A stretch of 21,238 nucleotides of DNA from Candidatus Odinarchaeia archaeon. GTDB taxonomy: Archaea; Asgardarchaeota; Odinarchaeia; Odinarchaeales; Odinarchaeaceae. How positions within the stretch are numbered: the stretch's first letter is position 1; each line of letters opens with the position of its first letter. The notes beneath the pieces are model-generated. The model had not been told where the DNA came from. It was given only the letters and a program-made list of their open reading frames with translations, and made no database searches. This document shows positions 1 to 21,238 of the stretch, one piece after another. The stretch spans positions 1 to 21,238 of the forward strand of contig JAHQXC010000016.1 in assembly GCA_029856525.1 (NCBI GenBank), read 5' to 3'. A program made the position numbers and the translations under genes.

Positions 1-678
1 GCCGGTAAAAAGTTTCAGGATCCTTTAAGAGAGGGAGCTGATTCAATGACATTCAGCTCGCATAAAACTCTCCCCGGACCGCAGCACGGCGTGGTTTTAT
101 CATGGAATAAATACGCTGAATATATTAAGAAAGCAGTTTTCCCAGGCGCTACCAGCAACCATCACCTTCACAATGTCGCAGCGCTCGGTGTAGCTTTAGC
201 GGAGATGTTAAAATTCGGAGAAGAGTACGCTGCTCAAATAATTAAAAACGCTAAGCAACTAGCCGCCTCACTTTACGATCTAGGCTTCAAAGTCGTCGCC
301 GAGCATAAAGGCTTCACTGAATCACACACTATACTAGTAGATATATCTAATCTAGGGGATGGAATGCAAGTGGAGCAGTTGCTTGAGAGAGCTAACATTA
401 TAGTTAATAGGAATCTGCTTCCATGGGATATTAGAAACGGCCGGGATTATATGAGGCCTGGTGGAATAAGACTCGGTGTAAGCGAGGTAACCAGACTTGG
501 TATGAGAGAGTCTGAGATGAAAGCGATAGCTGAGCTTATTAAAAAAGTAGTTATAGATAGAAAACCACCTGAGAAAGTAGCTCAAGAAGTCTCGGAATTG
601 AGAAGAGACTTTCAAAAACTTCATTACTGCTTCGACTCCGGTAGAAGCGCATACGAATATATTCAACTGAGAAAGTAA
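1..678 (+). CDS. glyA: Serine hydroxymethyltransferase, C-terminal part (5'-truncated by window edge)
   Basis: Frame is open from base 1 (AGKKFQDPLREGADS-MTF...). PLP-lysine motif SSHKTLPGPQHG, plus PGATSNHH, NRNLLP and GIRLG motifs typical of SHMT. Confidence 0.93.
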   Translation, partial: AGKKFQDPLREGADSMTFSSHKTLPGPQHGVVLSWNKYAEYIKKAVFPGATSNHHLHNVAALGVALAEMLKFGEEYAAQIIKNAKQLAASLYDLGFKVVAEHKGFTESHTILVDISNLGDGMQVEQLLERANIIVNRNLLPWDIRNGRDYMRPGGIRLGVSEVTRLGMRESEMKAIAELIKKVVIDRKPPEKVAQEVSELRRDFQKLHYCFDSGRSAYEYIQLRK

Positions 679-816
679 AGGAGCATAGATATATTTAATA
701 GCATATTTAAACATTATAATTAGAGGGTATCCGAATGATTGTTGAATTTTAGGATACTCCTCTATTAAATAGGGTACCTGTAGCCTACGTTTCCTGTGAG
801 ATCGCCTATTCTAAAT

Positions 817-1680
817 ATGGAAGGGATTAACTTGATAGCTAAGGATATTATGACCGTGGATTTCAAATACGCTGAAGTACCTGGAACAAGACAGGAGGTT
901 CTAGAATTATTCAAAAAATACGGTGTTTCCGGTCTCCCTGTTCTTAAAAAAGGTACTAGAAAGGTTCTCGGAATAGTTACAAGAAACGATATGATGCTTA
1001 AACCCTCTGAAACCCAGCTCGCCTTAATAATGTCTAGGAACCCTGTGACAGTCCCTGAAACAGCTACAATTCAAGAGATAGCGAGAATAATGCTTGAGAA
1101 GAATATCTCATATCTACCGGTTGTTGAAGGCGAAGAGATGAAGGGTCTTGTAACTATAGCTGACGTGGTGTGGAAGGGGTTAACTCATCTCGAGATAACA
1201 GAGAGCATAAAACCTTATGTTCTAAGAAATATCACAGCTGTATGGGAGCAGACGCCTATCAACGTAGCTTATATAATACTCAGGTTAGCTAGAACCAGCT
1301 CGCTGCTAGTTTTAGATAATACAGGTCAACTGGCGGGGATTATAACAGACAGTGACATAGTCTCGAAGAGCGAGGTTAAAGTTGAGGCTAGCACTTCAAA
1401 CCTGCACTCTACAGGCGAGGGAGCGGACTGGGATTGGGAGTCAGCTAGCATCCTCTATATAACGAGGAGGATTCTACACTTACCGGACACACCTATCTCA
1501 GAGATTATGGTTAGAAACGTTATCACCGTTAACGAGTACACGTCGATCTCAGACTGCGCTAATAAAATGAAAGAGAATGACATAGATCAAATGCCTGTGT
1601 TAAACGCTGAAGGCGAGCTCACCGGTTTAATAAGAGATGTTGACCTATTAAGATGCCTGTTAACTAGAAAAACTGGCTGA
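817..1680 (+). CDS. CBS-domain protein (tandem CBS pairs)
   Basis: Repeated CBS motifs (AKDIMT..SGLPV..GIVTRND; IMSRNPVTV..SYLPVV..GLVTIAD; EIMVRNVITV..DQMPV..GLIRDVD). ATG 817 preferred; GTG 796 is the alternative start. Confidence 0.88.
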   Translation: MEGINLIAKDIMTVDFKYAEVPGTRQEVLELFKKYGVSGLPVLKKGTRKVLGIVTRNDMMLKPSETQLALIMSRNPVTVPETATIQEIARIMLEKNISYLPVVEGEEMKGLVTIADVVWKGLTHLEITESIKPYVLRNITAVWEQTPINVAYIILRLARTSSLLVLDNTGQLAGIITDSDIVSKSEVKVEASTSNLHSTGEGADWDWESASILYITRRILHLPDTPISEIMVRNVITVNEYTSISDCANKMKENDIDQMPVLNAEGELTGLIRDVDLLRCLLTRKTG

Positions 1681-4600
1681 GCTGCGACTGCTTAACTTTA
1701 TCGCTCTCGAAAAGTGATTTAATATTCATTTTAACTATTTCAAGCCTTTCAGCTAAGTATTCAGGGAGCTTATATTTTTCAATTATTCTCTCAGCCACTT
1801 CAACGTATTTTTCAATTCCACCTTTATAAACAGTTGGGAGAATCTTCCCCCCGCATCCTGGATTATAACATACACCGTTTAACGGGATACGCCGATATTT
1901 CCTATTACAACGCTGGCATCTAAACTGTTGTTTAGTGAACGCTCCGAGGTTACCTATAATATCAGGGAGGAAATGTGAGAGTAAAACTCTTAAAGCAACA
2001 TCTGAAACGTTAACAGCGCGTATTCTCTCAGCCATACCGAGCTGGGCTTCAACTTTTTCAAACATTGTCCCCAGCTTTTTATAAGCTGTCTCGGATGGTC
2101 CAATATTAATATTAGAAGTGTTATGGGTGAACTTGAAACCTTCGAAGACATCTTCTTTTCCAAGGCGATGTTCAACTATAGGTATCGTTTTCACAATCTT
2201 CTTAGGGTCGGTTAACTTTAAAGTCTCCTCGTAGAATTCCAGCGGGTAACCTGCTCCTATATCCATGTTCCAAACTTCATCATCTACTTCATAAGGGTTA
2301 AGCCTTGTTGTTAAAACTAGAGGCGCATCCATCATCCCCCCTCTTTTACCTGGTAGAAAGCTTTTACTGAAGTTTAGGAGAGCGTCTAACCCTAAAATAA
2401 TAGAATCCTCATCTGAATCACAGTTTCTTCTCTTAGCCGCATGCCAGAAGGGATGAGCGTATCCTGTACTCGTTTTAGTTACCCCTATTATCCTCCCTAG
2501 AATACCGGCTGAAGTATGCGGTGCTAATCCTATGATTAAATGTCCTATAAGATCAGCGGAGTCTTTAATATTATAGTATGGTTTTAAACCGTAATTTTTC
2601 TCCAGCAGTTCATCTATAAACCTCGCTGTTTTAATAAGGCATTCAGCAGCGGCTTCAGGTATAACTACGTCCTGAACTTTTAACTCGAGGATTTGATCCT
2701 CGTTTACAAGAGGTTTCCCTTCATAATCGTGAGTGTAACCTAACTCTATCAACTTTGACACCGGGGTTTTAACCTCAGACGGCTTGAAATGTGTTAGAGG
2801 AGTGTTAGTTGCATCGAATCTTATAGTCCCATCCTTGTATACGCTGAGACCGTGTTTAGCTCTTAAAATCCCTTTCTCTAACTGTTCAGGTATTTTTAAA
2901 TCGCTCGTCATCCCTACTACGCATTTAACATCCACGTTACCGTTAACTTCAAGCTTTGAGACCGCGCTCTGATATATTGAGCGGATATCCAGTTTTCTTT
3001 TCTCGTAGGGCTTCATCTCCTTCTTACAGTTCGGGCAGATGTTTTTACTCGAGGAAGTACCGCAGCTGGAGCAAACATTTACAATCACAGTTTTACAACC
3101 GCAGTTTTCACATATCATTCTCAGAGTTCTTCTACCGCATTTAGGGCATTGAAGATTGGCGACCTCTACTTCAATAAACCCGTTTTCACAAGCTTTTAAA
3201 ACGCTTCTCTTACTTCCACCTTCTAACCCTATTGGAAACAATGAGTTGACAGGGGGGGCCATAGCGCGCATTTTAGCTTTTTCAGGCCGCCCCATTCGAG
3301 CGCCTATATAGTGAGGGGCCTTAGCCATAATCTTAATTTTTGATATCATATTTACAGCTTCAAGACCGTTACATGCTTTTTCCTCAACGTCTTTAAGATT
3401 TAAATTATTCGAATCTAATACTCCTAGAGATTCTAGAAGCGGTAGCGTATGCTCTTCGATAATTATTTTACCGTCTTCAAATCTATGAGGTAGACATATC
3501 CGCTCTAAGATCTCTTTAACAGCAGGGTTAACACTCAGCCTTGCTATGTTTTTAAAAGAGTTGTATGCTTCAATTAAGGCTTCACGTAGTTTTAAAACAG
3601 CTTCAACCTCGATATCATGCCAGTGATATGTGTAATCTGGGTGTAACGGTATTCTAAGATTTTTACTTAAGGCGACAGCTTCTATAGGCGTCGGTTTAGC
3701 TGTGAACGGGCTGCTCGCTAGCTCGATGAGGCGGTTCACGGTTAACCCGACTCTCTTAGCAGCTTCATTATAATCTCCTGCGAAGTTTACTTCAACACTC
3801 TTTTTTAAGTCTTGAACCCACCACTCCGGCACATATCCTGATTTAATTAAAGGATGATTGTTTTCTAAGAATTCACCGTAACCGACTAGAAGATCACCTA
3901 GGAAAAGAATTTTTTTAACATTTTTAGCGTGTTTTAAAGCGTCCTCAACTGTGTTAACACGGATCACCGAGCCGTCTTTTAATAAAACTATAGGCCCGTC
4001 TATGGTATCCACGGGGAGAACCACCGCTCCTTTACCAGGCCGCTCCATTCTTATATGTGTTCCAGGGGCGAGGAAGCCGTCTAAGATATACATTGTAGCA
4101 GGGTTCACGCCGACAGCAGCAAACCCGGTGTTACGTGACCTCCCGTATCTTAGTCTAAAGCCGCCTACCGCAGACGGATGCGCGAACACAGGGCGGCCGG
4201 CGATCACATCTGAAATATACTTGCTACTAGGCTGGATTTCACATGTAGCGGTCTCTGTTTTACTCTCAGACGCCGCTGTTTTTTTAATATTTTTAAGCCA
4301 ATCCCATCCCTCTATTCCAATGCTTTGAACTATTTTAGCTAGTTTAGGCGCCTTAGAGAGAACTCCATCGTTTAAAACGAGAACCGCGCCCCCTCTAACC
4401 CGGTTTGTTTCAATTCTAGGCAGATCCCTGTAACCTGTGACCTCCTCTTTCTCAGTCGGCTCACCTGTAATTTCAACCGGTATATTTCTAAGAGCCTCCC
4501 TCCTCTCTTCAGTTGTGCTAGGATATTGGAGATTCATTATCTTATCATATAAGTCGATCTCTTCAACGAATCTCTCAATCTCCTCTTCTGTAGGTTTATA

Positions 4601-5113
4601 ACGGTCTAAGCCGAGTATTTTACGAACGAAATCCCCTACTACAACGGTTTGAGCCGCTTCAGTTCCACCGGCTGCTCTAATAGGTCCAGCGAAATAAATC
4701 GCTAGATACCTTGACCCGTCGAAATTATTTTTTATTTTCACGTCGGCTATACCCTCTATCGGCCCCGCTGTTATCCCCTCTGTTAGTATAGCTAGAGCCG
4801 CGCGTATAGCTAGTTCAGCAGCCTCTTCTTCTTCGAAAACCCCGAGTTTCCCGGTTGCGATCTCCTCAGCTATTTTAAAAGCAACCTGCTCTCTGCTCAT
4901 GGTATTCGATAAAACTCTTATACGCTCAGCTACACCTTTAGGTCCGATAAGCCCTTCAACTCTAGCGGCGACATCTTTAGCAGGGGTTATCTCAGGTTCC
5001 AGAGCGGGATCGAATCCTAGGCTTCTAGCTTGACGGGCGATTTCATATATTTTAGCGAACTCTTCTTCAAGTTTTTCAAAATATCTTCTAGTAGACTCGT
5101 TTAACTGATGCAC
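1664..5113 (-). CDS. polC: DNA polymerase II (PolD) large subunit DP2, no intein
   Basis: 1149 aa with DP2 motifs YFAGPIRAAGGT, GFRLRYGRSRNTG, ILFLGDLLVGYGEFLENNH, IGARMGRPEKA, CxxC zinc modules, KDGTIRFDATNTPLTHF, HAAKRRNCD(S)DED, GGMMDAPLVL. GTG start with GAGGT upstream. Confidence 0.97.
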   Translation of the reverse strand: MHQLNESTRRYFEKLEEEFAKIYEIARQARSLGFDPALEPEITPAKDVAARVEGLIGPKGVAERIRVLSNTMSREQVAFKIAEEIATGKLGVFEEEEAAELAIRAALAILTEGITAGPIEGIADVKIKNNFDGSRYLAIYFAGPIRAAGGTEAAQTVVVGDFVRKILGLDRYKPTEEEIERFVEEIDLYDKIMNLQYPSTTEERREALRNIPVEITGEPTEKEEVTGYRDLPRIETNRVRGGAVLVLNDGVLSKAPKLAKIVQSIGIEGWDWLKNIKKTAASESKTETATCEIQPSSKYISDVIAGRPVFAHPSAVGGFRLRYGRSRNTGFAAVGVNPATMYILDGFLAPGTHIRMERPGKGAVVLPVDTIDGPIVLLKDGSVIRVNTVEDALKHAKNVKKILFLGDLLVGYGEFLENNHPLIKSGYVPEWWVQDLKKSVEVNFAGDYNEAAKRVGLTVNRLIELASSPFTAKPTPIEAVALSKNLRIPLHPDYTYHWHDIEVEAVLKLREALIEAYNSFKNIARLSVNPAVKEILERICLPHRFEDGKIIIEEHTLPLLESLGVLDSNNLNLKDVEEKACNGLEAVNMISKIKIMAKAPHYIGARMGRPEKAKMRAMAPPVNSLFPIGLEGGSKRSVLKACENGFIEVEVANLQCPKCGRRTLRMICENCGCKTVIVNVCSSCGTSSSKNICPNCKKEMKPYEKRKLDIRSIYQSAVSKLEVNGNVDVKCVVGMTSDLKIPEQLEKGILRAKHGLSVYKDGTIRFDATNTPLTHFKPSEVKTPVSKLIELGYTHDYEGKPLVNEDQILELKVQDVVIPEAAAECLIKTARFIDELLEKNYGLKPYYNIKDSADLIGHLIIGLAPHTSAGILGRIIGVTKTSTGYAHPFWHAAKRRNCDSDEDSIILGLDALLNFSKSFLPGKRGGMMDAPLVLTTRLNPYEVDDEVWNMDIGAGYPLEFYEETLKLTDPKKIVKTIPIVEHRLGKEDVFEGFKFTHNTSNINIGPSETAYKKLGTMFEKVEAQLGMAERIRAVNVSDVALRVLLSHFLPDIIGNLGAFTKQQFRCQRCNRKYRRIPLNGVCYNPGCGGKILPTVYKGGIEKYVEVAERIIEKYKLPEYLAERLEIVKMNIKSLFESDKVKQSQLSQFF

Positions 5114-5125
5114 TTCTTATACCTC

Positions 5126-5452
5126 TTACTCTTCAGCATATATTCTACATAATATTATGGTTTTCCATGGAGGCTGGCTTCCTGTTCTCTTCTTGTAATC
5201 TTCAGCTGCCACAAGCTTTCTCTTCTCAATGCATTCATCGCATATTCTATGTCGCGGATCTGAGGGCCCGTCGCAGCTGCAACAGTGAAGTATTAAAACT
5301 TCTCCTAAACTGCCTATAGTAGACCAGAAGTACTCGTCTTCATTATACTCTGGTGTAAAATTAGGCCATTTTTCGAAACCCGTCTGCTTATCAAGGGAGT
5401 CTCTTAACTTCTCGAAGAACTTCTCAAACCCTGTCGTATAATATACCTCCAG
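5126..5452 (-). CDS. Small Cys-rich hypothetical protein (108 aa, CxxC-x10-CxxC), not in ORF track; non-canonical CTG start
   Basis: Stop-free frame: (L/M)EVYYTTGFEKFFEKLRDSLDKQTGFEKWPNFTPEYNEDEYFWSTIGSLGEVLILHCCSCDGPSDPRHRICDECIEKRKLVAAEDYKKRTGSQPPWKTIILCRIYAEE*. AGGAGG lies 5 nt before CTG. It fills the gap between the GT2 gene and polC and ends 12 nt before the polC start. Confidence 0.72.
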   Translation of the reverse strand: MEVYYTTGFEKFFEKLRDSLDKQTGFEKWPNFTPEYNEDEYFWSTIGSLGEVLILHCCSCDGPSDPRHRICDECIEKRKLVAAEDYKKRTGSQPPWKTIILCRIYAEE

Positions 5453-6144
5453 TTCTTCCTCCTATCTCTAAATAGCGATTTAACTCTTTTAATAAATACG
5501 GTTCTCAACCATCTGAAAGTATCTAGCAGCGGATTAATCTTAGACTTCTCCTCTCCGTATTTAATAGATATAGGCGCCTCCTTGATAATAAAACCCTTCT
5601 GTCTGGCGTCTATAAGTATCTCTGTTTCAGCTGCGAACCTCCTATCCTTTGTTTCAAGAACTTTTAGAACAGGGGCTCTAAAAGCTCTGAACCCTGATTG
5701 ACTGTCCGTTACAGGTACTCTGAAAAAAAACTTTAAGATAGCTGATGTAATCATATTGCTGAGTATTCTCTGAGCCGGCATCGCTTGAATATTCTCTCTT
5801 GTTAAAAATCTTGATCCAACCACGATATCAGCGCCTGTTTTATTCAAATATGATATAAGTCTTTTTATCTCAACCGGTTTATGCTGGTAGTCTCCGTCTA
5901 AGGTTACAACGATATCCGCGCCTTTCTTCAACGCGACTTTAAAACCTGTTTTCAACGCCTCCCCTTTACCCATATTCACCTTATGTTTAACCAGTATCGC
6001 ATTAGTTTCTTTAACTATCTCAGCTGTTTCATCTATGCTGCCATCGTCTACGACGATCACTTTATCCACGTATCTACCGGTCTCCTCGACAACTCTTTTA
6101 ATAAATGCAGCTTCATTATAAGCGGGTATAACAGCTATAATCAT
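5404..6144 (-). CDS. Glycosyltransferase family 2 (dolichol-phosphate hexose synthase-like)
   Basis: IAVIPAYNE, VVDDGSID, NMGKGEAL, TLDGDYQH, VVGSRF, DSQSGFRAF motifs. ATG 6144 preferred over TTG 6159. Confidence 0.9.
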   Translation of the reverse strand: MIIAVIPAYNEAAFIKRVVEETGRYVDKVIVVDDGSIDETAEIVKETNAILVKHKVNMGKGEALKTGFKVALKKGADIVVTLDGDYQHKPVEIKRLISYLNKTGADIVVGSRFLTRENIQAMPAQRILSNMITSAILKFFFRVPVTDSQSGFRAFRAPVLKVLETKDRRFAAETEILIDARQKGFIIKEAPISIKYGEEKSKINPLLDTFRWLRTVFIKRVKSLFRDRRKNWRYIIRQGLRSSSRS

Positions 6145-6242
6145 TAAACCACCGGTCAAGGTATCCTAATAATAATTAGAATTTATATTTAACTGAAACA
6201 TTCTATTAACCGTTCAGCTTGTAAATAAATAATATGCTTTGA

Positions 6243-7538
6243 GTGGTCGCCTTGGCTTACGGTAAAATTTATATAGAAACATTCGGCTGTTCCTTAAACT
6301 TATCAGACACAGAGTTTTTAGCAGGTGAACTGCTGAAGAAAGGTTTCACGATTTCAAATTTCGAGGAAGCTGATATAATAATAGTTAACACGTGCGCTGT
6401 TAAAGAGCCAACTGAGCGTAAAGTGTTAAACTATCTTAGGAGAATAGATAAACTAGGTAAAGCTAAGATTATAGCCGGGTGTCTTCCTAAAATAAACTTG
6501 GATGCTGTTAAAAAAGCGATTCCATCTTTTAACCTGATAATAACCCCATCAGCTTATCCGCGTATAAGTGAAGTAATAGAGCTTGTTTCGAAAGGCGTTA
6601 AAGGATTAATAGTCGATGATAATATTCAACCACCCTTATTCAGAGGCTTCCAAGTTAAAAGAAAAATAGGGATTATTCCAATCGCATACGGTTGTTTAAG
6701 CGAGTGTTCTTATTGCTGTGTGAGACTCGCTCGAGGTAGGTTGAGAAGCTATTCTTTAAACCAGGTAATAGAATATGCTTCTAATCTCGTTAGCAAAGGC
6801 TGCGTGGAGCTTTGGCTAACAGCTCAGGATACAGCAGCCTACGGCTTCGATATTAACACTGATTTAAGCCAGTTGATAACCGCCGTTAACATGATACCGG
6901 GAGACTTTAAAGTTAGAGTGGGGATGATGAACCCTAAAAACGCTTATAGAATTCTCCCCTCTCTAGTAGAAGCTTTCAGCGGAGATAAAATATACAAGTT
7001 CATTCATATACCAGTCCAGTCAGGTGACAACGAGATACTTGAAAAAATGAATAGAGGGTATACAGTGGAGGTTTTCAAGGAGATAATAGACAAATTCAGA
7101 GAAAAACACTCGAATATAACGGTTTCAACAGATATAATAGTCGGCTTCCCGGGTGAAAGTGAGAGACAGTTTGAAAACTCTCTTAAACTCGTTGAGGTAG
7201 TTCAACCTGATATAGTTAATATTTCAAGATACGGGGATAGACCGGGAGCCTACTCTATTAATCTTCCAGGTAAACTCAAAGGCTCTATTATAAAAAAGCG
7301 GAGTAGAATTCTAACAGAGCTTGTTCACAGCGTCTCCTTGGAGAGAAACTCTAAATGGCTTAACTGGACTGGTGAGGTGACTGTCGTAGAGGAGGCGCCT
7401 AGAAACGGTTACATCGCTAGAAACTATGCTTATAAACCGATTTTTTTAAAAACATCGAGTGTTAAGATAGGTGAAAAACATCTTATCAGAGTAGTAGACT
7501 ATAAACCAGGTTACCTTATAGGTGAGATGCTCGAGTAA
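6243..7538 (+). CDS. mtaB: tRNA t6A37 methylthiotransferase (MiaB-like radical SAM, MtaB/e-MtaB type)
   Basis: UPF0004 domain (ETFGCSLN, VNTCAVK, IAGCLP), radical SAM CLSECSYC, IHIPVQSG, TDIIVGFPGE, C-terminal TRAM-like domain. The mtaB symbol rests on the family's known archaeal role. Confidence 0.85.
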   Translation: MVALAYGKIYIETFGCSLNLSDTEFLAGELLKKGFTISNFEEADIIIVNTCAVKEPTERKVLNYLRRIDKLGKAKIIAGCLPKINLDAVKKAIPSFNLIITPSAYPRISEVIELVSKGVKGLIVDDNIQPPLFRGFQVKRKIGIIPIAYGCLSECSYCCVRLARGRLRSYSLNQVIEYASNLVSKGCVELWLTAQDTAAYGFDINTDLSQLITAVNMIPGDFKVRVGMMNPKNAYRILPSLVEAFSGDKIYKFIHIPVQSGDNEILEKMNRGYTVEVFKEIIDKFREKHSNITVSTDIIVGFPGESERQFENSLKLVEVVQPDIVNISRYGDRPGAYSINLPGKLKGSIIKKRSRILTELVHSVSLERNSKWLNWTGEVTVVEEAPRNGYIARNYAYKPIFLKTSSVKIGEKHLIRVVDYKPGYLIGEMLE

Positions 7539-7544
7539 CCGCCT

Positions 7545-8632
7545 CTAGTATGTGACACTCCTCCACTCCACTCCAAGCTCATCAGCCAGTCTTCTCACTC
7601 TACTAACTTCTTCAATGTAAACGCGTCTAGATACATCAGAGTACCGGCTGTCGCTTATAGCAAGATAATAGGGCCTGTATTGAGCCATTATGTTAACAGG
7701 GGCTTTAGGCGTCTCCTTAGCTATCCACTCTAAGATAGGCTTCGAACAACACTCGTAATGGTTAGGTAATACTAGATGCCTGATGATGATAGATGAGAAG
7801 CCTTCAACTGAGTTAAGATAAGCTTTTTTAATATTCTCTGTAACTATTTTTAAATAATTATCAACGTTTGAAAGCCTTTTAGCGCATTCATCTGAACCGT
7901 ATTTAAAATCCGGCAGCCATAAATCAATCACATCTAGTAGAATACGCATCGTCTCAGTTGAATGATAGAAATTACTATTCCATATCTGAGCTATATTGAT
8001 ATCGCTTAAAATTAACGCTCCGAGTATAGTATACAAGTTAGGTGTAGGCTCACCTCCAACCCAGTTGATATTCCTCGCACCTGAACTGTATAAATCAGAT
8101 ATAATATAAGCTAGCTGGGTTTCACTTACAGGATACCCTGATCTAGGTTTAAAAGATATATCATAGTTCTGGCATTGCGTACACGCGTCTAAAGGCGCGT
8201 GTTATACGCGCATCTAAAAGTACACCCGCTGAAGAAAACAGTCCCGGATGGTATAAGCTGGCTTTCCTCCCCCATGTGTAGAAAATAAGATGAGACTCTA
8301 GCTGTTTTATTAACACCGCAAAACCCTGTGGCGCCGCTCAGCCTGTTAGCCTGGCATCTCCGCTCGCAGAGAATGCATTTCTCAAGTACCCGCTCGACTA
8401 TAATCTTTTTAACTTCAAGATAGTTTAACCCGTCGAAACCCTCCTTTTCGCTTTCACAGGGATTCAGCGCGGCTTTCTCATAGAATTCAGCGAATTTAGC
8501 AGCTAATCTCTCATGCACTCTCATCGCGTCATCGAATCCTATAGGCGTGGCGGTAGGCTCCCGGATTCTTTTACAGGTAAGATATTTAGCCGGCTTTATA
8601 TTTTTCACCACACTCTCGTAATGGGTGAACAT
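7545..8632 (-). CDS. PflX-like (COG1313-type) radical SAM protein, two exons: 8632..8204 and 8174..7545, predicted 352 aa after splicing
   Basis: Exon 1 has CILCERRC..RLSGATGFCG, HMGEESQL and GTVFFSGCTFRCAY. Exon 2 continues CQNYDIS..NINWVGGEPTP..WNSNFY..DFKYG..RHLVLPNH..NIMAQYRP. The two track ORFs (8189..8632 and 7545..8036) are halves of one gene. Confidence 0.88.
8175..8203 (-). other. 29-nt BHB-type mRNA intron
   Basis: RNA GC-GCGU-AU|A-ACACGCG-CCUUUAGA-CGCGUGU-ACGC-AA|U-GC: perfect 4-bp central helix, two 3-nt bulges, 7-bp intron stem. Removal gives TGC GCG TAT TGC CAG (CAYCQ). Confidence 0.88.
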
Positions 8633-8759
8633 TCACTTCTCTCCTTTTCATTCTAATAAGAAATAACGGTATCAGAGAATTAAATCTTATCTGACGGTTA
8701 ACGCTAATTATTTAAGTATCTTAGGCAATTTTTCATTAAATACTGAAAGGTAACCTGTT

Positions 8760-9833
8760 ATGATACCGATCGCTAAACCGGTTATCCAAGATGAGGAGAT
8801 TAGAACTGTACTCGACGTTTTAAAATCAGGGTTTCTAGCTCAAGGTAAATGGGTTAAACAATTTGAAGACGATTTCGCCGATTACATAGGTGTGAAGTAC
8901 GCGGTGGCGACCGTTAACGGTACAGCCGCGTTAGACCTCGCTCTTAAAGCTTTGAAAATCCGCGAAGGCGATGAGGTGATAGTCCCAGATTTCACATTCA
9001 TCTCCACAGCTAATTCAATACTATTCCAGAACGCTAAACCTGTGTTCGCGGATATAGAAGAGAATTTTTACACTATAAGTGTAAGCGACGTATTAGAGAA
9101 AATAACCAGTAAGACTAAAGCTGTTATCTGCGTTCACCTGTTCGGTCAACCATGCGATTTAAAAGCGTTAAAAGAGGTTTGCGAAGACCATAACCTATTT
9201 CTAATAGAGGATTGCGCTCAAGCGCATGGTGCTGTATATGACTCGTTTAAAACAGGGTCTGTGGGATTAGGCTGCTTCTCTTTCTATGCTACAAAGAATA
9301 TGACTACAGGTGAAGGTGGAATGATCACAACTAATGATAAAAATATCATGGAGAGGCTGAGACTGTTAGTAAACCACGGTCAACTAGAGAAATATGTTCA
9401 CGGTGTTTTAGGTTATAATCTGAGGATGACTGATATTCAAGGAGCTTTAGGAGTAGCTCAATTAAAGAAACTCGACTCTTTAAACTTGAAGCGTATTCAA
9501 AACGCTGAGTATTATAATAAGCATATAGTTAACTCTAAGACGGTTAAACCTGTTAGACGCGCGAACACAGTTCACGTATATCACCAATATGTTTTAAGAG
9601 TTGAGGAGAGAGATCGATTTATTAACTATCTTAACTTGAAAGGCGTGGGGACAGCTATCCATTACCCTACACCCATTCATCTGCAACCTTTATATCAGAA
9701 GCTGAATTATCCCAGAGAGTTATGCCCAGTCTCCACTAGGGTAGCCGGGGAAGTGGTCAGCATACCTGTACACCCGCTTTTATCAGAAGACGAGTTAAAA
9801 TATATAGTTGAAACAGTGAACGAGTGGTGTTAA
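8760..9833 (+). CDS. wbpE: DegT/DnrJ/EryC1/StrS family PLP aminotransferase (WbpE-like)
   Basis: VNGTAALDLAL, IEDCAQAHGA, FSFYATKNMTTGEGGM, GYNLRM, IHYPTPIH motifs. Symbol inferred from operon context. Confidence 0.85.
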   Translation: MIPIAKPVIQDEEIRTVLDVLKSGFLAQGKWVKQFEDDFADYIGVKYAVATVNGTAALDLALKALKIREGDEVIVPDFTFISTANSILFQNAKPVFADIEENFYTISVSDVLEKITSKTKAVICVHLFGQPCDLKALKEVCEDHNLFLIEDCAQAHGAVYDSFKTGSVGLGCFSFYATKNMTTGEGGMITTNDKNIMERLRLLVNHGQLEKYVHGVLGYNLRMTDIQGALGVAQLKKLDSLNLKRIQNAEYYNKHIVNSKTVKPVRRANTVHVYHQYVLRVEERDRFINYLNLKGVGTAIHYPTPIHLQPLYQKLNYPRELCPVSTRVAGEVVSIPVHPLLSEDELKYIVETVNEWC

Positions 9834-9834
9834 A

Positions 9835-10773
9835 ATGAATATTGGCGTGATAGGTATCGGCAACATGGGTCGTAATCACCTCAGAGTTTACTCTGAGTTA
9901 AGATGGGTTGACCGCGTATATTATTATGATTCAGACCCTGTTAGACTCGCTCAATTAGCAGGTAAATTCGAAGAATGCATAAGCTGCGAGTCTCTGCCGG
10001 AGTTGCTTAAAAAAGTGGATGCGGCCAGCGTCTGCGTTCCAACTGAGAAGCATTTCGAAGTCGCTAAAATGTGTTTAGAGCAAGGTGTAAATATATTAGT
10101 GGAGAAACCGGTGGTCGCTAATTTGAAAGAAGGAGAGGAGCTTTTAAAAATTCTCAATAAAAGCGGTCTTATCTTAGGGGTAGGCCACATAGAGAGATTT
10201 AACCCTATTATTAGAGAGGCGAGTAAACTTTTAGATAACCCTAGATACATTGAGATTAAAAGACATAACCCCGCTTCCGCTAGGGTGACGACATCCTCTG
10301 TTATAGATGATCTGATGATCCATGACGTCGACATAGTTTGGAATATCTTCTTTAAAGGGAGAACAGAGTATGAAATCCATTCATTCGGAGACTATAATTT
10401 CTGTACAGCGATAGCTCTCTTCGGTGAAAACATAGTATTCCTATCAGCAAGCCGTCTTTCACCTAGAAAAATTAGAACCATATATATTGAAGGCGACGGT
10501 TTCTCTATAGAAGGCAACTTCATGGATCAAGAGGTTTACGTATATAAGAAGCCCTCTAAATACTCTGTGGAAGACGATAAATACGTTCAGGAGAATGTTA
10601 TAGAGAAAGTTTTAATTAATAAAATCGAGCCTTTAAAAGAAGAGCTGAAACAGTTTATTATCTCCGTGAAAACGAATAAACCGTTCCCTGTAACCCTCGA
10701 GCAAGCGTTACTTAACCTGAAAATCGTTGAGGTGATAAAAAATAAGCTTCAAGCATCCAACCGCCGTGGTTGA
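9835..10773 (+). CDS. wbpB: Gfo/Idh/MocA family NAD-dependent oxidoreductase (WbpB-like)
   Basis: GVIGIGNMGRNH, LVEKPV, VGHIERFNP, DLMIHDVD motifs. Symbol inferred from operon context. Confidence 0.82.
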   Translation: MNIGVIGIGNMGRNHLRVYSELRWVDRVYYYDSDPVRLAQLAGKFEECISCESLPELLKKVDAASVCVPTEKHFEVAKMCLEQGVNILVEKPVVANLKEGEELLKILNKSGLILGVGHIERFNPIIREASKLLDNPRYIEIKRHNPASARVTTSSVIDDLMIHDVDIVWNIFFKGRTEYEIHSFGDYNFCTAIALFGENIVFLSASRLSPRKIRTIYIEGDGFSIEGNFMDQEVYVYKKPSKYSVEDDKYVQENVIEKVLINKIEPLKEELKQFIISVKTNKPFPVTLEQALLNLKIVEVIKNKLQASNRRG

Positions 10774-11305
10774 AAGCGATAAAATAGGTGATGGAACAAA
10801 AATATGGCATTTCGCTCACATCCGTGAGGGAGCTGAGATCGGCAGAAACTGTGTGATAGGGAAATCAGTCTACATCGACGCAGGTGTGAAGATAGGGGAT
10901 GGAGTTAAAATCCAAAACTTCGTCTCAGTTTATAAAGGCGTTGTAATCGAAGACGACGTCTTCATCGGACCGTCGGTCACGTTCACAAACGACCTGTTCC
11001 CCCGCTCCTATATATGGGATGAGAGCAGAATCACAAAGACGCTTATTAAAAAAGGCGCTAGCATAGGCGCCAACTCCACAATTATTTGCGGTATAACTGT
11101 TGGAGAGTACGCGCTTATAGGGGCGGGAAGCGTGGTGTCGAGAAATATACCAGACTTCGGGTTAGCTTACGGAAACCCTGCTAGACTTAAAGGATACGTA
11201 TGCTACTGCGGCCGGAAACTAGTTAAGATACTCGAGAAAACAACAGATAAAACAGTGTATATATGCTCACATTGCAATAGGAGAGTTGAAATAAAAAATA
11301 TTTAA
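10742..11305 (+). CDS. wbpD: Hexapeptide-repeat (LbH) N-acetyltransferase (WbpD-like) with C-terminal Cys-rich ribbon; probable ATA start
   Basis: HPTAVVE..IGDGTKIWHFAHI..FIGPSVTFTND..GASIGANSTI..GNPAR..CYCG..CSHC. The conserved HPTA lies upstream of the track's GTG at 10766. GAGGTGA precedes ATA at 10742. Confidence 0.85.
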   Translation: MSFKHPTAVVESDKIGDGTKIWHFAHIREGAEIGRNCVIGKSVYIDAGVKIGDGVKIQNFVSVYKGVVIEDDVFIGPSVTFTNDLFPRSYIWDESRITKTLIKKGASIGANSTIICGITVGEYALIGAGSVVSRNIPDFGLAYGNPARLKGYVCYCGRKLVKILEKTTDKTVYICSHCNRRVEIKNI

Positions 11306-11337
11306 CTGGGAATAACTTCACCAGGGGGTTTATTACA

Positions 11338-12525
11338 TTGAAGAATAGTATAGCTGTGGTAGGTTTAGGTGCAGCCGGTCTCCCATTAGCCGCGGTGATC
11401 GCGTCTAATAATATAAATGTTATCGGAGTTGACTTAGACTCTAAAAAATGTGATTTAATAAACAACGGTGTTAACCCTCTGCCAGATGAACCTGGTTTAC
11501 AGGAGCTTATCAAAGAATACGGTGGCTGGAGGTTGAAAGCGTCAACCAGTTATAGGGATGCAGCTGACTGCCCCGTGTACATAATAATCGTCCCATTATT
11601 CATAGATAAAAACCATCTACCCGACTATAATTATTTAAACAACGCGGTTAAAAATATTGGAAGAATATTAAAGAAAGGTGACATCGTAGTCGTTGAAACC
11701 ACTATTCCACCGTACACCACTGAAACATTAATTAAGAGATGGCTGGAGGAGGAGAGCGGTCTAAAATTAGGAGAATTCTATTTAGCTCACTCCCCTGAAA
11801 GAATAATGACCGGTTACAGTATATCACGCCTCAAAGATTTTCCAAAGGTAATAGGGGGAGTTGACAAGGAGAGCGGGTTGAAAGCATACGATGTTTATAA
11901 ACAATTCATACCAAATATTAAACTCGTTTCCTCCGCTAGAGTCGCCGAGTTCATAAAAATAATTGAAGGCTGTTATAGAGATGTTAACATAGCTTTAGCT
12001 AATGAACTTTTCAAAATAGCTTCAATTCTCCAAGTGGATTTCAATGAAGCCAGAGAATACGCTAACCACGCTTACTGTAATATTCACCTTCCATCTACAG
12101 GGGTAGGCGGCCATTGTATCCCTTACTACCCGTGGTTTTTAATAAAAGAAGCTGAGGTGAGAGGCTTCTACGATTACACGCGCCTTTTAAAAACCGCTAG
12201 AGAGATAAACGATGAAATGGTGTACTACTGGGTTAACGTTATTTTAGAAACCTGTCTTAAAATAGATAAACCTTTAAACCAGATTAAAATCTGCGTGAAA
12301 GGTATAACATACAGGAAAGGTGTTAAAAGCACTCATTACAGTAGGAATATGAAGATCGCTGAAATACTTAAAGAGAAAGGATTTAACGTTTACGTGTTCG
12401 ATGAACTTCTCTCGAAAAAAGAGATTGAAAACCTTGGATTAAATCACCTGCAACCAGAGTCAGCGGATATAGTATTCGACAGCTTCAATTTAGAGGTAAA
12501 AATAAATCCCTGTCAAAAACTATAG
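11338..12525 (+). CDS. Nucleotide-sugar 6-dehydrogenase (WbpA/WecC family)
   Basis: VVGLGAAGLP Rossmann motif, VVETTIPPYTT, HSPERIM, CYRDVNIALANE, catalytic GVGGHCIP. C-terminal domain looks short or divergent. Confidence 0.87.
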   Translation: MKNSIAVVGLGAAGLPLAAVIASNNINVIGVDLDSKKCDLINNGVNPLPDEPGLQELIKEYGGWRLKASTSYRDAADCPVYIIIVPLFIDKNHLPDYNYLNNAVKNIGRILKKGDIVVVETTIPPYTTETLIKRWLEEESGLKLGEFYLAHSPERIMTGYSISRLKDFPKVIGGVDKESGLKAYDVYKQFIPNIKLVSSARVAEFIKIIEGCYRDVNIALANELFKIASILQVDFNEAREYANHAYCNIHLPSTGVGGHCIPYYPWFLIKEAEVRGFYDYTRLLKTAREINDEMVYYWVNVILETCLKIDKPLNQIKICVKGITYRKGVKSTHYSRNMKIAEILKEKGFNVYVFDELLSKKEIENLGLNHLQPESADIVFDSFNLEVKINPCQKL

Positions 12526-12535
12526 AAGGATTACT

Positions 12536-13603
12536 ATGAAGATAGCCTCGGTCGTCGGCGCGCGGCCTAATTTTATAAAACTAGCCCCTTTATTTAAAAC
12601 GCTTAAAATGAGATTCACTCAATTAATCATTCATACAGGTCAACACTACGACTATGAAATGGATCGAATATTCTTCGATGAATTAAAAATACCTGACCCT
12701 GATTATCATCTCGGCGTCGGTTCAGGAACCCACGGCTACCAGGTTGGAGAAATATTAAAGAAAACCGAGGAGGTTTTAATTAAAGAAAAACCGGAGCTGG
12801 TTATAGTATACGGTGATACTAATTCAACTTTAGGAGGGGCTCTAGCTTCATGTAAGCTAGGTATTAGAACAGCGCATGTGGAAGCAGGGTTAAGATGCTT
12901 CGATCGAAGGATGCCTGAAGAAATCAACCGTGTTTTAACAGATCACAGTTCTGATATACTATTCTGCCCTACTCGTCTAGCTGTTTTAAACTTGAAAAAA
13001 GAGGGGATAACGCGAAACGTATTCAGAGTAGGGGATGTGATGGTTGACAGTATTAAAGAAAACTTGAAGATAGCTGAGAGAAAATCAAGTATACTAGACG
13101 AGTTATGTTTAAAACCTAAAACTTATATTTTAGCCACCTTACACCGAGCTGAAAACACTGATACACTTGAACGGTTAAAAGCAATTCTAGAGGCTTTCGA
13201 AAGAATACCGAATTTAGTTTTCGTCTGCCATCCGCGTACTAGGAGAATTCTTGAAGAAAACGGTTTATTCGCTAAATTATCTGAAAAAATCTTAATGACA
13301 CCCCCATTAGGCTACTTCGACATGCTTATACTTGAAAAAAACGCGGAGAAAATATTAACGGATTCAGGCGGAGTTCAGAAAGAAGCTTATCTTTTAAACG
13401 TGCCCTGCGTTACTTTGAGAGAGAGAACTGAATGGGTTGAAACAGTTCAAGCCGGCTGGAATATTCTAGTAGGCGCTGATAAAAATCTGATATTAGAGAG
13501 CGCTAGAAGTTTTAAACCAGTCTCTGAAAAGAAGAAGATTTTTCAAGCAGGGGCTTCTAAGAAGATTCTGAGAATCCTTGAAAACTATTTATATAATACT
13601 TGA
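12536..13603 (+). CDS. wecB: UDP-N-acetylglucosamine 2-epimerase, non-hydrolysing (WbpI-like by context)
   Basis: VGARPNFIK, HTGQHYD, VYGDTNSTL, HVEAGLR, PEEINR, TLHRAEN, TDSGGVQKEA motifs. Confidence 0.92.
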   Translation: MKIASVVGARPNFIKLAPLFKTLKMRFTQLIIHTGQHYDYEMDRIFFDELKIPDPDYHLGVGSGTHGYQVGEILKKTEEVLIKEKPELVIVYGDTNSTLGGALASCKLGIRTAHVEAGLRCFDRRMPEEINRVLTDHSSDILFCPTRLAVLNLKKEGITRNVFRVGDVMVDSIKENLKIAERKSSILDELCLKPKTYILATLHRAENTDTLERLKAILEAFERIPNLVFVCHPRTRRILEENGLFAKLSEKILMTPPLGYFDMLILEKNAEKILTDSGGVQKEAYLLNVPCVTLRERTEWVETVQAGWNILVGADKNLILESARSFKPVSEKKKIFQAGASKKILRILENYLYNT

Positions 13604-13609
13604 AGTATA

Positions 13610-14656
13610 TTAAACCTGTTTATACGCTTTTAGAATATTGTCTTCGTATAGCTCCCAGATTAGATTTTTCACAGCGAATCTCCTAGTCTCCTCACCTTTC
13701 TCCTTCAGATACTCGCCTTTATCTTTGAGATCTTTTAAGGTTCTCTCTAAATCCTCCGCTTCAACACCTATCCCTAAGTCTCCTAATATTCTAGAAACGT
13801 TAGTTAAACTCTTAACGTATAATATACAAAGCCCGGCGTGAGCGTATTCACTAAACTTATTAGCCAGAAAATAATGGTGGTCACGGCACGGCTCATAATA
13901 TAATAATCCTACAGTAAACTGGGTAAGATAATTTAAAAGCTCTTTATGGCTCATAAATCTTTGAACACTAACATACTCGTTGAGTTTAAGCTTCTTATTC
14001 GTAATTAAAGTGAGCCTACCATATTTACCTGTTAAGAATAATTTCACTAAGCGATCTATATTCCGAAAGTAAGCGCGGTTAGGGTAATCGTTACCGATGT
14101 AAACGTATGCGACCTCCCGGCTCTTAGGTTTGAAATCAATATTCTTCGACTCCTCTAAAGTAATATAATTAGGCAGTAAATAAACATGTTTCGCGTATTT
14201 TTTATATAATTCGAGAATAGTCTCGTTAACGGTTAACGTAGGTGTTTCAGTTATAATCTCCTTACACCACTCTGAAAATTTATCTAACCCTTTATGTTTA
14301 ATATATCTTAGCAGAGGGTTTCTATAAGGGTGTTTAGGCGGCTCTAACCAATTTTCATGAGAGTCGAAGATGAAAGAAGCCTCCAGCTCTCGGCATATTT
14401 CCGCTGCGTAAATATCATGGGCGTGGATGATATCAGGTTTAATACGTTTCAACACTCCACCGACTTTATCCCTTATTTTACCCCAGAAGTATGGTAGATG
14501 CCCTGATATCACTAAATTATTAAAATTATTAGAGTAGCCTAAATCGTAGAAGCTGCATTCTAACCCGTTTTTAACACAAGTATTCATAGCCTTCTGAATA
14601 CGGCTATCATATTCTAACCCTGTGTGGCTTAAGTGAAGTATCTTCAAGTAGCTCAA
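13610..14656 (-). CDS. GT-B fold glycosyltransferase (GT4-like, divergent)
   Basis: HLSHT..DSRIQK N-terminus, PDIIHAHD, FDSHE, NKFSEYAHAGL (GT4-like C-terminal motif). TTG start. Confidence 0.7.
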   Translation of the reverse strand: MSYLKILHLSHTGLEYDSRIQKAMNTCVKNGLECSFYDLGYSNNFNNLVISGHLPYFWGKIRDKVGGVLKRIKPDIIHAHDIYAAEICRELEASFIFDSHENWLEPPKHPYRNPLLRYIKHKGLDKFSEWCKEIITETPTLTVNETILELYKKYAKHVYLLPNYITLEESKNIDFKPKSREVAYVYIGNDYPNRAYFRNIDRLVKLFLTGKYGRLTLITNKKLKLNEYVSVQRFMSHKELLNYLTQFTVGLLYYEPCRDHHYFLANKFSEYAHAGLCILYVKSLTNVSRILGDLGIGVEAEDLERTLKDLKDKGEYLKEKGEETRRFAVKNLIWELYEDNILKAYKQV

Positions 14657-14738
14657 CTCAACTCTGAGATAATATAATATTAGCGTCTTAAAAAATAATG
14701 AAGTTTTTATTTTAATATTTATCGTATAGCTGAAAGAT

Positions 14739-14924
14739 TGGTGCGGGGGATGGGATTTGAACCCATGAAGCTTTACTGGATTAACAGAACTGTTAATCTC
14801 TACACTCTGCAGGCTTATATGCCTTGCACAGGATCTCCTCCCGGGTCTTAAGGGTCCTAAGTTTAGCCTCCTAGTAAAAATTTACTCGGATCCTGCCCCT
14901 TAGACCTGGCTCGGGAACCCCCGC
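14739..14924 (-). tRNA. trnL: tRNA-Leu(UAG) with four predicted introns and encoded CCA
   Basis: GCGGGGG/CCCCCGC acceptor stem, AGCCAGGUCUAAGGG D-arm, CAGGA/UCCUG anticodon stem, AUGGGUUCAAAUCCCAU T-arm. Removing 14863-14891, 14835-14855, 14805-14825 and 14773-14799 gives an 88-nt Leu tRNA with loop CU-UAG-GA and variable arm GCU-GUAG-AGC. Confidence 0.88.
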
Positions 14925-14968
14925 TTTACCTAATATTTTTTGATTCTAAACCTGATATAAATAATTAA

Positions 14969-15430
14969 CTATAAGTATTCTGTGAAATCTCTTTCAGTGT
15001 TACCTATCTCCGTGTCAACGACTTTATCAAATATTTTAAACGTGGATAGGTTACCGTTCCATGTTTTAAGCTTCTCCCCGTATAAGTAGTTAAACTGTTT
15101 AACAAGGTTTTTAGCTAAACCGTGAAGTTTTCTATCAGACTCAGATTTATCAGCTACAACCCCTATAGCTATCTTATCCCCTGTTTCGATAATAATCTTT
15201 ATGTGTCTTTCACCCTCTAATTTCATCTGTTTAATATAATCATCCGCAACATTCGAGACTATAGTGCTAACAGCGGAGATGAAACCGCTTAAAATATTAT
15301 ATTTATCCTCTTCACTGCATTCATTAGTATTAGTGTTCTCTCCATTGCCGGGTAGACTGTAAATTTTAGAGAATAAACAAGCACCGTCGATTCTTTGAAT
15401 CACGAAGACACAGTAGATCTTCGACTTCAT
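14969..15430 (-). CDS. Longin-like domain protein (eukaryotic-signature, membrane-trafficking/small-GTPase-associated fold)
   Basis: Pattern of N-terminal beta strands (IYCVFVIQRIDGACLFSK), helix ILSGFISAV, strands IKQMKL..IIIE..IAIGVV and C-terminal F..LYG..LKTWNGN..F..FD..VD resembles longin/profilin-like folds. Pattern recognition only, no profile search. Confidence 0.62.
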   Translation of the reverse strand: MKSKIYCVFVIQRIDGACLFSKIYSLPGNGENTNTNECSEEDKYNILSGFISAVSTIVSNVADDYIKQMKLEGERHIKIIIETGDKIAIGVVADKSESDRKLHGLAKNLVKQFNYLYGEKLKTWNGNLSTFKIFDKVVDTEIGNTERDFTEYL

Positions 15431-15548
15431 AAAGCGTCTCCTTAAACCCTCATGTTAAATTCAACCCTATTAGTTTGTGGACAATGCTTTTAAATCTTAG
15501 TGTAACCATTTTTTAACTGTATTATTTTAGTGAAACGGGGATGTGAAT

Positions 15549-15824
15549 ATGACTTTAGCTTTCCTGGTGTTCTATAAGGTGAGGGCTTTATCAAACCAGG
15601 AGAAGGAGGATGCTAAAAGAGAATGGGATGAGTTTAAAGCGAAGCTTCCAAGCGATATACGCATCGTCGGCGAATACGAGCATGCATGGGGGTCAGCTTA
15701 CAACGGTGTATTCATCTTAGAAACAGATAACATGACCTCTTTCCTAAACTGGTGGCCGAAGTTTAGGGATTTAACCCGCTGGTATGTTACTGAAACAAAA
15801 ACAATAACCTGCACTAAAGCATGA
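15549..15824 (+). CDS. Small hypothetical protein, probably dimeric alpha+beta barrel (GYD/DUF3303-like)
   Basis: About 91 aa with beta-alpha-beta-beta-alpha-beta pattern (IVGEYEHAWGSAYNGVFILET). ATG 15549 has GGGG upstream; GTG 15543 is the alternative start. Confidence 0.55.
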   Translation: MTLAFLVFYKVRALSNQEKEDAKREWDEFKAKLPSDIRIVGEYEHAWGSAYNGVFILETDNMTSFLNWWPKFRDLTRWYVTETKTITCTKA

Positions 15825-15861
15825 AAAATAGCGGCGTTCTAAAATATTCTCTGCGCGGATA

Positions 15862-17091
15862 CTATCCTCTAAAAATTTGATGGTATAAATCTAGTAGCCT
15901 CCTCTCGTCATCCCGCCAATTATAATATTCTCTCACAGCGTTGAAACCATTCTCACCCATTTTAAAAGCTAACCCCCTGTCTTTATAAAGTTTTAAAATA
16001 CACTCTGCAAGCTCTTTATAATCCTCTGAAGGGAATAAGAGCCCGCAATTATGCCCTTCAATTATTCTTGTAAACGTCCTAGTCCTGGTGGCTACCACCG
16101 GTTTACTGAAAGCCATATACTGGAATAACTTATGCGGCAGCGCGTCATTAGTGTGCGCGCTTAACTTATAAGGTATTAAACAGATATCGCTGATGTGAAT
16201 ATACGAAGGAATAAACTTATACTCCACCCATCCTGTAAACTCTACATTTCTCTCTAAGTTCAACTCCCTAACCAAATTTTTTAGAGTAGAATCATAGCCT
16301 GCAGGTCCACCGCCACCGACTATTAATATTTTCAACTCCGGTATTTTTTCTACAAGCAGGGACCCCGCTTTTAAAATTGTTTCTATCCCTCTATGAGGCC
16401 CGAAACCTCCTATATAACTGACTGTGAAAAAACCTTTATATTTCTCGATAATATCTGGATACAATCTAGAATTCAACAAGTTTTCCACGAGATCGGTATT
16501 CCTTACTATGGTAATCTTTTCCGCAGGAACCCCGCAGTCTCTAACATAATGCTCCGCGGTCTCCTCCGTTATCGTAATAATACGAGAAACACTTCTTAAA
16601 ACACTTCTCTCATAATTTCTCCATCTTCTAAAAGGCAGTAGAAAATTGAATACCCTGGATTTAAAGCTTTTATCTGTACTCAACCAGTCTTTAACCGCTT
16701 CAGGGTAATTCTCGTGAAGATCAGCTATAACCGGTATACCGTGCTTCTCAGCTACCTTCAAACATGTTTTAACTAAAGGCAGATCGTGAACATGTATAAC
16801 CTCAACGTTAAACTCTTCCACCGCTCTATTTAATTCTTTAAGCCACAATGGACTTACAAAATTAATATAATAGTTTAACATGCTCCAGATCTTTCTAAAA
16901 CCTTTAATTTTAATACGTCTTAAAACATTTAAACCGTCTAAAACCTCCCACTCTAAACTATTACCCCCTTTCCAACAGATTAAATAAACGTTAACCCCGT
17001 TTTTAATTAAAACACCAGCCTCTTTAGATACTCGAATATCCGGTGGATAATAATTATCTAAAACCATTAGAACACTTTTAGGTTTTCTCAT
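15862..17091 (-). CDS. Glycosyltransferase family 4
   Basis: YPPDIRVSKEA, VIHVHDLP, IADLHENYP, YIGGFGPHRGIE, FTGWV, PHKLFQYMAFSKPVV motifs. Confidence 0.9.
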   Translation of the reverse strand: MRKPKSVLMVLDNYYPPDIRVSKEAGVLIKNGVNVYLICWKGGNSLEWEVLDGLNVLRRIKIKGFRKIWSMLNYYINFVSPLWLKELNRAVEEFNVEVIHVHDLPLVKTCLKVAEKHGIPVIADLHENYPEAVKDWLSTDKSFKSRVFNFLLPFRRWRNYERSVLRSVSRIITITEETAEHYVRDCGVPAEKITIVRNTDLVENLLNSRLYPDIIEKYKGFFTVSYIGGFGPHRGIETILKAGSLLVEKIPELKILIVGGGGPAGYDSTLKNLVRELNLERNVEFTGWVEYKFIPSYIHISDICLIPYKLSAHTNDALPHKLFQYMAFSKPVVATRTRTFTRIIEGHNCGLLFPSEDYKELAECILKLYKDRGLAFKMGENGFNAVREYYNWRDDERRLLDLYHQIFRG

Positions 17092-17265
17092 TCACTCCCC
17101 TTCTAAAATAGGCTATTATCAGAGATTAGACTGGTTTAAACTTTCTAAATTTAAAAATATTTTAATTCAAGTAAATCTAAAAATAATATTTAAACTTGAA
17201 CGAGAATATATTAGCTTATAATCAGCTATACCTACCTGTAAACCTAAACGCATTCCTGCAAAAGC

Positions 17266-17272
17266 TTTAAAA
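17266..17272 (+). promoter_or_regulatory. Candidate TATA box of tRNA-Glu gene
   Basis: TTTAAAA preceded by purine-rich AAAAG (BRE-like), about 32-38 nt upstream of the mature tRNA 5' end. The surrounding DNA is AT-rich, so specificity is low. Confidence 0.4.
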
Positions 17273-17303
17273 CTATTATATTATAATTTTTAATTCACTA
17301 GTT

Positions 17304-17429
17304 GCCGCGATGGTGTAGCTCGGCCAAGCATCTGGGGCTTTCGATCCGAGAACCTGCTGCTTGGAGGAGACCCCCCAAGTAGAGTTAAACTCTTGGGAGA
17401 CTCGGGTTCAAATCCCGATCGCGGCACCA
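17304..17429 (+). tRNA. trnE: tRNA-Glu(UUC) with two predicted introns and encoded CCA
   Basis: GCCGCGA/UCGCGGC acceptor, UGGGG/CCCCA anticodon stem, UUC at 17340-17342, UCGGGUUCAAAUCCCGA T-arm. Removing 17344-17371 (37/38) and 17380-17399 (45/46) gives a 78-nt tRNA with AGAC variable loop. Confidence 0.92.
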
Positions 17430-17696
17430 TTTTTAATTAGTTTTTCCTGTCCGCATTGTAAATTTAGGCTAGCCGGTTCCAGATAGTTTAAATTAAAATT
17501 TTAATCATAATAGTTTTTAGTAAGCTTCGAACCTTTTATAAAGTCTAGTTAAACCGCTAATAATTACACAGCGATACTATTTTATTAAAGAAAAATTTTT
17601 ATTATTTAATTTCTTTTTAACGGCTAATAGTTTAATAGTAACTTCTACTGTTAAAAATGTTAAAAGTGAAGTAAAAACATGCGGTGCAATGAAAAT

Positions 17697-18779
17697 ATGA
17701 GGATAGCTGTGATAATTGGGACAAGGCCTGAAATAATAAAAATTTCACCGGTGTTACGGAGATTAGAGAAATCCTCTTTAGAATTCAAGGTGATTCATAC
17801 CGGTCAACATTATTCTTCTAATATGGATAAAATATTCTTCGACGAATTAGAATTAAAAACACCTGATTATAATCTTCACGTAGGCTCAGGTTCCCACGCT
17901 GAGGAAACAGGTAGAATGATTATAGAGGTTGAGAAGACTCTTAAAAAAGAGCAGCCTAGTCTTGTATTAGTGTTAGGTGACACTAACACAGCTTTAGCCG
18001 GAGCTTTAAGCGCTGTGAAGCTTCGAATAAAAATCGCTCATATCGAAGCTGGTTTAAGATGTTATGATAAGAATACGCCTGAAGAGGTTAACAGAGTTGT
18101 AGTAGACCACGTATCAGATTATTTATTCGCTCCAACGGAACGAGCTGTTAAAAATCTTTTATCAGAGTCTATTAAAGAAGAAAACATTTTTCTTACAGGT
18201 AATACGATAGTCGACGCTGTGTACGAGAACTCTAGTATCGCTGATAAAAAATCTAGTATTTTAAGTAGATTAAACCTTAAAAGAAGAGAATATTTTTTAG
18301 TTACAGCACATAGAGAGGAGAACATCGATTTTAAAGAGAGATTTAACGGTATTTTAAACGGTTTAAAGCTTATCGCTGACTTTTTTTCAATTCCAATCAT
18401 CTATCCTATTCACCCGCGCGCGCAGAAGAATATTGAAAAATTCGGTTTAAAGATTCCTGATGAAATCTTTTTAACACCCCCTTTAGGATATCTTGATTTT
18501 CTGAAACTGCTGATAAATTCAAGACTTGTGTTAACTGATTCAGGTGGAGTACAGGAGGAAGCGTGCATTTTAAAAATACCATGTGTAACACTACGCGACT
18601 CTACTGAAAGACCTGAAACTTTAACAGTTGGCAGCAATTTTTTAGTCGGAACCAACCCTGATAAAATTATTGAGGGTGTAAATCATATGCTTAAAAAGAA
18701 CACTGACTGGGAGAATCCTTTCGGAGACGGTCAGGCGGGTGAGAGAATAGTCAATATTATAAAATGTTTGAAGGTGTAG
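17697..18779 (+). CDS. wecB: UDP-N-acetylglucosamine 2-epimerase, non-hydrolysing
   Basis: IGTRPEIIK, HTGQHYS, LGDTNT, HIEAGLR, PEEVNR, TAHREEN, TDSGGVQEEA, NPFGDG. ATG 17697 preferred over 17679. Confidence 0.93.
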   Translation: MRIAVIIGTRPEIIKISPVLRRLEKSSLEFKVIHTGQHYSSNMDKIFFDELELKTPDYNLHVGSGSHAEETGRMIIEVEKTLKKEQPSLVLVLGDTNTALAGALSAVKLRIKIAHIEAGLRCYDKNTPEEVNRVVVDHVSDYLFAPTERAVKNLLSESIKEENIFLTGNTIVDAVYENSSIADKKSSILSRLNLKRREYFLVTAHREENIDFKERFNGILNGLKLIADFFSIPIIYPIHPRAQKNIEKFGLKIPDEIFLTPPLGYLDFLKLLINSRLVLTDSGGVQEEACILKIPCVTLRDSTERPETLTVGSNFLVGTNPDKIIEGVNHMLKKNTDWENPFGDGQAGERIVNIIKCLKV

Positions 18780-18782
18780 AAT

Positions 18783-20033
18783 ATGAAGGTTTGCGTTATA
18801 GGGTTAGGCTATATAGGTCTTCCAACCGCATGCCTTATAGCCGGTGCAGGCCATAAGGTTGTAGGCGTTGATATTAAAACTAACATTATTAACATGTTGA
18901 ACGCTGGTAGACTACCGTTCAAAGAAAAAGGCTTAGATGAATTATTTAATAATGTGAAAGATAATATGAGTTTTAAAAACCAGCCTGAAGAAGCCGACGT
19001 ATTCTTGATAGCGGTTCCCACACCGTTAGATAAAGAGGCTAAAATAGCCGATCTATCTTATGTTCGAAAAGCATGTGAGAGCATTAAAAAATATGTTAAA
19101 GAGGATAGCCTGGTAGTTGTGGAAAGTACTGTTCCACCTGGAACCTGTGAGCTTATCGTATCATCGATTTTAAATAATAAAAAGCTTATAGCCCACTGTC
19201 CTGAACGAGCTATGCCAGGTAACACCTTATATGAAATGGTGTATAATGATCGTGTAATAGGCGCTAACAACGATAACTCGAAAGAGATAGCTGGAAGATT
19301 ATACTCTTCATTTGTTAAAGGCAAAATCTTTTACACCGATCTTAAAACAGCTGAGATGGTTAAATTAATGGAGAACACCTTCCGCGATATTAACATAGCT
19401 TTAGCTAACGAATTCGCTCAAATAGCTGAAGATATAGGTGTAAACATATGGGAGGCGATATCTCTTGCAAACAGACATCCTAGAGTTAATATTCTCTCCC
19501 CTGGTCCGGGTGTAGGCGGCCATTGCCTTGCAGTCGACCCATGGTTTCTAATAGAAAACTCGTCTAAAAGTAAAATGATAAGCCTCGCTAGAGAGATAAA
19601 CGACTCTATGCCTAAGCATGTAATGGAGTTAGTTAAAAAAATAGGTGTCCCCTCGGGAGAGACGCTAACAGTTTTAGGCGTCGCTTATAAAAGGGATGTG
19701 GATGACACCCGTGAAACACCAGCTTTAAAATTTATTAGAATCGCTGAAAACGAAGGCTATAATATTAAAATACACGATCCTTATGTTAAAGAATTCGAGT
19801 ATCCTATTTTAGACTTAAAAGAAGCGGTTACCGGGAGCAGCTGCATTGTTTTATTGACCGATCATTCAGTTTTCAAGAGTATCCCACCGGATAAAATCGC
19901 CTGCTTTATGAAGGATAAAAATTTAGTTGACACTCGAAACTGTTTAGACCATAATTTATGGGTTAACCACGGGTTTAAAGTAAAAGTTTTAGGTAAAGGG
20001 GATGCCAGTGAACTTAAGCTTTCAAAACTTTAA
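18783..20033 (+). CDS. wecC: UDP-N-acetyl-D-mannosamine dehydrogenase
   Basis: VIGLGYIGLPTA, IAVPTP, VVESTVPPGT, HCPER, ENTFRDINIALANE, PGPGVGGHCLAVDPWF, GVAYKRDVDDTRETP. Directly follows wecB. Confidence 0.9.
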   Translation: MKVCVIGLGYIGLPTACLIAGAGHKVVGVDIKTNIINMLNAGRLPFKEKGLDELFNNVKDNMSFKNQPEEADVFLIAVPTPLDKEAKIADLSYVRKACESIKKYVKEDSLVVVESTVPPGTCELIVSSILNNKKLIAHCPERAMPGNTLYEMVYNDRVIGANNDNSKEIAGRLYSSFVKGKIFYTDLKTAEMVKLMENTFRDINIALANEFAQIAEDIGVNIWEAISLANRHPRVNILSPGPGVGGHCLAVDPWFLIENSSKSKMISLAREINDSMPKHVMELVKKIGVPSGETLTVLGVAYKRDVDDTRETPALKFIRIAENEGYNIKIHDPYVKEFEYPILDLKEAVTGSSCIVLLTDHSVFKSIPPDKIACFMKDKNLVDTRNCLDHNLWVNHGFKVKVLGKGDASELKLSKL

Positions 20034-21238
20034 GTCATTGATAAACGAGCTTAAAACAGACCTGCTAAGCAAGACAGGTGTTCAAACCTCAACCCTATAT
20101 ATATCTCAGATTATAGCTTTAGTTTTAGGAGTGGCTACAGGCGTAATTAATACTCGAATACTCGGCCCTGAAGGCTACGGTTTATTCACATTCTTTTTCT
20201 CATTCACAACTTTCATCGTATTATTTTTCAGATTCGGCTTCTTCACCTCAGCTAGCCTGCTAGCAGCGCAGGCGGAAACTAAAGAGGAAGAGCGGGAGAT
20301 AATCGGGTCTTCTATATTGATAGCCCTGTTAATAGGCGTAGTCTACTCGTTCACTATATTCACGCTCAGCTTCTTCATTGATCAGATATTCAATACAAAT
20401 ATAGGGTGGTTGATGAGATACTTATCTTTTATATTAACCCTTCTACCGTTTCAATTATTAATTCCAAATTTAGCGCGTGGCACTAATAAAATATCTCTGC
20501 TTGCTTTATTTTACGTTGTTCCAGGTGTTATTTATATAGTCGGGGCTTTAACATTAATTCAATTTATAGCAATTCAAGCCCTCCACTTCATATTATTGAA
20601 CACTTTTTCAATCATAACAAGTTTAGTAATAATATTATATCTGTTTAAACCTGTTTTCAAAAACATTCAACCCACTGTAAAAAAAATTTTTGAGAAAAAT
20701 AAAGAGTATGGATTTCACATATACATAGGTCAGGTTGCCGACCAGTCTACAGCCAAGCTCGGTGATATACTTATCCCCTATTACGTTAACACAACCTCGC
20801 TTGGTTTTTACTCTCTAGCTAACACTATTATCAGCCCTATGATATCCCTCCCATCATCCGCTTCAATCTCACTATTTAAAAAATTTGTTAAAATGAAGAA
20901 AATCCCTTTCAAAATCATATTATATATCTTAGGCTGGTTAATATTTTATATAGTAATAGTATACGCGTTAGGAGGGTTGATAGTAAATATTCTATTCGGA
21001 GTAGCCTTCACCCCAGTATACTATATCGCTATTCCTTTAACTATAGGAGGGGTCTTTAAAGGACTATATCAACCTTATCTTATGTTTATGCACGCGAAGG
21101 AGTGGGGGAAAGGGATAAGAAACGCGTCTTTCACTATGGGGTTAACCTATGTTATATGCGATATTATTTTAATACCTGTTTTAGGCGTCTACGGTGCTGT
21201 GATCGCGGATATTATCGCTTCCCTTGCATTCTTTATTA
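20002..21238 (+). CDS. wzx: Oligosaccharide flippase (Wzx/MATE-like), 3'-truncated, not in ORF track
   Basis: ATG 20002 opens a frame to the window end: MPVNLSFQNF..IIALVLGVATGVINTRILGPEGYGLFTF..LGFYSLA..LIPVLGVYGAVIA. Many hydrophobic helices; the 'RILGPEGYG' and 'GVYGA' patterns are typical of Wzx. Confidence 0.85.
   Translation, partial: MPVNLSFQNFKSLINELKTDLLSKTGVQTSTLYISQIIALVLGVATGVINTRILGPEGYGLFTFFFSFTTFIVLFFRFGFFTSASLLAAQAETKEEEREIIGSSILIALLIGVVYSFTIFTLSFFIDQIFNTNIGWLMRYLSFILTLLPFQLLIPNLARGTNKISLLALFYVVPGVIYIVGALTLIQFIAIQALHFILLNTFSIITSLVIILYLFKPVFKNIQPTVKKIFEKNKEYGFHIYIGQVADQSTAKLGDILIPYYVNTTSLGFYSLANTIISPMISLPSSASISLFKKFVKMKKIPFKIILYILGWLIFYIVIVYALGGLIVNILFGVAFTPVYYIAIPLTIGGVFKGLYQPYLMFMHAKEWGKGIRNASFTMGLTYVICDIILIPVLGVYGAVIADIIASLAFFI

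What the first reader, a model, noticed from the sequence alone, without database searches (positions are those of the whole stretch)
8171..8212. BHB intron in a protein-coding gene, splitting the Fe-S motif of a PflX-like radical SAM enzyme
Seen in sequence: a 29-nt insertion (8175..8203) separates Cys2 (8212-8210) from Cys3 (8174-8172) of the CxxxCxxC motif, shifts the frame and contains a UAG (8191-8189). The RNA folds into a bulge-helix-bulge: central helix GCGU/ACGC, bulges AUA and AAU, inner stem ACACGCG/CGCGUGU, short 2-bp outer GC/GC. Established: the archaeal splicing endonuclease EndA cuts after the second nt of each bulge. Cutting there yields TGT ACT TTT AGA TGC GCG TAT TGC CAG AAC = CTFRCAYCQN and a continuous 352-aa protein. 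The classic archaeal pre-mRNA intron precedent is cbf5 in Crenarchaeota; I know of no described case in this gene family or in Asgard archaea. Inference: splicing gates production of the Fe-S enzyme, because unspliced mRNA gives a 147-aa product with only two motif Cys. Pipelines would call this a frameshifted pseudogene.
Basis: partly seen in the sequence, partly recalled or inferred. Interest (0 to 1): 0.95.

Follow-up and report, generated by a model that had tools for sequence, protein, structure and literature searches.

The report
tRNA-type intron inside an enzyme gene
A 29-base intron of the kind normally cut out of archaeal tRNAs interrupts the iron-sulfur motif of a radical SAM enzyme gene in an Odinarchaeia (Asgard archaeon) genome; it is kept, with compensating base changes, in every sequenced relative, which makes it one of very few protein-gene introns of this type and apparently the first reported in Asgard archaea.

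Summary
On the minus strand, 8203..8175 is a 29-nt insert between Cys2 and Cys3 of CxxxCxxC. It folds as a canonical h-B-H-B-h' motif. Cutting after the second nucleotide of each 3-nt bulge gives a 352-aa PflX-like radical SAM protein that aligns without a gap to uninterrupted homologues.

The main evidence is comparative:
- All six Odinarchaeia species genomes that hold the gene, plus two further assemblies, carry a 29-33-nt insert at the same codon boundary.
- The stem sequences differ but the geometry is the same: 98% of cells pair, 7 of 13 pairs show double (compensatory) changes, and 0 of 500 shuffles reach this.
- Both exons are under purifying selection. Synonymous sites are saturated, yet the intron differs at only 1-2 of 29 positions within the genus.
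- Jord-/Freyarchaeia carry a different BHB intron seven codons upstream. A Desulfurococcales homologue has an intein at the Odin site.
- The genome encodes a two-subunit EndA and RtcB. At least three more genes (kae1, an amidase, gcvPA) are split by BHB introns.

No RNA data exist, so splicing itself is inferred. Regulatory "gating" is untested. I found no publication describing this.

The parts
8204..8632 (-). Exon 1: 143 codons from ATG 8632-8630. N-terminal domain with a CxxCxxxC...C cluster, then the first two Cys of the radical SAM motif (TGT 8224-8222, TGC 8212-8210).
   Evidence: It aligns to residues 23-157 of the full-length homologue P0012. pN/pS is about 0.27 against LCB_4.
8175..8203 (-). 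29-nt BHB intron, phase 0. It contains the stop TAG 8191-8189 that ends the unspliced exon-1 frame.
   Evidence: Unique in the genome. Differs at 1-2 of 29 positions in the two congeners measured (LCB_4, L019), while synonymous sites are saturated.
8206..8209 (-). Central 4-bp helix H, 5' strand (GCGU, exonic). Pairs with 8177-8180.
   Evidence: 100% of cells paired across 8 lineages, with CG/UA/UG variation at one pair.
8177..8180 (-). Central 4-bp helix H, 3' strand (ACGC, intronic).
8203..8205 (-). 5' bulge AUA. Predicted cut between 8204 and 8203.
   Evidence: The cut-site rule comes from established EndA biochemistry. Only this register restores the frame.
8174..8176 (-). 3' bulge AAU. 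Predicted cut between 8175 and 8174.
   Evidence: The second bulge base varies (A, C or G) in relatives without loss of geometry.
8181..8202 (-). Intron hairpin h': 7-bp stem (8202-8196 with 8181-8187) and 8-nt loop (8195-8188).
   Evidence: Six of its 7 pairs show changes on both sides among relatives.
8210..8211 (-). Outer exon-exon helix h, 5' strand (GC). Pairs with 8172-8173. Only 2 bp, so this is a relaxed outer helix.
7545..8174 (-). Exon 2: 209 codons plus stop. It starts with Cys3 (TGC 8174-8172) and carries CQNYDIS, the GGEP motif and the rest of the radical SAM core.
   Evidence: Pfam Radical_SAM from profile position 14. 56% identity to residues 153-361 of P0012. pN/pS is about 0.13. 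The first start codon in this frame is TTG 8036, 46 codons after Cys3.

Best explanation
The gene 8632..7545 (minus strand) is one functional gene for a PflX-like (COG1313-type) radical SAM enzyme. It is interrupted by a 29-nt archaeal bulge-helix-bulge intron.

Proposed mechanism:
1. The pre-mRNA folds so that the last bases of exon 1 (GC-GCGU) pair with the intron's 3' segment (ACGC) and the first bases of exon 2 (GC). This presents two 3-nt bulges four base pairs apart.
2. The organism's two-subunit splicing endonuclease, the enzyme that processes its many tRNA introns, cuts after the second base of each bulge.
3. RtcB joins the exons and probably circularises the intron.
4. The mature mRNA then encodes CTFRCAYC, the complete [4Fe-4S]/SAM-binding motif, in a 352-aa protein.

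Shown here: the structure, the exact junction, conservation with covariation, selection on both exons, and the presence of the enzymes.
Inferred: cleavage and ligation in vivo.

The intron is most simply a long-fixed, efficiently spliced passenger, not a demonstrated regulator.
For: - Exact canonical geometry in the tRNA orientation.
- Removal restores the frame and the CxxxCxxC spacing. The spliced protein aligns gap-free with 10 other spliced and more than 70 uninterrupted homologues.
- All 6 of the 7 Odinarchaeia species genomes that hold the gene carry a 29-30-nt insert at the same phase-0 site. Two more assemblies carry 30- and 33-nt versions.
- Covariation on alignment A2: 98.1% of cells paired, 7 of 13 pairs with changes on both sides, 0 of 500 shuffles as high, and the signal collapses when partners are slid by one column.
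- Exons: pN 0.07-0.24 against pS 0.5-0.76. The intron changes at only 1-2 of 29 positions in the two congeners measured, and their stem changes are C to U giving G.U.
- It is the only copy of the family in the genome.
- EndA catalytic subunit plus a diverged paralogue lacking the catalytic His, and RtcB, are present. Asgard EndA is reported as the broad-specificity (alpha-beta)2 type (PMC5829648).
- The same genome has BHB inserts that rejoin Pfam profiles exactly in kae1 (TsaD 7-61 | 64-264), an amidase (2-153 | 156-445) and gcvPA (9-99 | 101-426).
- Shuffle test: 1 in 200,000.
Against: - There is no RNA evidence: no junction read, no circular intron, no peptide.
- The outer helix is only 2 bp.
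- In a 66-nt context the predicted minimum-energy fold is an alternative pairing, with an unremarkable z-score.
- The exon-2 tree does not place all site-A carriers in one clade. L006 sits apart on a long branch, and the AU test for a single clade gives p = 0.049. One ancestral gain is therefore not established.
Confidence: 0.88

Rival explanations
1. Frameshifted pseudogene: a random 29-nt insertion inactivated the gene, and the hairpin is incidental.
For: Unspliced, the frame stops at TAG 8191-8189 after 147 aa. Annotation of the closed LCB_4 genome does not join the halves.
Against: - Both halves are under strong purifying selection across species whose synonymous sites are saturated.
- The insert is kept at the same site in 8 lineages, with compensatory stem changes.
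- It is the sole copy of a gene that recurs across many archaeal phyla among the homologues recovered.
- The insert evolves more slowly than synonymous sites.
Confidence: 0.03
2. Split gene: two polypeptides (147 aa and about 210 aa) are translated separately and assemble into the enzyme.
For: In LCB_4 a GTG inside the insert allows a 217-aa ORF that includes Cys3.
Against: - That GTG is GCG in the window.
- Here the first start codon in the exon-2 frame is TTG 8036, 46 codons after Cys3 and past the GGEP motif.
- In the 30- and 33-nt versions the insert is in frame with an internal stop and no conserved start.
- Splitting a CxxxCxxC cluster ligand set over two chains has no precedent that I know of.
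- This reading does not explain the conserved BHB geometry.
Confidence: 0.03
3. Translational recoding: ribosomes bypass or frameshift over the insert, as in phage T4 gene 60.
For: A stable hairpin lies in a short coding gap with a stop codon.
Against: - There are no matching take-off and landing codons (UAU ... CAA-UGC).
- The stop is five codons after the junction, not adjacent to it.
- Insert lengths of 29, 30 and 33 nt need different frame changes (+2, 0, 0).
- The only feature common to all versions is the 3-4-3 bulge-helix-bulge with exact cut sites.
Confidence: 0.02
4. Assembly or sequencing artefact, or a recent insertion of a small palindromic mobile element.
For: The window comes from a 127-contig metagenome-assembled genome.
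Against: - The same insert is in the closed LCB_4 chromosome and in independent assemblies from other samples.
- An independent Logan contig of the run, possibly from the source sample, carries it unchanged at depth about 18.
- The 29-mer occurs once in the genome, even allowing 3 mismatches.
Confidence: 0.005
5. Sub-hypothesis of the first reader: the intron is a regulatory gate, and splicing efficiency controls how much Fe-S enzyme is made.
For: - Splicing is obligatory for a functional product.
- The intron sequence is more conserved within the genus than synonymous sites.
- Removal of a BHB intron in the 5' UTR of Haloferax HVO_1309 was reported to matter for expression (PMC7714728).
Against: - Conservation is explained by the need to keep the BHB fold.
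- No sensor element, alternative conserved fold or condition-dependent data exist.
- The alternative fold predicted uses intron bases that are not conserved in the 33-nt version.
- No function is known for the cbf5 intron either.
Confidence: 0.12

Closest known systems
cbf5 pre-mRNA BHB intron of Crenarchaeota (Watanabe et al. 2002; Yoshinari et al. 2006; Yokobori et al. 2009, PMC2738675)
   Same: A short BHB intron inside a protein-coding ORF. It is removed by the tRNA splicing endonuclease of the hetero-oligomeric type and shows lineage-specific presence.
   Different: Different gene (radical SAM enzyme, not a pseudouridine synthase) and different phylum (Asgard, class Odinarchaeia). It lies inside a metal-cluster motif. 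cbf5 itself is uninterrupted in this genome (TruB_N 1-148, 331-aa open frame). cbf5 splicing was shown experimentally; this one was not.
BHB intron in the 5' UTR of Haloferax volcanii HVO_1309 mRNA (PMC7714728)
   Same: An mRNA substrate of the archaeal splicing endonuclease other than tRNA or rRNA.
   Different: That intron lies in the untranslated leader and does not interrupt the reading frame. It was confirmed in vitro and in vivo.
Canonical and non-canonical BHB introns of archaeal pre-tRNAs
   Same: Identical geometry and orientation: exon helix, 4-bp helix, 3-nt bulges, cuts after the second bulge base. Similar length (12-60 nt) and the same enzymes. This genome's tRNA genes appear heavily interrupted: ARAGORN recognises only 19 tRNAs, 14 of them with introns.
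   Different: The host is an mRNA. The splice junction is constrained by a codon boundary and protein function instead of the tRNA cloverleaf.
Unconventional cytoplasmic splicing of HAC1/XBP1 mRNA (Ire1 cleavage, tRNA-ligase/RtcB joining) in eukaryotes
   Same: A spliceosome-independent mRNA intron, excised at two small stem-loop sites and sealed by the tRNA ligase. Splicing changes the reading frame of the product.
   Different: A different endonuclease and recognition motif. It is a proven stress-regulated switch, whereas no regulation is shown here.
Intein in the same gene family (Desulfurococcales MAG, locus L095)
   Same: An intervening element inserted exactly before Cys3 of CxxxCxxC. 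It must be removed to form the active site (...GILIHN|CQNYDIS; LAGLIDADG_3 domain).
   Different: It is removed at the protein level by self-splicing and is about 400 aa or more with a homing endonuclease domain. It is unrelated in mechanism and origin.

Membership tests
Archaeal BHB (EndA-dependent) intron | Two 3-nt bulges on opposite strands, separated by exactly 4 bp and flanked by helices (hBHBh'). | tested here: met
   Pair-by-pair check and strict motif finder. Outer helix 2 bp, H 4 bp, inner helix 7 bp.
Archaeal BHB (EndA-dependent) intron | Cuts after the second nucleotide of each bulge give a functional, precisely joined product. | tested here: met
   The joined ORF is 352 aa with the CxxxCxxC spacing restored and aligns gap-free. 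The neighbouring registers (27 and 25 nt) do not restore the frame.
Archaeal BHB (EndA-dependent) intron | The structure is maintained in evolution by compensatory changes. | tested here: met
   98.1% of cells paired, 7 of 13 pairs with double changes, 0 of 500 shuffles reach this, slid controls collapse.
Archaeal BHB (EndA-dependent) intron | The host encodes a splicing endonuclease able to use relaxed or non-tRNA substrates, and an RNA ligase. | tested here: met
   Two PF01974 genes. One resembles crenarchaeal catalytic subunits (3p1z_B, E 6e-44). The other is diverged and lacks the His. RtcB N-terminus lies at a contig edge. The substrate range itself comes from the literature (PMC5829648), not from a test here.
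Archaeal BHB (EndA-dependent) intron | Excision and exon ligation are observed in RNA. | not testable with these tools
   No RNA run is listed for this sequence. Only a DNA contig could be laid.
Radical SAM superfamily, PflX-like (COG1313-type) branch | CxxxCxxC cluster motif followed by the radical SAM core fold. | tested here: met
   The motif is present only after splicing. Exon 2 matches PF04055 positions 14-156 (24.5 bits, below the 29.5 cut-off for this fragment). The full-length homologue P0012 scores 55.9 bits plus Fer4_12.
Radical SAM superfamily, PflX-like (COG1313-type) branch | Orthology with proteins that sources name as putative pyruvate formate-lyase activating enzyme (PflX). 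| tested here: met
   1813 homologues, 50-58% identity over all of exon 2, many so named by JGI. The exon-2 tree places it within an Asgard group of the family. The biochemical function of the family is unknown to me and was not tested.
Glycyl-radical enzyme activases (PflA/PFLE_PFLC, TIGR02494) | Score above the family cut-off. | tested here: not met
   18.9 bits against a cut-off of 174. It is related, but not a true PflA-type activase.

The most novel reading that the evidence does not exclude
The intron is not a neutral passenger.

Odinarchaeia, and independently Jord-/Freyarchaeia, may keep a repertoire of EndA-spliced introns placed in conserved motifs of housekeeping enzymes. In this genome these are the radical SAM Cys motif, the Kae1 GPG segment, the amidase GSDTGGS segment and the GcvP TPYQ segment.

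They could serve one of two roles:
- a checkpoint that ties synthesis of these enzymes to the capacity of the tRNA-splicing machinery, or
- protection of highly conserved DNA sites from invasive elements. The same site carries an intein in Desulfurococcales.

This would be a standing mRNA-intron regime in Asgard archaea, the prokaryotes reported as closest to eukaryotes.
Probability: 0.15. Interest if true: 0.95.

Novelty: new member of a known kind. Interest (0 to 1): 0.85.

Why it matters
Since 2002, BHB introns in archaeal protein-coding sequence have been documented for one gene, cbf5, in Crenarchaeota. One further case sits in a Haloferax 5' UTR. This finding adds several things:

- **A second gene family.** It has class-wide conservation and formal covariation support.
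- **A new lineage.** It lies in Asgard archaea, where intron biology bears on ideas about the origin of eukaryotic gene structure.
- **Not an isolated case.** A different intron sits seven codons away in Jord-/Freyarchaeia, and at least three other genes in the same 1.3-Mb genome are split the same way.
- **Annotation consequences.** These genes are currently annotated as two hypothetical ORFs, for example in the closed Ca. Odinarchaeum yellowstonii genome. Gene counts, metabolic reconstructions and completeness estimates for these lineages are therefore affected. A BHB-aware gene caller would recover them.
- **Experimental access.** It gives a defined natural mRNA substrate for testing the specificity of Asgard EndA.

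Tried and rejected
- **RNA evidence.** No RNA holder is listed for the locus. The one run that holds it is DNA, possibly the source sample. Its contig carries the insert unchanged.
- **Thermodynamics alone.** The 66-nt fold gave an alternative structure with a non-significant z-score, so I relied on covariation instead.
- **Mobile-element idea.** The 29-mer is unique in the genome, even with 3 mismatches.
- **Genome-wide scans.**
  - The first loose scan (inner helix at least 4 bp, up to 200 nt) was dominated by noise: 393 hits against 78 in the control.
  - The relaxed short-intron scan was also noisy: 47 against 32. It is useful only where the joined peptide restores a recognisable motif. 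One hit there (C95:8599-8624) merely fuses two neighbouring genes, which I read from the peptides as LeuC/LeuD-like.
  - Only the strict scan ranked by energy separated signal from control.
- **Intronless or cDNA-derived form.** I looked for a full-length Odin-type protein among 5.8 billion proteins. None appeared. Every hit above 60% identity is a fragment.
- **Single origin of the site-A intron.** The tree and AU test are inconclusive.
- **Structure prediction.** I did not attempt it for the spliced protein, because the joined sequence is not a letter-for-letter product of the window.
- **Glycyl-radical activase membership.** Rejected on score.
- **One failed call.** Wrong frame for the EndA ORF, repeated correctly.

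Full report
**1. Observation**

Reading the minus strand shows TGT ACT TTT AGA TGC GCG TAT, then 29 bases (8203..8175), then TGC CAG AAC.
- In the upstream frame the insert brings TAG 8191-8189 into phase. This gives the 147-aa ORF 8189..8632 listed.
- Deleting 8203..8175 yields one ORF of 352 codons reading CTFRCAYCQNYDIS.
- I rebuilt the proposed pairing base by base. All 13 pairs are Watson-Crick: outer GC/GC, central GCGU/ACGC and a 7-bp inner stem. There are two 3-nt bulges (AUA, AAU) on opposite strands, four pairs apart.
- The orientation is that of canonical pre-tRNA introns. The 5' exon forms the outer and central helices, the first bulge follows, and the second bulge precedes the 3' exon.
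- In a 54-nt context this fold (-15.1 kcal/mol) is within 0.5 kcal/mol of the optimum, which is the same fold without the 2-bp outer helix.
- In a 66-nt context ViennaRNA prefers an alternative pairing, and the z-score is unremarkable (-1.64). Energy alone is therefore not the argument.

**2. Chance**

- Shuffling the 29 bases 200,000 times gave one case with an equally good BHB at the frame-restoring boundaries, and 183 with an inner helix of at least 3 bp.
- A strict BHB scan of the whole 1.32-Mb genome asked which candidates fuse two open frames of at least 70 codons that are otherwise interrupted. Ranked by BHB energy, it gave two clear outliers:
  - a 32-nt insert in kae1 (-16.4 kcal/mol);
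  - this one (-14.3 kcal/mol).
- The next candidate scored -5.1, and the best hit on reversed sequence scored -4.2.

**3. The gene**

- Exon 2 matches Pfam Radical_SAM from profile position 14 onward. Positions 1-13 hold the cluster motif, which lies mostly in exon 1.
- A protein search with exon 2 found 1813 homologues, mostly 320-366 aa archaeal proteins. JGI names many of them putative pyruvate formate-lyase activating enzyme.
- A full-length homologue (P0012) matches the window in two pieces, residues 23-157 and 153-361. There is no other close copy in the genome.
- It falls far below the cut-off for true glycyl-radical activases. 'PflX-like radical SAM enzyme of unknown substrate' is the right level of naming.

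**4. Relatives**

The nearest hit is Ca. Odinarchaeum yellowstonii LCB_4 (89% identity). There the gene is annotated as two ORFs of 147 and 217 aa.
- Its DNA has the same 29-nt insert with two changes: a stem C to U that gives G.U, and the second base of the 3' bulge.
- A class-wide genome search covered 7 Odinarchaeia species genomes. Six hold the gene, and all six are interrupted at the same phase-0 site.
  - The four congeners have 29 nt.
  - The two genomes of the other family have 30 nt with a different stem.
- Two further assemblies carry 30-nt and 33-nt versions whose inner stems share almost no sequence with the window's.
- In each case the 3-4-3 rule predicts a junction that restores GC..(R/K)CA(Y/H/F)CQNYDIS without gap or extra residue.
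- On an alignment of the eight BHB regions (A2), the structure pairs in 98.1% of cells.
  - 7 of 13 pairs have changes on both sides, including 6 of the 7 inner-stem pairs.
  - No shuffle of 500 reaches the observed covariation.
  - Sliding partners by one column drops pairing to 2-4%.

**5. Selection**

- Window against LCB_4 and against a third species: non-synonymous differences are 0.07-0.11 per site in exon 2 and 0.21-0.24 in exon 1.
- Synonymous differences are 0.50-0.76, which is saturated.
- Both halves are therefore maintained as coding sequence.
- The intron differs at only 1-2 of 29 positions in the two congeners measured (LCB_4 and L019). This is far less than synonymous sites, as expected if its fold is needed.

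**6. A second site and an intein**

- Among 80 homologous loci from named genomes, 72 read through the motif without interruption, counting L095 described below. Two more (L076, L082) are cut short by contig ends.
- Six are interrupted: one more Odinarchaeota MAG at the same site, and five others. The five are Jordarchaeia or Freyarchaeota, plus one labelled Thermoproteota that nests among them.
- Those five carry a different BHB intron of 27-31 nt, phase 1, seven codons upstream, inside ...PSGT|IFF... A sixth version of 32 nt comes from a Jordarchaeum assembly found by protein look-up (L008). The central helix is GCAC/GUGC, and six different inner stems occur.
- These carriers form one clade in the exon-2 tree (99/93).
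- Five Odin-type carriers also form a clade (100/99). The 33-nt carrier sits elsewhere on a long branch.
- An AU test of a single clade gives p = 0.049. I leave open whether the Odin site was invaded once or more than once.
- One Desulfurococcales homologue (L095) has roughly 400 residues or more ending ...GILIHN immediately before Cys3, with a LAGLIDADG domain. This is an intein at exactly the Odin intron site.

**7. Machinery and genomic context**

- The genome has two tRNA-intron endonuclease genes.
  - One is closest to the catalytic subunits of crenarchaeal heterotetramers. Its sequence shows what I read as the Tyr-His-Lys catalytic residues.
  - The other is diverged and lacks the His.
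  - This fits the (alpha-beta)2 type with the L1 loop reported for Asgard archaea, the type linked to relaxed BHB substrates and to cbf5 pre-mRNA splicing (PMC5829648).
- An RtcB N-terminus lies at a contig edge.
- ARAGORN recognises only 19 tRNAs, 14 of them with introns, in a 93%-complete genome. This suggests heavily interrupted tRNA genes.
- Three other genes are split by BHB inserts that rejoin a Pfam profile exactly:
  - kae1;
  - an amidase, probably GatA-like;
  - gcvPA.
- A 27-nt candidate in a UPF0147 gene also appeared.
- Earlier notes of this scan had flagged kae1, gcvPA, UPF0147 and a DUF355 kinase on other pieces of this genome. I confirmed the first two independently and saw the third.
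- cbf5, the classical host, is uninterrupted here.

**8. Rivals**

- **Pseudogene.** Excluded by selection and by conservation of the insert.
- **Split gene with two polypeptides.** There is no conserved start. Here the first start in the exon-2 frame is 46 codons beyond Cys3, and the GTG used by the LCB_4 annotation is GCG in the window.
- **Ribosomal bypass or frameshift.** It cannot cover inserts of 29, 30 and 33 nt, and there are no matching take-off and landing codons.
- **Artefact or recent mobile element.** Excluded by the closed LCB_4 chromosome, independent assemblies, the Logan contig and the uniqueness of the 29-mer.

**9. Literature**

- Full-text searches found cbf5 (Watanabe 2002; Yoshinari 2006; Yokobori 2009, PMC2738675) and the HVO_1309 leader (PMC7714728). 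The latter stated in 2020 that cbf5 was the only other mRNA example.
- A 2026 preprint on Asgard tRNA introns does not treat mRNAs.
- Nothing combined BHB with radical SAM, kae1 or Odinarchaeia.
- The library lacks most subscription journals, so prior description cannot be excluded.

**10. Not shown**

- Cleavage and ligation in vivo, the fate of the 29-mer, and any regulatory role are not shown.

Noticed in passing
L018:985-1016 (= G000 C27:13284-13315, minus strand): A 32-nt BHB insert in kae1/tsaD, with an 8-bp exon helix and a central helix of G.U, G.U, G-C, U.G. The halves match the TsaD profile at 7-61 and 64-264, and the junction restores ...SQGPG|LGPCLR... It is the top-ranking hit of the genome-wide scan.
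   Followed up: yes
L112:1070-1098 (= G000 C23:3669-3697, minus strand): A 29-nt BHB insert in an amidase-family gene, probably GatA-like. The halves match the Amidase profile at 2-153 and 156-445, and the junction restores GSDTGG|SVRQPA.
   Followed up: partly
L113:420-448 (= G000 C123:4019-4047, plus strand): A 29-nt BHB insert in gcvPA (central helix CCCC/GGGG, 9-bp stem, 1-bp outer helix). The halves match the GDC-P profile at 9-99 and 101-426, and the junction restores ...TAYTP|YQAE...
   Followed up: partly
G000 C13:17456-17482 (plus strand; not fetched as a locus): A 27-nt candidate BHB insert (GCAC/GUGU, AAA bulges) near the 3' end of a short ORF. Removal appends ...KIWNAVSILETISD. It matches an earlier scan note on a UPF0147 gene.
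   Followed up: no
L003:2441-2471, L008:1497-1528, L010:1354-1384, L013:1462-1489, L061:1139-1165, L067:1138-1165 (also L021, L023, L090): Jord-/Freyarchaeia homologues carry a different BHB intron (27-32 nt, phase 1) seven codons upstream of the Odin site, inside PSGT|IFF. Six different inner stems occur. The carriers form one clade (99/93).
   Followed up: yes
L095:1-1200: A Desulfurococcales homologue has an intein (LAGLIDADG_3 domain, C-terminal ...GILIHN) inserted exactly before Cys3 of CxxxCxxC. This is the same site as the Odin BHB intron.
   Followed up: partly
L002:2067-3154 (Ca. Odinarchaeum yellowstonii LCB_4, CP091871.1): The closed reference genome annotates the gene as two ORFs (147 aa and 217 aa, 'hypothetical protein OdinLCB4_004700'). 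The second starts at a GTG inside the intron. The gene is therefore mis-annotated there.
   Followed up: yes
whole genome G000: ARAGORN finds only 19 tRNA genes, 14 of them with introns and some calls doubtful, in a 93%-complete genome. Most tRNA genes are probably too interrupted to be recognised.
   Followed up: no
L017:1-1311 (G000 C95, minus strand): The RtcB gene runs off the contig end. Only profile positions 1-50 match, within a 437-aa open frame. The rest may be an intein or other insert, with the remaining RtcB beyond the contig edge.
   Followed up: no
L057 (JBHLQC010000002.1, labelled Candidatus Odinarchaeota H3S.115): An uninterrupted copy that is nearly identical to the Hermodarchaeum yapensis sequence in the tree. 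The Odinarchaeota label of this MAG or contig looks wrong, so it should not be counted as an intron-less Odin.
   Followed up: partly
L114 (G000 C91:23876-24214): cbf5 (TruB_N 1-148, 331-aa open frame) shows no interruption. The classical crenarchaeal mRNA intron host is intron-free here.
   Followed up: partly

What the first reader, a model, noticed from the sequence alone, without database searches (positions are those of the whole stretch)
8175..17399. Seven short endonuclease-type introns within about 9 kb: possible genome-wide mRNA and tRNA micro-intron system
Seen in sequence: seven introns of 20-29 nt (29, 27, 21, 21, 29, 28, 20). Six begin with A and all end in A-N (AA, AG or AC). Both tRNAs in the window are multiply interrupted and one mRNA is interrupted. 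Inference: this lineage has high intron-gain activity, and other genes annotated as frameshifted or split may be spliced. In-frame introns would be invisible to ORF callers. If the host is an Asgard archaeon, this bears on how intron-tolerant mRNA processing arose near the origin of eukaryotes. These introns are not spliceosomal and no direct ancestry is claimed.
Basis: inference. Interest (0 to 1): 0.7.

Follow-up and report, generated by a model that had tools for sequence, protein, structure and literature searches.

The report
tRNA-type mini-introns in Odinarchaeal tRNAs and mRNAs
This Asgard (Odinarchaeota) archaeon carries 20-32-base introns of the kind cut out by the tRNA-splicing enzyme, not only in most of its tRNA genes (up to four in one gene) but also in at least six protein-coding genes. 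Published work confirms such an intron in only one archaeal coding gene (cbf5), which is uninterrupted here.

Summary
All seven introns are real, at the stated coordinates.
- mRNA: a 29-nt canonical bulge-helix-bulge (BHB) intron (8175-8203, minus strand) splits the CxxxCxxC motif of a PflX-like radical SAM gene.
- tRNA-Leu(UAG), 14742-14924, minus strand: four introns of 29, 21, 21 and 27 nt.
- tRNA-Glu(UUC), 17304-17426: two introns of 28 and 20 nt.

The host is an Odinarchaeota (Asgard) MAG. It encodes an (alpha-beta)2-type EndA and RtcB.

The genome-wide inference holds. 28 of 36 tRNA genes found are interrupted. Five further coding genes (gatA, gcvPA, kae1, a PF04008 gene, UPF0147) carry 27-32-nt BHB inserts.

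The radical SAM intron is present in all four species of the genus. It changes 1-5 of 29 nt while synonymous sites are near saturation, and every helix change keeps pairing. About 85 orthologues elsewhere are uninterrupted.

Jordarchaeia carry a different BHB intron 12 codons upstream in the same gene.

The tRNA part is already published for other Asgard classes. I found no paper on the coding-gene introns. No RNA data were available, so splicing is inferred.

This scan had already reported mRNA introns on other contigs of this genome.

The parts
8204..8632 (-). Exon 1 of the PflX-like radical SAM gene (143 codons, ends ...GCTFRCAY)
   Evidence: The ORF ends 4 codons into the insert. tblastn aligns residues 1-143 with uninterrupted orthologues. 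pN is 0.17-0.24 against pS 0.44-0.76 among the four Odin species.
8175..8203 (-). 29-nt BHB (HBh') intron in the mRNA; it shifts the frame and holds an in-frame UAG
   Evidence: Central helix 4/4, h' 7 bp, h 2 bp, two 3-nt bulges. The BHB core is the MFE fold in local context and at 80 C. The insert is 29 nt in all four species, differs at 1-5 of 29 nt, and all helix changes are G-U compatible.
7545..8174 (-). Exon 2 of the radical SAM gene (CQNYDIS... to stop; 209 codons)
   Evidence: Pfam Radical_SAM profile positions 14-156 start at residue 1. About 85 loci from other lineages are read through in a single frame, or match as a single HSP, with no second split found.
14742..14924 (-). tRNA-Leu(UAG) gene, 183 nt, followed by encoded CCA (14739-14741); mature length 85 nt
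   Evidence: The spliced sequence gives a Leu(tag) cloverleaf in ARAGORN. Exons are shared with tRNA-Leu(GAG) and tRNA-Leu(CAG). The gene is conserved in G001-G003 with invariant exons.
14863..14891 (-). tRNA-Leu intron 1, 29 nt, position 30/31 (anticodon stem)
   Evidence: BHB central 3/4, h' 3, h 3. The stem changes in a compensatory way in G003: TCTTGG/CCAGGA.
14835..14855 (-). tRNA-Leu intron 2, 21 nt, canonical position 37/38
   Evidence: BHB central 3/4, h' 2. The outer helix reaches 6 bp only after intron 1 is removed, which suggests ordered splicing.
14805..14825 (-). tRNA-Leu intron 3, 21 nt, in the variable arm
   Evidence: BHB central 4/4, h' 4. Loop indels occur among relatives.
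14773..14799 (-). tRNA-Leu intron 4, 27 nt, in the variable arm; relaxed motif
   Evidence: 9-bp inner hairpin but only 2/4 central pairs. Its removal is needed to form the GCU-GUAG-AGC variable arm seen in the paralogues.
17304..17426 (+). tRNA-Glu(UUC) gene, 123 nt, followed by encoded CCA; mature length 75 nt
   Evidence: Rfam tRNA 37.2 bits with two insert blocks. Conserved in G001-G003.
17344..17371 (+). tRNA-Glu intron 1, 28 nt, canonical position 37/38
   Evidence: Strict hBHBh': central 4/4, h' 6, h 5.
17380..17399 (+). tRNA-Glu intron 2, 20 nt, variable loop (about 45/46); the one intron that begins with U
   Evidence: Central CCCA/UGGG 4/4, h' 5.

Best explanation
The seven inserts are archaeal bulge-helix-bulge (BHB) introns. 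After transcription, each folds so that 4 nt of the upstream exon pair with 4 nt near the intron's 3' end. This central helix is flanked by two 3-nt bulges and, on the intron side, by the intron's own 4-9-bp hairpin (an HBh' motif). The two-subunit splicing endonuclease EndA cuts after the second base of each bulge, and RtcB joins the exons.

In the two tRNAs this yields normal Leu(UAG) and Glu(UUC) cloverleaves. In tRNA-Leu, intron 1 probably has to be removed before intron 2.

In the radical SAM mRNA, splicing removes 29 nt, restores the frame and rebuilds the Fe-S-binding CxxxCxxC motif. Full-length enzyme can therefore be made only from spliced mRNA.

The same machinery serves most tRNAs and at least five other mRNAs of this genome.

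Shown here: the sequence motifs, restoration of the products, conservation and selection, and presence of the enzymes. Inferred: that cleavage and ligation actually occur, and by which enzymes.
For: 1. BHB geometry falls exactly at boundaries fixed independently by the cloverleaf or by protein alignment.

2. About 85 orthologues from other Asgard, Thermoproteota and Euryarchaeota lineages are uninterrupted, and those matched end to end read straight through the junction. The four species of this genus share the 29-nt insert.

3. Both exons are under purifying selection (pN 0.07-0.24 against pS 0.44-0.76). The intron differs at only 1-5 of 29 positions. All four helix substitutions give G-U pairs.

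4. All tRNA-Leu exon bases are invariant across four species, while substitutions and indels fall inside the four introns.

5. The genome has two EndA paralogues of 188 and 187 aa. The first matches the Aeropyrum pernix catalytic subunit (3p1z_B, E 6e-44) without gaps through the N-terminal region where the literature places the specificity loop. Kaneta 2018 (PMC5829648) reports (alpha-beta)2 EndA with the broad-specificity L1 loop in Asgard archaea, including Odinarchaeota LCB_4. RtcB is present.

6. Five more coding genes carry 27-32-nt strict BHB inserts. For gatA, gcvPA and kae1 the halves match adjacent parts of one Pfam domain: Amidase 2-153/156-445, GDC-P 9-99/101-426, TsaD 7-61/64-264.

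7. tRNA and mRNA introns share a boundary signature: A first, A-purine last.

8. The BHB core is the MFE fold of the local 51-nt context, and of the 91-nt context at 80 C.
Against: - At 37 C the 91-nt context prefers another fold (-22.3 against -15.1 kcal/mol), and its stability is not unusual (z = -0.85).
- tRNA-Leu intron 4 has only 2/4 central pairs, and introns 1 and 2 have 3/4, so they need a relaxed-specificity enzyme.
- The BHB motif alone is barely enriched over shuffled sequence genome-wide.
- Within the genus, the helix changes in the mRNA intron are all single-sided (G-U). None is a double compensatory change.
- The RtcB gene is cut by the contig end and contains an intein.
Confidence: 0.86

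Rival explanations
1. The radical SAM gene is a decaying pseudogene or a gene split into two polypeptides. The 29-nt insert is a fixed insertion that is never removed.
For: ORF callers see two ORFs of 147 and 163-218 aa. Splicing has not been observed directly.
Against: It is the only copy in the genome. Both halves keep identical lengths and low pN/pS in four species with near-saturated synonymous sites. The insert evolves far more slowly than synonymous sites and keeps its pairing. The split falls between Cys2 and Cys3 of the cluster motif, so neither half could bind the Fe-S cluster. Five other genes show the same architecture.
Confidence: 0.04
2. Translational recoding (a programmed frameshift or ribosomal bypass of the 29 nt) rather than RNA splicing restores the protein.
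For: Yokobori 2009 (PMC2738675) notes that cbf5 introns were at first confused with frameshifting.
Against: A +1 or -1 shift would leave 9-10 extra residues inside CxxC and would have to pass an in-frame UAG. The insert has exact BHB geometry and the same boundary letters as the tRNA introns. No bypass signals were looked for or seen.
Confidence: 0.02
3. The long tRNA loci are pseudogenes or assembly artefacts, not functional multi-intron genes.
For: ARAGORN and Rfam miss the Leu gene. This genome is a 127-contig MAG.
Against: The same 179-184-nt locus is present in three other assemblies, one of them a single contig. Exons are invariant and variation is confined to the introns. It is the only Leu(UAG) gene found. 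The spliced product is a perfect cloverleaf.
Confidence: 0.03
4. On origin: the introns are an actively spreading, copy-and-paste mobile family in this lineage.
For: Intron density is high. Independent introns lie at two sites 12 codons apart in the same gene in different Asgard classes. tRNA-Leu intron 1 and tRNA-Glu intron 1 both begin with AUCCGAG.
Against: The best intron-intron alignment score (19) equals the shuffle median (18; 95th percentile 22). All positions checked are fixed across four deeply diverged species. The 2026 preprint (10.64898/2026.10.13.758758) also found no general arrival route for Asgard tRNA introns.
Confidence: 0.15

Closest known systems
cbf5 pre-mRNA BHB intron of Crenarchaeota (Desulfurococcales, Sulfolobales; Watanabe 2002; Yokobori 2009, PMC2738675)
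   Same: A short BHB intron inside a coding sequence that disrupts the frame. It is lineage-restricted, absent from orthologues elsewhere, and removed by the tRNA splicing machinery of an archaeon with a two-subunit EndA.
   Different: The host genes differ: here a PflX-like radical SAM gene, plus gatA, gcvPA, kae1, PF04008 and UPF0147 genes. cbf5 itself is uninterrupted here, with a 331-aa open frame. The phylum is different (Asgard). There are at least six genes per genome instead of one. Splicing is not yet shown experimentally.
[quoted passage not shown]
   Same: Multiple non-canonical BHB introns per tRNA gene, many missed by standard tools, in a background of (alpha-beta)2 EndA. The preprint reports up to five per gene.
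   Different: Those studies focus on Atabeyarchaeia and Jordiarchaeia/Freyrarchaeaceae. Searches of the preprint for 'Odin', 'Odinarchaeia' and 'mRNA' gave no hits. About 78% of the genes found here are interrupted, with a maximum of four introns.
BHB intron in the 5' UTR of Haloferax volcanii HVO_1309 (Schwarz 2020, PMC7714728)
   Same: An EndA substrate within an mRNA.
   Different: That 46-nt intron lies in the untranslated leader and does not interrupt the reading frame.
Unconventional HAC1/XBP1 mRNA splicing in eukaryotes (from general knowledge, not tested here)
   Same: Spliceosome-independent removal of a short intron from an mRNA by an endonuclease. In metazoa the exons are joined by the RtcB ligase.
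   Different: The nuclease is IRE1, not a Sen/EndA enzyme. The substrate is twin stem-loops, not a BHB. No ancestry is implied.

Membership tests
Archaeal BHB (EndA-dependent) intron | A 4-bp central helix flanked by two 3-nt bulges on opposite strands, with at least one flanking helix (hBHBh', or relaxed HBh'/hBH) | tested here: met
   Central helix 4/4 for the mRNA intron, Leu intron 3 and both Glu introns; 3/4 for Leu introns 1 and 2; only 2/4 for Leu intron 4, which has a 9-bp h'.
Archaeal BHB (EndA-dependent) intron | Excision at the bulges yields a functional product | tested here: met
   Leu and Glu cloverleaves form. CxxxCxxC and collinearity with uninterrupted orthologues are restored.
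Archaeal BHB (EndA-dependent) intron | The host encodes a splicing endonuclease able to cut relaxed motifs ((alpha-beta)2 with L1 loop, or epsilon2) | tested here: met
   Two EndA paralogues are present. The alpha-like one aligns with A. pernix 3p1z_B without gaps through the N-terminal region where the literature places the loop. The loop's function is inferred from PMC5829648, and loop residues were not mapped here.
Archaeal BHB (EndA-dependent) intron | The host encodes the 3'-P RNA ligase RtcB | tested here: met
   PF01139 match at C95:1006-1164. The gene holds an intein and runs off the contig end.
Archaeal BHB (EndA-dependent) intron | Spliced RNA, or a circular or linear excised intron, observed | not testable with these tools
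   No RNA run was listed for this sequence.
cbf5-type pre-mRNA intron (BHB intron within a CDS) | The intron lies inside a coding sequence, and orthologues without it are collinear across the site | tested here: met
   for the radical SAM gene. Pfam half-domain matches for gatA, gcvPA and kae1.
cbf5-type pre-mRNA intron (BHB intron within a CDS) | The host gene is cbf5 | tested here: not met
   cbf5 (TruB_N) lies in an uninterrupted 331-aa frame. These are new host genes.
Group I / group II intron or intein | A ribozyme core of hundreds of nt, or an in-frame protein-splicing domain | tested here: not met
   The inserts are 20-29 nt. Rfam finds only a tRNA in the window.

The most novel reading that the evidence does not exclude
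Self-contained HBh' mini-introns need only a GC-rich exon tetramer upstream. They may have colonised tRNA and mRNA genes alike in several Asgard classes (Odinarchaeum, Jordarchaeia and at least one further lineage). If so, synthesis of core enzymes (Kae1, GatA, GcvPA, a radical SAM activase) would depend on, and could be gated by, EndA/RtcB activity. That would be a prokaryotic, spliceosome-independent mRNA-splicing layer in the closest relatives of eukaryotes, possibly regulatory (for example temperature- or RtcB-dependent).
Probability: 0.15. Interest if true: 0.9.

Novelty: new member of a known kind. Interest (0 to 1): 0.68.

Why it matters
For more than twenty years the only confirmed archaeal intron inside a coding sequence has been in crenarchaeal cbf5 (PMC7714728 still says so in 2020). 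This genome carries at least six such candidates, and none of them is in cbf5. They sit in informational and metabolic genes of an Asgard archaeon. An independent one lies in the same radical SAM gene in Jordarchaeia.

If these introns are spliced, three things follow.
- tRNA-type mRNA splicing is a recurrent feature of intron-rich Asgard lineages.
- 'Frameshifted' or 'split' genes in these MAGs are being mis-annotated. This affects metabolic reconstructions, since kae1, gatA and gcvPA would look broken.
- The tolerance of mRNA for endonuclease-type introns near the root of eukaryotes becomes testable with simple RT-PCR or in vitro cleavage assays.

The tRNA half of the finding extends published Asgard observations to the Odinarchaeum genus. 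It also shows that standard tools miss genes here, such as tRNA-Leu(UAG) and tRNA-Gly(GCC).

Tried and rejected
- RNA evidence: no RNA holder was listed for window 7545-17500.
- Default ARAGORN finds no tRNA in the window. Rfam finds only tRNA-Glu.
- A recursive splice-and-rescan script timed out.
- Automatic subset search with ARAGORN as judge is too permissive and gave ambiguous decompositions for many loci. tRNA-Leu was therefore solved by hand and by paralogue alignment. Genome-wide intron numbers per gene are approximate.
- BHB plus ORF-merging scans are dominated by ordinary adjacent gene pairs: 470 hits against about 370 expected, and 1546 hits in the relaxed scan. Only hits with conserved-domain continuity were accepted.
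- A motif-only scan is barely above shuffles.
- A BHB-like hairpin in a NuoB-like gene (C17:3599-3625) is a false positive, because the unspliced reading gives the canonical GCPxRPEA motif.
- All-against-all intron similarity is not above shuffles, so there is no evidence for intron families or transposition.
- NCBIfam gives no specific name for the radical SAM protein, only sub-threshold NrdG/PflA-like matches. Database names are 'radical SAM protein / putative pyruvate formate lyase activating enzyme'.
Full report
**Observation**

The window is a whole 21,238-bp contig (C124) of a 1.32-Mb, 38.5% GC MAG that is 93% complete.

ARAGORN with default settings finds no tRNA in the window. Rfam finds one at 17304-17426, with two insert blocks.

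The BHB scoring assumes cleavage after the second base of each 3-nt bulge, a 4-bp central helix, an inner helix h' and an outer helix h.

**The mRNA intron**

- On the minus strand, an ORF ending ...GCTFRCAYNTRL* (8632-8189) is followed, in another frame, by an open frame beginning ...CQNYDIS.
- Removing 8203..8175 (29 nt) gives a 352-aa radical SAM protein with an intact CxxxCxxC motif.
- The insert is a textbook HBh' motif: GCGU [AU|A] ACACGCG-loop-CGCGUGU ACGC [AA|U] GC. That is central helix 4/4, h' 7 bp, h 2 bp.
- The BHB core is the MFE fold of the local 51-nt context. It is also the MFE fold of the 91-nt context at 80 C. At 37 C a competing fold is more stable.

**Comparative evidence for the mRNA intron**

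- A search of 40 related genomes, tblastn and 80 named loci from GTDB species genomes show that the gene is split at the same codon only in the four species of this genus.
- About 85 loci from other Asgard lineages, Thermoproteota, Methanomethylicia, Archaeoglobi and Thermoplasmata show no second split. Those matched end to end read straight through the site in one frame.
- More than 6,000 uninterrupted homologues of about 370 aa exist. They include some labelled Odinarchaeia from other clusters.
- Among the four species, synonymous sites are near saturation (pS 0.44-0.76) while pN is 0.07-0.24 in both exons. Both exons have identical lengths and no stop codons.
- The intron is always 29 nt and differs at only 1-5 positions. 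The four substitutions in helices all convert a Watson-Crick pair to G-U.
- The gene is single-copy.

This excludes a pseudogene or an assembly artefact. It shows selection on the intron's structure.

**The two tRNAs**

tRNA-Leu(UAG), 14924..14742 on the minus strand, is 183 nt long. Removing 29 nt (position 30/31), 21 nt (37/38), 21 nt and 27 nt (both in the variable arm) gives an 85-nt class II cloverleaf. Its exons match the paralogous tRNA-Leu(GAG) and tRNA-Leu(CAG) genes, including the U-NNN-GNAG-NNN-UUC variable arm.

BHB quality varies among the four introns:
- Intron 3 is strict.
- Introns 1 and 2 have 3/4 central pairs.
- Intron 2 gains its 6-bp outer helix only after intron 1 is removed.
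- Intron 4 has a 9-bp hairpin but a weak central helix.

In the three sister species the locus is 179-184 nt. All exon bases are identical, and all substitutions and indels lie inside the four introns.

tRNA-Glu(UUC) has a strict 28-nt intron at 37/38 and a 20-nt intron in the variable loop.

**Taxonomy and machinery**

- The same-genus genome G003 is JAWBON01, 'Candidatus Odinarchaeota archaeon'. The window also encodes the PolD large subunit.
- The genome has two EndA paralogues of 188 and 187 aa. One matches the Aeropyrum pernix catalytic subunit at E 6e-44, without gaps through the N-terminal region where the literature places the specificity loop.
- This fits Kaneta 2018 (PMC5829648), who report (alpha-beta)2 EndA with the broad-specificity L1 loop in Asgard archaea, including Odinarchaeota LCB_4.
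- RtcB is present but carries an intein and is cut by the contig end.

tRNAs:
- Infernal, ARAGORN with introns allowed, and an acceptor/T-arm pattern search together give 35 tRNA loci. Only 8 have mature length.
- A BHB hit led to a 36th locus, a tRNA-Gly(GCC) on C73. It has introns in the T-arm and the anticodon loop, and both programs had missed it.

mRNAs:
- A strict-BHB scan was combined with a test for merging of two long frames. After the obvious adjacent-gene false positives, it puts four sites at the top. They are gatA (29 nt, restoring GSDTGG|SVRQPA), gcvPA (29 nt, YTP|YQAE), kae1 (32 nt, GPG|LGPC) and the radical SAM gene of this window.
- For the first three, the two halves match consecutive parts of one Pfam domain.
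- Two short genes noted earlier by this scan also carry strict BHB inserts. The PF04008 gene has a 32-nt insert. The UPF0147 gene has a 27-nt in-frame insert with a TAA.
- cbf5, the classical host of an archaeal mRNA intron, is uninterrupted.

tRNA and mRNA introns share boundary letters: A first in 25 of 32, and A at the penultimate base in 29 of 32. This is consistent with a single enzyme acting on both.

**Beyond this genus**

In Jordarchaeia (L056, L074; also L016 and L018) and in a closed 3.6-Mb genome of the same phylum (L010), the same radical SAM gene carries a different strict BHB intron. It is 28-31 nt long and lies 12 codons upstream (PSGT|IFF). One helix pair covaries fully: CGCC/GGCG against CGCU/AGCG.

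**Literature**

- Heavy tRNA interruption in Asgard archaea is published (PMC11291895). A 2026 preprint reports up to five inserts per gene. Searches of the preprint for 'Odin', 'Odinarchaeia' and 'mRNA' gave no hits.
- For coding sequences, Schwarz 2020 states that cbf5 is the only example, and adds a 5' UTR intron in Haloferax.
- Yokobori 2009 notes that others were predicted but never confirmed.
- My searches found no report of Asgard mRNA BHB introns.

**Limits**

- No RNA data could be found, so splicing is inferred.
- The motif alone is not diagnostic.
- Intron counts per tRNA across the genome are approximate.
- There is no evidence for ongoing intron mobility.

**Verdict**

The tRNA part is a known kind. 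The mRNA part adds new host genes and a new phylum to the cbf5-type intron. This scan had already reported the mRNA introns on other contigs of this genome (gcvPA, kae1, PF04008, UPF0147).

Noticed in passing
L018:1438-1465, L016:1438-1465, L010:1435-1465; also L056 and L074 (Jordarchaeia records JAHAWR01 and JAHLWX01): The same radical SAM gene carries an independent strict BHB intron of 28-31 nt, 12 codons upstream of the Odin site (PSGT|IFF). It occurs in Jordarchaeia and in one further Asgard lineage. One helix pair covaries fully (CGCC/GGCG against CGCU/AGCG).
   Followed up: partly
G000 C23:3669-3697 (-), C123:4019-4047 (+), C27:13284-13315 (-), C1:17691-17722 (+), C13:17456-17482 (+): All six coding-gene introns sit in highly conserved, GC-rich protein motifs: GSDTGG|S, YTP|YQ, GPG|LGPC, CAY|C and others. 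The 4 exon bases that form the central helix are GC-rich (GCGU, GCGG, CCCC, CGGG, GGGG, CGCA) in a 38% GC genome. This suggests introns persist only where the exon supplies a stable tetramer.
   Followed up: partly
G000 C73, about 3840-3974 (-): A tRNA-Gly(GCC) gene missed by both Infernal and ARAGORN. It has a 28-nt intron in the T-arm (3863-3890) and a 29-nt anticodon-loop intron, and lies between tRNA-Val(GAC) and tRNA-Ala(GGC). About 10 of the expected 46 tRNAs are still unfound and may be similarly hidden.
   Followed up: partly
G000 C95:1-1311 (-) (L120): The RtcB ligase gene contains an intein with a LAGLIDADG domain directly after profile position 50, and it runs off the contig end.
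   Followed up: no
window 14835-14891 (-): Intron 2 of tRNA-Leu gets its 6-bp outer helix only after intron 1 (in the anticodon stem) is removed. This implies an obligate splicing order.
   Followed up: partly
window 11338-13603 and 17679-20033 (+): There are two tandem pairs of UDP-GlcNAc 2-epimerase and UDP-sugar dehydrogenase genes. They lie in a glycosylation cluster with several glycosyltransferases, a DegT-type aminotransferase and a flippase-like gene. The two tRNA genes sit inside this cluster.
   Followed up: no
genome-wide (G000): Most tRNA genes encode their 3' CCA. 26 placed tRNA introns and 6 mRNA introns share 'A first, A-purine last' boundary letters.
   Followed up: yes
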